DNA of 64,000 bases from Candidatus Poribacteria bacterium. GTDB lineage: Bacteria > Poribacteria > WGA-4E > PCPOR2b. The notes under the pieces are model-generated. The model saw nothing but the letters and a program-made list of their open reading frames with translations, was not told the origin of the DNA and made no database searches. Location of the stretch: assembly GCA_965116925.1 (NCBI GenBank), contig OZ220744.1, forward strand, positions 1,344,001-1,408,000. The letters are read 5' to 3'. Made by a program: the position numbers and the translations under genes. The number at the start of each line of letters is the position of its first letter. The first letter of the stretch is position 1. Shown piece after piece: positions 1 through 64,000 of this stretch.

Positions 1-2
1 TT

Positions 3-638
3 GTCAAACAACAGACCGAAAAATCAGGTTTGCCGATGCCGCAAGTCTACACAATTCCCACCGATATGCCAAATGCGTTTGCTACTGGCAGAAATCCCAG
101 CCACGCAGCGGTTGCTGCAACGGATGGGATTATGCGACTCTTATCGCGCGATGAACTTGCAGGTGTCATCGGACATGAACTAGCACACATCAAGCATCGG
201 GACATCCTCATTAGTAGCATTGTCGCCACAATCGCAGGCGCAATCATGATGATCGCGAACATGGCACAGTGGGCAGCGTTATTTGGTGGTTTTAGTAGCA
301 ATGATGACGACGATGGCGGTGGAATCTTTGGGATGCTTTTCCTGATTATTGTTGCACCTATCGCTGCGATGATTATTCAGTTTGCAATTTCCCGTTCCCG
401 TGAATACGCCGCAGACCGTGGTGGAGCAGAAATCTGTGGCGATCCAATGGCGTTAGCAAATGCCCTGCGGCGACTTGAGCGTGGCGTTGAAATGCATCCG
501 ACGCGAGCAAATGCTGCCACTTCGCATCTCTTCATTGTGAATCCATTACGCGGTGGGATAGCGGGCCTTTTCAGCACCCATCCGCCGATGGACGAACGCA
601 TCCGCCGTCTAGAGGAATTGGCGGGTTATCGTCGATAG
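3..638 (+). CDS. htpX: Zinc metalloprotease HtpX (M48), 5'-truncated by the window edge
   Basis: [13 protein letters not shown] (HExxH), SRSREYAAD and FSTHPP motifs; frame is open back to the window start. Confidence 0.93.
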
Positions 639-690
639 ATTCAGAAGGTTATTTGGTTCAGTAGCACCCTTATTTAATGAAGGAGACACT

Positions 691-1227
691 ATGGAAACCC
701 AAGCCATTGAGCACCCATCAACATTGGCAGAATTCTTGGAAGGGGATTATGAATCCTACGAATTCGTGGAAGGGGAATTAATTCCGATGGCAGCAGCGAA
801 GATTATTCATGGAGATATCGCAGCGGAGATATTGATGCTATTGGGTAGTTATGTAAAGGAGCATCGGTTAGGTAAATTGTATACAGCAGAGACAGTGTTT
901 ACAGTGGGCAATAGAGGCCGGAAACCAGACGTTGCATTTGTTGCCTCGGAACAGATTCCCGATGACCTGTGGCAGAATTTCCCCATTCCCCCCGACTTAG
1001 CCATTGAAGTTGTGTCGGAAACGGATGCGATGAAAGCTGTGCACGAAAAAGCCTTTGAGTATCTTGATGCCGGCACACAACTGGTATGGGCAATCGAACC
1101 CTTCTCTCAAACGGTGACCGCTTACCGCTCATCCACGGACATCAGTCTCTTGACAATTGACGATATTTTAACCGGTGAACCGGCGGTTAAGGGGTTTCGT
1201 TGCCGTGTGGCAGACCTCTTTACTTGA
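691..1227 (+). CDS. Uma2 (DUF820) family PD-(D/E)xK endonuclease-like protein
   Basis: YEFVEGEL, KPDVAFV, PDLAIEVVS and YLDAGTQLVW motifs; AAGGAG RBS. Confidence 0.88.
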   Translation: METQAIEHPSTLAEFLEGDYESYEFVEGELIPMAAAKIIHGDIAAEILMLLGSYVKEHRLGKLYTAETVFTVGNRGRKPDVAFVASEQIPDDLWQNFPIPPDLAIEVVSETDAMKAVHEKAFEYLDAGTQLVWAIEPFSQTVTAYRSSTDISLLTIDDILTGEPAVKGFRCRVADLFT

Positions 1228-1259
1228 CATACTCCCACCTCTTCAGAAGCCAGAGTATA

Positions 1260-2318
1260 TCATTGTGCTGTAACTTCTCGCCATCGTTCAACCAATCTCT
1301 GTCGGTGGTTTGCTGCCCAAATAGAGTCAAACTCAATCAACTTCACCTTATCAGCGGTAACTGCGCCTTGAGCGACTTCGGCGTTTGGATTCAGAGGAGT
1401 CCGAAACCACTTCTGCATCAAGTTCTGTGCTCGGACTGAGAGTGCCCAATTCATGAATCGCTTTGCGGCGGTTTGATTCGGTCCCCCTTTGACAAGTGCC
1501 ATCGCACCAATCTCGAATCCCGTTCCCTCCTTCGGAAAACTCAACACAACCGGATATCCCTTCGCAGGTCCCTTCTTGACAATATCGTGTGAAAAGGCTA
1601 TCCCCACGGCGACTTCTCCGAAGCCCACCTGTGTCACACACGCCGATCCAGATCTATTGTAGTGATGGACATTTCGATCTAACCGTGCAATATAATCGAA
1701 ACCAGCCTTTTCACCCATCATCTGCACAATTGCAGCGAGCAGCGTGTTGGCGGTGCCTGATGTATAGGCGTAAGCCACGCTGATCTCGCCTTTGAATTCA
1801 GGTTTTAGTAGGTCGTACCATGAGGTGGGCGGTGAAATTCCTTTGCGCTCTAAAATCTCCGTATTAGACGCAAAGCCGATTGCACCGAAGTAGAAGCCGG
1901 TCCAGTAGTGTGCTTCGTCGAATGTACCGGGGAGCGGCTCAAAATCTATGCGGGGTGCATAAGGCGCAAGTAACCCCTCGCGTTTAGCGACAATAAACTC
2001 TGGTGATGGTCCGCCAAACCATAGCGTGACCTGCGGATTGGCTCGCTCACTTCTAATCCGCACCAGCACCTCACCTGCGGACAAGCGCACCCATCGTACT
2101 TGAATGCCAGTATCTTCCTCAAAGGCCCGGATGTAAATCTTTGCCTCATTAGTGTCGAGAGCCGTATAGAGATAGAGTACGTCATCGTTATCTTCTGAAA
2201 CAGCCGCTTCTGATGCTGCTGCATTGGGTCCGCTTAGAGATGTTTCCCAACACCCTAGCAGCCAAAAGGCAAAGGCGGCGCGGACGAGGAAAACACTTAG
2301 GGAGATTGGTCGGCACAT
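1260..2318 (-). CDS. ABC transporter substrate-binding protein (Fe3+/AfuA-like class)
   Basis: Signal peptide; E..NPQ..LWFGG, SW.DLLKPEFKGEI and SGTA motifs; no permease adjacent. Confidence 0.8.
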   Translation of the reverse strand: MCRPISLSVFLVRAAFAFWLLGCWETSLSGPNAAASEAAVSEDNDDVLYLYTALDTNEAKIYIRAFEEDTGIQVRWVRLSAGEVLVRIRSERANPQVTLWFGGPSPEFIVAKREGLLAPYAPRIDFEPLPGTFDEAHYWTGFYFGAIGFASNTEILERKGISPPTSWYDLLKPEFKGEISVAYAYTSGTANTLLAAIVQMMGEKAGFDYIARLDRNVHHYNRSGSACVTQVGFGEVAVGIAFSHDIVKKGPAKGYPVVLSFPKEGTGFEIGAMALVKGGPNQTAAKRFMNWALSVRAQNLMQKWFRTPLNPNAEVAQGAVTADKVKLIEFDSIWAANHRQRLVERWREVTAQ

Positions 2319-2358
2319 AGTAATCTTTCACATCAGAAGGTATCTTAAGTGGCCGCTT

Positions 2359-3810
<1,452 letters not shown>

Positions 3811-3832
3811 TTAATTGATGGAATATGATTCC

Positions 3833-4837
3833 TTATTTGATACAGACTGCTGGGTTGATTCGCTCTCGTATTTTCTCTGTGTTGACCTTTGGGGCTTCTA
3901 GTTCCCTGAAAGGGCTATCAAATTGAAAACCAGTTCGGTGTCTCTTACGAAAATGCTCTAATCTCCTAATTGTAATTTCAGCGAATATGGGGTCAATGTC
4001 AGATGTATAGCACACGCGCCCCAACCTTTCGCATCCTATCAACGTTGTCCCTGAGTGCGAAAAGAAGTCCACAACCAAATCTTCTTCATGGCTGCAGGCT
4101 GCGATAATCCGTTCAACTGCCTTCAGCGGTTTTTGGGCATAAGCACCGGGCACGTTCTCTTCCATCCGATAAAAGACCTGCTGAATATCAACCCACACAT
4201 TACCGGGCCTGATAGTATCAGATCGACTCCGTTCCAAGTTCTCCACTCGCTTCCCGTCTACTGTTTTATAGTAACCGCGCAAGATTTTAGGTATATCGGT
4301 GTAGACAACGGCAAAGTCGGGGTTGCCCTTCGTATAGTAAAGCAGTTCCTGTCTCACCGCCATCCAATTTTTCTGAGTGCCGTACCCTCTCTGATTTCGC
4401 ATCGTAATGAAACTTCTCGCCTGTAAGCCCTCAAATTCCCGCATCATGACCATAAAATCAGGCAAAGGTTGAAAATTGTCTTTCTGATCTGCCCCCAACC
4501 ATGCGTAGAAATGAGAGTTTTCATCCAATATCTTAATCGTGTTCTCCACCCAATGGCGAGAAAACTCCATATACTCAACTAAATTTAACTTATTCAGATT
4601 TTGGGTCGTTTTGTTCCCGACACTTACATTATAGGGTGGGTCGTTCACCGCTACCTTCGCCTTTTTGCCCTTCATCATTTTCAATACTGCATCAGGACAG
4701 GTTACATCCAATACCCCGATCCTATGCCCGTGCACGGGATCCTCCCAAACATCTCCCAGTTTAAGCCTACAGTGCGGAAGGAGTTTCTTCCGAATTTCGG
4801 CGTCAGAATCCAATCTTGGCAAAGGTTCAGTAGCCAT
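3833..4837 (-). CDS. Orphan N6A/N4C DNA methyltransferase, beta-class motif order
   Basis: Catalytic NDPPY precedes QKP and the SAM-binding DFFSHSGTT; no endonuclease nearby. Confidence 0.85.
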   Translation of the reverse strand: MATEPLPRLDSDAEIRKKLLPHCRLKLGDVWEDPVHGHRIGVLDVTCPDAVLKMMKGKKAKVAVNDPPYNVSVGNKTTQNLNKLNLVEYMEFSRHWVENTIKILDENSHFYAWLGADQKDNFQPLPDFMVMMREFEGLQARSFITMRNQRGYGTQKNWMAVRQELLYYTKGNPDFAVVYTDIPKILRGYYKTVDGKRVENLERSRSDTIRPGNVWVDIQQVFYRMEENVPGAYAQKPLKAVERIIAACSHEEDLVVDFFSHSGTTLIGCERLGRVCYTSDIDPIFAEITIRRLEHFRKRHRTGFQFDSPFRELEAPKVNTEKIRERINPAVCIK

Positions 4838-4878
4838 TATTTCTCCATCATTCCACGTGTGGTTGAGTTGTCTACTAG

Positions 4879-6093
4879 CTACATCGGCTCTGTGACGGTT
4901 CCCATGAATAGTATCGTCTCCGTCTCAGCATCATAAATAGCGAAAAAGAAGGGGCGGTCTACCCGGAAGGCTGGGGGTAAAGACTTAACGCCCACTACAG
5001 CAGTGACAGCCGCAGCCTCCGTGCCCTCTTCGTTTACTTCTACGAAGGTTTTATGCCTCACCTCACTAATAAAAAGGCTCGGTCCCATACCACTAAAATC
5101 GGCACCGGCACCGAAAGCAATTCCCATTCCTAGGGCTTCAAGTGTGTCGTTGAGTCTTATTTCATACTCCAGTTTGAAACGGGGAAGCATGATTTCATGC
5201 CGTCTATCTTGAAGCTGCGATATCCAACCCTCCCAATTATCTGCGCTCAGATCTCTCAAAAATTTCTTGAGATTGGAATTAGGGCTAGGCAGAAAAATAT
5301 ACATACCTAACCGCCCATCGCCATACGGTAAACTGGTTGCTTCAAAATTCTCACCACGAAAGTATGGGTACTCCCCTTCTCGACGCATCATTTGTACTCG
5401 TTTCTCACTTCCATCCGACAGATGAAATGTACCAGGGCGCGTCATTGACTTATCGAACTCGTCCTGCCAGTTACCCTTGAAATATATGGCGTTAATCAAG
5501 AAAAGCAGTGTTTGCGGGTCAATCCTGTCAACAATTTTCTCAATCTTGCCATTTGTATTTGTATCAACCCAGTCGTTGATGGTTGCTATCGCTTGCGGCG
5601 AGTTAAAATCGAGCGCGGCGATCTCCGCACCAAAAAACACCCGATTTCGCTCCAAAAATTCAGGGTTGAAGTCAACCCCCTGACGGGACCAGATCGAGTT
5701 TGCAATCGAAATTTCAACTTTAGGATCCGGATTTTCAAGACTGTCTCGCAACGCCTTGTTGGATTGGTTAATCGTTGAGAGGTCTAACGCATCTATCTCT
5801 AGCACTTCTGCCATGGCGCGTTCTGTTTCTCCAACTGCACCATTATAGGTCATCGTCAATGCAATCGAAATACTTAACGGAGAGATAAAGATATTCCCCC
5901 CGGGCTCTCGTTCTCGGAGGTCTTGAAGCAGCTTGAACCCGAATCTTGTGTTAGCTGAAGCAACACTTGAAACATCAGGATCATCGACGGTTTCTAAGGC
6001 ATCACCAACAATATTTCTTACAAAATTAATGTCGAAACATCCGAATAGACATAATAGCACTATGACAATTATACCGGCTCGATAATTTTTCAT
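4879..6093 (-). CDS. Serpin family protein, predicted lipoprotein (copy 1)
   Basis: NIFISPLSI, NAIYFKGNW, hinge EEGTEAAA, FRVDRPFFF; lipobox LFGC; GGAGG RBS favours start 6093. Confidence 0.95.
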   Translation of the reverse strand: MKNYRAGIIVIVLLCLFGCFDINFVRNIVGDALETVDDPDVSSVASANTRFGFKLLQDLREREPGGNIFISPLSISIALTMTYNGAVGETERAMAEVLEIDALDLSTINQSNKALRDSLENPDPKVEISIANSIWSRQGVDFNPEFLERNRVFFGAEIAALDFNSPQAIATINDWVDTNTNGKIEKIVDRIDPQTLLFLINAIYFKGNWQDEFDKSMTRPGTFHLSDGSEKRVQMMRREGEYPYFRGENFEATSLPYGDGRLGMYIFLPSPNSNLKKFLRDLSADNWEGWISQLQDRRHEIMLPRFKLEYEIRLNDTLEALGMGIAFGAGADFSGMGPSLFISEVRHKTFVEVNEEGTEAAAVTAVVGVKSLPPAFRVDRPFFFAIYDAETETILFMGTVTEPM

Positions 6094-6145
6094 GTCCTCC
6101 TCCGCCTGCAATGTCCTCTATAATTCATTGACGAAATCTGTCTGT

Positions 6146-7381
6146 TTACATCGGCTCTATGACAGTTCCCATGAACAGTATGGTCTGCGTTTTGGCATCA
6201 TAAATGGCGAAAAAGAAGGGACGATCTACTCGAAAGACTGGTTTGGCAGACTGCGCTACTGTGACAGCAGTGACAGCGGCAGCTTCGGTCCCCTCTTCGT
6301 TCACTTCTACGAAGGTTTTATGCCGAACCTCGCTGATAAAAAGACCTGATGGACCCATGCCGCTAAAATCGGCACCGCCATCGAAAGCAATTTTCATCCC
6401 CAGTGCTTTGAGTGTGTCGTTGAGTTTCACTTCGTATTCCAGTTTGAAGCGAGGCAGCATCAAATAGAGTGTCTCCTTGTGAAACTGTGCTATCCAACGC
6501 TCCCAGCTTTCAGCGTTCAAGCTCTCCAGAAATTCATTGAGGTTGGAGTCGAGGGTGGGCAGGAAAATATACATGCTCAACCGCCCATCGCCATACGGTA
6601 AGCCCGCTGCTTCAAAATGCTCACCGCGGAAGTATGGGTACTGCCCCGTTCGACTCATCATCTCTACCTGCTTTTCTCTCCCATCTGATAGATGAAAAAT
6701 GTCCGGCCGCGTCTGGGACGTATCAAACTCATCCTGCCAACTTCCTTTGAAATAGATGGCGTTAATCAAGAAAAGCACTGTTTGCGATTTAATCTCGTAA
6801 ACAATTTCCTCAATTTTGCCATTCGTGTTTTCGTTAACCCAGCCGTTGATGATTTTTATCGCTTGCGGGTTGGTAAAATCGAGAGAGGTAGTTTCCGCTT
6901 CAAAAAACACCCGATTTCGCTCTAAAAAATTGGGGTTGAATTCAGTCCCCTGACGGGACCAAAGCGAGTTTGCAATCGAGATTTCAACTTTAGGTCCAGG
7001 ATTCTCAAGGTTATTTCGTAATGCTTTGTTGGATTCGTTAATAATTGGGAGGGCTAACTCATCTATCTCTAGCACCTCCGCCATAGCGCGCTCTGTTTCT
7101 CCGACCGCACCGTTATAGGTCATAGTCAGCGCAATTGAAATACTTAACGGGGAAATGAAGATATTTCCTCCGGGGGCTCGTTCTTGGAGATCTTGAAGTA
7201 GCTTGAACCCAAATTTTGTGTTAGCCGACGCAACACTTAAAAAACCTGGATCATCAATAGGCTTCAATGCGTCGTCAATGATAGTTTTTGTAGAATCGCT
7301 GTCGGGACATCCGAATAGGCACAGTAGTACCAGCAGGCATCCGCATTTGATAAGAATGAAACATCTCCAATCGTTTCTCAT
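6146..7381 (-). CDS. Serpin family protein, predicted lipoprotein (copy 2)
   Basis: Same serpin motifs and LFGC lipobox; close paralog of the adjacent gene. Confidence 0.95.
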   Translation of the reverse strand: MRNDWRCFILIKCGCLLVLLCLFGCPDSDSTKTIIDDALKPIDDPGFLSVASANTKFGFKLLQDLQERAPGGNIFISPLSISIALTMTYNGAVGETERAMAEVLEIDELALPIINESNKALRNNLENPGPKVEISIANSLWSRQGTEFNPNFLERNRVFFEAETTSLDFTNPQAIKIINGWVNENTNGKIEEIVYEIKSQTVLFLINAIYFKGSWQDEFDTSQTRPDIFHLSDGREKQVEMMSRTGQYPYFRGEHFEAAGLPYGDGRLSMYIFLPTLDSNLNEFLESLNAESWERWIAQFHKETLYLMLPRFKLEYEVKLNDTLKALGMKIAFDGGADFSGMGPSGLFISEVRHKTFVEVNEEGTEAAAVTAVTVAQSAKPVFRVDRPFFFAIYDAKTQTILFMGTVIEPM

Positions 7382-7433
7382 TTTAGTCTTCTTCTTGTTA
7401 GTAGATTTAAGTGCCTATGTAAAAAGCCAAACT

Positions 7434-8627
7434 TTATTCACCAATCTTATCTGTCAACGCTTCAATCCCGGGCAACCGTTTTCCTTCAAGAAATTCCAAC
7501 GATGCACCACCGCCGGTGGAGGTATGTGTTATCCGATCTGCGACACCCGCCTGATGCACCGCAGCAACACAGTCCCCGCCGCCGATGATGCTGACCGCTT
7601 CCGAATCTGCGACCTGTTTTGCAATCTCAAGAGTGCCCTTCGCAAACTGCTCAAACTCATACACACCCAACGGACCATTCCAGATAATCGTTTTCGCCGT
7701 ATCAACGATTTCACCAAATTTTGCGACAGTCTCTGTCCCAATGTCGAAACCGCGCCAGCCATCGGGGATGTTCTGACTGGAGGTGACTTGAAACTCAGTA
7801 TTCGGATCAAACTCTCTACCAATGATATGGTCCTGTGGAAGATGGACGGTCAGATTCCGATCCGACGCTTTTTGCAGAAGCATATTGGCTAAATTAAGTT
7901 TATCGAGTTCCACAATTGAATTCCCAACTGATACTCCTCTTGCTTTGAGAAAGGTATATGCCATGCCGCCGCCAATGATGAGCTGATCGACCTTTTCTAG
8001 CAGATTCTCAATCACGCCAATTTTATCCGAAATTTTCGCTCCCCCCAGGATCGCAACAAAGGGACGCTCCGGATCGTGAAGCACTTTGCTGAGATACTCA
8101 ATTTCCTTTTCCATCAATAAACCCGCAGCACACTGATCGAAATAATCCGTTACCCCTGCGGTTGAAGCGTGTGCGCGGTGTGCTGCGCCAAAAGCGTCAT
8201 TGACATAGAGGTCAGCGAGAGATGCCAGTTTTTCTGCAAATTCCGGATCATTTTTCGTTTCTTCTTCGTAGAAGCGGATGTTTTCGAGCAGCAACACATC
8301 ACCCGCACGGAGTTCGGAAACCACCCCTTCAACCTCTACCCCAATGCAATCAACGACATGCTTGACCCGTTGACCCAACAGTTTACTGAGTGCTACCGCG
8401 AGCGATTCTGTGGAAAGATTAGGATCGAAACCTTTGGGGCGTCCGAGATGCGTGACCAAGATAATTTTTGCACCGCCCCGGATAAGCTCCAAAATCGTCG
8501 GTAGGGCTGCACGGATGCGTGTATTATCGGCGATGTGTTTCCCATCCATCGGTACATTGAAATCGACGCGCACTAAGACCTGCTTACCTCCAACATCTAA
8601 ATCGCGTAGTCCGAGTTTATCTGTCAT
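7434..8627 (-). CDS. pgk: Phosphoglycerate kinase
   Basis: [47 protein letters not shown]; start may extend to 8642. Confidence 0.98.
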
Positions 8628-8654
8628 AGATCCTTCCATCAAAAACTGATGGGT

Positions 8655-9827
8655 TTATTGTACCACCGCTTGCACCGCTTTCTGCGCTGCCTCCGCAAGC
8701 CCATCAGCAGCAATCAGATTCAAACCGGAATCAGCGAGAATCTGCTTCCCTAGCTCCACATTCGTCCCTTCCAAGCGTACAACCAACGGAACTGTCAAAT
8801 CCACCTGTTTAATTGCCTCAATAATCCCGTTCGCAATTACATCGCACTGCATGATACCACCGAAGATGTTAACAAGAACTGCCTGCACCTTTTCGTCTGC
8901 GAGGATGAGACGGAAAGCGTGGGTAACGGTTTCTGTCGTCGCGCCCCCACCGACATCAAGAAAATTTGCAGGCTCGCCGCCGTGCAGCTGGATGAGATCC
9001 ATCGTCGCCATCGCCAGTCCCGCTCCGTTGACCATACATCCGATATTTCCGTCAAGACTGATATAGCTCAAGCCCGATTCTCCCGCTTCAAGCTCGCTGG
9101 CATCCTCTTCGTGCGGATCTCGCATTGCGCCGATTTCTGCGTGCTGCCAAAGCGCGTTGTCATCGAAGTTGAGTTTGGCATCGAGAGCAACGATATCCTG
9201 TCCATCATCGGTTTTCGTGATAGCGAGTGGGTTAATCTCGGCAAGAGAGCAATCGGAATCGACAAAGGCGTTATACAAACCGATCATCAAATCGGCAGCC
9301 TTGTTGACCAATTCGCGGGGGATGTTCAAGTCGTAGGCAAGTTTCCGCGCCTGAAAGGGAGGCAATCCAATCGCTGGATCGATGGTTTGCTGGAGAATCT
9401 TTTCGGGACGGGTCGCAGCGACCTCTTCTATGTCCACCCCACCCTCCTCACTACCCATTATGACGAGCCGTGAGTCAGTGCGATCAACCACCATGCCGAG
9501 GTAAAGCTCTCTCTCGATATCGCTAGCTTCAGCAACCAACACCTTGCGAACCAGTTTCCCTTCCGGTCCCGTTTGGGGAGTAACTAGCTGCATACCGAGG
9601 ATTGCGTCAGCATGTTCTTTAACCTCTTCGGGGCTTTTCGCCAGTTTAACGCCACCACCTTTGCCCCGTCCGCCCGCATGGATTTGCGCTTTGACGATAT
9701 ACAGGGGGCAATCCAGTTCGCGAGCGATCGCTTCCGCTTCATCGGCGGTTGATGCTACCTCACCGCGTTGAACATTCACCCCGTGCGCTTCTAAAATCTG
9801 TTTTGCTTGATATTCGTGTACGTTCAC
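8655..9827 (-). CDS. sucC: Succinyl-CoA ligase beta subunit
   Basis: [43 protein letters not shown] start. Confidence 0.97.
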
Positions 9828-9862
9828 TTATCTTCTCCGAGGTAATAGTTATTCAAGTCTAA

Positions 9863-9960
9863 CGCTCATGTTAATCAACTTACGCAGCTAACCGTAGGCG
9901 GGGCATCTTGTCCCGCCCTCAACGCGTTCACTGTAATTGCACTCCGTTTTTACATGAGCC
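9863..9960. mobile_element. MITE-like element with (G)GCTCATGT inverted termini and an 8-bp target duplication
   Basis: Left end cgctcatgttaa, right end tttacatgagcc; flanks aagtctaa (9855-9862) and aagtcaaa (9961-9968); internal GTAG hairpin at 9894-9917. Confidence 0.65.
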
Positions 9961-9982
9961 AAGTCAAAAAGAAATGTGATTT

Positions 9983-10708
9983 TTACGCATCGCGTCTTAA
10001 ATGCGATACATGCTTGCCCTGTGGCGGTTCAAAATCTTTAGCATGTTCGCCAATATAGTGACAGATGAAACTCCGTCGCCAGCGATCGTGCGTTTCGTTC
10101 ATGTAAGAACCGTGAATGGTTTTACCGTCGAAAAATAGGGCGTCCCCCGGCTCCATATCAACGTAAAACTCTTCAACACCTTTCGGCATCACCGACTGCA
10201 CGTCGGTGAACGAAATTGCCGTATTCGCAGCCTCTACCTGTAAAAGTCCACGTTTATGTGAACCGGGAACAACTACCATCTGCCCAACAGATTTGTCCGA
10301 TTTGTCCAATGCAATCCACACACCAATCAACGGTTCAGTGGTGATGTACTGCTCATCCTGATGGAGTGCCTGCCCTCTGCCTCCCGGGGGCTTAAAATAC
10401 AGCATTGTCTGACGAAGCACAGGCTTATCATCGATTAGTTGTTCGACAAATTCCAGCATCGTCGCCTGCATTGCCCATTCTCCGGTCAATGTATCCCAAT
10501 TGTGCATATTAATCATTCGAGGATACTGATGATTTGGATCCTCTGGGTGATCCGTTGTGCCCCCACTGTCTCCTGATTTTGAACCTTCAGCGCGTCGTTT
10601 CATGTAGTGCTGGATCATCCGCTGTGCTGTCCCCGTATCAAAAAGCCCCGGCACCACAAGGAAACCAGCCTCTTTATATTGATGAATCTGTGTATCGCTT
10701 AAACGCAT
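9983..10708 (-). CDS. PhyH-family Fe(II)/2OG dioxygenase
   Basis: HQD triad, VPGSH, distal IHGS, RRS. Confidence 0.9.
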   Translation of the reverse strand: MRLSDTQIHQYKEAGFLVVPGLFDTGTAQRMIQHYMKRRAEGSKSGDSGGTTDHPEDPNHQYPRMINMHNWDTLTGEWAMQATMLEFVEQLIDDKPVLRQTMLYFKPPGGRGQALHQDEQYITTEPLIGVWIALDKSDKSVGQMVVVPGSHKRGLLQVEAANTAISFTDVQSVMPKGVEEFYVDMEPGDALFFDGKTIHGSYMNETHDRWRRSFICHYIGEHAKDFEPPQGKHVSHLRRDA

Positions 10709-10746
10709 CGTTGTATCTCCTTAGTTCATGTATTACGTTTCACACT

Positions 10747-11562
10747 TTAAGCCACAAACAGCGGCTTCAGATATGCTATCGACTCCTCCGCAACCCGCTG
10801 GACCTCAGCAAGAGGCGTATTCGTCCCACCATGTGTGCCGACAATTTCCAGTGTCACATAAGGTACATGGTTGATTGTGTCCATGACACCGGCAAGCGTG
10901 GGAAGATCGATACCGCCTTTGCCGGGGATCTGTGTCTCAACAGGACCTATCGGTCCCTCACGGCTCTCGCGATTGTCACGGATACGCAGCGTTGCGATGT
11001 AATCTTTCAATTGCTGAAGTGATTCGGTCGGATCTTCAGCGGCTGTTGTCCGCCAAATGTGACTCGCATCGAAATTGATTCCCACCCACTCCCGATCTAC
11101 CTCCTGCATAAAACGTAACGCCGTTTCGGTTGAATACACCGCATTATTGACATGCGGCTTCAAGCTTAGTTTAATTCCAGCCTGCGAAGTGCGGGCAGCA
11201 GTCGCATCAACTAGCTCAACTACCTGTTTGAAACTCTTTTCATCATCGGACTTCCCACCTGCTCCCTCGGCGATTGTAGGTGCACCGACCTGTTGCGCGG
11301 CTTCTATCACCGCGTCAAATTCAAGGCTATCTAACCCAATTCCACCGGTCCCTGCGATTGACTCAATTACCAAACCGTGCGAAGCAACTTGCGCTTTAAT
11401 CCCCTCATAGTAAGACGCCGGTTTGCCAATTTCCAGATGGGGTGCCATCCCGGGACGAGCACAGAGCTCAATCGCCTTATATCCAGCTTTTGAAATACCT
11501 TCGAGTGTTTGCTCTAAACTAAACCCGCCATATAAAATTGTGCTGCATCCCAAATTTTTCAT
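10747..11562 (-). CDS. Sugar-phosphate isomerase/epimerase family TIM-barrel protein
   Basis: AGYKAIEL, NFDASH, PGKGGID, TLEI; metal-site residues appear atypical (KPH, RIRD). Confidence 0.75.
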   Translation of the reverse strand: MKNLGCSTILYGGFSLEQTLEGISKAGYKAIELCARPGMAPHLEIGKPASYYEGIKAQVASHGLVIESIAGTGGIGLDSLEFDAVIEAAQQVGAPTIAEGAGGKSDDEKSFKQVVELVDATAARTSQAGIKLSLKPHVNNAVYSTETALRFMQEVDREWVGINFDASHIWRTTAAEDPTESLQQLKDYIATLRIRDNRESREGPIGPVETQIPGKGGIDLPTLAGVMDTINHVPYVTLEIVGTHGGTNTPLAEVQRVAEESIAYLKPLFVA

Positions 11563-11763
11563 ACACACTTCCTCAAGTCAGATGTGTTATTCAGATTAAG
11601 AATATGTTATACTTTACCTTAACTTTGCCAGATGGGTCAAGTGAAAATCCCGCTGGAACGACAAATTTCCGATTGACAATTTCTCTGAAAGATGGTATCT
11701 TGAATCCGATGAGCTTACAATCTTACCATTGGTGGATGGACTTGAGCCAGAAAGGAATTTGCC

Positions 11764-12471
11764 ATGCCTGTCGCTGATCACTTCAGTCCCAAGATCAGGG
11801 CAATCAGTCGGTTCCATTCCTTTCATAATGCTTGGGCAACTCACATTGCAGGCGATTTGAATGCCCTGTTACCAGAAAATTTCATCGCAGAACCGAGCGT
11901 CCAGATCGGTAGTCTGATTGACATTGATGTACAAGCAAGTGAGTTGCTGGCTGAAAGCGAAAACCGACTTATTAGTCAATACCAAGCTCCACCTGCAACG
12001 GCGAGTCTGCCAGCATCGTTTCCTGACGAAACGGAGGTTTACATCGTAGATCTTGATGCTGCCAGACAAACTGTCGGCGTGATTGAGATTGTTAGTCCAG
12101 CTAATAAGGACAGTCCACAGCACCAAGATACCTTTATTGCTAAATGCTTGAACTTGATTTCGCAAGGGATTTCTCTAATTATTGTGGACATCGTTACAGT
12201 TCGGTTGTTCAATTTCCACAATGAACTGATGTGGCGGTTGGAATCCAAAGATAGTCAAATACCGGAAACTGAGGATGCTCCACTCTACTGTTCCGCATAT
12301 CGTTATACTTTTAATCAGGAGGATCCGTGTGTTGAATGTTGGGCACACCCACTCTCAGTTGGATCCAATCTACCTGAACTGCCGTTATTTATCCGTTCGG
12401 AAATTGCTGTGCCTGTCAGGTTAGAGCAAACGTATATAGAAACGTGTCAGAAGTTAAGAATTAACGTTTAA
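11764..12471 (+). CDS. DUF4058-like PD-(D/E)xK protein
   Basis: FHSFHNAW, VIEIVSPANKD, LPELPLF, LEQTY. Confidence 0.75.
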   Translation: MPVADHFSPKIRAISRFHSFHNAWATHIAGDLNALLPENFIAEPSVQIGSLIDIDVQASELLAESENRLISQYQAPPATASLPASFPDETEVYIVDLDAARQTVGVIEIVSPANKDSPQHQDTFIAKCLNLISQGISLIIVDIVTVRLFNFHNELMWRLESKDSQIPETEDAPLYCSAYRYTFNQEDPCVECWAHPLSVGSNLPELPLFIRSEIAVPVRLEQTYIETCQKLRINV

Positions 12472-12511
12472 CTGACAATTTATCAATTAATATCAATGGA
12501 GGTTAATATCA

Positions 12512-13930
12512 ATGAAAATGCACATCGGCGGCGAATGGGTTGACAAGCCGCAGAAAATTGAAGTTTTGAACCCTTATGATGGTTCTGTTGTTGACACCAT
12601 TCCCAGAGGGGATCACGATGATGTCGAAACCGCGCTCAAGACCGCAGAACGCGGTGCCGAGATTATGGCGAAAATGACCGGTTACGAGCGTTATGAGATT
12701 ATTCACAAGGTTTCGGAGATGATGGCAGAGCGTACTGAGGAACTCGCTCGAATCATCACGTTGGAGGAAGGCAAGATCCTTGCGGAGGCAACGATGGAAG
12801 CGGGGCGTGCAGCCGAGATTATCGCGCTTTCTGCGGAGGAAGCCAAGCGGCTTTACGGTGAGGTCATCCCGCTTGAAGGGGCCCCTGGTGCTAAAGGAAA
12901 ATTAGGCTTTACGGTACGAGTTCCTTGTGGCATTGTCGTTGGGATTAGCCCGTTTAACTTCCCGCTGCACCTCGTTTGTCACAAAGTGGGGCCCGCACTC
13001 GCGGCAGGAAACGCGATTATTGTTAAACCCGCTACAGATACACCGCTATCGGCACTGAAGCTCGTTGAGCTCTTCCTTGAGGCGGGAACGCCGCCGGAAG
13101 CGATCCAATGCTTGACCGGATCGGGCAGCGTGATTGGTGATGGCCTTTGTGCCGATCGGCGCGTCCGGAAAATTACCTTCACCGGCAGCCGTGATATTGG
13201 GGAGCGTATCTGCCATACCGCTGGGCTCAAGCGTGTAACGATGGAACTCGGCTCGAACTCCCCACTAATCGTCATGCCAGACGCAGATCCAGAAAAGGTC
13301 GCAGCCGCTGCGGCAGCTTCTGGCTACTCTAACGCGGGGCAGGTCTGTATCTCAACACAAAGGGTCATTGCCCACGAGGGTATCTACGGTGATTTTCTCG
13401 ATGCTTTCAAATCAACCGTTGAAGGTATCTCGACAGGTGATCCGCTCAATGAACCGACCAAGATGGGACCGATGATTCGCGAAGACGATGCCATCCGTGT
13501 TAGCGAGTGGGTTGATGAAGCGGTCAGTGATGGTGCTGAACTCCTCACCGGTGGCGAAAGAAATGGGCAGATCTACGCCCCAACGCTTGTCGCCAACGTC
13601 AAGCCGGAGATGAAAATCTCATGCGATGAAATCTTTGGTCCTGTCGTCGGTGTGACGAAGGTTTCAAACATTGACGATGCCATTGCCCTCGCCAACGACA
13701 CCAACTACGGATTGAGCGCAGCAATCTTCACCGAAAACATCGATTGGGCGATGCGATTCGTGCGTGAAGTTGACTCCGGCAACCTAATGGTGAACTGGGG
13801 AACGCAGTGGCGAGCAGACCTCATGCCCTATGGTGGTGTGAAGGAGAGCGGCATGGGCAAAGAGGGGCCAAAGTACGCTGTGCAGGAGATGACCGAGACG
13901 AAGATGGCGATTTTCCATCTAAGTGAGTAA
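12512..13930 (+). CDS. Aldehyde dehydrogenase family protein
   Basis: PFNFP, FTGS, MELGSNSP, GQVCIS (catalytic Cys), EIFGP. Confidence 0.95.
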   Translation: MKMHIGGEWVDKPQKIEVLNPYDGSVVDTIPRGDHDDVETALKTAERGAEIMAKMTGYERYEIIHKVSEMMAERTEELARIITLEEGKILAEATMEAGRAAEIIALSAEEAKRLYGEVIPLEGAPGAKGKLGFTVRVPCGIVVGISPFNFPLHLVCHKVGPALAAGNAIIVKPATDTPLSALKLVELFLEAGTPPEAIQCLTGSGSVIGDGLCADRRVRKITFTGSRDIGERICHTAGLKRVTMELGSNSPLIVMPDADPEKVAAAAAASGYSNAGQVCISTQRVIAHEGIYGDFLDAFKSTVEGISTGDPLNEPTKMGPMIREDDAIRVSEWVDEAVSDGAELLTGGERNGQIYAPTLVANVKPEMKISCDEIFGPVVGVTKVSNIDDAIALANDTNYGLSAAIFTENIDWAMRFVREVDSGNLMVNWGTQWRADLMPYGGVKESGMGKEGPKYAVQEMTETKMAIFHLSE

Positions 13931-14203
13931 GTCGTGAAACGCGTCATACTTCTTCTGATGTATTAGCACAGTGCGGCAGGAATGTGTCGAAAGGCAACCC
14001 CGCCGTTAACTGCAATAACCTTGTCTGCAAATCCGATTTACTAACCGTATTTGCCGATTAACAACTGAAGACTTGCATTTTTATCTTCTTTCTTGGTCGG
14101 TGCTCTGCTTTATAAGCGTTCACCGACCTCCCCCATTAAACCAGCGTTTGCTCCCCGCATTTTTCTTCGTTCCTTCACAAGAACTCAGATAAGATTCCTC
14201 GGA

Positions 14204-16762
14204 ATGAATAGTCCCCTTGACAATCTTCGCCAAACAATCGAAACCATTCTACGCTGCAACCTTTCTGAAGCAATCGGCATTTCAGATAAAGCGGAAGCTG
14301 AGGAACGAGTCCGGCAATTCCTTCACGCTGTCTCAGATCGAATCGGCAACCAATCCAATCTGGTTTACAAGAATTCAGAGCAGCTTTCCCGCCAGATCGA
14401 TCCACAGTGGGTTATCCTCGCAGCCGGCAAAGGAACCCGCATTGATCCTTCTAGCCGTCTGAACAAAAACTTAGACCTGTGGTTCGGTGAGCATAATACC
14501 CTGCAACTGTCCCGAAGCTACCTGCCGGGGAGCCGCCCGCATATCATCGTCATCAACTCCCAAATGGCGAAGCGCGTGGTGAAAACAGATGTTCCTTCAA
14601 GTGGTGTCCTCCCCACCTCTGTACTCAATCCAGATGAAACAGATCGACTGTTCGGGCCAAACGTCGTGCTGTGTGTACAACCGGAGCATCCTTACGGCAC
14701 AGGTGCCGCGCTACAAGTTGCGTTGTCAGCGATCACCGAATCCGATGCAGAATGTATCGGTGTTGCCTTCGGCGATGAGCCATTCCTAAATCAAGCCATT
14801 TTCGTGGGTACATTGCTGTCACACTTTACCGTTGGTGCAGATGTTACCCTTTGCGGTAAAATTCCAGAAACCGTGATCGACAAAGGAGGATTGTTCTTCG
14901 ACAGCGCGGAAAAATTCAGCGGCACAAAAGAGTGGTACGACATGACCAACGCGGAAAAAGAAGCGATGTGGCATCGGTTGGAGAGCGGAGAAGCTTACAC
15001 TAACACCGGCATCACCCTAATCCACCGCGATGCAGTGGTCAACCGGATAAATCGATTGGAATCCCACGGAGACAATTCTGAACTCCATCATGTTGATCTT
15101 ATCCGCCACTGCTACGAAGATGGTTTGAAAACCAACGCCTACATCCATCGGGACGAAATTATCTCTGGCATTAACCGTTGGTCAAACGTCCTCGCCGGTG
15201 AAGAATACCTGTTTGCAGAGACCAAGAAGAAACTGGTACAGAAAGGAGTTCGAGTCGATCCGGCGGCACAAATCACGCTAGCGAATGACGATATCGAAAT
15301 TGGTCACGGCTGCTACTTTCTGGGACGTATTCATCTTGGCGATGGGGTACAGATTGGGAACTACTGTCGGCTCGAAAATGTTGCGTTGAGAGGAAATACC
15401 ACCGTTGGCGACCGCGTTGGCTTAAAAGACGTGACTGCAATGGACACGGTCTTTGAGTCAAACTCACTTTTGACCGAAATCGCCGCACCGATTACTGGCT
15501 TGGCTGTCGGCAGTTATATCGAAGAAAGCCAATTCGACTGTGTAAAAGTTGGAGGTTCGACGAACCTCAAGTCCGTTGCTGCGCGGGCAATAATGATTCC
15601 AGCAGAAACTTCCATAAGGGATACGCAGCTAGGCGTCCCCGCTAGATCTGCCCATCATGCAACACACGACATACAATCTGTTTCAAGCCAAATCTCTCAG
15701 ACCGTCCTTGATCGGCTGGCTTTACCCGACTATAAAGCCGGCGTATTCACTTTCGGCGAAAAGCGTGGTTTGCCAGACTGGGAAAACCTCCGCCAGCATG
15801 TGAGTTCGCATTCGGAACGTGAACTGATTGAACGTGCTACCCACAATCCAACATTGCGTCAAGCAGCAATAAACGCTATTAGAGAATTACTAGAGTTACG
15901 CCGATCTGACGATATACATGCTATTGATGATTTAACGCCCGAGGAACTTTGGGGGAGCATCTTCCAGATTGTTAGGCTCTGCACAGGGAACCCCGATCCA
16001 TATCGTAGAGACAAACTCAATGCTAGGCAAACAGCAATTAACCTACTCAGCCAATTTTTAGATTGCGATTGGCTGGATCGGTTGAAGCTGGTCATCGCTG
16101 CCAATATCATTGATTACAGCAGTTCAAGGGTTGTGGCGAAACTTCGGGATAATTCAGATTATTTCAATCTTGTATTCAGAGAGGCGGTTCATGCCTCCCT
16201 GGCAATTGATTGCTTTGACCAATTTCGGTCGGCAGTTATCGAAGGTGAACCGAAAAGGCTTCTCTGGCTTATTGATAACGATGGTGAGTCGGTCTTTGAT
16301 CTATGGCTTATAGAAGTGCTCGCCGAGCGTAATCATCAGATTACGGTTGTTGGCAAATCGGAACCTGCAACTAATGATGCAACACTCGATGATCTACAGG
16401 AACTCGCTACGCAGCCACATTTCCAAAAACTTAGAGAGCGGATGGCAGTTGGCGATGTGCGTTTAATCTCATCAGGCTCAAACACCGTTGGGACCAATCT
16501 CTACCAAGGGACAGGAGAATTTGCGAATGCACTCCTTGATGCGGATCTCGTGGTTTCAAAGGGACAGGGAAATCTCTTTACGACGTTGGGATTAAAAAAG
16601 GATACATTCTACCTGCTGCTTTCCAAAGGGGTGACGGCGGAACGTTTGACCGGGGTTGTTCCCAATCAGAATCGGGTGATTGATGGATTGATTTTGGCGT
16701 ATGTGCCGGGCGGCACGCGGCTGGATCGGACGCTCAAAGAATTTTGTACGATAGATGACTAA
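14204..16762 (+). CDS. Fusion protein: GlmU-like nucleotidyltransferase + short left-handed beta-helix + DUF89/ARMT1-like phosphatase
   Basis: ILAAGKGTR, GTGAAL, GDEP, NTGI; hexapeptide repeats IEIGHGC and VQIGNYC; C-terminal DPY..K, NIID, DNDGE, NDAT, KGQGN. Confidence 0.8.
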   Translation: MNSPLDNLRQTIETILRCNLSEAIGISDKAEAEERVRQFLHAVSDRIGNQSNLVYKNSEQLSRQIDPQWVILAAGKGTRIDPSSRLNKNLDLWFGEHNTLQLSRSYLPGSRPHIIVINSQMAKRVVKTDVPSSGVLPTSVLNPDETDRLFGPNVVLCVQPEHPYGTGAALQVALSAITESDAECIGVAFGDEPFLNQAIFVGTLLSHFTVGADVTLCGKIPETVIDKGGLFFDSAEKFSGTKEWYDMTNAEKEAMWHRLESGEAYTNTGITLIHRDAVVNRINRLESHGDNSELHHVDLIRHCYEDGLKTNAYIHRDEIISGINRWSNVLAGEEYLFAETKKKLVQKGVRVDPAAQITLANDDIEIGHGCYFLGRIHLGDGVQIGNYCRLENVALRGNTTVGDRVGLKDVTAMDTVFESNSLLTEIAAPITGLAVGSYIEESQFDCVKVGGSTNLKSVAARAIMIPAETSIRDTQLGVPARSAHHATHDIQSVSSQISQTVLDRLALPDYKAGVFTFGEKRGLPDWENLRQHVSSHSERELIERATHNPTLRQAAINAIRELLELRRSDDIHAIDDLTPEELWGSIFQIVRLCTGNPDPYRRDKLNARQTAINLLSQFLDCDWLDRLKLVIAANIIDYSSSRVVAKLRDNSDYFNLVFREAVHASLAIDCFDQFRSAVIEGEPKRLLWLIDNDGESVFDLWLIEVLAERNHQITVVGKSEPATNDATLDDLQELATQPHFQKLRERMAVGDVRLISSGSNTVGTNLYQGTGEFANALLDADLVVSKGQGNLFTTLGLKKDTFYLLLSKGVTAERLTGVVPNQNRVIDGLILAYVPGGTRLDRTLKEFCTIDD

Positions 16763-16847
16763 GCCCGTAGGTTGGGTTGAACGGTTAAGGGCAAATTTCT
16801 ATCAAGTACACAGAGAGGCTTGGTCGTTCAACAACACCTGTTTTTGA

Positions 16848-16875
16848 TTGACAACATCATATTTTTGTTTATAAT
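16848..16875 (+). promoter_or_regulatory. Sigma70-type promoter of acs
   Basis: TTGACA-16nt-TATAAT about 70 nt before the ATG. Confidence 0.6.
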
Positions 16876-16946
16876 AAAGGCAATCTGCAAACATCTTAAA
16901 ACTTCTGCCAGCACATTGGCTTGTTATCAACTCCTAGGAGGGCGCT

Positions 16947-18890
16947 ATGGCAACTAAAATATTTCCACCAGAAAACACAAATTATCCAATCTCCAATGCG
17001 CATATAAGCAGCATGGAGCAATATCAAGAGATCTATGATGAATCAGTGGCGGATCCAGAGGGTTTCTGGGAGAATGTCGCTGAACGAATTACGTGGTATC
17101 AGAAGTGGGACACCGTCCGAGAGTATGACTTTGTGAACGCCAACATCAAATGGTTCGATGGCGGAAAGCTGAACGCTTGCTATAATTGTCTCGATCGACA
17201 TGTAGAAGCAGGGCACGGCGATGCGACCGCAATCATCTGGGAAGGCAACAGTCCCGATGAGGATAAAACCTTTACTTACAGCGAGTTGTTGGTGCAGGTC
17301 AAACGCTTTGCTAACGTTCTCAAAGCGCAAGGTGTCCGTAAGGGCGACCGTGTCTGTATCTATCTCCAGATGGTGCCAGAACTGACAATTGCCATGTTAG
17401 CATGTGCGCGTATTGGTGCTGTCCATTCCGTTGTATTCGGTGCATTTTCAGCTGATTCTCTGCGAGATCGTATCAATGACTCCCAGTGCAAGTTGTTGAT
17501 TACTCAGGACACCGCATTTCGTGGAGACCGCAGCGGCATCCCGATGAAAGCAAACGGCGATGCAGCGGTGGTGGAATGCCCCTCGATTACAGGGGTTATC
17601 GTTGTCCGTCGCACCGGCGATCCTGTCGATTTTGATGAATCACGCGATGTATGGTGGCACGAAGCGATGGCAACCGCCGACGATGAATGCCCGCCTGAAG
17701 AGATGGACGCCGAAGATCCGCTGTTTATTTTGTATACCTCTGGTTCAACAGGGCAGCCAAAAGGTGTACTTCACACAACCGGCGGTTATCTCGTTTATAC
17801 ATCGTTCACCCACGAGATGGTCTTCGACTATCACGAAGGGGACGTTTACTTCTGTGCGGCTGACATCGGTTGGATCACAGGACATTCTTACATTGTGTAC
17901 GGGCCCCTTTCAAACCGAGCGATTACCCTCATGTTTGAAAGTATCCCAACATATCCTGATTTCGGGCGTTACTGGCAGGTGATCGACAAACACCAAGTCA
18001 ATCTCTTCTACACTGCGCCAACCGCCTTGCGCGCCTTGATGAAAGAGGGAAATGACTGGGTTACGCAACATAGCCGGTCCACCTTGAGACTACTTGGAAC
18101 TGTCGGTGAACCGATTAAAGAACCTGAATGGCTTTGGTATTACAACGTTGTCGGAGATGGCAGATGTCCAATTGTCGATACATGGTGGCAGACAGAGACT
18201 GGCGGCATCTTGATGACGCCGTTGCCGGGAGCGACACCACTTAAACCCGGTTCCGCGACCTTGCCCTTCTTCGGAATTGAACCTATCATTCTAGATGAAG
18301 AAGGAAAAGAGGTTGAGGGGAATCCGGCACGCGGTTACCTGTGTATGAAAACTGCGTGGCCCGGCGTGATGCGCACCGTTTACGGGAACCATGAACGCTT
18401 CCGCGAAACCTATTTCGATCGATTCCCCGGCTACTACATGACCGGCGATGGTACATTGCGCGACGAAGATGGCTATTACTGGATCACCGGGCGTGTTGAC
18501 GATGTGTTGAATATCTCCGGACACCGCTTGGGTACCGCCGAAGTCGAAGGGGCCATCGGGCAGCACGAAACGGTCGCTGAAGCAGCCGTTGTCGGCTACC
18601 CACACGAGATCAAGGGACAGGGCATCTACGCGTATGTTACGCTGATGAGCGGTGTATCTCCTTCAGATGACATCGAGACGGGCATCAAGGGCGTGGTACG
18701 CCAGCATATCGGTCCCCATGCGACACCCGACAAGATTCAGTTTGCACCTGCACTCCCCAAAACCCGCTCCGGCAAAATTATGCGGCGCATCCTTCGGAAA
18801 ATCGCTGAAGGCGAAATTGATGATCTCGGAGATACCTCAACGCTTGCCGAGCCAGCGGTTGTCGATTCGCTCGTCGAAGGGCGGAAGTAG
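16947..18890 (+). CDS. acs: Acetyl-CoA synthetase
   Basis: [40 protein letters not shown]. Confidence 0.97.
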
Positions 18891-18906
18891 CAAGAAGAGT
18901 TATTGA

Positions 18907-19422
18907 TTGATTGAGGAGGAACACAATTTGGCATCCGCACAGAAGATTGTAGACGAGTTAAAAAAATGGAACATAAGCCATGCGATCGGCTTACCCGATA
19001 ACGGAACAGCGCAAATTTTCAAACGACTCCACGAAGACCCCGAAGTTGATGTCATCACCGTCAGTCGTGAAGGCGAAGCATTTGCCATTGCATCGGGACT
19101 CTACGTTGGCGGAAAACAGCCCGTGATCATCATCCAGAATACCGGCTTTCTGGAGTCTGGAGATGCTATCCGCGGCACAGTCTTTAATATGGAAATCCCC
19201 GTGGTCTCGCTGATTGGCTATCGTGGCTATCATACAATGCAACCCGATGCGTCCCGCTTAGACACCGCTGCCACCTTCCTTGAACCGACGCTCAAGGCGT
19301 GGGGATTGTCATATAACACCATTGAAACCGATGATGACATCCCCTATATTAGTGAGGCGTTTAAAAAGGCTCAAGAGACATCAATGCCAACGGTTGTACT
19401 CCTTGTTGGTATCTCCACGTAA
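18907..19422 (+). CDS. TPP-enzyme alpha subunit (sulfopyruvate/phosphonopyruvate decarboxylase ComD-like)
   Basis: GLPD, VSREGEAFAIASG, IQNTGF, IGYRG; start may be TTG near 18928; no beta subunit adjacent. Confidence 0.8.
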   Translation: MIEEEHNLASAQKIVDELKKWNISHAIGLPDNGTAQIFKRLHEDPEVDVITVSREGEAFAIASGLYVGGKQPVIIIQNTGFLESGDAIRGTVFNMEIPVVSLIGYRGYHTMQPDASRLDTAATFLEPTLKAWGLSYNTIETDDDIPYISEAFKKAQETSMPTVVLLVGIST

Positions 19423-19732
19423 AGATTGAGATTCGCTTGCTTGTGTTATCTCACGAATGGGCATGTGTCGGATAAATAAAGAACTCGCTATGATTATCCG
19501 GTGAGTTAGGTATTGACACATCGTTATTACCCCCTCAACCTCCGTATATCCTAGGTCCTAGTGTGTCATTTTTGCAACGGTGGTGTAGCGCAGCTCCAAC
19601 AATCTCCTAGTGAGTAGAGGCAGCCTCCGAAACTATAGCGCATGTCGAAAGCAGATACGAGGTTACCTTCAGAAAGCGTTTTCCAAAAAAATCTGTCCTC
19701 GCACCATTTCTTCAGGTACTGCAAAATAGCGC

Positions 19733-19748
19733 TGGCATCTTAATTGCT
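19733..19748 (+). promoter_or_regulatory. Sigma54 (-24/-12) promoter
   Basis: TGGCATCTTAATTGCT with exact GG-N10-GC spacing. Confidence 0.65.
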
Positions 19749-19907
19749 CAGAATCAATATGCCAAGCGAATCTCGCTTGGTGATGATTCCTACTAGATTT
19801 TATCTAGCTCTATTGATGTCTCAACAAAAACTCGCCGCACAAATTTCATGCTTTGCTTTCTGAAGCTGAAAGATAGGGGAGAATATCCAAAAGGATGCAA
19901 CTTTATC

Positions 19908-21161
19908 ATGAAAATTGAACGTCCATGCTCATATTGTCTGTCCGCACTAGCAGATAAATGTCTCGCTACTACGATTGTTCTGTGTCTGCTGATTCTGCTT
20001 GTGCCCAACAGCTTCGCCGTGCCAAAGCGAGTTGTTGTTCTATACTTTGAAGATCACAGTCGCTTCGATCATCCAACAGGCTGCGGTTGTATTCCCACAG
20101 GTCCCTTTAGCCCGCTTTTTGGTGGACGCAAGCACCATAAAAGATGGCATCTGAAAGAAGGATTTACGGAATTACTAAACAGAAAACTTGCACAATCAGA
20201 GGTATACGAACCGGTCAGCCAAGATGAAATGCTGGATGCAATGGCGGAGTTAGGATTATCTAGGAGGGCGCTGTCTGACCCGGAAAAACGGGCACAGTTG
20301 GCAAAAGCACTCAAGGTCCAAGCACTCATCATCGGCGATATACGGAAGTTCAACCAAGAGCGCGTAAAAGCAAACGCTGGACGCCTGATAAGACAAGGTG
20401 GGGCGGGATATTACGGTACAGCCAGTTATATTGGTGGTGTACAATTAAAGGGGAGTCTTTACATCGCTTCTATCCACCTTGAGATGCGATTCTTCGGTAC
20501 ATCAGGCACCGAAATTGACAACCCGAAAATCGCAGGCCGAAAACAACACCAGCTTGGCGGATTGAACATTGGCCCCCTTGACACGGTCGTGACCGAACAG
20601 GGCACAGAATTGCAATTCGGACAGTCACCGGGGCTTAAAAGGAAACCTCGCCCAATCGTCGCGCCTTCTGAGTTGAATAAGATTGAATTTGGGAGTGAGC
20701 AGTACGATAAGACCCTGTTTGGTATGGCAACGGACGAGGCCTTGCATAAGGTTGTATTAGAGTTGCGTCAGAACATTGGGCCCGCATTGCCCGGTGCTGA
20801 AACAACGGTAGGGGATAAAGTGAGTAAACCCGTCCAGCCTTCTTCTCAGGCGAGGGTGATACAAGGATCAATCGTTTACGTTGATTCAAAGGACCCTGAG
20901 AATACCTATATCAACGTCGGTTCTGACAAAGGGGTTGTGCCCAATCAGGAATTAAGGGTTTACACGGCTGAGTCACTGATTGATCCAGATACAGGTGAGG
21001 TGCTTGGAGTTATTCCAAAAACGGTGGGGGTTATAAAGGTTGTTGAAGTTCAGACCGATCGACTTTCCAGAGTGGAGATTATTGAGGGATTCGGTACAAT
21101 AAAGAAAGGAGATCGGGTTAAACAGGAAAACCCGAAGCCACAGGATTCGGAGCCTGAGTAG
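19908..21161 (+). CDS. Exported CsgG/TolB-N-like protein with a C-terminal FlgT-like beta-barrel
   Basis: Signal peptide; VVVLYFED, ALIIGDI; C-terminal YINVGSDKGV, LIDPDTGEVLG, IKKGDRV. Confidence 0.6.
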   Translation: MKIERPCSYCLSALADKCLATTIVLCLLILLVPNSFAVPKRVVVLYFEDHSRFDHPTGCGCIPTGPFSPLFGGRKHHKRWHLKEGFTELLNRKLAQSEVYEPVSQDEMLDAMAELGLSRRALSDPEKRAQLAKALKVQALIIGDIRKFNQERVKANAGRLIRQGGAGYYGTASYIGGVQLKGSLYIASIHLEMRFFGTSGTEIDNPKIAGRKQHQLGGLNIGPLDTVVTEQGTELQFGQSPGLKRKPRPIVAPSELNKIEFGSEQYDKTLFGMATDEALHKVVLELRQNIGPALPGAETTVGDKVSKPVQPSSQARVIQGSIVYVDSKDPENTYINVGSDKGVVPNQELRVYTAESLIDPDTGEVLGVIPKTVGVIKVVEVQTDRLSRVEIIEGFGTIKKGDRVKQENPKPQDSEPE

Positions 21162-21187
21162 TGAACCCACGCTGCACAATGGAGTTA

Positions 21188-21868
21188 TCAATCCCTCCGG
21201 ACGCGATAATGCAGAAAAATCTCATTACCCACAGTGCGGTGGTCCATTAGTTCAACGTTAACAATATCGAGGAAGTTAAACCCATCTCCCTCAACACTTG
21301 TTGTCACATCTCGTCCGCCGATGATTTTTGGACATAAAGTGAGATATACCTCGTCGATTAAACCCGCCCGAAATAGGTCGAAGTTGACCTGTCCACCACC
21401 TTCAACGAGCAACTGCTTGACTTGATACACCTTTTCCAAAATTTGAACTACACGGTGAAAGTTGACTGTAGTTTCACCGACGCAGTGGACCTCCGCAATC
21501 TGTTGCAACAGTGCGAGCCGGGTGGAAGGAATGCCTTCCGTGGTAAAGACCAATGCGGGGGCACCGTTAGGTTGGAACATTCGAGCAGTTTCAGGCACAC
21601 GCCCGCTACCACTCACAACGGCTTTGATTGGGTTGGGTGCTAGACCGCGTTGGAGACGTAGCTCTTTGTACTTGCTATGTTCGGTAAATGTGGGATCATC
21701 GGCGATGATTGTCCCCGCCCCAACAAGAATCGCATCGGCATGGCTGCGAACCTCCCTAAGCCGAATCCCATCCGCCTCGCTAGCGAATCGAGGACCTGCA
21801 CCATCACGGGTAGAGATCTTTCCGTCGAGACTCACCGCCATGATAAGAGAGGTGTGTGGCTTCATCAC
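21188..21868 (-). CDS. RibD C-terminal/dihydrofolate-reductase-like protein
   Basis: SLDGKI, DAILVGAGT..DDP, LLVEGGG, LIDE. Confidence 0.88.
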   Translation of the reverse strand: MMKPHTSLIMAVSLDGKISTRDGAGPRFASEADGIRLREVRSHADAILVGAGTIIADDPTFTEHSKYKELRLQRGLAPNPIKAVVSGSGRVPETARMFQPNGAPALVFTTEGIPSTRLALLQQIAEVHCVGETTVNFHRVVQILEKVYQVKQLLVEGGGQVNFDLFRAGLIDEVYLTLCPKIIGGRDVTTSVEGDGFNFLDIVNVELMDHRTVGNEIFLHYRVRRD

Positions 21869-22521
21869 CTACTACCCTCTTGAGCTTTTACTGAAATTTC
21901 CTCGAACGAGTCGCGCCAGCTGGGCGTCAGTGCGGGAAGGCTTGCCGCTTTCTCGGCGGCTTCCGTATTCGTGGTGTCAAAATGGCGCAGGTGGACAATC
22001 TCTTTTACCGTCATCTGTCCCCCTCCAACTTTTGTCCGCTCGATTGGGTCACCGGCACCCACATCCCCTTCTTCCAACACACGCACGTAGAATCCCACCC
22101 GTTCGCTCTCCAAAAATGGTTTGACAATCTGTGGGTTTCCCATCTTGATGCCGAGTTTGAAGCAAGGAACACGGGGTTGGGACACCTCGACCAGTGCTTC
22201 ACCTATCTGAAAAACGTCCCCGATATGAACTGTGTCCTCTAACATGCCTTCCACGGTTAAGTTTTCACCAAACTTTCCATAGGTCAAATCATCTCTGCCA
22301 AGTTCGCGTTTCCAATAGTCGTAATGCTCGGCTGGATAAACGTAGACCGCTTTGTGGATGCCGCCGTGTACACGCAGATCACCCTGCCCATCGCCATCAA
22401 GGTTCAAGTGCCGCATCATCGTCCGGCCGGATACCGGCTCTTTGAAAATCCCCGTTTTGATGCGCTTACTGTTGTGTAACACTTCCTTGGGTTGTGAAAC
22501 ATTGACTGAAAGTAGTTTCAT
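21865..22521 (-). CDS. MOSC domain protein with 3-alpha tail (YiiM-like)
   Basis: GDGQGD..HGG..KAVY, FGENLT, QPRVPCFKL, GFYVRVL. Confidence 0.9.
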   Translation of the reverse strand: MKLLSVNVSQPKEVLHNSKRIKTGIFKEPVSGRTMMRHLNLDGDGQGDLRVHGGIHKAVYVYPAEHYDYWKRELGRDDLTYGKFGENLTVEGMLEDTVHIGDVFQIGEALVEVSQPRVPCFKLGIKMGNPQIVKPFLESERVGFYVRVLEEGDVGAGDPIERTKVGGGQMTVKEIVHLRHFDTTNTEAAEKAASLPALTPSWRDSFEEISVKAQEGSR

Positions 22522-22540
22522 CGTTTAGTCTCCTGTATAA

Positions 22541-25500
22541 TTATCCGCGTATCTGTACCCGCGAACTTCCATTCCCCATTTTTTCGACAGCGATTCGGAC
22601 AGGAATACGCCGCGTCAACTCACCAATGTGGCTGATGAGAAAGATGCTGCGTCCTTGCATCTGTAGCCCTTCAAGTGCGGCGATGGCAACATCAAGCGTC
22701 TCGGAATCAAGTGTCCCAAACCCCTCGTCAAGAAAGAGCGAATGGATCTGAGATCGCCCACGACTTAGCTCAGAGAGTGCAAGTGCCAAGGCGAGACTCG
22801 TCAGGAATGATTCCCCGCCGGAGAGCGTTTCAACAGGACGTTCCTCATTAGCGTTCCACCTATCGACGACAGTTAGCTTGCCAATGCTTTCGACCTTGAG
22901 TTGGTAACGTCCTGAAGTCAAGTATTCCAACTGTGCATTGGCAATGCGGCTGACCTGTTTGAACATAATATCTAACGCAAAATCGCGTAGGCCATTGGCA
23001 GGAATTGCGCTTTGTAAACGACTCCATCGCTCCAATTCGTCAGTGGTCGTCTGAATTTCATCATCAAAAGCCTCACGCTTAGAGAGGGCATCTGTCAGTT
23101 CTTCTATCGTTTTCTTTTGTGCACCAATGTCCCGCTGCACCTCTTGAACCTGCTCCTCAATTTCTTTAGCCTGTGCTGTAATTCGTTCTAACACCTGTGG
23201 ATCAAGCGGAGTTTCCTCAAATTGAGCCTGCAGATTGGCAATTTTGTCCTCAAGTAAATGCTTTTCTTGGGTAAAGTCATTGATCTCTTTGTGTATCCGT
23301 TCCATCTCCGAATCGGTTCGGAACGCGCTATCATGTGCCTCTAGCGAATCAAATCCTACGCTGCTTAACTTGTCAAAGTAACTAGCCTGTGCTGTTTCAA
23401 AGTCTTTGCTACATTCCCCTTGCCGGTCTTGGCAGTGCCGGTAATCCGCTTGTTTTTCAGTGCGTTGATCACGGCTCTCTTGTAACTTCTGATCCGCTTT
23501 TTCTCGTTGGTCCGCTTTGCTCTGAATCTCCATATCTAACTTTTCGATAGCGGTGTCAATCTCCTCTTCGGTTGTCAATCCATCAGTTTTGCTGCGTGCA
23601 GCCTCCAAAAAACCGTTTCCTTCATTTCGATAGCCTTCGATTTCGGTTTGCAATTTCCCATGATTCTCTCGTTCGGTTCCAAGAGATCTCTCTTTCTCTC
23701 TGATGACGATGTTGCATTGTGCAAGTTCATTCTGTTTTTCATCTCGTTCTCGCTCATATACTGCTACGGTTTCAATTTTATCCTCAAATTGATCGATGGC
23801 ATCTTCTGTACCGATTCCATGGAAGGATTCGGGGAGTAATTTCCAAGAACGGGTTTCGCTATCTACGATGTCCGCGGTCAAATTTTCAATCTCAGCAGTC
23901 ACGGTATGCAGCTTCTGTTGGTTGTCCTCCAATCGGTTGCCTTCTCGATCAATGTCTCGGTCACAGGTTGTAAGTTTTTCAGAAACCATTTTCAAGTCAT
24001 TTGATGCTTGGTTGTACGCATCGCGAGCATTACCCAGGTTATCGATCGCAGTATCTGCTTCATTAATCCTCTCTTCAATCCACTCGGATGAAATGTCCGC
24101 GGTCTCATTGAGTGTTTGCCACTCCGTCCGGGCGGATTCGATTTTTTCCCTCAGACTCGTTATCTCCGTCATACATGCGTCAACTTGGGTAGCAATATTC
24201 GTTTTATCCTGTTGGAGACGTACCTGCTCTTGTTCTATACACCTATTCTGTTCTTGTACTTTCTGTGCCTCTGTTTCGGCAACGTCTAAGGCGTTCTGTG
24301 CAATTTCGAGTTGCTTTTCGCTATCAAGTTCAACGTCATCAGCGCAGGGGTGCTCCGTAGCACCACACACACGACACGGCTGCCCTGGCTCAAGCTGCCG
24401 CCGAAGCTGATTGATAGGATTTGCCAAGAGTGCCAATTCCTTCTCCGCTTCCAACCGAGTGACTTCAGCCTCTGCACGCTTGCATAGATGCAGTTGAACG
24501 TCTAGTTTCTTTTTCAGGTCATCAAGTGATTCATCAAGTGTGACAACGCGCCCCTGCAATTCTGCTGCGTTGCGTTCCTCGTCATGTAGTCGGCTCAGGG
24601 AAGCTTCATGCCCTTGTGCGATTGGTAACGCCTGCCTCGCCTGTTCTCTTCGGCTCTGCCAGTCCTCAAGGTTGCCGGTTGCTTGGAATGCCTTTAATTC
24701 CGTGTCAGCCCTTGCAAGTACAGCCGCTGCATTCTCCTTGTCCACAAGGAGTTTTTCTCGGTTTTCGGATAGCTCTTTTAATTCTCCCGCTGACCTATCT
24801 ATTTCTGAGGTATACTCTGACTGGCTGTTTGATTTTTCCTCTCGCTGTCTCCGTTGCAAGCGAATCTCTGCTAGCAGTTCTTTTGCTTGGGTAAGACGCG
24901 ATTGCCGATCTGGAGGAAGCGGATTTTCTGCCAAGAAGGTTTCTGCCTGATGAATATCTGCCTCCAACGCGGCTTGATTCTGATGCAGATCAGCTAACTC
25001 GGTTACAAGGATATCAATTTTTTCCTTTAGCTGCTGCAAAGGAGGTTGCCGTTCTGCTACGAGTTGGAATTGCGTATGTGCATGTGCCACATCAGATTTC
25101 GCCTCCCTGTACGTCTCAGTTTTCTGATCGCCGCCGGCTTTCGCTATCTGATACACCTCATCTTTCTCGTCAAAGTCGGTTTGATTTTCATCGAATTGCT
25201 TTTGTGCTTCCGCAAGTTCGGTCTCAGTCTGACGAAGCCCCGCATCCGCTTTCCCGAGTTCCGATTTTGCTATATCAAACCTCTGTTTTTCAGGGAGCAG
25301 CCGATTCGCACGATCTGCACACTCGCGCTCTGTTTCAAGGGCGTCGATCATCGGTTGTTGATTCACCAGTTTTTCTTGGCGTTCCTCTGAAGCCTGAAGT
25401 TCCGCAAATTCTTCTTGGCGTTTTTTTTCCTGCTCTAGCTCCTTCTGAATTTTCTCGCTTTTCACACTTAACACCTTAGATGACGCTTGCAAGCTGCCAA

Positions 25501-26185
25501 GGCCAGCCTCAGCTTCAGCGAGTTGCTCACGAGAGGCTTCCGGGAGAACATTCAGTTTGTTTAAGACATTCGCTTGTTCTTCCCTAACCACTCGTACTTT
25601 TTCGTTTAATGCGTTTTTCAGTTCCTCATAGATGCCGACACCCGCAGTGGCTTCTAAAATTGTCCTTCTCTCTTCATCTTTCGCCTTCAAAAATGCTGCA
25701 AACTCTCCCTGTGCTAACATAACAGACCGCTTAAACGCATCAAAATCAAGTCCCAAGATATCGGTTATCTCTTCGCTGATCGTCTGTTTGCTGGCACCGA
25801 GCGTTTTACCTCGGGCGGATAGTCTATCACTGATCAGTTTGCCATTCTCAGTCGAAAGCAACCGTCCCTTTGGAGAACCTCGACGTCTCAGGTTCCATTC
25901 AGCAAGGTAGCGGGTGCTGCTTGCGACAAAATGCACCTCGGCATAGGCATCAGTTTCACCGTGGCTGATGAGATGGCTCGGATTTTGGCTTCCAACTCCT
26001 GTCAAGCGCGGTGTTCTGCCATATAAGGCGACGCAGATCGCATCCAACAGCGTTGTTTTCCCCGCACCGGTGGGACCAGTAATTGCCACAAGGGAGGCCT
26101 CATCTAACGGCGATTGTTCAAAGTCGAGTTCAATATCTCCGCGGAAACTGTTCAGATTCTTGAGCTTCAGTTTGCATAGTTTCAT
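22541..26185 (-). CDS. sbcC: SbcC/Rad50-like SMC ATPase
   Basis: Walker A GPTGAGKT, LAQGEF, zinc hook CRVC, LSGGE, LDEGFG; long coiled coils. Confidence 0.95.
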   Translation of the reverse strand: MKLCKLKLKNLNSFRGDIELDFEQSPLDEASLVAITGPTGAGKTTLLDAICVALYGRTPRLTGVGSQNPSHLISHGETDAYAEVHFVASSTRYLAEWNLRRRGSPKGRLLSTENGKLISDRLSARGKTLGASKQTISEEITDILGLDFDAFKRSVMLAQGEFAAFLKAKDEERRTILEATAGVGIYEELKNALNEKVRVVREEQANVLNKLNVLPEASREQLAEAEAGLGSLQASSKVLSVKSEKIQKELEQEKKRQEEFAELQASEERQEKLVNQQPMIDALETERECADRANRLLPEKQRFDIAKSELGKADAGLRQTETELAEAQKQFDENQTDFDEKDEVYQIAKAGGDQKTETYREAKSDVAHAHTQFQLVAERQPPLQQLKEKIDILVTELADLHQNQAALEADIHQAETFLAENPLPPDRQSRLTQAKELLAEIRLQRRQREEKSNSQSEYTSEIDRSAGELKELSENREKLLVDKENAAAVLARADTELKAFQATGNLEDWQSRREQARQALPIAQGHEASLSRLHDEERNAAELQGRVVTLDESLDDLKKKLDVQLHLCKRAEAEVTRLEAEKELALLANPINQLRRQLEPGQPCRVCGATEHPCADDVELDSEKQLEIAQNALDVAETEAQKVQEQNRCIEQEQVRLQQDKTNIATQVDACMTEITSLREKIESARTEWQTLNETADISSEWIEERINEADTAIDNLGNARDAYNQASNDLKMVSEKLTTCDRDIDREGNRLEDNQQKLHTVTAEIENLTADIVDSETRSWKLLPESFHGIGTEDAIDQFEDKIETVAVYERERDEKQNELAQCNIVIREKERSLGTERENHGKLQTEIEGYRNEGNGFLEAARSKTDGLTTEEEIDTAIEKLDMEIQSKADQREKADQKLQESRDQRTEKQADYRHCQDRQGECSKDFETAQASYFDKLSSVGFDSLEAHDSAFRTDSEMERIHKEINDFTQEKHLLEDKIANLQAQFEETPLDPQVLERITAQAKEIEEQVQEVQRDIGAQKKTIEELTDALSKREAFDDEIQTTTDELERWSRLQSAIPANGLRDFALDIMFKQVSRIANAQLEYLTSGRYQLKVESIGKLTVVDRWNANEERPVETLSGGESFLTSLALALALSELSRGRSQIHSLFLDEGFGTLDSETLDVAIAALEGLQMQGRSIFLISHIGELTRRIPVRIAVEKMGNGSSRVQIRG

Positions 26186-27348
26186 GTTTCCTCCTCAACG
26201 AGTTGCAGTAACTCATTGAACGTTTTCATCATCACTTCATCAGGATTCTCATTAAACTTTTCTTTGTAAAACTGTTCAAAGATTTCTGTTGGCTGCTGCA
26301 TATCCTCAATCGGTATTTCCTGCCGTTCCGTTTGTGCCGGCAGTTCAACCTCGACACTCAAGACCGTCCCACCACGTTGATGAAACATCTCTCGAATCTG
26401 ATCGCTGATGCCAACTTCCGGTCGGTCAAGTTTCAGTTGTACCTGAATATATTTCCCGCCCCATTCTGGCGACATTGCCATTAAGCCTATTTCGTCCAGG
26501 TTCCCTGCCACGGTGCGGAGTTCCTTGAAAATAGGAATCTCAATCTCTTCTATCTCCACACCACCGGGTGTTGAAACATCTAACAGATACACCTTCTTGG
26601 GGTAGTTGGCTTCGTTGAATCGCAGCGGCAGCGGTGAACCAGCATATTGGACAGGATAACTTGCGCCACTAATGGCGTGAGGACGATGCAGATGTCCGAG
26701 GGCAACATAAGTCACATCATCAGGAAAATCGTTTATCCGCATCGCTGTCGCCCCGCCGATTTGGATATTCCGTTCCGAGTCTCCCACTTTTCCGCCATGA
26801 ACGAAGAGATGTCCCATCAAAATCTTGGCAAGTCCCGGTGGCATACAACTAACACATTGACGATAGAATGCCTTCAACCGTTCTCGATACCGTTCTGCTC
26901 TTTCAGGCTCTGTCTCAAATGAAATATGTGAAAGTTCACTTTCGGGGAGGTAGGGAACTGCTGCAATAGCAACACTTGGATTTTCAGAAGGAAGGGTAAT
27001 AACGCACTCCGCGGGTTCAGATGCAAGTCCGACGACGTGGATCCGTCCCATTCTAAGGAACTCTTGAGGCGCAGCTAAATGGATCGGAGAGTCATGGTTG
27101 CCGGCGGTGATGACAGCGTGAGCGTGTGTCTCATGGAATAGTCGAGAGAGGAATCGGTAGTAGAGGGCTGTTGCTTTAGAGGAGGGAAGGGCAATATCAA
27201 AGATGTCGCCCGAAACGAGTAGCACGTCAACCTTATTTTTTTGGAGCGTCGTCAGTAGCCAATCAAGGAATTGACGATGCTCCCCGATTCGATCCTGTTC
27301 ATAGAGTCGATGCCCGATGTGCCAGTCCGATGTGTGAAGAATACGCAT
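26182..27348 (-). CDS. sbcD: SbcD/Mre11-like nuclease
   Basis: HTSDWHIG, GDIFD, GNHD, LGHLH; 4-nt overlap with sbcC. Confidence 0.95.
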   Translation of the reverse strand: MRILHTSDWHIGHRLYEQDRIGEHRQFLDWLLTTLQKNKVDVLLVSGDIFDIALPSSKATALYYRFLSRLFHETHAHAVITAGNHDSPIHLAAPQEFLRMGRIHVVGLASEPAECVITLPSENPSVAIAAVPYLPESELSHISFETEPERAERYRERLKAFYRQCVSCMPPGLAKILMGHLFVHGGKVGDSERNIQIGGATAMRINDFPDDVTYVALGHLHRPHAISGASYPVQYAGSPLPLRFNEANYPKKVYLLDVSTPGGVEIEEIEIPIFKELRTVAGNLDEIGLMAMSPEWGGKYIQVQLKLDRPEVGISDQIREMFHQRGGTVLSVEVELPAQTERQEIPIEDMQQPTEIFEQFYKEKFNENPDEVMMKTFNELLQLVEEET

Positions 27349-27479
27349 AGATGGGTTTGCTGCTCCGGATAAATTTGGCTTGAGATAGCTGAAGCCTACT
27401 GGTATAATAGACCAAATTTGCGAGACTAATTTTCATCACTGATGTGACTGTGAACTGAATCGTTGAGGGAGAATAACTG

Positions 27480-28028
27480 ATGAAACCGATAAACCAAGCC
27501 CGAAGATCTTTCCTCGTCGTGTCTATCCTGTTTTCACTAATGATTGCTTTAACGGGATGTGTGTCGCCGGATCGAGAAAATCGCAGATATGAACATGCGC
27601 TCATTGAGAAACCTGCACCCGACTTCACACTACGGGATCTCAGGGGAAATCAAGTCAGTCTGTCGGATTTCAGAGGACAGCCGGTCGTACTCAACTTCTG
27701 GGCGACGTGGTGCAGTCCTTGCCGCGTAGAGATCCCACATCTGGAGGCACTTTACACAAAATATAAAGATCAGGGGTTGGTGGTCATCGGTATGAACACC
27801 GAAACTGATTATATGAAAGTGAAGCACTTTGCAGAACCCCAGATCTCATACACCGTGCTTTTGGACGGAGGCACCCAAGCTCAGGGATATGATGTCAGCG
27901 GTATACCGTGCACATACTATATCGACAGGGCAGGAATTATTCAGCACCGTAGTGTGGGCTTTGGTTCCGGTGACGAGGTTCTGATTGAGGAAAAAATAAA
28001 AAAACTGATCGCTGATACCGATCACTAA
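27480..28028 (+). CDS. TlpA/ResA-like redoxin lipoprotein
   Basis: Lipobox LTGC; APDFTL; NFWATWCSPC. Confidence 0.9.
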   Translation: MKPINQARRSFLVVSILFSLMIALTGCVSPDRENRRYEHALIEKPAPDFTLRDLRGNQVSLSDFRGQPVVLNFWATWCSPCRVEIPHLEALYTKYKDQGLVVIGMNTETDYMKVKHFAEPQISYTVLLDGGTQAQGYDVSGIPCTYYIDRAGIIQHRSVGFGSGDEVLIEEKIKKLIADTDH

Positions 28029-28074
28029 TAAGGTCAAGAGATAGAAGTATATTCTAGCGGAATTTACCTCTTCC

Positions 28075-28098
28075 GTAGGAGGGATCTCCGAATCCCGA
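28075..28098 (+). repeat. GTAG-type REP-like hairpin (near-identical copy at 33671-33693)
   Basis: gtaggagggatctccgaatcccg present at both sites. Confidence 0.7.
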
Positions 28099-28130
28099 CA
28101 TCCCAATCTAGGCATATCTATCAGTCCTAC

Positions 28131-28781
28131 CTAAAATTCCAACAGATCATCGAGTTCCTTCTCGTCTGCTTCCTCTTGAGTAATCGCGTTCTGTGCATCT
28201 TCCACGTCCTTCTTGGAGGCGAAGCCGTACAGTTCTATTTCAGAGATCTTCGCCGGCGCACGGACGTGCCCGGAATAAATCCGCCAGCCGCGCACACGTT
28301 GGATGTTCTTCTGCCGCAGCTCTGCATCATCTGAAGTCCGACTAATCCGAACTTTAACGCCCGTGGTACGCACAGCGCGATTCAGTCGAACATCAGTGAC
28401 CTTCTGCTTAACGCTTTTGATCTCCTTGATCCGCTCCCATCTGCCTTGATTGTCAGCAACCCATATATCAAATGCCTGCACGTTAGAGGAATGTAACACA
28501 ACGCGGTGAATGGATTTCGCGACGGGAAGGAGTATCACCGATTCGGAGGAGGCGTGGTGGCTTTGAACAACATCCGACGAAGGCTCAACATATTGCGATT
28601 GACCAATCGTTTTGAGATCGCCATCAACAATTGCCGGATCATTGGCTTGTACGCCATCCATAAGTGCGTAATTCTCACTCCATGCTTGGTCAGCAATGAA
28701 AGCCGGAACCGTAGTACACCCGTAAAATGCAACAAAGCTAAATGCTAGAAAGAGATAGGTAAAGGTGGATTGGAATCGCAT
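28131..28781 (-). CDS. Hypothetical lipoprotein, possible discoidin/jelly-roll domain
   Basis: Lipobox FYGC; NYAL...IVDGD...ISEIELYG pattern typical of F5/8-like domains. Confidence 0.6.
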   Translation of the reverse strand: MRFQSTFTYLFLAFSFVAFYGCTTVPAFIADQAWSENYALMDGVQANDPAIVDGDLKTIGQSQYVEPSSDVVQSHHASSESVILLPVAKSIHRVVLHSSNVQAFDIWVADNQGRWERIKEIKSVKQKVTDVRLNRAVRTTGVKVRISRTSDDAELRQKNIQRVRGWRIYSGHVRAPAKISEIELYGFASKKDVEDAQNAITQEEADEKELDDLLEF

Positions 28782-28787
28782 CTGATT

Positions 28788-29798
28788 TTACCTCCCAAGT
28801 CGTTTCTGGTTCGCCTGCATAATAGCCGACATAATTTCCGATCTGGTTATATGGCGGATATCGAATTTAAGCTCTTCAAAAAACGGAAAAAGATCCTGAC
28901 CGGCTGCTTGGCTCAGATAGTAGACCAGAAAGCTGGTAGCCATTTCACCGGGCAGCCTTTGATGCAGTTGATCTTCTTCCATTAACTGAAAAACTGTCGG
29001 GTAAAAATCCTCACCAAACCGCTTTTTCAATTCCGCCACGATTGAGTAGGAGTAGCTATACCGCCATTGAGTCAACTGATCTGCGCTGAGATGCCCCTTC
29101 CAGAATTGGACCGCATTGCGACCATCAAGATCGGTTTCCAAATCTTTATGCAGATCCAGCCGGCGGTGACTCTTTCCCCGCGCATATTCGACCTGAACCA
29201 GAACCGCGATGCCTTCTGCAAACCATGTCGGCAGCAGGTAGATATTTGTGAACGCGTGGGTCAACTCATGCGCTCGGACATCCCTCTGGTTAAACATTGC
29301 AACAGGGAAATCCATTTCGATCCCTTCAACAACTTTTAACCACTCACCGTTTTGGTAAATTGTTTGGGTGCGAGTTGATGTCGTTGCAAGGTTTGTAGAG
29401 CCGTGATGGGTCTGCCGGAGGTTCACCACTAGTTGGTGCTCCGGTTCAAAGCCGAAGATGTCATGAACGTAATTGTAAAGACTCTCCATAAACAGCAGCG
29501 CACCTTTGCCCACATTCTGACGCTCGTCGGGGTCATCATAGTCTGGATGTGTTAGCAGATCCGCGGCAAAGGTAAAGGTGTAATGCTCGCTCTCAAGCGT
29601 CAAGCCATCTGCTGCCATTTCGATTTCAGTGGTTGGACGTTCAAATGTCACATACCGTTCTTGTTGCTCTCGTCTGGTTCGCTCCTGTTTGCGCTGTTGT
29701 GCCTCTTCCAAGGCAGCGCAACCTATAAAAAGAAATGCAGCTATGACTAAAATTGATATAGGGGAGGAATGCTTGATAAATTGATTAAGGTTTTTCAC
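28788..29798 (-). CDS. Lipoprotein with gluzincin (peptidase MA-like) motif
   Basis: Lipobox FIGC; AHELTH followed by PTWFAEGIA. Confidence 0.65.
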   Translation of the reverse strand: MKNLNQFIKHSSPISILVIAAFLFIGCAALEEAQQRKQERTRREQQERYVTFERPTTEIEMAADGLTLESEHYTFTFAADLLTHPDYDDPDERQNVGKGALLFMESLYNYVHDIFGFEPEHQLVVNLRQTHHGSTNLATTSTRTQTIYQNGEWLKVVEGIEMDFPVAMFNQRDVRAHELTHAFTNIYLLPTWFAEGIAVLVQVEYARGKSHRRLDLHKDLETDLDGRNAVQFWKGHLSADQLTQWRYSYSYSIVAELKKRFGEDFYPTVFQLMEEDQLHQRLPGEMATSFLVYYLSQAAGQDLFPFFEELKFDIRHITRSEIMSAIMQANQKRLGR

Positions 29799-29875
29799 TT
29801 ATTGTTCTCCCTCTCCGATCAATGGATGCGGCGTTTACTAGCTTTCAACCGAGATTCAAGGATTTTTTGGGAGAG

Positions 29876-31021
29876 TTAATCGGCAGCTATATCAGCCGAG
29901 TCAACTTGTGCCGCGCGAATTGCATCACAGAGGTAACCGATACCTTCGCCTATATAATCAAGATGGGTGTACGCGTAAGCCAAGCGGATGCTTTTGACGG
30001 GATCGCCTCGATAATGGAATGCACTACCGGTGCTGTAACCCACGTTGTGTTGTGCAGCAATTTCTGCGACCTTGTCCATATCCGTTGTTTCCGGTAAATC
30101 AATCCAGAGGAAAAGCCCACCACGCGGCTCAGTCCACGTGCAAATGTCGCTGACATCTTCCCGGAGTGTGCCAACCACAGCACGACACTTCGCGCCTACT
30201 GCAGCGTTTGTCTTGGCTAGGTGTGCATCGAGATGTTCTTTGAAGAACTCTGCCACGATCGCGCTCGCTAGTGCACTACATCCACCATCCCACCGATTCG
30301 CATGAATCATCTCTTTATGTGGCGATTTGGCGACGAAATATCCCTGACGGAGACCACAACCGAGAATCTTCGAGAACGTTGCGATTAAAATGACGCGGTT
30401 TGATGTATCTAGTTTGTAAAGTGCGTCAGGTGTTGGGTTCGGCACAAAGTCAATGTCGCCATAACAATCGTCTTCAACAATCAGAGTATCATATTCTTCT
30501 GCCAGTTCCAACATCCGTTCTCGCCGTTCTAGCGACAGGATCGCTGACGTGGGATTTTGATGATTGGACGTGGTATAGATGAAACTCGGCTTGATGTTCT
30601 GAGCCTTGAGCTCTTTCAGTTTTTCCTCAAGAGCGTCCATGTTCATGCCGTCGATGTAGTCCATCGGCACACCCACGATATTCGCTTTGCAGTGTCGCAT
30701 GATGCCAAGCGTACCGCTGTAGGTATACTCTTCGGTTAAAACTGTATCTCCGGGGTTGATGAAGGTGCCTAGAACAAGTTCAAGTGCCTGCATCGAGCCG
30801 GACGTGATTGAAATGTCATCAACGTCTAACGGCACACCTTCCCGCCGTTCAAAACGCATTGACGCCAACTCACGTAAGCCCAGATATCCCTGTTCACCGG
30901 GATAGTTCACAAGATCTCCGCCTAACTTACGTAGTGCTTTCTCACTAGCTTCAATCAAACCCTCCGTCGGAAACGTAAACGGGTCAGGGCGTCCACCTGT
31001 AAAAGCAAAGTCTTTATCCAT
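29876..31021 (-). CDS. PLP-dependent class I/II aminotransferase (LysN/ARO8-like)
   Basis: TSGSMQAL, HQNPT, IVEDDCY, TFSKIL..GLR; AAGGAG RBS favours start 31021. Confidence 0.9.
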   Translation of the reverse strand: MDKDFAFTGGRPDPFTFPTEGLIEASEKALRKLGGDLVNYPGEQGYLGLRELASMRFERREGVPLDVDDISITSGSMQALELVLGTFINPGDTVLTEEYTYSGTLGIMRHCKANIVGVPMDYIDGMNMDALEEKLKELKAQNIKPSFIYTTSNHQNPTSAILSLERRERMLELAEEYDTLIVEDDCYGDIDFVPNPTPDALYKLDTSNRVILIATFSKILGCGLRQGYFVAKSPHKEMIHANRWDGGCSALASAIVAEFFKEHLDAHLAKTNAAVGAKCRAVVGTLREDVSDICTWTEPRGGLFLWIDLPETTDMDKVAEIAAQHNVGYSTGSAFHYRGDPVKSIRLAYAYTHLDYIGEGIGYLCDAIRAAQVDSADIAAD

Positions 31022-31232
31022 AATATTCTCCTTTAAAAACGGTGATTGGATCCCCGGATGGAACACTTTGATATATTCCTACACACCAAAGTCGTTGTGT
31101 TGTTTCAACGCTTGTGGAATGATGAATCCATGATGCTGTAAGTGCCGCTGGGGCATCATAGCCCAGAATCGGGACACATTTCTATTCTGTACGGTCTCTG
31201 AATGGGTCATACTTCCCAACCTAATTGAGACA

Positions 31233-31261
31233 ATTATAGCGTATTTCCATTAGAAATACAA
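31233..31261 (-). promoter_or_regulatory. Sigma70-type promoter upstream of the aminotransferase
   Basis: Minus strand TTGTAT-17nt-TATAAT. Confidence 0.5.
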
Positions 31262-31396
31262 GTATTTAGAGGAGATATGGTAGATGATCTACAAGAATGC
31301 CATGGGGATTCTACTAAGCATCAGAACGATACAACGGAATCGGCAACTCGAAGGTTGACTGCAAGGTTAGGTAAATCACTCAATTCGCGCAAACAG

Positions 31397-31443
31397 AAAG
31401 CCCCGGTATTAGACGACAATCTGTGCCGATACCGGGGCTTTTT
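31397..31443. terminator. Intrinsic terminator-like hairpin
   Basis: aaagccccggtat...ataccggggcttt (13-bp arms) with A/T flanks, just past the stop of the 31482 gene. Confidence 0.65.
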
Positions 31444-31481
31444 CATACTGTGACTTGTTGAATCAGATTGACGCTCTCTCT

Positions 31482-32369
31482 TTAGGCGTCCTCTAGACTA
31501 ATCAGGTTGTTTGCTGCATGAACGGGACGGAAAAGGGTGCGACGCTTTGGTGGCATTGATTCTAGGAGTTGAGGATGCGGATCCCAATCGTGCCATTTGG
31601 TGTCAACTGTGTTGTAACAGCTAAAGATAGCGAGCCGGTCATTTTCCGTATTTGTCCACGCTGAGCTGCTATGAGTAATAGCTTCGGTGAAGAACATCAA
31701 AGAGCCGGCAGGACAGGAATAGGTGTCCCAGAGAGGTGAATCGGGATTCTGAATGCTTGGAGGCGCGGTGTATACCGCCTTATGGCTCGCCGTGACGAAC
31801 AGTGTGCCACCCTGTCCTTCTTTCACCGGATTCAACTCCCAAACCACGCGGGTTAGACCGCTATGCGCCCTACCGGGGACGCAGTGATAGAAATGGGAAT
31901 CCCCCGGAAAACGCCACAGTCCATTACCGTTGTGTGGTCCGAATGGCGTATCACCGATTGTCCGATACATGAGGCTGCAAGATTCCATACGGAATCCGTA
32001 GCAATCTTGACTCGCCAACGCTGGATACGCCACAAATTCATTCATGAAACCTACGACGAGCGGATGGTCAGCGAGTTTCTGCATCGGTCCGCCGAGAGGA
32101 GAACGCTCATGTTCAGGGATAGATTCCGGGTCATTACGCAACTGGTAACCAAATTCTCGTATCTCTTTGATTTCGTTTTCCGTCAACACGCCCGGAATCA
32201 ATACCCACCCTTTACTATCAAAGACATATTTCTGTTCCTGAGTGAGTTCAATCACCGGTTCACCGTCCGAATTGGTGCGGGTTAAATCGGTCTGATCGGG
32301 ATCTAGGTTCGCCCCCAAGTTCTTATCGACAATGAACGGTTTCGCATAGGTGCTGTCTGTTAATGCCAT
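31482..32369 (-). CDS. PhyH-like Fe(II)/2OG enzyme with HxG metal motif
   Basis: EQKYVFDSKGW, GGTLFVTASHK, FTEAITH, NDR; first His occurs as HNG. Confidence 0.75.
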   Translation of the reverse strand: MALTDSTYAKPFIVDKNLGANLDPDQTDLTRTNSDGEPVIELTQEQKYVFDSKGWVLIPGVLTENEIKEIREFGYQLRNDPESIPEHERSPLGGPMQKLADHPLVVGFMNEFVAYPALASQDCYGFRMESCSLMYRTIGDTPFGPHNGNGLWRFPGDSHFYHCVPGRAHSGLTRVVWELNPVKEGQGGTLFVTASHKAVYTAPPSIQNPDSPLWDTYSCPAGSLMFFTEAITHSSSAWTNTENDRLAIFSCYNTVDTKWHDWDPHPQLLESMPPKRRTLFRPVHAANNLISLEDA

Positions 32370-32449
32370 AGAAGAATATCTCCTCCAATAGTCGATGGGA
32401 TTCAGGAATCAGTGGGATAACCAAGTCCTGTCTCCCACTTTCGTAACGA

Positions 32450-33253
32450 TTAGTTCGCGTCTCGATTTGTCTTATAACCGGATACGATGGTATTCGTGTT
32501 ACCTTCCAGTACATTGTTCGGATCAATCTTGTATGGGTCATCCTCATATCGACCAACCGGGCGCATTGCCGAATCGTGGTAGCCAAAGCGAACAGATCGA
32601 CGCCACTTATCGGTGCGATTGACATTGGACCAGTGGATAGTGCAGTAGCTAAAGAATATCACATCCCCCGCCTTAGCAGGTATCGGAATAGACTCCACTT
32701 TGTCCGGGTGATACACATCGGTCGGTAGATGCGGTGCAGTTTCGGGGCCCATGATGTGTTCAAGCCCCCCATCCTTATGGCTACCCGGCACAACGCAAAG
32801 GCTTCCGCTCTCAAGCGGCGTATCATCGAGGTGAAGCAGACAGTCGACAAAATCTAGACCATCATGAGGATAGAAGGGATAGTCCTGATGCATCGGGAAG
32901 GGAGTCCCTCGTTCCGGGGGCTTTGCGTGTAAAACTGTATGATGCCACTGGACGCTGGAACCAATCAGATCTTGCACACAACCCACTAGCTTTTCGTTGA
33001 ACATCACGCGTCCCCAAGTCGCTGAGTAAAAATGGGGATTGTGCATCAGTACTGCCTTCGTTGCTTGCTGTTCATCTTCGGCGAGGTATTTCTCGCGCCA
33101 CGGTCCCCGCCAGCCAATTGTTTCCTCTCCCCAGTCGCCGATAATCTTAATCATTTCAGATCCGAGCTCTTCAACCTCTTCGGGAGTGAAAAGCCCTTCA
33201 ATTTTGACGTAACCGTATTGGTTATACGCATCGATCTGTTCTTGGGTTAACAT
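32450..33253 (-). CDS. PhyH-family dioxygenase
   Basis: MLTQEQ..Y...GY, HQD, VPGSH, TIHWS; AGGAGG RBS. Confidence 0.9.
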   Translation of the reverse strand: MLTQEQIDAYNQYGYVKIEGLFTPEEVEELGSEMIKIIGDWGEETIGWRGPWREKYLAEDEQQATKAVLMHNPHFYSATWGRVMFNEKLVGCVQDLIGSSVQWHHTVLHAKPPERGTPFPMHQDYPFYPHDGLDFVDCLLHLDDTPLESGSLCVVPGSHKDGGLEHIMGPETAPHLPTDVYHPDKVESIPIPAKAGDVIFFSYCTIHWSNVNRTDKWRRSVRFGYHDSAMRPVGRYEDDPYKIDPNNVLEGNTNTIVSGYKTNRDAN

Positions 33254-33445
33254 GAGAAACCTCCTGTGGTAGAAAATTGATTCAATTAACTGATGCCGTT
33301 CCATACCTTGAAGCGGTTCAATTATTTTCGGTGCTGTTGATACAGGAAATATTAAACAACATCCACACTGAATATGTCAAGCCAATCTTGGCTTAATGTA
33401 GGGGCATTTAATTCTCCCGCAGCTCGATCTCCCGGTCGGGACTAC

Positions 33446-33469
33446 GGCGGGGCAAGATGCCCCGCCTAC
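33446..33469 (-). repeat. GTAG REP-like hairpin (family also at 9894, 62142 and 63914)
   Basis: Reverse complement reads gtaggcggggcatcttgccccgcc. Confidence 0.7.
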
Positions 33470-33508
33470 AACTTTGGCCATTCCGAGATCGGTTAAAAAA
33501 CCTAAAAC

Positions 33509-33616
33509 TATAGTGAATTCAAAAAATAAACAGACACTTTCGCGCCCCATGTTTGGTAGGCGCTGTTTCCAACTGCGCCGATTTGGAGTGTCTCATTAAT
33601 TCTAAAATCTACTATA
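33509..33616. mobile_element. MITE-like element with about 30-bp TATAGT-starting imperfect inverted termini
   Basis: tatagtgaattcaaaaaataaacagacact versus the reverse complement of agtgtctcattaattctaaaatctactata; internal GTAG hairpin at 33556-33580. Confidence 0.6.
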
Positions 33617-33702
33617 AATGACCCTAGGCTTAATGTTCAAAAGGGTTGTATAGGGGCGTTTAGTTCTCCTGTAGGAGGGATCTCCGAATCCCGGTGCCTC
33701 AC

Positions 33703-35727
33703 TCATTTTTCTTTCCGAAAAATTAAACTGAATTGATGGAGCTGATTGGAAACGTAAGCATACGGATAACCAAATGGATAAAGCTTCAACGATTTATCAT
33801 ACCAGATTTTGTAGCCTCGAAACCGCAAATTTTCCAAATCATCAAGAGTTTCGACAACATCAGCGTGGATCATGTTGTGATACTTTTCTGTCGGTTGGAG
33901 ATCTTTACAGAAAATAACAACGTAGCCTTTCGGTTTGAGGTGTTCCATCGCTTGAACAATCACCGCCCTGAGTGATTTGTAAAACTCAGATGGTGGCATA
34001 TTCCCTAAATCATCAGGGCTATCCGTGAAAGGCGTTGGACTATCATCTCCTGTTCTCTTTTTTCGATCGCCGCTGCGCTTCCGAGAAAGCATGTCACTGT
34101 AGGGCGGGTCGGTCAAGACCAAATCAAATGGTTCAGTGCCCGCCAAAAGATCCTTCAAATTTCTCGCATCTCCACAAAGGAAAGGTTGCGCTTCCAAGCC
34201 AAGTTCAGTCGAAGCTTGATGGTAAACCTCAAGATATTCGTGGGAGAGGTCAACCCCGACACCATGTCTGCCTGTCATTGCACACGCTAGCAGTGTGCCG
34301 CCGACCCCAACAAATGGATCTAAGACACGCCCTCCTCTCTTCGTAAAAAACTCAATCAGACGTTTCATGAGTGCCGGCGGTTTCGGTGAAGGGTGTTGCT
34401 TCCGAATCCGATGTGCATCAGATTGGGGACCGTTGGTCGGATAGTGTGTATCCCAAACGGGAGCCGATGCAATCGCCCACTCCTCCTCAGACAGATCATT
34501 GAGTTTACCCACATTGTGTCCTTCACCTTCCAATTCCACCGAGTTGAGAAAATATGTCCATTCGCTCCCGGACAGATCGTTGAGCGGATTTCGCGGGTCG
34601 TAGCGCCGTTTTGGCTCTTTTTCCTCGCTTTTTGGTCGAGGTCGTTTTGGCGAGGTTTTCACTTCTAGGTGAAATAGCAATTCCTGTACACGGTTGTCTA
34701 GAGCCGGTTGATCGCCATGAGAATTGCTTTTGAATCGCCGGTAGTCAATGGAAGAATCGCAGCGAGGTTCGCCTCGAAGGGCAAGGATAGACACCAATTC
34801 ATCACGCGACAGAATCCCTTCGTTGTTGTAACTCACCAGAATATGTCGTGCGTCAGCCTTCTCTATCAGGTCTTGGAATGCCTGATAACAATTTGATTTG
34901 GAGCAGTACGCCGATTTTTCCCCTTCGTCATCGTTCCGCAGCCCCGTTTTCCCACGTAGTACAGGGGCATCATACCGCGCGATTGTCTCCAACAGGTGAT
35001 AGTTGGTAATATATTGACGGGTGTTGTACGGCGGATCGAGGTAGAGAACATCGCACTGAATATCTTCAATTAGCTGATTCGCATCCCCCCGAAATACCTG
35101 ATGTGGCAGATCTGATTGAATAATCTCAGCCGGAACCACGGGCAAATCTTTGTAAGTCCGAGGATCCCAGTGTTTGAGATATGCACCATAGGTGCCAGAA
35201 ATATTAGCGACCTTTGATGTTGCCTCCAACAGTGGTAGGAGTAATAGATAAAATTCGTTCTCCGTGATCTCACCCGCATCGTGCCACCCTTGAATTTGCT
35301 GGCGGATCGCATCAATCTTCTGTCCATTGCTGTCGGACAGGTATTGCCGGCTATATTCATTATTTCCGGACGGACAGTAACTGTGGAAGATAAATCCCTT
35401 CTTGCCGGGGAGGCAGTTCAGCCAAGCAACCACCTTATGGTATGGTGAAAGAGTAGCAAACAGGCTATCACCTTGTACATCACCAAGTGTCTCGACAATG
35501 CCGGCAAATTTTGGTTCCTTGTTGTTGGCAATCAACGCTCGCTGAAAGGCGTAGGAGAGTTCGAGAAGGTCGTTAGAGATAATCTGAAAGCCTCGACGTT
35601 TGAAGTGCGCCGCAACACACGCCGTTCCGGCGAATAGGTCACAAAATATCCCTTCCTTAACTCCTAGCTTGTCAACTACTCCTTCAATATGGGATAGCAG
35701 ATTCCATTTACTACCGATATAACGCAT
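33703..35727 (-). CDS. Two-domain DNA methyltransferase fusion (D12/Dam-like N6A domain + N4/N6 domain)
   Basis: Domain 1: RYIGSK, DLFAGT, YLDPPYN. Domain 2: HPSPKP, DPFVGVGGT, TDPPY. Basic, Pro-rich linker between them. Confidence 0.85.
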   Translation of the reverse strand: MRYIGSKWNLLSHIEGVVDKLGVKEGIFCDLFAGTACVAAHFKRRGFQIISNDLLELSYAFQRALIANNKEPKFAGIVETLGDVQGDSLFATLSPYHKVVAWLNCLPGKKGFIFHSYCPSGNNEYSRQYLSDSNGQKIDAIRQQIQGWHDAGEITENEFYLLLLPLLEATSKVANISGTYGAYLKHWDPRTYKDLPVVPAEIIQSDLPHQVFRGDANQLIEDIQCDVLYLDPPYNTRQYITNYHLLETIARYDAPVLRGKTGLRNDDEGEKSAYCSKSNCYQAFQDLIEKADARHILVSYNNEGILSRDELVSILALRGEPRCDSSIDYRRFKSNSHGDQPALDNRVQELLFHLEVKTSPKRPRPKSEEKEPKRRYDPRNPLNDLSGSEWTYFLNSVELEGEGHNVGKLNDLSEEEWAIASAPVWDTHYPTNGPQSDAHRIRKQHPSPKPPALMKRLIEFFTKRGGRVLDPFVGVGGTLLACAMTGRHGVGVDLSHEYLEVYHQASTELGLEAQPFLCGDARNLKDLLAGTEPFDLVLTDPPYSDMLSRKRSGDRKKRTGDDSPTPFTDSPDDLGNMPPSEFYKSLRAVIVQAMEHLKPKGYVVIFCKDLQPTEKYHNMIHADVVETLDDLENLRFRGYKIWYDKSLKLYPFGYPYAYVSNQLHQFSLIFRKEK

Positions 35728-35773
35728 AAGCCACCCGCGTCTGGTTGGTGCAGACTATCATGCGCTTCTGCAT

Positions 35774-36640
35774 CTAACACTCAACGTCTTTACCTTCGCT
35801 TCCGAACACGTCCATCCGCTCTTGGGTCTCAATTTTTCCGGTGCTTTCAGGACAATAATGGAATTGCAAGGCCCGACGGCGCAGATTCGATCGATTCGCA
35901 GGCGTGCCGTGATGTAGCAGTCCATGCCAAAGTAGACAGCCCCCTGGCTTGAGCGGCACCATCACCTCTCGATCTACAGGGACATGGGTATCGCAGATCT
36001 GCCAATCGCGTCGGTTGAAATGTACCACCGGACCCTCTCTATGAGAACCGGGGATGATGTGCATACAGCCGTTTTCGGGTGTGGCTTCATCCAGTGCAAT
36101 CCAAGCAGCAACAACCGGTGTGTCCAACGGCAAATTGAAGTAAGCACAGTCCTGATGCCACGGCTTTTCTGAACCGATGTGCGGTGGTTTAATCAATCCC
36201 ATATCTTGGAACAGTCTAGGTGTATCCTCAATCAGGCGTTGAACGACAGCGATCAATCCTTCATGCTCGGATAGTGCTTTTAGGCGCGGTTCAAAGTTCA
36301 CAAAACTAGCGATCTTGCGGATAATATCGCGTCTCTCTTCTGTGGGCAACTCCGACCTATATTTAACTAGTTTCGGCTCATATTGAATGCCCCGGTAATC
36401 TGGATTTTTCCCGTCCATCAGGTACAGCATCCCGTCCAATGTTTCGCGCACCTCTTCCGGACCGAACGCGTCGTGGATAACTAGGTATCCGTTCTCATGA
36501 AAAAACTGGACAGCCGCATCGGTTACAGCTTCAAAACCACCGCAAATCCCTTCCGCCGCCGAATCGAAGTGATAAAGCTCTTCTGGATATAGAATCGCTT
36601 GGGCAGCTTTAATCGAGTCTTCATTTATAGATTTTAACAT
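35774..36640 (-). CDS. PhyH-family dioxygenase
   Basis: KPWHQD, WIALD, NGCM.IIPGSH, LHHGT, RRALQFHY. Confidence 0.92.
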   Translation of the reverse strand: MLKSINEDSIKAAQAILYPEELYHFDSAAEGICGGFEAVTDAAVQFFHENGYLVIHDAFGPEEVRETLDGMLYLMDGKNPDYRGIQYEPKLVKYRSELPTEERRDIIRKIASFVNFEPRLKALSEHEGLIAVVQRLIEDTPRLFQDMGLIKPPHIGSEKPWHQDCAYFNLPLDTPVVAAWIALDEATPENGCMHIIPGSHREGPVVHFNRRDWQICDTHVPVDREVMVPLKPGGCLLWHGLLHHGTPANRSNLRRRALQFHYCPESTGKIETQERMDVFGSEGKDVEC

Positions 36641-36687
36641 TTCATAATCCCCTTCTTATGTTAAATTCAGTGAGGACGTGGGGACTT

Positions 36688-37599
36688 TCAAAACCCCAGC
36701 AGTTGTACCTCAGTCTCCAGATCAACACCCCTCTCCCGTTTGACGTGAGCTTGGATATATTGGACAAGGGATAGTACATCATGAGCAGTCGCATCATCAA
36801 GGTTGAGGATAAAGTTGCCGTGGATTTTGGACACCTCCGCTCCACCAATCCGATGTCCCTTCAAACCGCATTCATCAATAAGCTTTCCAGCAGAATGACC
36901 GGGGGGATTCTTGAACATACAGCCTGCGTTCTCCTCGGCAAAAGGTTGGCTCGTGATTTTCTGGTTATAGAGATCTTGCATAAGGTTGTCAACTTCCTCC
37001 ACATCACCGGGAGTTAGGGTAAGCGTTGCTCCTGTAACGCAGAAGTAAGGTTTCAGTCCGCTATGACGATAGCTAAATTGTGCGTCATCGTGGCTGAGAT
37101 CTATGAGTTCACCTTCGTCTGTCATCACCGTCACGCGCTCGACCAAATCTCCGAAGCTGCTGCCCCAAGCACCTGCATTCATAATCAGCGCACCACCGAC
37201 GGATCCCGGAATCCCAAGCGCGAACTCGACGCCGCTCAATCCGTGACTTGCCGCGATTTTTGACAGTCGTGGCAAAGAGACACCTGCGCCTACGTCAACA
37301 CAGTTTCCATCAAATTCAAGTCGATTAAATTCTCCGATTAATCGGATGATAATCCCCGGATATCCGGCGTCACTAACCAGCAAATTTGACCCTCGGCCAA
37401 TGATGGCAACCGGTACGTTCCTACGCTTTTTCAGTTGTGCTACATACGCCAATTCGTCAATTGTGCTCACTTCAAAATACGCTGCGGCGTTGCCGCCTAT
37501 TCCAAAATAGTTGTGCTTACTGAGTGGCTCATCGAAGCGCAGTTTGGACAGGTCGTTTCGACTTTGAGTGAAGGAGGCGAGTTCTTCTTTCCAACCCAT
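36688..37599 (-). CDS. murB: UDP-N-acetylenolpyruvoylglucosamine reductase
   Basis: IGG.A, GRGSNLL, GIPGSVGG..MNAGA, AGCMFKNP, HGNF. Confidence 0.95.
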   Translation of the reverse strand: MGWKEELASFTQSRNDLSKLRFDEPLSKHNYFGIGGNAAAYFEVSTIDELAYVAQLKKRRNVPVAIIGRGSNLLVSDAGYPGIIIRLIGEFNRLEFDGNCVDVGAGVSLPRLSKIAASHGLSGVEFALGIPGSVGGALIMNAGAWGSSFGDLVERVTVMTDEGELIDLSHDDAQFSYRHSGLKPYFCVTGATLTLTPGDVEEVDNLMQDLYNQKITSQPFAEENAGCMFKNPPGHSAGKLIDECGLKGHRIGGAEVSKIHGNFILNLDDATAHDVLSLVQYIQAHVKRERGVDLETEVQLLGF

Positions 37600-37613
37600 T
37601 TTAATTTCTCACT

Positions 37614-38408
37614 TTAACTCGGATAAATAACATGCGAATTTCGAGGGATAATCAACGGTTGAGGTCCATCAGCGGGAAATTGTGCTGCCCACTCATTTGG
37701 GTCATAATCTCGCGTGACAAAGCAGGAACGGTGCGAGGGGACAGCGTGCTTGAGACCAATCCTTTCCGCCATCTTCACGCAGCCGTCGTAGAACGGAAAT
37801 TCACCTTCCGTCGGATGATTCGTCAAGAATCCGATGTCTGGGTTATGTGCAGCGACGGCGTTCACCAACTCATCGTGATCAGCAAAGGTGTTGATAGGAT
37901 CGCCGGAAAAGTAGAGCGTCACTCCATCCGTCTTGAGAACGTAACCGAGATGGGTGACATCGGGCGGGGCGATATCCGCATCCGGATGACCGTTTGGCGG
38001 CTTCGCATAGACGGCATTAACCGTGAGTGAACCGAGTGATGATGATTCGCCAGCGCGAATTGTCGTCGTCCGATCTGCGCCAACAGTCGTATCTGCTAGC
38101 ACCTGTGCTATACTCTCCTCTGGTCCGACGCACCTTACCTCCGGTGAAATTTGATGAATGCGATTGATCGATTCGGGCCAAGTGTGGTCGCCGTGGTTGT
38201 GTGTCAACAGCACATAGTCCGTTGGAAGTTGGGATTCGTCCAACGGCGGCTCAGTGTGGATGAATCTGTCAGCAGGACGGTCATGTGGGTAGTATGGGTC
38301 AATCTGTACAATTGTCCCGTGCGAATCCTTCACCGCGAAGGTGCTCTGCTCAAACCAATGAACAGCGACAGCCCCGTCTGGTACTTCAAGATCTACGAGT
38401 GGATGCAT
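37614..38408 (-). CDS. Metallo-beta-lactamase-fold hydrolase (UlaG-like)
   Basis: IDPY, THNHGDH, YFSGD, VPSH. Confidence 0.85.
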   Translation of the reverse strand: MHPLVDLEVPDGAVAVHWFEQSTFAVKDSHGTIVQIDPYYPHDRPADRFIHTEPPLDESQLPTDYVLLTHNHGDHTWPESINRIHQISPEVRCVGPEESIAQVLADTTVGADRTTTIRAGESSSLGSLTVNAVYAKPPNGHPDADIAPPDVTHLGYVLKTDGVTLYFSGDPINTFADHDELVNAVAAHNPDIGFLTNHPTEGEFPFYDGCVKMAERIGLKHAVPSHRSCFVTRDYDPNEWAAQFPADGPQPLIIPRNSHVIYPS

Positions 38409-38450
38409 CTTAACTCCTCCAATTATCTTTATTGTATAAGACGTGCAATA

Positions 38451-38522
38451 AACTAATGAATCAATGAACTAATGAACCAATGTACCAAACCGTTTTCACG
38501 TTTCACGCATCACGTTTCACGC
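38451..38522. repeat. Short tandem repeats: AATGAACY octamers followed by TTTCACG heptamers
   Basis: Similar arrays at about 39784-39855, 40906-40940, 46520-46595 and 62270-62301. Confidence 0.6.
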
Positions 38523-38524
38523 TC

Positions 38525-39610
38525 TTACAGTTTCCCCTCTCGTCGCAGGATGTCAACCAACGAATCACTCACGCCGAGGGGTAAATCAACCCAAGCGTTG
38601 TTGCGTCGTTCCGATTCGTAAATTGCCATGATAACCTCAATGGAGGCACGACCATCATGTCCGGTGCAGCGTGGCTGCGTGTCATTCTCAATGCAATTAA
38701 TCAAATCCTGTGCAGCGCGTAGGGTTGCGGTTTCCTTCCAAGTCGAATCAGGGAGCGGGCGCGGCTCAAGGTTCCACCAGGATCCCTTCTCAAATTCTAT
38801 CGGTTCCGCTTTCCACATACCCGCACCAAAGCCTAACCGCACCAGTCCTCTCTCGCACTGTAGCTCCACATCCCACCGCTCATATTCAGTCAGTTCATCA
38901 CTAATGACAGCCCCATCCACGCCATTCTGGAATTGCAACAGGGAATAGCTGGTATCCTCCACACGGAACTCATGACGGGTACGCCTCCGCGCCGTACCTA
39001 GCACTGATTCAACATCGCCTGCAAAGATGCGAAGTGTGTCGAAGGTATGTACGGCATCGTGCAACAACGGTCCTTCAGTATCAGCGACCCAGTCCGGAGA
39101 TGGCTTACATCCCTCACAATGAGCGACGACATGGAGTAGTGCTCCCAACTCACCGGAGTCTATCAGATCTTTCGCCGCCTGATACTCCCCTGACCATCGC
39201 CGCGAACAGTTGATTAGCATCTTCACCCCGTTCTGTTCGCAAGCATCGATCATAGCGTCGCACTCACCTATGCTTAACGCCATCGGCTTCTCACAAAAGA
39301 TCCCCTTCACACCCGCCTCGACGGAGGCAATTACCATCTCCGGATGCAGCGGTGGGTGCGTGGCGACGGCAACGATGTCCAAGTCCTCTTTTGATAGCAT
39401 CTCACGATAATCGTGATAAAGCGCATCCACTCCCCAGCGCTTTCCAAAGGCGTGCAATTTCTCTGCGCCTCGGTTACAGCCTGCAACGAGTTCGGTGCTG
39501 GACATTGCTTCAAACGCACCCGCAATTGAAATGGGATACGCATCAGACTCGTCCTCCATCGTGCTGGCAATGCGCCCACAACCCATAATCCCCACACGAT
39601 ACATGTCCAT
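38525..39610 (-). CDS. Gfo/Idh/MocA family oxidoreductase
   Basis: GCGRIA, CEKPMA, HDAVH. Confidence 0.92.
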   Translation of the reverse strand: MDMYRVGIMGCGRIASTMEDESDAYPISIAGAFEAMSSTELVAGCNRGAEKLHAFGKRWGVDALYHDYREMLSKEDLDIVAVATHPPLHPEMVIASVEAGVKGIFCEKPMALSIGECDAMIDACEQNGVKMLINCSRRWSGEYQAAKDLIDSGELGALLHVVAHCEGCKPSPDWVADTEGPLLHDAVHTFDTLRIFAGDVESVLGTARRRTRHEFRVEDTSYSLLQFQNGVDGAVISDELTEYERWDVELQCERGLVRLGFGAGMWKAEPIEFEKGSWWNLEPRPLPDSTWKETATLRAAQDLINCIENDTQPRCTGHDGRASIEVIMAIYESERRNNAWVDLPLGVSDSLVDILRREGKL

Positions 39611-39647
39611 ATAACCTCCTAAACGTGAAAAGTAATAAGCAATGGTA

Positions 39648-39767
39648 CTAGTACACTGTCAGGCAAATTATGATTGTCTATATGGATTGAGACTCATAAT
39701 ACTTTCGTAGGGGTCGGGTGACCCGACCCCCTTGTTGATATGCAAAACTTATCTGACTGAGTACTAG
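39648..39767. mobile_element. CTAG-bounded MITE, copy 1
   Basis: ctagtacactgtcag ... ctgactgagtactag (13/15 inverted match); near-identical copy at 44563-44680; internal GTAG hairpin. Confidence 0.8.
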
Positions 39768-39857
39768 TTTGGAGCTGTTGATAACGTGAAACGTGATGCC
39801 TAAAACGCTCTGTTTTTTCACCATAGCGTAATGAACCAATGAACTAATGAACCAAAC

Positions 39858-40745
39858 TCATCCAATTCCAATCTCACGTAGATACTCGCGAGTACGTTTG
39901 GCAATCGGCAACGGTTTATCGAAAGGGGCCGGATACATATCCTGCTCGACAATCGCGTAGCCGTTGTAATCAATCTCCTGCAGCAAATCCCGAAACGCAA
40001 GAAAATCCACCGCACCTTTTGACGGTTCAACGAACATATCCATTTTCACTGCTTCAGCGAATGGAATCCCTTCCGCTTCTACTTGTGTCTGTATCTCTGG
40101 ATCAATGCTCTTCAAGTGCAAGTACGGAATGCGATCATGGTGTCGGCGCATGAAATTGATGGGGTCTCCACCCCGATACGCGTGATGCCCCGTATCGAAG
40201 CAGATGGATACTCGGTCCGGATCGGTCTGCTCTAGGAATGCTTCTATCTGATCTTCGTACTCAACGTGTGTCTCCGCATGGGGGTGGAATACCAGTTGAA
40301 GTCCAAACCTGTCTCGTGCTATATCCGCCACCTTGTGTGTTGTTTCGATAAATCGTCCCCACGCATTTTCGTCAAGACGCTTAGGCGCGATTGCCTCACC
40401 AGTAAAGAGATCCGTATAGGTGTCGTCGATGAGCACAATATATTTCGCGTCGAGGGCTGCGAGACGCTCGCCTGCACCTAACACCTGCCGCTCTAGCTCA
40501 GCCCACAACGAAGGCTCCTCAACATTCGCCATTGCAAACGTTCCCGTCACCTTCAAACCGCGGCTGCTGAGTTCTCGGCGGAGGGTAGGCAAATCGGTCG
40601 GGAGATAGCCGTACGGTCCCAACTCCGTCCATTCGTAGCCGGCTTCGACGATTTCATCCATGAATCGATGCCACGGTGTCTGCTGCGGATCACTCGGAAA
40701 CCAAACACCCCAAGAGTCCGGCGCACTGCCGATTGTGATGTTCAT
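39858..40745 (-). CDS. IolE-like (myo-inosose-2 dehydratase family) TIM-barrel protein
   Basis: APDSWGVWF, ELGPYGYLP, FHPH, DTGH, YLHLK, VEQD. Confidence 0.82.
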   Translation of the reverse strand: MNITIGSAPDSWGVWFPSDPQQTPWHRFMDEIVEAGYEWTELGPYGYLPTDLPTLRRELSSRGLKVTGTFAMANVEEPSLWAELERQVLGAGERLAALDAKYIVLIDDTYTDLFTGEAIAPKRLDENAWGRFIETTHKVADIARDRFGLQLVFHPHAETHVEYEDQIEAFLEQTDPDRVSICFDTGHHAYRGGDPINFMRRHHDRIPYLHLKSIDPEIQTQVEAEGIPFAEAVKMDMFVEPSKGAVDFLAFRDLLQEIDYNGYAIVEQDMYPAPFDKPLPIAKRTREYLREIGIG

Positions 40746-40801
40746 ATTTTCGCTCCTCTATAGAAATATCTCCCACTACGCCACAGTACCAGGATTTTCC
40801 T

Positions 40802-40825
40802 GTAGGGGCGGGGTCTCCCCGCCCG
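40802..40825 (+). repeat. GTAG REP-like hairpin
   Basis: gtaggggcggggtctccccgcccg; related to the hairpin inside the CTAG MITE. Confidence 0.65.
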
Positions 40826-40942
40826 TCAAGTGCCCTGCCTTTCCCCCCAGTTGCTTTGAATCCCGATTTATCGGGGAGGAGCACAATGTATAAGGTTCGT
40901 CAGTTTAATGAGCGAATGAACTAGTGAACCAATGAACTAATA

Positions 40943-41740
40943 TTACCAATCGCGTACGTAGCCAGCAGTCCAGCCACCATCCACCGGCAAGACAACCCCA
41001 TTAATGTAACTTGCCTCCGGTGACACCAAAAATAGCACAGCATTGGCTATTTCTTCCACCTTGCCCGGTCGACCCAGCGGGATGTGGGATAGCAAGCTAG
41101 CAGCGTTTTCGGTGTACGCGCCATCGGTGCCGTAGAACAACGCCTCGGTCCCGCGGGTCAGGGTAGACCCCGGCGCAACCGCATTGACGAGAATCCCCTC
41201 TGAACCGAGTTCTATCGCCATTGATTTTGTCAGATTGGCAACCCCCGCTTTGGCAGCGATATAGGCACTCTGCAACCGCAAGGGCACCAAACCCGCAATG
41301 GAACTCGTGTTTACGATGCGTCCGCCATCGGGGTCCTTCAGGAGTTCTGGAATAATCGCACGGCTGGTGACGAAAACGCCCGTCAGGTCAACCTGCACGA
41401 TACGATTCCAATCTTCAAGCGAATATTGGTGAATCGGCACACGATCGCTACGGGTATTGATGCCTGCATTATTGATCAGAATGTTAATCCGTCCAAGCCG
41501 ATCCATGACCTGCTCTGCCACAGCTTTCATCTGTTCCGCGTCGGATACGTCACCTTCCAGCGACATACACGAACCGCCGTCTTCAATAATCTGGTTCGAG
41601 GCTTTTTCACCGGCGTCGGCGTCGATATCCACGATGACGATGTGGGCACCGTTGTCGGATAATGCTTGCACAATGGCGCGTCCAATGCCGTGTGCTCCGC
41701 CTGTAACGATGGCGACCCGTTCATTTAGATCCACTTTCAT
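40943..41740 (-). CDS. SDR family oxidoreductase
   Basis: TGGAHGIG, NNAG, YIAAK, VDGG. Confidence 0.95.
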   Translation of the reverse strand: MKVDLNERVAIVTGGAHGIGRAIVQALSDNGAHIVIVDIDADAGEKASNQIIEDGGSCMSLEGDVSDAEQMKAVAEQVMDRLGRINILINNAGINTRSDRVPIHQYSLEDWNRIVQVDLTGVFVTSRAIIPELLKDPDGGRIVNTSSIAGLVPLRLQSAYIAAKAGVANLTKSMAIELGSEGILVNAVAPGSTLTRGTEALFYGTDGAYTENAASLLSHIPLGRPGKVEEIANAVLFLVSPEASYINGVVLPVDGGWTAGYVRDW

Positions 41741-41765
41741 TGGATAATTTCCTCCTGCGAATATT

Positions 41766-42161
41766 TTATTGTTTTTGCGTTTCGTTCATTGTAGGTTTGT
41801 ACTGTACCGGGATTGGGAAAAGCCCGCGCTTTATCTCCATGCTTGAGACGTTTTCAGCTTGTAGTTTTTCTTGGAGATAGCGCGGAACGCCCCAGGGGTC
41901 AACGGAATCGCCGCAGGTAAATACATCGACAGCAGCGTAGCGATGTTCGGGCCATGTGTGAATAGATATATGGGATTCCGCAATGACGACCACACCGCTG
42001 ATCCCGTCCGGTTTGAAATGATGGAATGTATCCGATATCACCGTCGCCCCGGCGTGGTGCGCTGCCTCAAGCATGTATTGACGGATTCGATTTCTATCAG
42101 TAAGCACTTCACTCTGACAATCGTAAAATTCGATCAGAATTTGTCGTCCTAATGCTTGCAT
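41766..42161 (-). CDS. speD: S-adenosylmethionine decarboxylase proenzyme (class 1B)
   Basis: IAESHISIHTWPE cleavage motif; DVFTCG. Confidence 0.92.
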   Translation of the reverse strand: MQALGRQILIEFYDCQSEVLTDRNRIRQYMLEAAHHAGATVISDTFHHFKPDGISGVVVIAESHISIHTWPEHRYAAVDVFTCGDSVDPWGVPRYLQEKLQAENVSSMEIKRGLFPIPVQYKPTMNETQKQ

Positions 42162-42599
42162 CGCCAGATTCCTGCCCTGTTACAGTGCCCGTATTCTCGC
42201 TGACCAACACAAAATCGCGTAAGGTGATGTAATTATAGCATAGTTGCCAAAAAACGGATTAAAAAAAGCAGCCTTGCTGCACATTGTGATGTTCAAATCA
42301 AGCGAGGAAGCTGAGAATTTGTCGGACTAACGATAGAGAAACCAAGTTTTTTCTTGACAAGTGTTTCGACGTTTGAAAAAATATCATTACCTATTTCGCG
42401 AGAGAGTGTCACATTACCGTCCGGGGGGACCTCTCGTGCTCAGTAACAAGAGTATGGAACGGAGATCCTAGAATCCATAAAATTGGTATTTTCCTAGCGT
42501 TGAGACGGCTCATGAGAAACTTTCCGATAATCCCATCGTTTCTAATAGTTGCCTTCTTTGGGCTTACAAGGAAATGAAAATTTCCATTGTCAAAAATAT

Positions 42600-42628
42600 T
42601 TGACACCTACACAAATGTATAGTATAAT
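42600..42628 (+). promoter_or_regulatory. Consensus sigma70 promoter
   Basis: TTGACA-17nt-TATAAT upstream of the 42702 ORF. Confidence 0.75.
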
Positions 42629-42701
42629 TTGCCGAAGTGTTAAAATAGCAATATCATAACACTCGGTAATCGGTTGTCTAAAAAATGGAAGGAATACCGA
42701 G

Positions 42702-43091
42702 TTGGAATGGCCAGACTTTTATCCAGCGAACTGTCCGCCTGTGGAAGCCGAGCCCGCCTCAGGTATAGTTTACCGCCTTGTGAACCACGATCCGCCACAA
42801 GAGGAGGATTTCAAAACACCCTTTGAAGAAAACCCAAAAAGATTTGATAACAAACCAGATATCAGAAACTGTGGACTCTCCATCCATACAAATCCACAAG
42901 ATAGCCAGCAACTCAAGAAGACGATGAAGATGGTCCCGAGATTCAAAAACAGCCAAATTGCTGAAGGTGAACTCAATCCAACGCTAGGATTGACTCAACA
43001 TACACCGTCATCAAAATATAGATCTCATCATTCTTGGTGGATACCCATTGGAGCAGCACCTTGGGTTGTTTTTAAGATAATAAGCGGATAA
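42702..43091 (+). CDS. Hypothetical protein, possible ART/RES-like fold
   Basis: TTG start with GGAAGGA RBS; CPP...VYR...DF...CGLS...TPS...HHSWW. Confidence 0.6.
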   Translation: MEWPDFYPANCPPVEAEPASGIVYRLVNHDPPQEEDFKTPFEENPKRFDNKPDIRNCGLSIHTNPQDSQQLKKTMKMVPRFKNSQIAEGELNPTLGLTQHTPSSKYRSHHSWWIPIGAAPWVVFKIISG

Positions 43092-43122
43092 AAAAGTAAA
43101 CAATAATTGAGAAAGGAGGTAA

Positions 43123-43739
43123 ATGATGGCTGATATACTCAATATTACAGGTTTAGGCAGACTTGAAATTGTAGAAACCTACGTATATTACGATCAGCCT
43201 GTCCTCTTCTCCTGCAAAAGCGCGGCAGGCCATCTTTACCTTGCTGTGGCTGCTGATAAAAACGACGAACATGAAACTTGGCTCTACGTTGGAGTTTCCG
43301 CTGAACGCCTCAATCTCATCCGATCTGGTACAATTGACCTCCACGACGCATTTGCTGAGCCTGAAGACAGCTTTTTACTCCAGGAAATAATTCCATACGA
43401 CGACCAAACCCAACCCCAGATGGAACCGATCCAGCCAGATCAGATCTCTGAGGATATGCTGCCAATACCGGGTGAATGTCTTGATCTTGAAATCGAAACA
43501 CTTCCAGTACTAAACAATTCAGAAGAAATAGCAAAACCACAAACCAAGAAATTTTGAACCTAACTCTCAACTTTGCTGAGGGCCCCAAAACAGAAGTACC
43601 TCTTGCCTTCCTAAGCAAAATTTTCGGAAAACTCCAAGACGTAATTAACACAATTGGAATGATTCATGCTAACTTAAATGAGCCGGGAATACACCGCAAC
43701 AATTCAAGAAATCACCCAAAGAAACGAAGCCACAAATGA
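43123..43739 (+). pseudogene. DUF6575-like protein, frameshifted near 43545 and truncated
   Basis: ETYVYYDQPVLFSC, WLYV.VS.ERL..IRSG.IDL.DAF; a protein-like frame continues as NQEILNLTLNF...LSKIFGKLQDVIN; AGGAGG RBS. Confidence 0.6.
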
Positions 43740-43826
43740 AATTACCAAGCCGAAATATCAACTGCTTAGCCTCAGATGATAATCGGTAGACTCAAGTAGG
43801 TTAGTTTGTCGAAAATGGTTCTTTTT

Positions 43827-43886
43827 GACAATGGTGCCACCAACATTCTAGATTTGGTCTTTGTCGCGCAACAGTTCAGCCAATAA
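43827..43886 (+). pseudogene. Dockerin-like C-terminal remnant 1
   Basis: Translates as DNGATNILDLVFVAQQFSQ*. Confidence 0.6.
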
Positions 43887-43961
43887 AATAACCCTTTTTT
43901 GCCTTTTCAACCCTGAAATCTGATATAATGGATGATTAAAACGTGAAAAAGGAGAGCTATC

Positions 43962-44186
43962 ATGGCAAAGCGAATAGATATCCAGCCTGACATCTGCAAT
44001 GGACGACCTGTTATTGCTGGAACGCGTATCCCCGTTCAAACCATCATGGAGTTTCTGGGCGCAGGTGATTCCATAGATGAAGTACTTGAAGCGTATCCTT
44101 CCCTTAAAAGGGAGGACGTTTATGCCTGTATTCAATTCGCTGCCAAATTAATGGCAAATCATTACCAGATTCAAAAAATTGCATGA
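43962..44186 (+). CDS. DUF433 antitoxin-like protein
   Basis: PDICNGRPVIAGTRIPV, YPSLKREDV. Confidence 0.92.
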   Translation: MAKRIDIQPDICNGRPVIAGTRIPVQTIMEFLGAGDSIDEVLEAYPSLKREDVYACIQFAAKLMANHYQIQKIA

Positions 44187-44524
44187 ACGGCTTTTTATTT
44201 GATGAAAACCTACCCGCTAACATCCGATTCGCGCCTACCTTCCCCGTGATCCATGTTTCGGTTTTGGGCGAAAGCCCAAGTGATACGCAAATTTGGGAAT
44301 ATGCGAAGCAAAACGGTTTAGCAATTGTTACCAAGGACGCTGATTTCTCGGATCGGCTTATGGTTGATGCTTCTCCGCCGAAGGTTGTCCATTTGCGTTT
44401 TGGAAATATGCGGCAGCACGTTTTCCAACTGTTTTTAGCCAGTGTTTGGTCGAATATTGAAGCATTGATAGTGGATCATAAGTTGATTGATGTATATCAG
44501 GATCGGATTGAGGCGATTAAGTAG
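44183..44524 (+). CDS. DUF5615 PIN-like toxin
   Basis: FLFDENLP, SDTQIWEYA, IVTKDADF, PPKVVHLRFGN; ATGA overlap with DUF433. Confidence 0.9.
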   Translation: MNGFLFDENLPANIRFAPTFPVIHVSVLGESPSDTQIWEYAKQNGLAIVTKDADFSDRLMVDASPPKVVHLRFGNMRQHVFQLFLASVWSNIEALIVDHKLIDVYQDRIEAIK

Positions 44525-44562
44525 ACAAGGTCCTGTTGACGTTTGATTGAAACAAAAACCAG

Positions 44563-44680
44563 CTAGTACACTGTCAGACAAATTATGATTGTCTATATGG
44601 ATTGAGACTCATAATACTTCGTAGGGGTCGGGTCACCCGACCCCCTTGTTGTATGCAAAACTTATATGACTGAGCACTAG
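44563..44680. mobile_element. CTAG-bounded MITE, copy 2
   Basis: Near-identical to 39648-39767 but with unrelated flanks. Confidence 0.8.
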
Positions 44681-44797
44681 TTCTCTGATCTTGATGACGA
44701 ATTTTACCTGAAAGCCAAAAACCCCGCCGATGTAAATAGCAATGGTACTGTCAACATCCTCGATTTGGTCTTTGTTGCCCAGCACTTCAGCCAATAA
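44681..44797 (+). pseudogene. Dockerin-like C-terminal remnant 2
   Basis: Translates as ...NPADVNSNGTVNILDLVFVAQHFSQ*; no start codon. Confidence 0.65.
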
Positions 44798-44824
44798 TAT
44801 CGGTACTCTCTTAGGCAAATTGAT

Positions 44825-46513
44825 TCATTGAATACCCTCTTGAATCGAATTTGCATAAGGAATCCGCAGTGCGTCCATAGCCCCCTGCGCCGCACGGATA
44901 CCCGAATAACACGCCTCCTCAAAAAGCGGCAGCCCCGTCACATCCGCATTTGCGAAGAAAATCCTCCCAAACGGACGCCCACGCAGCGCTCGATCCGGAT
45001 GCCAGATGAAATTCGGCGTTGGTCTTATCATCGCGTGACCCCACTTATAGAGATCCATTCGGGTGATATCCTTTTCAATGCCAGGGTGCATCTCCCAAAG
45101 GTCTCTCATGATTGCGTTCACCCAAAAATCGTGCCCCTTGTCTAACAATTCTCTCCGCTTAATATCCGGTTCACGATCAAAGGGAAGGTAATAGGTAAGC
45201 ACCGACGGACCCTCACCATCCGCTGCAGCCCGCGTCTGATGCTCCGCAACGATATAGCCCAACCCCTCACTCTCATACATAACATTATCCCAAGCAAGTG
45301 CGCTCTGTTTTGTCTGCGGTAGCCGTTTGAGGTGGACACTCGCGGTCAGCCACGGCGTATATTGGCACTCCTGAAAAGCGGTTTTCTGGTCAGCTGGGAG
45401 GTTCGGTATGATATAGTTGGCGATATGCTTCTGCCCGGCATAAATCGCTGTCTGCCCACGCAGCGTCGTGAACTGGCGGGTCTGGGTATCCATGAAGGTT
45501 ACTAGCACCTCATCCCCCTGCTGACGGACAGACAGGACGAGGGCATTCAAGCGGACGTTTGCCGAGGAGAAACGTTGTGCCATGCCGTTCACCAGAAAGG
45601 CGTTACCTTGGGACCATGTGACTGTATGGACTGGAAACCGATCTTGTAGTTGATCCGCATAATAACGGCAAGCGTAGTAGTGAATCCCTGCCCACGCCGA
45701 AACCTCATCAATCGGACAGGCGTAATCGTCGCGGCATCCGTAATTGACAAACCAATCCAACCGTTCCGAATCCCACCCCTTTTGGCGCATATATTCCTGC
45801 ATCGTGATCTTATCTAACGCACGCACCTCTGGATCCGCGCTACTATATTCTAACGGCAGCGTAAACGCACGGCGTTGGTCCGCGCCCCTATACAGCATCC
45901 ACCTAAGCATATCAGTCTCAAATTCTTCAAAAACTTGTTGATCTCCTTGAGTTCCGGTGGAAAAAGGATCGAGGTGCTCCACCCAACGGTCATCAATAAA
46001 CAGACGCTCCGCCGGTTCGCGCAGGATGTAATCAGGGTTCATGATGGGCCAACCGAGCGGCGTATAACCCACGACCACCTGAAGCTCCTCAAGCACTTCA
46101 AGGATACAATCCGCCTCCATCGGCGGTGTGTTGATGTAGTGCGCCCCCCAAGGGAATGCGCTACCATTCACCCCAACCTGACCTGAGATTGAGGTTCCAC
46201 CCAATTGGTCTCCCAGATCAAGAATAACAAAATCGGTGACACCGGATCTCGCCAACTTCCAGCCAGCACTGACCCCCGACACCCCACCGCCGATAATAAT
46301 TGCAGTGTATCGCTTGTCGTGTGGGGGTGGGATGAGCGCATCCGAAAGCGGTTGCCGAACCAGATGCCCGATCCCGCTCGGCTCACCGACCACTTCGCCC
46401 GGAATATCGAAAGTCGATGGCTTAGGGGTAGGGGACGAACATCTCGGCAAAAACGGCATCCCTAATCCGAGGAGACAGTATTGTAGGAAAAGACGACGGG
46501 GAATTGGACGCAT
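44825..46513 (-). CDS. FAD-dependent amine-oxidase-like oxidoreductase with a Tat-like signal
   Basis: RRLFL twin-arginine signal; GGGVSG, PWGAHY, CRDDY, SAWAGIHY, WGHAM, FEEA. Confidence 0.85.
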   Translation of the reverse strand: MRPIPRRLFLQYCLLGLGMPFLPRCSSPTPKPSTFDIPGEVVGEPSGIGHLVRQPLSDALIPPPHDKRYTAIIIGGGVSGVSAGWKLARSGVTDFVILDLGDQLGGTSISGQVGVNGSAFPWGAHYINTPPMEADCILEVLEELQVVVGYTPLGWPIMNPDYILREPAERLFIDDRWVEHLDPFSTGTQGDQQVFEEFETDMLRWMLYRGADQRRAFTLPLEYSSADPEVRALDKITMQEYMRQKGWDSERLDWFVNYGCRDDYACPIDEVSAWAGIHYYACRYYADQLQDRFPVHTVTWSQGNAFLVNGMAQRFSSANVRLNALVLSVRQQGDEVLVTFMDTQTRQFTTLRGQTAIYAGQKHIANYIIPNLPADQKTAFQECQYTPWLTASVHLKRLPQTKQSALAWDNVMYESEGLGYIVAEHQTRAAADGEGPSVLTYYLPFDREPDIKRRELLDKGHDFWVNAIMRDLWEMHPGIEKDITRMDLYKWGHAMIRPTPNFIWHPDRALRGRPFGRIFFANADVTGLPLFEEACYSGIRAAQGAMDALRIPYANSIQEGIQ

Positions 46514-46664
46514 GGTTTAAGTGAAACGTAATGCGTGAAACGTGAAAACAATTTTGGTTCATTCGTACATGAATGAACTAATGAGCCAATGAACTCTTGA
46601 ACTCAATATCTTCACCAACTCATGCCAAAGATTGCATAGAACTCCAAGAATCTGAGGCAAATTC

Positions 46665-48200
46665 CTAAAGTCCCCAAGATTCCCAACCCTCCCGGTGATA
46701 GAACAGCAGAATTGGCGTCAAAAGGGTATTGATTTGCGTTTCGACCTCATCAATATCTTTGTTAAAGACAAACAGGGGGGCGAGCGATTCGTCCGAAAGA
46801 AAGCGGGTTGGCACCGTTATCCTAACCTTCTGTGGATCAATCTGCCACTCACCAAAAAGATTGAACCCCCATTCGCCAAAACTTGGCACATTCACATGGT
46901 AAGGGGTTGCATACAACCCGGCAGATTCGATTGTCTGATGGATACACCAGAACGCATTGTGTGCAAAAAAGGGAGAACTGCTCTGCGTCACGGCGAGTCC
47001 GTCTTTGGCGAGGCGACGTTTGACGAGGTGATAGAATGTATCTGAGTAGAGCGACACAAGCGACTCATCGGTAGGATCAGGGAGGTCGATAATAATTAAA
47101 TTATAGCGTTGGTCGGTTGCTTGGAGGAATTGCTGTGCATCCTGATTAATTACCTTCACCTTCGGGTTGTGGAGTGCGTCTTGGTTGAGTCGGCGCAATG
47201 TGCTGTCTGTAGACGAAAGTTCCGTTATCATCGGGTCAAGGTCAACCACCGTGATGTCATCCACATCGTTGTATTTCAGGATCTCACGCGCTGCGAGGCC
47301 ATCGCCGCCGCCGAGGACAAGCACCTGTGTCCGTGAAGGAATCAAAGAAGCCGCCGGATGAATCAAGGCTTCATGATAGCGATACTCGTCCATCGCGCTG
47401 AACTGCAAGCGGCCGTTGATGTAGAGACGGACATCGTCCTTCCAGCGTGTGACGACAATACGTTGATACTTGGACGCCTTCGACAGGATAATCCGGTCGG
47501 CGTAAACACGCTGTTCAAGGTAGCGGCTCACCGGATTGCTAATCACTAGCGCGACAATCAGTCCCATTGTTACTAGCACAGCTGCTGCAACGGTCCGCTT
47601 GAAGTGCTGGATTTCGCGTCGAAACAGAATCAGGTTGCCAATCACCACAGCAAGATTGGCAAGCCCCATGACCAACGAAGTCTCAAAAATTCCCAACAGG
47701 GGCAACAGCAGCAGTGGGAACGCAAGAGAACCGATTAATCCGCCCAGATAATCAAAGGTGAGGGCATTTGCTAGCGCAATTCGTAGGGTCGTATATTCGC
47801 GGAAGATTCGAGTCAGCAGCGGAAGTTCCAAGCCAATCAGCGTCCCAATGAGAATAATTAATATCCACATGGTTGGGACATAGAAGAATTTGAAGCTGTA
47901 TGCTGCAAAAAGGATAGGGCAAGAAAAACCACCGATGCACCCAATTACCAGCTCAACCCGGATAAACGCTGTGATGAGTTGACGGGTGATATATTTCGAC
48001 AGATACGATCCGATCCCCATCGCTGTCATAAACAGCCCGATCGTAATCGAAAATTGATAGATGCTGTTGCCCAAGAGGTAGGAAGATAAACTCCCGATCC
48101 CAAGTTCATAAACAATCGCACAAATTGCAATAATTGAAACCGAGAGGAGAAGTATAACGCCGCGTGACTTGAGACGCCGATCGATATCGTTTGCATTCAT
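46665..48200 (-). CDS. speE: Membrane-anchored polyamine aminopropyltransferase (spermidine synthase-like)
   Basis: Multiple N-terminal TM helices; QF...DEYRYHEAL, LGGGDG, VDLD, IDLPDP, VPSFGEWGF. Confidence 0.88.
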   Translation of the reverse strand: MNANDIDRRLKSRGVILLLSVSIIAICAIVYELGIGSLSSYLLGNSIYQFSITIGLFMTAMGIGSYLSKYITRQLITAFIRVELVIGCIGGFSCPILFAAYSFKFFYVPTMWILIILIGTLIGLELPLLTRIFREYTTLRIALANALTFDYLGGLIGSLAFPLLLLPLLGIFETSLVMGLANLAVVIGNLILFRREIQHFKRTVAAAVLVTMGLIVALVISNPVSRYLEQRVYADRIILSKASKYQRIVVTRWKDDVRLYINGRLQFSAMDEYRYHEALIHPAASLIPSRTQVLVLGGGDGLAAREILKYNDVDDITVVDLDPMITELSSTDSTLRRLNQDALHNPKVKVINQDAQQFLQATDQRYNLIIIDLPDPTDESLVSLYSDTFYHLVKRRLAKDGLAVTQSSSPFFAHNAFWCIHQTIESAGLYATPYHVNVPSFGEWGFNLFGEWQIDPQKVRITVPTRFLSDESLAPLFVFNKDIDEVETQINTLLTPILLFYHREGWESWGL

Positions 48201-48248
48201 CTCAACCCAAAAGCCCTCGCCAAAATCCTAAGCAGCATCAAAGAAGTG

Positions 48249-49355
48249 CTACAAAGGTCCCGCCATCTTGTTTGAGTGTAAGAGCTTTCTTGCCTTCCAC
48301 TGCCGCCAAAAATTCACACCTGCGCTGAATAAGAAACCGACACCAATCATACCCAATGTAAACCCACCTATCGCGTATTTTGGAATCATCATACCGTAAG
48401 AACCTACCCCAATAGCGAGGGCTGCAATACCGAAATCACTAAAACACCGGTCTCGTGCGCGTTTGCGAATCCGCTGCAAATTCTTTGATCGCTCCTGTCT
48501 GACATATTTGTTCAGCAGTTCAGCGGAGATCTGCGTCGGATAAACCGGCGTCTCCCGGCCAACTGCATCGGGGTTCAAACGAGCGGGCACGACATCTCGA
48601 ACACACCGAAAACCGATATTGCTTGCGGTGTAATTGGGTGGGGCGTGCAGACGGTTGGCGCATCGGAAATATCGATTTGCGGTTTCGTCCCGAACCTCTA
48701 ACCATGAACCCCCTCGCAAAACCTTATGTTTTTCCCCATAGTCACCATCTTGATAGGAGTTCCCTTCATACGGTTGATACCAGTCAGCGGTCCATTCCCA
48801 CACATTTCCAGCGACCTCGTGCACGCCGTAAGGACTTATAGCAGCAGGACGATCTCCTACCGGTGTAGGTTGATCGGTGAGAAGGCTCGTCCCCTGATTC
48901 GCGGCAGCTTCAAATTCATTCCCCCAGGGGTAAATCCGACCATCAGCACCCCGCGCTGCTTTCTCCCATTCCGCTTCGGCGGGGAGCCGCGCTTGCGCCC
49001 ATTCCGCGTATGCCTTTGCATCATACCAACTGATGTGAACAATGGGTAAGGTCGCTTCGTCCGCAGGAGCTTCCCCATCTTCCCAGTGGGGTGGCGGTGT
49101 GTGTCCTGTTGCATTCACAAAAACTTCATATTCTGCGTTTGTGACCGGATAACGATCGATTCGGTAAGGTTCAAGAAACCGAACATGTATCGGTGCTTCG
49201 TCTAATTTGGCACATCGCGACTGCTCCAAAATTGTGCCGTAGAACGGTTCGATGTCGGTGCCCATAATGAACGCACTCGATGGAATAAGCACATCATCCC
49301 AATTTGGGGGAGCGTTTGAAACGACACCACTTTGGTCTATCGACGAAAATTCCAT
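48249..49355 (-). CDS. FGE/SUMF1-domain protein with C-terminal TM hairpin
   Basis: PVTNAEY, RLPAEAEWEKAARG, GNVWEW, RGGSW, GFRC. Confidence 0.88.
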   Translation of the reverse strand: MEFSSIDQSGVVSNAPPNWDDVLIPSSAFIMGTDIEPFYGTILEQSRCAKLDEAPIHVRFLEPYRIDRYPVTNAEYEVFVNATGHTPPPHWEDGEAPADEATLPIVHISWYDAKAYAEWAQARLPAEAEWEKAARGADGRIYPWGNEFEAAANQGTSLLTDQPTPVGDRPAAISPYGVHEVAGNVWEWTADWYQPYEGNSYQDGDYGEKHKVLRGGSWLEVRDETANRYFRCANRLHAPPNYTASNIGFRCVRDVVPARLNPDAVGRETPVYPTQISAELLNKYVRQERSKNLQRIRKRARDRCFSDFGIAALAIGVGSYGMMIPKYAIGGFTLGMIGVGFLFSAGVNFWRQWKARKLLHSNKMAGPL

Positions 49356-50128
49356 TCAGCGGACCCGTACTTTGTCTGTGCAAGCAATTCAGCGGTTTCT
49401 ATCTCTTGGGGAAGTAGTTCGGTTTCAACGAATTGAACCTTGAGCGTCTGCCCAAATCCAAGGGTAACTGCATCTTCAAGCCGCTTCCGATAAATCGGGA
49501 CAGATCGGTGCTGGTTGATTGCAGTGGACTGGCCCGCTGCTACCCGATCAAAGCCGACCTGTTTTGAAGCGAGAGCTAAAACATCTGAGGTGGGAAGATC
49601 GAGGGCGATGTAACCTTGATACATTACACCCACTTGATTACGACGCTGAGAAACGCCTGCAATCTTTTTTCCGTTCAGCAGGGTATCGTACTGGGCTGGA
49701 TTGGTAAGGCAAATATTGGGAGCGTCGTCTGCTATTGGCTTTGCGATCTGGTGTGCGACATCAATTCCTAACCGCTGCAATCCGTTAATCAGGCAGTCGC
49801 TGATCGCGCAGTATGCCGCCGAAATATCCTTCGACAGACCGCCGCAACCGTGAGGAACGATAATAGTATAGGTCACATCCCAACCATGCACCACGGTGCC
49901 GCCGCCAGTCATTCGCCGAACAAGTTCAATGCCATGAGTATCACACGCTGCGACATCTACCTCCTCTGCAACCTGCTGGAAGTAGCCGAAACTGAATGAT
50001 GGCTGCAGCCAGTCATAAAACCTCAATGTCGGTTGAAAACTAGCTTTCTGCGTCAAAAGCATCGCCTCATCGATTGCCATATTCATGGCGGCGTTATTCT
50101 GATCAGTGTTGATAAGCCTCCAAGTCAA
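49337..50128 (-). CDS. Lipoate--protein ligase/LipM-like octanoyltransferase
   Basis: NMAIDEA, PTLRFY, VRRMTGGG.V.H, GKKIAG..Q. Confidence 0.88.
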   Translation of the reverse strand: MTWRLINTDQNNAAMNMAIDEAMLLTQKASFQPTLRFYDWLQPSFSFGYFQQVAEEVDVAACDTHGIELVRRMTGGGTVVHGWDVTYTIIVPHGCGGLSKDISAAYCAISDCLINGLQRLGIDVAHQIAKPIADDAPNICLTNPAQYDTLLNGKKIAGVSQRRNQVGVMYQGYIALDLPTSDVLALASKQVGFDRVAAGQSTAINQHRSVPIYRKRLEDAVTLGFGQTLKVQFVETELLPQEIETAELLAQTKYGSAEWNFRR

Positions 50129-50261
50129 TGATACCCCCTACCTACCCTTTCCAGTTGGTTCATTTCCATAGATGTGAATTTGCACATTCGCAGCTTCTGC
50201 CCATAGTGATGTATACACGGCATCTGACAGATCTGCTTGAGGAGTTAGCAACAGTAGGGAA

Positions 50262-50675
50262 TCACACCGTAACCCCGCGCCACTCATCCTTTGCACACGT
50301 AATGTCAATCACGTTGCCATCCGGATCAGAGACCTTGAAAGATCGGGTCGGCGGTTTTTCCCAATCGATCAGATTGCGCTGTTTGACATCATCACGTAGA
50401 AGGTCAGCGCCACTGTCTAGAAGTTTTTTGTAGATATCCGCCAAGTCTTCCACAATGACCCCAATGTGCATAAACTCGGTGAGTTCCTCTAGCGGCTGAC
50501 GTTCTTCTCCATCGTATTGGAGGATTGTCATGTTGAGCGTCCCATCGGTGAGATCGATGCTGCTGCTACTGTCTGGACCACGATAGCCAACAAATTTGAA
50601 TCCAATCATCTCATAAAATCGGCGTGTCTCTTCCTTATCTTTAACTCGCAATGCGACATGTCTCAGAAATGCCAT
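50262..50675 (-). CDS. VOC/glyoxalase family protein
   Basis: LRHVAL, HIGV.VED, DPDGNVIDI; AGGAGG RBS favours start 50675. Confidence 0.85.
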   Translation of the reverse strand: MAFLRHVALRVKDKEETRRFYEMIGFKFVGYRGPDSSSSIDLTDGTLNMTILQYDGEERQPLEELTEFMHIGVIVEDLADIYKKLLDSGADLLRDDVKQRNLIDWEKPPTRSFKVSDPDGNVIDITCAKDEWRGVTV

Positions 50676-50860
50676 CTTGATATTCCTCCTAAAAATTACC
50701 CGTGTAGTAGCAGGCACACGCCGTGTGCCGTAACTTAAATTATTATAACCGAAATTCATAGACTTGCCAACAAAAAAGCGGTGCACTCTCCGCTTGACTT
50801 AGACCGCGAATCCGTGTTATAACTGCCGGTATACTACATCATCCTTTCAGGAGGTAAAAT

Positions 50861-51733
50861 ATGAGTTGGGATTTTGAACTGGTTGCAGGACCATTCGATT
50901 TCACGGAAGGACCCGCATGGGCTGGGGAAGCGGTACTATTCACCGATATTCCGAACAACCACATCATGCGTTATGATCCGAGCAGCGACGAATGCACAGA
51001 GTTTCGCACAGGAACAAACGAAGCAAATGGTCTGATGTTCGATAAGGCGGGACATCTATACGCCTGCGAAGGTGGAAGTGGAGGCAGGCGGATGGTGCGT
51101 TACAACGCGGATGGCACCACGGATGTGCTCGCGGATAGTTTTGAAGGTAAACGGCTCAACAGTCCGAATGACCTTGCTTTCGACGCACAGGGACGGATAT
51201 GGTTTACCGATCCACGTTACGGCGAGAAGTTCGACGATATGGAACTTGGACACGAATCTGTGTTCCGTCTAGATCCGCAGTCGGGTGGCGCGTGGGAAAT
51301 CAACCGAGTCACATACGACACAACGAAGCCGAATGGACTCCTGATTTCGCCGGATCAGAAGTGGCTCTATGTTGCCCAAAGCCACTATGGCGAGAACAAG
51401 CGGGAGTTACGCGGGTATCCAATCAACGACGATGGAACCGTTGGGGAATATGAGGTGCTGCACAACTTCTTTCCACATCGTGGGATTGATGGGATGTGTC
51501 TGGATACAGAGGGGAATATCGTCGCGACAGCGGGTTGGCAACAGAGCGGACCGGGCCCCATGATCTATGTTTTCGCACCGAACGGGCGTGTGCTGGAAAC
51601 CCATCCAATTCCGAGCGACCAACCGACAAATTGCACCTTCGGAGACGCAGATCTGCAAACGCTCTACGTGACCGCGGGGGGATGCCTCTATCGCACCCGG
51701 ACAGAGCGGAAGGGGTATCTGATTTATCCGTGA
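50861..51733 (+). CDS. SMP-30/gluconolactonase family protein
   Basis: TEGP, NSPND, FTDP, PNG, DGM, TNCTFG. Confidence 0.93.
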   Translation: MSWDFELVAGPFDFTEGPAWAGEAVLFTDIPNNHIMRYDPSSDECTEFRTGTNEANGLMFDKAGHLYACEGGSGGRRMVRYNADGTTDVLADSFEGKRLNSPNDLAFDAQGRIWFTDPRYGEKFDDMELGHESVFRLDPQSGGAWEINRVTYDTTKPNGLLISPDQKWLYVAQSHYGENKRELRGYPINDDGTVGEYEVLHNFFPHRGIDGMCLDTEGNIVATAGWQQSGPGPMIYVFAPNGRVLETHPIPSDQPTNCTFGDADLQTLYVTAGGCLYRTRTERKGYLIYP

Positions 51734-51753
51734 TGCGATTCGACAAAAGTAGT

Positions 51754-52317
51754 CTATGAAATGGCGCAAAGCCTCCGCTTCATGAAAACTGCTATCTCAC
51801 CTTCAGGATAATCATCGTTTGAGTAGAAGGAAATATCAACTCCTTCTACTCTGAAACCTAGCCTGCGATAGACATTGATAGCCGTGGGATTTGTATTCTG
51901 CGTCTCGCAAACGATTATCCGAAACCCTGCACGACTCGCTTTCGCTGCAACGCATTCCATCAATTGCCTACCGATACCCTGGTTGCGATATGTCTGGGCG
52001 ACATGAAACTCATGGACAGATAAGCTGCGATTCCATCGGTGTCCTTCGGCAATGGCAAGTCCGACAAGCATATCGCCATTGAATGCCCCAAACGAATAAC
52101 CGGTGTTGATGACCGCATTATATTGCTGGAGGATCTCATTGTCGTAATGAAATCTCTTGACATACGGCTTGTCGAGGGTAACAAGACACAGTTCAAATGA
52201 AACGCAATTTCCCGCTTCTGTGTGGCCGACTGCGTATTTGCTGTCAGAAGAGTAGCCGCTTGCAATCCGCCTCAAGTCAACGAGGTTTATTTGCGTCAAA
52301 GACCGGATCTCGACCAT
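51754..52317 (-). CDS. GNAT N-acetyltransferase, streptothricin acetyltransferase-like
   Basis: WNRSL, RNQGIGRQLM, ETQNTN.TAI.VYRRLGF..GVD..FY. Confidence 0.75.
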   Translation of the reverse strand: MVEIRSLTQINLVDLRRIASGYSSDSKYAVGHTEAGNCVSFELCLVTLDKPYVKRFHYDNEILQQYNAVINTGYSFGAFNGDMLVGLAIAEGHRWNRSLSVHEFHVAQTYRNQGIGRQLMECVAAKASRAGFRIIVCETQNTNPTAINVYRRLGFRVEGVDISFYSNDDYPEGEIAVFMKRRLCAIS

Positions 52318-52318
52318 C

Positions 52319-53710
52319 CTACTCCATTCCGATACAGTACAGATGCGTCCCGGTCCGCATGAAGAGTTGAGAGCCGGAAACAGCAAGGGACGATAAAGTG
52401 TAGCTGCCATCCAGTTCATTGGCCGCCAAGACTTTGAACTCTGGACCGGCAGCGATAACCGTCGTTACCGCGTACTCATTGGTGATATAAAGTTTGCCAT
52501 CCGCAAGGATAGGCGAAGCACTTACAGTGCCTTGTGCAGTACGCTCCGGTCCCCAGACTACCTCGCCTGTCTTTGCATCAAGGCAGGTTGCTAAACCTCT
52601 ATCATCTACCATGTAAAAGTAGGTTCCGTCAGAAGCGGGTGTGGGAACATCCGGCGCACCGGCACCGTCCCATTTCCAGACTAGATGACTGTCCGTTATA
52701 TCACCGGTGCCTCCCGCACGCAGGGCTAACAGCGGTCGCTTGCGGGTCGGTGCGTAGATGATTCCATCCACGACGAACGGGGATCCGACAACCCGATAAT
52801 TCCTTTCTTGGTGTGGATTTAATCCACCAGAACGCCAGATTTCTTTGCCGGTATCCGGATGGTGTCCGGTGACATAATCCCCGCCCGAAATCACAATCTG
52901 CGTGACCCCGTCATGTTGGAGCAGTGCGGGTGTCGTGTAAGCGTCGGGTGATTCGGAAAGAGCGTCGGTTGGTCGTTCCTGCCGCCACATTTCCTCACCA
53001 GTGGCGGCATTGAAGGCAACAATATAGGACGGATCATCCGTCCTGTATCCGTGAAGCACTTCAATAATGAGCGTCCCATTGTAGAGCAATGGGGAGGAGG
53101 CATACCCCCACATAAGACCAAACCTGCCGTAATCATCCTGCAGATTTCTCTTCCAAATTTCCTTCCCTTCCATATCGAAGGCAGCCACAGCCCCTGTTCC
53201 GGTGACAACCCAAACATGCGTTCCATCCGTCACCGGCGAAGGCGATGAATCATTTCCCTTGCGGTGTAGTTGATTCCCTGTATCAAGTTCGCGCTGCCAG
53301 AGAATATTCCCGTCCGTTCTCGAAACACAAATCAGCAGCAGCTCGTCACCGCCGGGTGAACGTCCTCCACCACCCCGACGCCCGCGTCGACCTCTCCGCT
53401 CACGCTGCGGTTCCGGCGGTGTCTCAGACTCACCTGTCCCTTTCGTCGGCGAAGTAAGGAAGATTTTATCGCCCCAGACAATGGGTGTGCCACCACTCCA
53501 TGCGGGCAGCGGTGTCTTCCAGACGATGTTTTCCGTTCCACTCCATGTGGTGGGTAGGTTTTTCGCATCACTAACGCCGGTTTGATAGGGACCACGCCAT
53601 TGTGGCCAATCTTCTTCGGTAGCTTGGGACAGGGACTGCGGCGATGTGACTCCAACAGTTATCAGTCCAATGAGGAATAGGAGCACAGAAGGGATTTGAT
53701 GTTTTTTCAT
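52319..53710 (-). CDS. PQQ-binding-like (BamB-like) beta-propeller protein
   Basis: Signal peptide; WPQWRGP, repeated SSP motifs and G..W blade ends. Confidence 0.88.
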   Translation of the reverse strand: MKKHQIPSVLLFLIGLITVGVTSPQSLSQATEEDWPQWRGPYQTGVSDAKNLPTTWSGTENIVWKTPLPAWSGGTPIVWGDKIFLTSPTKGTGESETPPEPQRERRGRRGRRGGGGRSPGGDELLLICVSRTDGNILWQRELDTGNQLHRKGNDSSPSPVTDGTHVWVVTGTGAVAAFDMEGKEIWKRNLQDDYGRFGLMWGYASSPLLYNGTLIIEVLHGYRTDDPSYIVAFNAATGEEMWRQERPTDALSESPDAYTTPALLQHDGVTQIVISGGDYVTGHHPDTGKEIWRSGGLNPHQERNYRVVGSPFVVDGIIYAPTRKRPLLALRAGGTGDITDSHLVWKWDGAGAPDVPTPASDGTYFYMVDDRGLATCLDAKTGEVVWGPERTAQGTVSASPILADGKLYITNEYAVTTVIAAGPEFKVLAANELDGSYTLSSLAVSGSQLFMRTGTHLYCIGME

Positions 53711-53942
53711 TTTGAGTTCTCCGTTTCGATGATTACTCTTGCATCCAAATAAGGTTGGAATCCACTGTATTGATCTGGCTTTCTACAATATTATACCACG
53801 CATCTGACTCCTCGTCAATCTCACCACAAATGGAACCGTTATCGGCCTTTCTCAGATTTCTTTCCTTTTTCTGTTCTGATCTGCGATATTTGCGTCCGGA
53901 TCTACTTTTAGAATTGAAGCGCGTAAACCCCATTGAATCTGT

Positions 53943-53971
53943 TTGACAAAAAATAGGAGGCATTCTATAAT
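53943..53971 (+). promoter_or_regulatory. Consensus sigma70 promoter
   Basis: TTGACA-17nt-TATAAT before the 54044 ORF. Confidence 0.7.
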
Positions 53972-54043
53972 AACTGACGCAAGGAGAGGTTGTGTCACCT
54001 TCCCACTGAGCAGCGGTCCTGATTCCTCGACAGAGTGTAGATA

Positions 54044-55990
54044 ATGCAAACAAAATTCTCCGCGACCCACCCTGAACCTATTAGTTGGCGACCAATTCTG
54101 ATTACACTGTTCCTCCTACCCGTTTTCTATTGGTGGCATATTGAGTGCGAAGCCCTTCCGTCCTTTGGTCCACCCCCTACCCTGATGTCGCCACTTTATA
54201 CCGTTATTCTCGCTGTGTTGATATTGTCATCGCTCAACCGGCTCCTGAAGAAATTTTACCCTAAGTACACCCTGACCGGCGGCGAGTTAATCACCGTTTA
54301 CGTGTTGATGTCAATGTCGCTGATCTTCATGTCCTACGACATGTTCCTCCCGTTGGCCTCTATCGTCGTGCACGCCTTCTATTTCGCCACGCCAGAAAAT
54401 GAGTGGCGTGATCTCTTCTTCCACTACCTGCCAGACTGGTTGACAATCAGCAATCCAGAGATAGGATTTGCCTTTTATCGGGGGGATAAATCCTTTTTCG
54501 AGCCGCAATATTTCCTCGCTTGGGTGAAGCCTATATTCTGGTGGTGTTCTTTTGCGTTTGTCTGGCTCCTTGTCACGCAGTGTATCAATGTCATCATCAG
54601 AAAAGCGTGGGCGGAACAGGAGCGGCTCACCTATCCTATCGTCGAAATCCCCTACCAGCTCGCCTACAACGCCAGCGGCTTCTTCCGCAGTCAGGCAATG
54701 TGGTGGGGATTTGCCATTGCAGGGGGAATCAGTCTAATCAACGGTCTGCACGTCCTATTCCCAATTATCCCCGTAATCCCGACGAAGTCGATTTCCTTAG
54801 CACCGTTGTTCACCGAAAAGCCGTGGAACGCCCTGCTACGCGGCGGGAGCACGATTGTCATATATCCCTTCGCCGTGGGGCTTTTCTTCCTAATGCCGAT
54901 GGATCTGCTTGCATCGTGCCTCCTCTTTTTCTTCTTATACAAGATGCAATTTTTCATGGCGATTGTGACAGGCATGGAGCAGATACCCGGCTTCCCTTAT
55001 CCTTATGAGCAGCAAACCGGAGCGTATACAGGAATATGTGTGATTGCGTTGTGGGCGACGCGCCGGCAAATTTGGCGAGCTTTGAAGGCTGCCATCAGAC
55101 CACAGCCGGAAGAAGAGAGAGAAGAACCGATGCGATATCGAACCGCTTTCTTGGGAGTGGTGTTAGGAGGACTTTTCCTCATCGGGTTTGGGATGCGAGG
55201 CGGGATGGGATTCAAGATTGCCCTGCTGTTTTTTGCCGCGCATTTCGCGACGATCGCGATTCCCCTCACGCGCCTCCGTGCTCAGATTGGCTTTCCAATC
55301 CATTCGACCACATTTATTGGCCCCCACCATAGCTTGGTCAGTCTGTTGGGGACTCGACAGATCGGTGCCCAAAACTTAACGTGGTTCTCGCTCTTTTTTT
55401 GGTTTAATCGGGACAACCGGAGCCACCCGATGCCGCATCAACTTGAAGCGTTTAAGCTCTCTGAACGGGGACATCTTGATGTCAAAGGTTTATCCCGTTG
55501 GATGCTTGGGATACTCATCGTAGCAATGCCGATGTGTCTCATAATGTTGCTGGAGACCTTTTTCAGGTTGGGGGTAGACACCGGTAACATCGGCGGACAA
55601 ATCAACAGCTTTGGGGGACGTGCTTATCGTTTTCTTCACGGTTGGTTGACCACCCCACGCGATCCACAGAACGGGCATATTGCAGCGATGAGTTTCGGGT
55701 TCTTTTTTACGCTGATACTAGGGATAGTTCGTGCACGGTTTTTCTGGTGGCCCATCCATCCGCTGGGCTACGGTATTTCGCTATCGTCCCACATGTTTAT
55801 GTTTTGGGCACCGTTTATCATCGCCGGTGTCGCCAAATGGAGCCTGTTGAAATACGGGGGTATCGTGCTTTATCGGAGAGCCATCCCCCTATTTCTAGGG
55901 TTGGCGTTAGGAGATTTTGTCTTAGGGAGCTTCTGGAGTCTGCTGGGGATTCTCCTCAAAAGACCGACATACACCTTTTATTTTGGCTGA
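54044..55990 (+). CDS. DUF6785/DUF6784-like polytopic membrane protein
   Basis: Many TM helices; ELITVY, ATPENEW, W...ERLTYP, HPMP, WWPIHPLGY, PLFLGLALGDF. Confidence 0.75.
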   Translation: MQTKFSATHPEPISWRPILITLFLLPVFYWWHIECEALPSFGPPPTLMSPLYTVILAVLILSSLNRLLKKFYPKYTLTGGELITVYVLMSMSLIFMSYDMFLPLASIVVHAFYFATPENEWRDLFFHYLPDWLTISNPEIGFAFYRGDKSFFEPQYFLAWVKPIFWWCSFAFVWLLVTQCINVIIRKAWAEQERLTYPIVEIPYQLAYNASGFFRSQAMWWGFAIAGGISLINGLHVLFPIIPVIPTKSISLAPLFTEKPWNALLRGGSTIVIYPFAVGLFFLMPMDLLASCLLFFFLYKMQFFMAIVTGMEQIPGFPYPYEQQTGAYTGICVIALWATRRQIWRALKAAIRPQPEEEREEPMRYRTAFLGVVLGGLFLIGFGMRGGMGFKIALLFFAAHFATIAIPLTRLRAQIGFPIHSTTFIGPHHSLVSLLGTRQIGAQNLTWFSLFFWFNRDNRSHPMPHQLEAFKLSERGHLDVKGLSRWMLGILIVAMPMCLIMLLETFFRLGVDTGNIGGQINSFGGRAYRFLHGWLTTPRDPQNGHIAAMSFGFFFTLILGIVRARFFWWPIHPLGYGISLSSHMFMFWAPFIIAGVAKWSLLKYGGIVLYRRAIPLFLGLALGDFVLGSFWSLLGILLKRPTYTFYFG

Positions 55991-56104
55991 TGTCAACCTT
56001 TTATTTTAGCTGACGTTACAGTTAGTAGGGGCAGGAGTGACGCATTTGACAACGCAGGCTGATACCCATTTGCAATTCGGGTATATAGCAGTAACCAATC
56101 CTAA

Positions 56105-56132
56105 AAGCCCCAGCAGGGCGACATGTGTGTAA
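56105..56132 (+). repeat. AGCCCCAGCGGGGCGACATGTGT-type palindromic repeat (copies at 62170-62198 and 62221-62246)
   Basis: Three degenerate copies seen directly. Confidence 0.65.
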
Positions 56133-56186
56133 CAAGAACCAACCTACACAATCCCAATGTACCGCTCCACACCGAAAGGATTAATC

Positions 56187-56621
56187 ATGAAAGCAACCTG
56201 TTTCCAATTACTTCATTGTATGATGCTGTTTGCTGCATGTATCAGTGCTATATATTGCATTGGTTGTGCGAACATTGATGATGTTCTCAAGGCTACCGGG
56301 GAACCGCCAGAAGGAGAGGGTGTTATCATTAGAGATATACCTATCCAAGAGATAGAAGTGCTACTTGCGGAGAGCGACCCCGTTCAAGTGACTGTTGAGG
56401 TCAATGGCTGGCTGCCAGATGGTTGTACCGAACACCATCAGACACATCTAACGCAGGAAGGAAACACTATCACTATCCAGATCACAAACATACGTCCGAG
56501 AGGTTTTGCTTGCGCGACGGTCGTGACAGAGTACCAGGAGCGGGTTTCTATCGGTACACTCCCTGCGGGTGATTATACAGTCATTGTCAACGGTGTGGAG
56601 CAGGAGTTTCGTGTCGATTGA
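56187..56621 (+). CDS. Hypothetical lipoprotein (beta-sandwich-like, two Cys)
   Basis: Lipobox-like CIGC; ES.PVQV...GWLPDGCT...CA...L..GDYTVIVNG. Confidence 0.65.
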   Translation: MKATCFQLLHCMMLFAACISAIYCIGCANIDDVLKATGEPPEGEGVIIRDIPIQEIEVLLAESDPVQVTVEVNGWLPDGCTEHHQTHLTQEGNTITIQITNIRPRGFACATVVTEYQERVSIGTLPAGDYTVIVNGVEQEFRVD

Positions 56622-56652
56622 TCTGACATTTTCCTGAGGGTTACTGTCGATC

Positions 56653-58911
56653 TTAAAAATTCAACCGATATAGGAGTTTTACATTCCTTCCCGACTCCGG
56701 CATCACCGATTTAATTCTCGAAAGATGTTGACGGTATTCGGCATCGAAAATATTCTCGACCGTGACAACCGCCTGATGCTGAAGTTGCCACACCGGAAAC
56801 GCCAATTGGATACCCGCATCGTAGACGACATACCCGTCGGTTGCCTCTTCAAATTCGCCAAGTCGGTGCTGACCATCTGAAAATCGAGCTGTGAAATGAA
56901 CGTTTAACGGAGGCGTAACGTATCGCAACGCTACTTTGCCGTTGAGTGGTGGGATACGTTCAAGCGGTAACCCGCTGGCCGTTAATGTCCCTTTGACGTA
57001 ACTCATGCTTGCCTGCGCCTGAAATCGTGGAATAATTTCAGTGTCAACGCTAAATTCGACACCATCAAGTACCGCGTCTTGTCCCTGATATTGATATATC
57101 CACAGCCACCCCGCTGCGCCACTCCCCCAATCCTTTTCACCTGTGTTGGTCTGAATCAGATAGCCGTAAATTTGGTTGCGAAAAACGGTGAGATTAAGTT
57201 TCAGCCGCTTGGCTGCATAGCGCAGGAATGCTTCTGTTCCTAAGCCATCCTCCGAGTCGAGTTCGGCGTTGCCAATTTCGTAGGAGTAGACTGCGAGATG
57301 AGGACCATCTGAAAAAAGTTCTTCGATCCCCGGCGTACGGAACGTCTTCATCAAGGTGGCTCCTGTTTCCAAGTGGTCATCCCAATGATAGATGCCCGAA
57401 ACTGCACTCGATACACCGCCGAAGTCCCGTCGTTCCACCGTTCCCGCGCGGGTGACAATACCTTCCTTAAACGGTTCAGCCCGCCTGACATCGTAGCGAA
57501 TCGCACCTTGCAGTGTTAAATCCTCGTTGAGTCGTTTCTGTTTCAAATAGAATCCCGCTAACGACATTTCCCGTGTGTGCGGTGTCCAGTAAAACCCACC
57601 GGTCGCATGGTCACGGTACTCGCCCCAAACCCCGGCAACCGCGTCGCCACGCATATAAGCCAGCGCGGAAACGTTGGTTGTCAGAACGCCAAACTCAACA
57701 CCGAGCCGGTTGTTCGATTCCCGCTCTTGATGTTGGTAGCGTGTGTAGGTCGAGTGCAGTTTCAGTTTCTCAAGAAACGATTGCTGAAATCCGTACTCAA
57801 AATCAGCCTCATACCGCTGGCGATCAAGGTCGATGGTGACGCCGTGGATATGTCCCTCCGGTGAACCGGGAACCCCATAATCTGAGCGGTAGCTACCGCC
57901 AGAAATCCCGATATGCCCCCAATCCTTGACCATTGAAAGACCTGTTGAAAAATTAGTTTGCGACAGGGCCGTGTTTTCTAAAATACCGATAGGGGTGTGC
58001 GTATCATCGGTGCTGCGGCGGTTCAACTCCAGTCGCCACGCAAAATCACCGATCGGTATCGTAAATCCCGTCGTTCCGGTCAACCCTGAATTGACCGATT
58101 CCCCCTGAAATGTGAGATTCATCGTTGGGCGACGGGGCAAGGTTTGTGGGATAGTTTCTCGCTTGACATTGACGACACCGCCGAGTGTGCTCGACCCATA
58201 AATGAGCGATGCCGGTCCGCGCGTAATCTCAATATTTGTTGCAGTGGTAGGGTCAATTGCGACCGCATGGTCCGCTGAGGAGGCTGATTTATCGCCGGTG
58301 CGTCCACCATCTTCGAGGATAAGCAGTCGATCGCCCCCCATGCCCCGGACGACCGGACGCGCGGTCGCTCTGCCCATTGTCCGCTGGGCAATCCCCACCT
58401 CCTCGCTAAGCGTCTCGGCTATGGTTGCTCCCATTTTCTGATCCAGTTCCTGGGCAGAGAGGTTCAGGTCGGTTGTTTTCTCAAAATGAGCATGCTCCTC
58501 GTCGCCGGGTGTGACAACAACCTCTCCGAGTTGGAGCGGATTGCGTTTCAATCTGATCGTCATCGTCATCGGATCTGTTTCGACAACGATTTTTTTACCT
58601 AACGTTTCATAGCCAACACGCTCAAATCGTAGCGTATATGTCCCTTGCACAATCTCGTCAAACCGAAACTCTCCGGTCCTACCGGTTCGGAACAAAGATA
58701 TTCCTTCTGCGTCGCGTAATAGGGATACGTGGACATCCACAAGGGGAGTTTCCGTCTCTGCATCAATCACCTCTCCTGAGATGGAGATATTGTGGGCAAA
58801 GGAGCTCCCTTTTATAAAACAGATGAGAAAAATAGCAGATAGCACAAGACGGAGCCACTTCACAGTAAATGTAATCAGTAACAACGTGCATCTAAAAAAA
58901 CAGGTAAACAT
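56653..58911 (-). CDS. TonB-dependent receptor (ZnuD-like metal receptor)
   Basis: N-terminal carboxypeptidase-like domain; plug RPVVRG, DHA, IEITRGPASLIYG; ELFSDGPH; C-terminal Phe. Start uncertain (58914, 58911 or GTG 58863). Confidence 0.9.
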   Translation of the reverse strand: MFTCFFRCTLLLITFTVKWLRLVLSAIFLICFIKGSSFAHNISISGEVIDAETETPLVDVHVSLLRDAEGISLFRTGRTGEFRFDEIVQGTYTLRFERVGYETLGKKIVVETDPMTMTIRLKRNPLQLGEVVVTPGDEEHAHFEKTTDLNLSAQELDQKMGATIAETLSEEVGIAQRTMGRATARPVVRGMGGDRLLILEDGGRTGDKSASSADHAVAIDPTTATNIEITRGPASLIYGSSTLGGVVNVKRETIPQTLPRRPTMNLTFQGESVNSGLTGTTGFTIPIGDFAWRLELNRRSTDDTHTPIGILENTALSQTNFSTGLSMVKDWGHIGISGGSYRSDYGVPGSPEGHIHGVTIDLDRQRYEADFEYGFQQSFLEKLKLHSTYTRYQHQERESNNRLGVEFGVLTTNVSALAYMRGDAVAGVWGEYRDHATGGFYWTPHTREMSLAGFYLKQKRLNEDLTLQGAIRYDVRRAEPFKEGIVTRAGTVERRDFGGVSSAVSGIYHWDDHLETGATLMKTFRTPGIEELFSDGPHLAVYSYEIGNAELDSEDGLGTEAFLRYAAKRLKLNLTVFRNQIYGYLIQTNTGEKDWGSGAAGWLWIYQYQGQDAVLDGVEFSVDTEIIPRFQAQASMSYVKGTLTASGLPLERIPPLNGKVALRYVTPPLNVHFTARFSDGQHRLGEFEEATDGYVVYDAGIQLAFPVWQLQHQAVVTVENIFDAEYRQHLSRIKSVMPESGRNVKLLYRLNF

Positions 58912-59041
58912 CATTTCCTCCAGATATAAATAGATCGTCTTCCCAGCACCATTGCTGAGGCATACTAACACTAGCGTCAAATCAGCCGGGAAAGGCAGCA
59001 ATTAATTAAACAAAAACAGAAATATGGATTAGACCAAAAAA

Positions 59042-59368
59042 TTAAACGGAGAACGTTGGTGGGGCACGACTTTGGATGCTTTTGTTGAGTGTTGTAGAAA
59101 TGAAAATTGAATCGAAAGGCGAGTGAATTGAGATGCACGTATCAACATTGGCAGTGTCAACAGGATCAATTTCTATACCGACGTGATTGGCACTGAAGAA
59201 ACAAGCAGAACAATCTGTCGAACAGTGGTTCGCATGGTCATGTTCGTGGTTATGGTCATGGCCATGTTCGTGTGGAAGTCCAACCAAGCTTATTGCCATC
59301 AGGCAATAAGAAATGCCCACCGCAATTATCCAGCTAGTTGGATTGATGTAGATTCGATCGCTCTGCAA
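59042..59368 (-). CDS. DUF2946/CruR-like His-rich leader protein with CxxC and C-terminal RAPP
   Basis: Hydrophobic N-terminus; HEHGHDHNHEHDHANH, CSAC, SRAPP; directly upstream of the TBDR. Confidence 0.75.
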   Translation of the reverse strand: MQSDRIYINPTSWIIAVGISYCLMAISLVGLPHEHGHDHNHEHDHANHCSTDCSACFFSANHVGIEIDPVDTANVDTCISIHSPFDSIFISTTLNKSIQSRAPPTFSV

Positions 59369-59480
59369 GAGCCTTTACCTCTTTTAAGAGTCGGATATTT
59401 GGAAACTGAAGAAAAAAATCATAATACAAGGGAATAACTTTGATAATTTTTTATTTTGAAAATTATATGCAATAGTGCCG

Positions 59481-59502
59481 AAAGCCTAAATGATTAGGCT
59501 TT
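59481..59502. terminator. Terminator-like hairpin
   Basis: aaagcctaa-atga-ttaggcttt, perfect 9-bp stem. Confidence 0.45.
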
Positions 59503-59715
59503 GGACTTCTTAGTGGTGGTGCGGGTATAGCAATGACTGGATTTGATCCCCAATAATGCTTTGGCTACGTTCTTTGGAGTATCAGGGATAAATTCTACAC
59601 GCTTGTCTTTGATTGGGCGTCCGAATGAATCAGGAAAATGGCGAATAGCAAAAGTCGTAGCCACTTCATGGAGGCACCGCTACGGTACGACAACTGGTGC
59701 CTCAAATTGTCATGC

Positions 59716-60825
59716 TTATCGTGCACGTTTTACCTCATCCAACTCTAATTGATAGACACCCATCAGCATCAAATCCTCCCGAAACTCCTGACCGACCGAA
59801 AGTTTACCAAAAACAGTGATTGGCATATCCATCACCGTTTGAATTTTCTGCTTTTTTGAGGATTCAACGTAGATAACCTCGTTGATACGGGGGGCAACGC
59901 CGAAACAGCACGACATTGTTGACTTAAGCAATAGGAACCTTTGCACTTTTCCCTTGTCAACGTCAATCGGGAGCATAAATCCCGTGATCGCAACCTTCTT
60001 TCCATCAATTTGCTTAACTTTGTCGGGAATCTCTGCGTCGTAGGAAAGCGAGGCGATGTATTCTGAGTCTGCCAACTGCCTCCAATCCGGCTCATCAAGC
60101 CAGTAGTCACCTAAGAAACCGAATGGCACGCGTAAGTAGTCGCCAACCATTTCGGTGGGAACGGCAATAGTTTCAGTGCTATCAATAGCAAACAGACTAA
60201 AGTTGATCGGCGTCGGAGAGGTCAATTCCGGCTCTGTCTCAACGTTGTAGTCAGCGAACTGGATTTCAAACCCACCGACGAGCCGTAGCACATCGCCCGG
60301 TAACCATTGGACAAACCGACTGTTTCTTGAAAAATAGGTAAACCGTAACTCCTTCAACTCCACCGACTTTTTGGCACCGTGTAACTCAAAGGTCGCTTTG
60401 GCATCAGTCTTGATGGGTAAGCCATCAACCAGTCGGACATCTTCCGCGACATTTAGGCTTTCAATCCGAAGGATAGCTTGCGGGTAGACATCAGCGTTCC
60501 ACCCAACCTTCTGTGGCTCTTCATCAACGCTGGTCTGCATTTTCAGACGTTTCATATCAAGTTGGAACATCGCCTTAAATGTCTTATGCAGTGCATCGGG
60601 GTCGAGCGCAATGGTTCCGTTGATACGTTCGGTTGTCGCCCGGAACTGACTGCCTCCAAACATGAACACATTTCTCTCTTTATCCAGCGTGAATGTTTTT
60701 AACTTCGCAGACGGGTCGTCTTGAGCGGAGGCAAAGCCAAATATCCCGAAGATTAACCCAAAAACCGTTGCATAAAAAACAAAACGTAATCCGTAAGAGG
60801 AGAATACGTTAACCATATTCCTCAC
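59716..60825 (-). CDS. YceI-like domain + DUF3299 domain fusion
   Basis: Signal peptide; YceI-like INGTI, FELHG, F.I...DYNV; DUF3299 DGKKVAITGFMLP, FLL, CCFG..P..NE. Confidence 0.75.
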   Translation of the reverse strand: MRNMVNVFSSYGLRFVFYATVFGLIFGIFGFASAQDDPSAKLKTFTLDKERNVFMFGGSQFRATTERINGTIALDPDALHKTFKAMFQLDMKRLKMQTSVDEEPQKVGWNADVYPQAILRIESLNVAEDVRLVDGLPIKTDAKATFELHGAKKSVELKELRFTYFSRNSRFVQWLPGDVLRLVGGFEIQFADYNVETEPELTSPTPINFSLFAIDSTETIAVPTEMVGDYLRVPFGFLGDYWLDEPDWRQLADSEYIASLSYDAEIPDKVKQIDGKKVAITGFMLPIDVDKGKVQRFLLLKSTMSCCFGVAPRINEVIYVESSKKQKIQTVMDMPITVFGKLSVGQEFREDLMLMGVYQLELDEVKRAR

Positions 60826-61451
60826 TCCTTTTGGTCTAGCTGTATCCGATCCAGGTCAAGGTGGTAGATACCGGTAAGTACCACGCCTTCAAACTTTGCT
60901 CCGACGTGCAATGTACCTAACAAAGTTATCAGTACATCTTGATGGATATCGATTTTCTTCTTTTCTGGTACTCTAACATACACCCATTCGTTCAGACGGG
61001 GCATGTTACCAAAACAGCACGCCATCTGATCTTTGAGCAACATAAAGGTTCGAAGATTGCCCTCCGACATATCAAGCGGTAACATAAATCCTTGAATCTC
61101 AACATTCTTACCGTCCATTGCTTGAATCAGCGGGGAAATTTGTTCATTAAGTTTCAACGAGGCGATGTATGCCGGATCTTCCATTTTCGCCCAATTCGGC
61201 TCCCTGAACGGGTAGCTAGTGAGCATATTAAAGGTCAGGGATTGATATGCCTCTGTCGCTGATGGTGCTCCCTGCACAGTACCCGATTCGAGCGTTTGAC
61301 CAGTCCGGTCACTCACACCTCGAAGGGCGCGCATCGGGTGCGATTTCGGTAACAGCTGAAAAACGCCCAGCGACAACCCGACGACAACTGCGCTAACCAT
61401 TGTAAAGTTCAGCCACGCGCTGCGTCGATTTTTTGTTTTAAGCATTTTCAT
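60822..61451 (-). CDS. DUF3299 (ZrgD-like) membrane-anchored protein
   Basis: DGKNVEIQGFMLP, ACCFG..P..NEW; 4-nt overlap with the next gene. Confidence 0.8.
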   Translation of the reverse strand: MKMLKTKNRRSAWLNFTMVSAVVVGLSLGVFQLLPKSHPMRALRGVSDRTGQTLESGTVQGAPSATEAYQSLTFNMLTSYPFREPNWAKMEDPAYIASLKLNEQISPLIQAMDGKNVEIQGFMLPLDMSEGNLRTFMLLKDQMACCFGNMPRLNEWVYVRVPEKKKIDIHQDVLITLLGTLHVGAKFEGVVLTGIYHLDLDRIQLDQKE

Positions 61452-61467
61452 CCCTTCCACCCCCTGA

Positions 61468-62001
61468 CTAATGTTCATCATGCTCACTATGTGTTTCTTC
61501 ATTGCCTTCGGGGAACTCAAAGTCTATGTCGGTGAACATCTGACCTTTTATGTCAATCGAAACAATTTCTGCATGAAATTCCGATACACCCTGTAATGTG
61601 TCCGATTGTGCTGCAAATTGAGAAGTATCTCCTTCGGTTTCTCCGGTCAGAACGTTCGCAACCCCTGAAAGTTGCAACATAAATTCAGACTGGATATCTT
61701 CTCGATGTATTTTGAGTTCAATTGTCTTCTGCGAGAGTCGTACCGGTTTTTCCGCTTCACCGTCCAGCACGTAGCCAATAAGTTTTCCGGTCGTTTGGTC
61801 TAGCACAAACTCAATGTGTGCGAACTCATCGCCAAAGACAACCAATGTCCCACCGTGAGGTGCCGTATGTTCATGATGTGTATCGGTTTCGGGCGTTGCC
61901 GCCTGTTCGTGATGCTGCTCTTCCTTTTTCTCACAACTGAGTTGGGCAATGACAACAGATAAAATCGCCGTCCATATCAAGAAAGTTCTTTGGATTTTCA
62001 T
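61468..62001 (-). CDS. His-rich lipoprotein, probable metal-binding protein
   Basis: Lipobox-like QLSC; HHEHTAPHGG, AHIEFV; C-terminal HSEHDEH. Confidence 0.7.
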   Translation of the reverse strand: MKIQRTFLIWTAILSVVIAQLSCEKKEEQHHEQAATPETDTHHEHTAPHGGTLVVFGDEFAHIEFVLDQTTGKLIGYVLDGEAEKPVRLSQKTIELKIHREDIQSEFMLQLSGVANVLTGETEGDTSQFAAQSDTLQGVSEFHAEIVSIDIKGQMFTDIDFEFPEGNEETHSEHDEH

Positions 62002-62434
62002 GATGATTTTCCTTTCAGCAAGACTCAATGAATAGAGAAAGGTGCTTAATTAACAAAATTTGGAACATTTCAACACGCTTGTATGGTATATTAACTTAAG
62101 TTGCTAGTGATGTGCGAATCGATAAGATTCCCCTTATACTCGCAGGTCGGGCATCTTGCCCGATCTACAAAGCCCCAGCGGGGCGATATGTGTATAGCAC
62201 GTCGGTAAACCAATACCTCCAAGCCCCAGCGAGGCGACATGTGTATCCGAAGGGTGGAATATAAGAAGCAATGAATCAGCCAACTAATGAACCGATGAAC
62301 TCTCCGATAAATCTGGATTTTCAACTTGAACAGTGTAGAAACGATTTTCTCATAACTAGCGCCAAAGGTTAATACGTCGTTAGGTCTGTACATTCCGGCA
62401 CTTGTAACGCCAAATCAGTTAATAGGAGAATCCA

Positions 62435-62629
62435 ATGATTAAAGATTCCCTCATCGTTGAAGATATTCGTCGCGTCCGCCGCGCGATTTCAGAACGATTT
62501 GCCCATGATGTGAATGGATATATTGACTACCTTCAAAAAAAACGAGAGTCATCAGATCACGCGGATATCGTGGTCCCCCCTTCAGAACCGCCGCCAAATA
62601 CAGAAAAAGCCACGCCCCACAAGGTTTAG
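62435..62629 (+). CDS. Small hypothetical protein (antitoxin-like D.IVE.IR..R pattern)
   Basis: AGGAG RBS; DSLIVEDIRRVRRAISERFAHDV..Y..YLQ. Confidence 0.5.
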   Translation: MIKDSLIVEDIRRVRRAISERFAHDVNGYIDYLQKKRESSDHADIVVPPSEPPPNTEKATPHKV

Positions 62630-63891
62630 CTTATGGGTGTTAAATTCGTCGCAACATCTGTCTGGTACGCCTTGAAAGCAGGCACAATGCCAGCGATCAC
62701 CCCCAGAAGTATGACGCAGACTGGCACGACTACGAACGCGAGATGAAATTTCAACAGGTCTAAAACGATACCCGTCTGAGCGCGAACAATTGCTGATGCT
62801 GAGGTAAAAATCGCACCGTAGACTATAAATCCTATGATGACCCCTAATGCTGCGATCGATGCCGCTTCTAACACAATTACCGTAAACACCGTTTTACGAC
62901 GTGCGCCGATCGATCGCAAAATAGCGAACTCGCGCCGCCGTTCGTTGATGGAGTTATAGATGCTTGCGAGAATTGAACCCGCTGCAACAAGGACAACAAG
63001 ATAAGAAACGAGTGCCAGAATCTGATTCATCCAACCGATTTTGTTAAACAGATTAGCCATCACTGCCCCGATGGGCCATGCCAACGTTGCCACCTTCCCC
63101 TGTTTGTTGATCATGGCATCCATCATGAAACCGATCTGTGGATTCCGAAACTTCAGCATGACTGCGCTGACCTCTTTGTGTGCGTCGGGGATCTCTTGAC
63201 CGGGTTGGGCAACATATTCCTCACCACTTCCGCGCAACACATGGCCCTCCAGCCGATAAACTCCCTCGATCGGAATCCAGATGACACGGTCGGAGGGTGA
63301 ATTAGTCGCTTCGAGCACACCAACAACAACATATTGTTCATCATGCCGCATTGATTCATCAAACACCAAGCCGTGATACGGGTTAAACGTATCCCCTACC
63401 GTTAAGCCCAACTTCTGTGCGGCATAACTGCCAATGACTGCTTCCTGATTATTGGGATCGAAAAAACGTCCGTTCCCGCGTATCCGAAACCGAACCCCTT
63501 TGCGGTATTCAAACTCCGTAAACAACGCCGTTGTCGTGCCGACGATACGGAAACCGTAATAATTGTCTCCAAGCGCGTAGGGAATAGCGAGTTCGACACG
63601 CGGATCATTTTTCACCGCTTGATACATCGTCCACGGGATATTCCCCGGTGAGGTTTCGAGATGAAATACGGTGTTCAACACCAATTGTAACGGACTGCCA
63701 CGTGCTCCCAAGACCGCATCAAAGCCAATCGGACCTCCCGTGAATGCTGAAACGGATTGTGATCTGATGGCGATAACCGCCATGACAAGTCCCGTACCAA
63801 GCGCGATTGACAATGTGGTAATGAGGGTCGAAAGCGCGTGTTGTCGAAGACTGCGTTGAACGATGAAAAACAACCCGATCCGTTTTTTCAT
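62626..63891 (-). CDS. MacB/FtsX-like ABC permease (ZrgC-like)
   Basis: GARGSPLQLVLN.VFH, IP.ALGD.Y.GFRIVGT, F.P.HG, ERRREFAILRSIGA. Confidence 0.88.
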   Translation of the reverse strand: MKKRIGLFFIVQRSLRQHALSTLITTLSIALGTGLVMAVIAIRSQSVSAFTGGPIGFDAVLGARGSPLQLVLNTVFHLETSPGNIPWTMYQAVKNDPRVELAIPYALGDNYYGFRIVGTTTALFTEFEYRKGVRFRIRGNGRFFDPNNQEAVIGSYAAQKLGLTVGDTFNPYHGLVFDESMRHDEQYVVVGVLEATNSPSDRVIWIPIEGVYRLEGHVLRGSGEEYVAQPGQEIPDAHKEVSAVMLKFRNPQIGFMMDAMINKQGKVATLAWPIGAVMANLFNKIGWMNQILALVSYLVVLVAAGSILASIYNSINERRREFAILRSIGARRKTVFTVIVLEAASIAALGVIIGFIVYGAIFTSASAIVRAQTGIVLDLLKFHLAFVVVPVCVILLGVIAGIVPAFKAYQTDVATNLTPIS

Positions 63892-63892
63892 T

Positions 63893-63936
63893 GGCTCATG
63901 TTAAGGGTCCACGGTAGGCGGGGCATCTTGCCCCGC
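63893..63936. mobile_element. One end of a GGCTCATGT-type MITE plus GTAG hairpin (same family as 9863-9960)
   Basis: ggctcatgttaa followed by gtaggcggggcatcttgccccgc; the other end was not seen in the window. Confidence 0.5.
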
Positions 63937-64000
63937 TTTTCCTTATCAACTTTCTCTTATACACAATTCACTTGTGCGAAATCCTTTGCATCTTCAAATT

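Follow-up and report, generated by a model that had tools for sequence, protein, structure and literature searches.

The 108-aa ORF ahead of a TonB-dependent receptor gene in the window (the whole 64,000-nt stretch of DNA analysed) is a conserved leader, in which a hydrophobic segment is followed by a His tract, a CxxC motif, 44 residues and RAPP. Judged from sequence, this leader is probably a zinc-released ribosome brake that would leave the ZnuD-like receptor gene switched on during zinc scarcity (rough probability 0.55). This model draws on three sequence features: conserved motifs with conserved spacing, a location ahead of genes for zinc-type uptake, and post-RAPP codons that are complementary to the receptor Shine-Dalgarno. 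The locus comprises:

56653..58911, (-): TonB-dependent receptor, closest to ZnuD (profile and PDB matches)
58879..59456, (-): duplicated cassette of promoter, leader, spacer, ribosome-binding site and first codons (85% identity over 582 nt)
58912..59041, (-): spacer, 130 nt, U-rich in its first 50 nt (29 U), 38.5% G+C vs 49.2% for the genome
58916..58922, (-): receptor Shine-Dalgarno, TGGAGGA
58940..58994, (-): conserved inner stem, arms CTTTCCCGGC (58985-58994) and GCTGGGAA (58940-58947)
59042..59368, (-): leader ORF, 108 aa, TTG start (ORF list; conserved in relatives)
59047..59053, (-): anti-Shine-Dalgarno TTCTCCG, located in the post-RAPP codons and predicted to form a 7-bp helix with 58916-58922
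59057..59068, (-): RAPP codons R101-P104, predicted arrest site, 44 residues past C56
59201..59224, (-): C49-x3-C53-x2-C56 within CSTDCSAC, residues 49-56 (alignment of relatives)
59225..59272, (-): His-rich tract HEHGHDHNHEHDHANH, residues 33-48, length variable between relatives
59276..59332, (-): hydrophobic segment (residues 13-31, mean hydropathy 2.17), a predicted signal or membrane anchor
59377..59381, (-): Shine-Dalgarno-like GAGGT serving the leader (read from the sequence)
59418..59446, (-): predicted sigma-70-like promoter, TTATCA 59441-59446, 17 nt, TATGAT 59418-59423 (sequence and conservation)
59716-60825, (-): YceI-DUF3299 gene
60822-61520, (-): DUF3299 gene
61468-62028, (-): His-rich secreted protein, 186 aa
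62626-63891, (-): ZrgB-like permease

The sequence-only reading had described a 108-aa ORF with a hydrophobic N-terminus, a His tract, CSTDCSAC and SRAPP near its stop, about 130 nt ahead of a co-oriented TonB receptor. Translation and hydropathy bore this out; SRAPP is followed by TFSV*, the spacer measures 130 nt to the ATG at 58911, and the membrane segment, defined by hydropathy alone, is the best 19-residue window (2.17 from residue 13). C53, C56 and RAPP were invariant among relatives (37 rows, alignment A1), and C49 was present in 13/13 receptor copies vs 2/12 partner copies. The combination is rare: ten of the 28,089 stop-to-stop frames of at least 70 aa in the genome ended in R[AG]PP no more than 16 residues from the stop, and only the leader and its paralog also carried a CxxC 44-53 residues upstream.

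Relatives of the leader occurred in 34/41 genomes of a first set and in 130/151 genomes of the phylum. RAPP, whose absence from orthologous loci the same reading had named as evidence against itself, was retained in 53/53 genes examined (one a broken copy; three contig-end fragments left out) and in 70/71 held-out matches, the remaining one having RSPP. On synteny, the other check proposed for relatives, the leader always came first; a long spacer and a co-oriented metal-transport gene follow it, as in DUF2946/CruR. With CxxC sought within a 40-55 range, 44 residues separated it from RAPP in 50/52 leaders and 45 in 2/52 (CruR/DUF2946 rule, 45 +/- 2), and the first Cys preceded the Arg by 48 in 50/52 and 49 in 2/52. 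The genome also encodes a His-poor RAPP leader, situated at the head of a multicopper-oxidase operon.

These invariant Cys and RAPP residues and their CruR-like spacing favour the earlier proposal of a CruR/CutF-type arrest leader. In CruR (Bp2923) of Bordetella pertussis, a DUF2946/PF11162 protein, 45 residues separate CxxC from RAPP, Cys-to-Arg is 49 and the family holds this spacing within 1-2 residues (PMC9426467); its arrest has been demonstrated by toeprint (PMC12992588). The leader shares with CruR an export signal, CxxC, 44-45 residues, RAPP 3-4 residues from the end, a long spacer, a TonB-dependent importer downstream and a predicted metal-relieved stall. It differs in its His tract before CxxC, its zinc-type rather than copper genes, its score under the Pfam cut-off and its conserved long-range anti-Shine-Dalgarno beneath the stall site, whereas CruR works via Rho. 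Membership of DUF2946 itself, an HMM check put forward in the sequence-only reading, was not borne out, as the leader had no PF11162 match at E<=1 and nothing in the genome exceeded the 23.7-bit cut-off. Weak PF11162 matches were found in 10/37 close relatives (best E 0.0003), and 23/48 distant ones matched, one above the cut-off. In the Atlas, leader relatives fell into unnamed clusters, the nearest named family being DUF2946, on 16% of members.

The cassette is present twice. Its other copy lies 6.8 kb upstream, just past the window edge (window-equivalent 65698-66266), and heads the zrg-like genes (59716..63891, (-)) upstream of the leader. The first ~11 codons of the receptor match those of the lipoprotein gene behind this other copy, for which the Atlas gave no family. 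The ZrgB-like permease and the DUF3299 genes fit the zrg-like neighbourhood that had been suggested, and the 186-aa His-rich protein was not ZrgA-like. RNA-run contigs of related strains span both leaders and most of the cluster and are uninformative on level, ends and strand. The sequence-only reading included neither this second copy nor the anti-Shine-Dalgarno beneath the stall site, nor the connection with Vibrio ZrgD.

Zinc is the best-supported metal for the leader, because the top match of the receptor is ZnuD, the permease is ZrgB-like and relatives of the leader head ZnuA/ZnuB and COG0523 genes. Among 24 NCBIfam families, ZnuD was the best match (E 6.6e-54 vs 2.4e-16 for the copper receptor), at 183.7 bits against NF038289, far under its 950-bit cut-off; among PDB entries ZnuD again led (1e-31 vs 7e-8 for OprC), with about residues 143-645 aligned. 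Over 413 aa, the permease shared 29% identity with Vibrio ZrgB. A metal other than Cu, as first suggested, is thus favoured by these matches, with zinc clearly ahead of Ni/Co. No copper-chaperone genes were found in the part of the ORFs scanned within 20-kb neighbourhoods of leaders. The COG0523 neighbour scored alike with CobW and ZigA and, together with the MerC-like and CzcCBA-type genes nearby, fits other metals as well. Strong Zur-type boxes preceded 6/136 leaders, all in one genus and between divergent genes. Zur control of the cluster in this genome was rejected, since it contained no Zur-like box, although the genome encodes a Zur-like regulator and with a matrix built from Caulobacter sites the two top-ranking positions in the whole genome were the zur-znuA sites (a later matrix included those sites).

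A further parallel is ZrgD (DUF2607/PF10795), a protein of unknown function encoded by the first gene of the Vibrionaceae zrg zinc-uptake operon (PMC9817125, PMC9820375). Profile comparison matched the leader to ZrgD at 95.6% (E 1.3e-8); against PF10795 (cut-off 24 bits) the leader had no match and one distant relative reached 15 bits. Both have a hydrophobic segment, a His-rich patch and a Cys 45 residues before R[AS]PP (C56 to R101 in the leader), and both are first before zrg-type genes, the zrg operon including an ATPase, a permease and DUF3299. R[AS]PP with the Cys at R-45 was present in all 21 Vibrionaceae DUF2607 matches, each of which also had a Zur-like box. In ZrgD, a single Cys is conserved, the Zur-like box lies directly upstream, and a spacer of 42-109 nt leads to ZrgA as the next gene, whereas the cluster here has no Zur box and zrgA is not the next gene. 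RAPP ORFs ahead of zrgA are already in the published source data of PMC12992588, a survey whose RAPP uORFs include, like the leader, small exported RAPP proteins ahead of TonB receptors. The source-data files searched show DUF2796 (ZrgA) enriched downstream of RAPP uORFs (137 vs 2), contain DUF2607 rows and zinc-regulated receptors, and hold no Poribacteria; the terms zinc, DUF2796, DUF2607, Shine and stem-loop are absent from the main text.

The proposed brake would combine CruR-like sensing with SecM/CutF-like output. The ribosome would arrest with one proline in the P site and the other in the A site, as established for CruR, and would then cover the anti-Shine-Dalgarno and a C-rich stretch, leaving the receptor ribosome-binding site free and Rho unable to load. 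Zinc would bind the emerged His/Cys patch, fold it and pull the chain free. Once the ribosome departed, the Shine-Dalgarno would be sequestered in the long-range helix, perhaps with Rho polarity as a consequence. With stalling as the ON state and importers as targets, the expected effect of the metal is release. Rho is encoded in the genome, and C minus G was +13 in the 78 nt before RAPP, compared with a coding background of -2.2 (sd 7). The same output has been proposed for CutF of Rhodobacter capsulatus (10.1101/2022.11.11.516240, 10.1101/2025.02.05.636593) and for SecM, namely that ribosome stalling opens a helix by which the Shine-Dalgarno of the next gene is masked. CutF differs in its CxxxC, polyproline end, copper-induced stall and detoxifying oxidase target, against CxxC, RAPP and a receptor target here. 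The CutF authors expected Shine-Dalgarno unmasking with short spacers only, unlike the leader family, where the helix partner lies 135-590 nt away.

Complementarity between the codons right after RAPP and the Shine-Dalgarno of the next gene was conserved across the family. In held-out leaders, 39/46 pairs matched at least 10 of 12 positions vs 4.5% of control combinations, across distances of 201-593 nt. In the discovery set the helix register was fixed across 9 genera, and when flank pairs were permuted between genera, 0.26% of 5000 draws were as high as the observed value. Related leaders are not independent observations. Core pairs t4-t10 were kept in 40-51 of 51 leaders per position, and four tails shifted by one base encode different amino acids yet keep 9-12 pairs. 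The Ser codon after RAPP was TCC or TCT in 41/41 (30% of genomic Ser codons), and CTCC occupied this position in 3/3017 long ORFs. A ribosome-sized block cut the Shine-Dalgarno opening cost by >1 kcal in 13/18 leaders; in the discovery set only 12/51 gained >1 kcal. In a marine metagenome group the fixed-register count failed because the tail pairs one codon out of register; wherever a site could be assigned, the best tail duplexes ranged from -2.4 to -13.2 kcal, and 7/25 full leaders had no site under the rule applied. Helix covariation in the two closest families was not above shuffles (85 of 500), and RNAalifold on 27 spacers did not predict the helix, giving only a 4-bp stem touching the Shine-Dalgarno.

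The 7-bp helix of the window's copy is marginal. Eight of 12 positions pair, as they do at 61% of control GGAGG sites, the helix probability ranged from 0 to 0.97 depending on the fold window, and blocking the stall region gave no consistent gain in Shine-Dalgarno opening. AGAGG serves as Shine-Dalgarno in 11/13 receptor copies, which costs one pair. With the helix this weak, Rho may matter more here and may carry much of the output.

Other spacer elements were discarded. The spacer is AT-rich and contains CAGCA (58953-58957) and TGCTG (58944-58948), as originally observed; their hairpin was rejected as the switch because CAGCA was kept in 0/11 other receptor-copy spacers listed. The inner stem retained pairing, with covariation not above shuffles; it was rejected as a ribosome-melted element because it starts ~60 nt past RAPP, excludes the Shine-Dalgarno and is separated from RAPP by insertions in five genomes. 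Strong local structure was likewise rejected, the region from RAPP to the receptor start folding no better than shuffles (z +1.43; paralog +0.58), as was a riboswitch or known RNA family, Rfam giving no match near threshold within 14 kb. Related leaders have spacer insertions of 110-250 nt in several genomes.

Given this marginal helix, the leader might still be a zinc-released arrest leader whose output here is CruR-type Rho-dependent termination alone, with the anti-Shine-Dalgarno vestigial. Such an output would suit the AGAGG sites, the C-rich bias before RAPP, the U-rich, unstructured spacer with its tolerated insertions, and the presence of Rho, through which CruR acts (PMC9426467). However, that bias is just ~2 sd, and the retention of t4-t10 and the TCC/TCT preference argue against a vestige, making this reading unlikely. 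A leader that senses Co, Ni, Cu, Mn or Fe instead of zinc, or several metals, is a still weaker candidate. CxxC at the CruR spacing is a copper motif, His-rich CutF-like proteins are linked to Ni/Co genes (10.1101/2022.11.11.516240), and the ambiguous COG0523 scores, the MerC-like and CzcCBA-type genes and the missing Zur box would all allow it. Set against these are ZnuD, far ahead of copper, B12 and further receptors, the ZrgB-like permease and DUF3299 genes, ZnuA/ZnuB in relatives, the lack of copper-chaperone genes among the ORFs scanned, the Zur-like boxes before all 21 ZrgD genes and the 75-206 fold induction of the zrg operon by zinc limitation (PMC9817125).

The ORF could also be a small exported metal-binding or secretion/redox-monitoring peptide, in which case RAPP would make expression depend on export or on disulfide status instead of on bound metal. 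Its export signal (by hydropathy), the RAPP peptides known as secretion monitors (10.1101/2023.09.02.556018) and the disulfides invoked in the CutF model are in keeping with this, as is a zrgD deletion without growth effect under chelators, cited from earlier work in PMC9820375. Yet a neutral deletion could also result from a cis-acting brake, and ZrgD, with its one conserved Cys, could form no CxxC disulfide. The Cys-to-RAPP distance is fixed in several lineages, and the leader always comes first, has a promoter-like region to itself and has been duplicated in cassette form. We therefore regard this explanation as very unlikely, and retain the zinc-released brake.

No riboswitch is known for Cu or Zn, a gap that leader peptides may fill (PMC9426467). 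The literature searched contained no zinc-sensing arrest peptide, the leaders tested there being copper only. The leader family offers a specific candidate for zinc, complete with a defined RNA switch. If true, it would be the zinc counterpart of copper-sensing leader peptides, would explain what ZrgD does and would show Shine-Dalgarno unmasking over distances previously considered too great. The leader brake might also bear on the gap between the zrg promoter fusion (up ~2-fold under zinc limitation) and zrg mRNA (75-206 fold), which plasmid effects could explain equally well (PMC9817125). More tentatively, and at slightly worse than even odds, His/Cys-RAPP leaders may constitute a widespread protein-based zinc switch, in which the nascent chain reads zinc, possibly periplasmic, and the stall opens a Shine-Dalgarno up to 600 nt away. 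ZrgD would be a member acting as a second gate beside Zur, whereas here the leader would have replaced the Zur box and would spread as a plug-in cassette, with copies differing in Cys/His content.

The sequence-only reading had proposed a leader ORF with its motifs and a 130-nt AT-rich spacer before a TonB-dependent receptor; all were found as it gave them, together with a leader paralog 6.8 kb upstream, beyond the window. The features concerned are:

59042..59368 (-): 108-aa leader, with a hydrophobic segment, His tract, CxxC (C53, C56) and RAPP (R101-P104)
56653..58911 (-): ZnuD-like TonB-dependent receptor
window-equivalent 65698-66266: second copy of the leader cassette, with the leader paralog heading a lipoprotein and zrg-like genes
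L001:10156-10776 (window-equivalent 65155-65775, -): lipoprotein rich in His and acidic residues, whose gene usually follows the leader; also encoded on marine metagenome contigs
L001:11377-12069 (+; window-equivalent 66376-67068): conserved secreted protein of 230 aa without a Pfam family; in many relatives its gene diverges from that of the first leader
62091-62629: repeat-like insertion region between cluster genes, with an opposite-strand 64-aa ORF at 62435-62629; similar short insertions lie in promoters and in leader spacers (L004, L005, L010, L012, L013, L015)
44825-48200 (-): operon unrelated to the leader cluster, including what we take to be a spermidine-synthase-like membrane protein gene (46665-48200, -)

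Among 28,089 genomic frames, two carry a terminal R[AG]PP preceded by CxxC at a distance of 44-53 residues: the leader ORF and its paralog. The two cassettes share 85% identity across 582 nt that span the promoter-like region to the opening codons of the gene that follows. An extra Cys was present in 13/13 leader copies preceding the receptor versus 2/12 partner copies, and His count was higher in the receptor copy in 11/12 pairs; both differences probably reflect a single inherited event. The receptor-preceding copy looks like a later insertion, going by gene order rather than a tree, because the receptor directly follows a DUF3299 gene in three genomes of the same genus with a single-copy leader (G004, G008, G015).

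The leader was detected in 34/41 genomes by a single-protein search and in 130/151 genomes of the phylum by a profile search, all inside one order. After leaving out three contig-end fragments from the 57 single-protein match rows and merging two rows representing one gene, 53 genes were examined and all encoded RAPP, confirming its conservation in orthologous loci. These included a broken copy, which contains an in-frame TGA and has a reduced His tract (L044:1590-1889 (-), G022); no long co-oriented gene was found behind it. Only C53, C56 and RAPP were invariant in an alignment of 37 of these leaders (near-duplicates and one fragment dropped). Sixty further regions gave 71 leader matches (RAPP in 70, RSPP in 1), and 73 representatives sharing the hydrophobic-His-CxxC-RAPP plan came from a profile search of the whole library. 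The first Cys to Arg distance was 48 residues in 50/52 leaders and 49 in 2/52, compared to 49 in the copper leader CruR (CXXC 90-93, RAPP 139-142), whose regulation is spoiled by five added residues (PMC9426467). During CruR arrest, the P and A sites hold the two prolines (PMC12992588). The anticipated DUF2946 membership did not hold, as the window's leader gave no HMM match and is not a Pfam member; 23/48 distant representatives scanned did match, one above the cut-off. Judged by its sequence, the leader likely works like a CruR-type leader, though outside this family.

In relatives, the widespread gene order is leader, His-rich lipoprotein and receptor; genes of MerC-like, ABC ATPase, permease, His-rich and DUF3299 type lie in between or afterwards. 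This arrangement also occurred in a marine metagenome group. The lipoprotein, for which no Pfam or NCBIfam family was found, is a candidate metal-binding partner of the receptor. Several variants were observed. The receptor N-terminus is fused to a MerC-like domain in G021 and G023 (L058:13355-15952 and L060:11447-14041, -), and receptors behind the second leader of genus g10 carry ~230 aa of extra N-terminal region (L070:13712-16651, L121:343-3282, L125:126-3065, -). In genus g13, the second leader copy (L116:6947-10893, L118, L132, L133, L134) heads genes for a Cys-rich small protein, an 86-aa protein, a COG0523 GTPase and a WD40 protein. Within the uptake cluster, an exported ORF of 150-160 aa, possibly another metal leader, precedes a CzcCBA-type efflux system (L067:10102-10554, -; L062:6375-6827, +; L125:11038-11520, -).

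The suggestion of a metal other than Cu was supported and narrowed, with zinc the likely metal, as the downstream genes are zinc-type. The receptor's best NCBIfam match was ZnuD (E 6.6e-54, far under the ZnuD cut-off; copper receptor 2.4e-16), its best PDB match was also ZnuD (1e-31; OprC 7e-8), and the permease shares 29% identity with Vibrio ZrgB. Leader relatives precede genes for ZnuA/ZnuB, or for COG0523 and WD40 proteins. In the host genome, a Fur-family gene oriented divergently to znuA was read as Zur; a matrix built from Caulobacter Zur sites (PMC4176598) ranked this intergenic region first and second, and detected no Zur-like site at the host's leader promoters. Two strong Zur-type boxes lie between the divergent zur-like and znuA genes (L075:1180-1360). 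Strong boxes occurred upstream of 6/136 leaders, all in g10 and between the divergent genes for leader and 230-aa secreted protein. A third RAPP leader in the host genome (L190:7698-8177 (-), G000:C1 near 2071694; ~155 aa, containing Cys-Cys pairs but lacking a His tract) precedes genes for a lipoprotein, an outer-membrane efflux protein and a multicopper oxidase, and is a candidate CutF-like copper leader.

Since one relative gave a weak DUF2607 match and zrgD is listed as DUF2607 (table in PMC9817125), a Vibrio zrg operon, located through its Zur site, was compared. Its ZrgD combines a hydrophobic segment with HHSHHHC48 and R93APP; the Cys-to-Arg distance is 45, equal to C56-R101 in the leader. 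DUF2607 matched in 21/61 Vibrionaceae genomes; all 21 proteins have Cys at R-45 (RAPP 13, RSPP 8), and all 21 genes have a Zur-like box within 90 nt (loose pattern). The leader and ZrgD families matched in profile-profile comparison (95.6%, E 1.3e-8). A ribosome-sized block cut the cost of opening the Shine-Dalgarno after zrgD by >1 kcal in 13/18 loci (of 21, two had no start found and one repeat was dropped). PMC9820375 describes ZrgD as a hypothetical protein with a single helix and reports that its deletion left growth unaffected. The putative ZrgD-leader link is testable.

The 12 nt after the RAPP codons are complementary, in one fixed register, to the Shine-Dalgarno of the next gene. An arrested ribosome covers about ten further bases beyond its P/A-site prolines. 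When it arrests, residues beyond the stall have yet to be synthesized; their conservation therefore points to the RNA. The Ser codon after RAPP was TCC or TCT in 41/41 (30% genome-wide), and flank pairs of the helix covaried across 9 genera (0.26% of permutations reached the observed value; discovery set of 51 leaders, one without a site dropped). Covariation within the two nearest families did not exceed shuffles. Among 64 held-out leaders with a start found, the 46 of the distant family f2 with a lipoprotein downstream were counted: 39 formed at least 10/12 pairs, versus 4.5% of control combinations, over 201-593 nt. Four held-out leaders shifted by one base kept 9-12 pairs with a changed peptide tail. 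The copper-type leader at L190 shows a predicted 11-bp helix with the next Shine-Dalgarno, beginning in its RAPP codons. The Shine-Dalgarno was AGAGG in 11/13 receptor copies, and pairing was poor in g10 second copies. In the window's copy, the helix core is 7 bp (8/12 positions paired, equalled by 61% of control sites), its probability varied between 0 and 0.97 depending on the fold window, and blocking the stall region brought no consistent gain in Shine-Dalgarno opening. The predicted long-range mask is strong in relatives but weak in the window's copy.

The leader ribosome would likely stall at RAPP, keeping the importer gene on, and zinc binding would likely free it; the helix would then switch the gene off, possibly together with Rho. 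Release, not induction, of the stall by metal is proposed because the stall means ON and the genes behind are importers. Both outputs may act, because the host genome encodes Rho and a C-rich bias of about 2 sd marks the 78 nt preceding RAPP. At arrest, the distance to the P-site proline is 47 residues for C56 and 55-70 for the His tract, which presumably exceeds the length of the ribosome tunnel and places both outside it; with N-in insertion of the hydrophobic segment, both could be exposed to the periplasm.

CruR and CutF are established copper leaders (PMC9426467; 10.1101/2025.02.05.636593; 10.1101/2022.11.11.516240), and the CutF survey already reported His-containing clusters, proposing Ni/Co (10.1101/2022.11.11.516240). 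The source data of PMC12992588 place RAPP ORFs, DUF2607 included, before DUF2796 genes (137 against 2) and also before zinc-regulated receptors, which its main text does not discuss. Our literature search, with most subscription papers outside its reach, found neither a zinc-sensing arrest peptide nor ZrgD as a leader. What is new here is a likely zinc-linked variant of copper-type leaders with a long-range Shine-Dalgarno mask. The ORF is a genuine conserved regulatory leader, likely linked to zinc.
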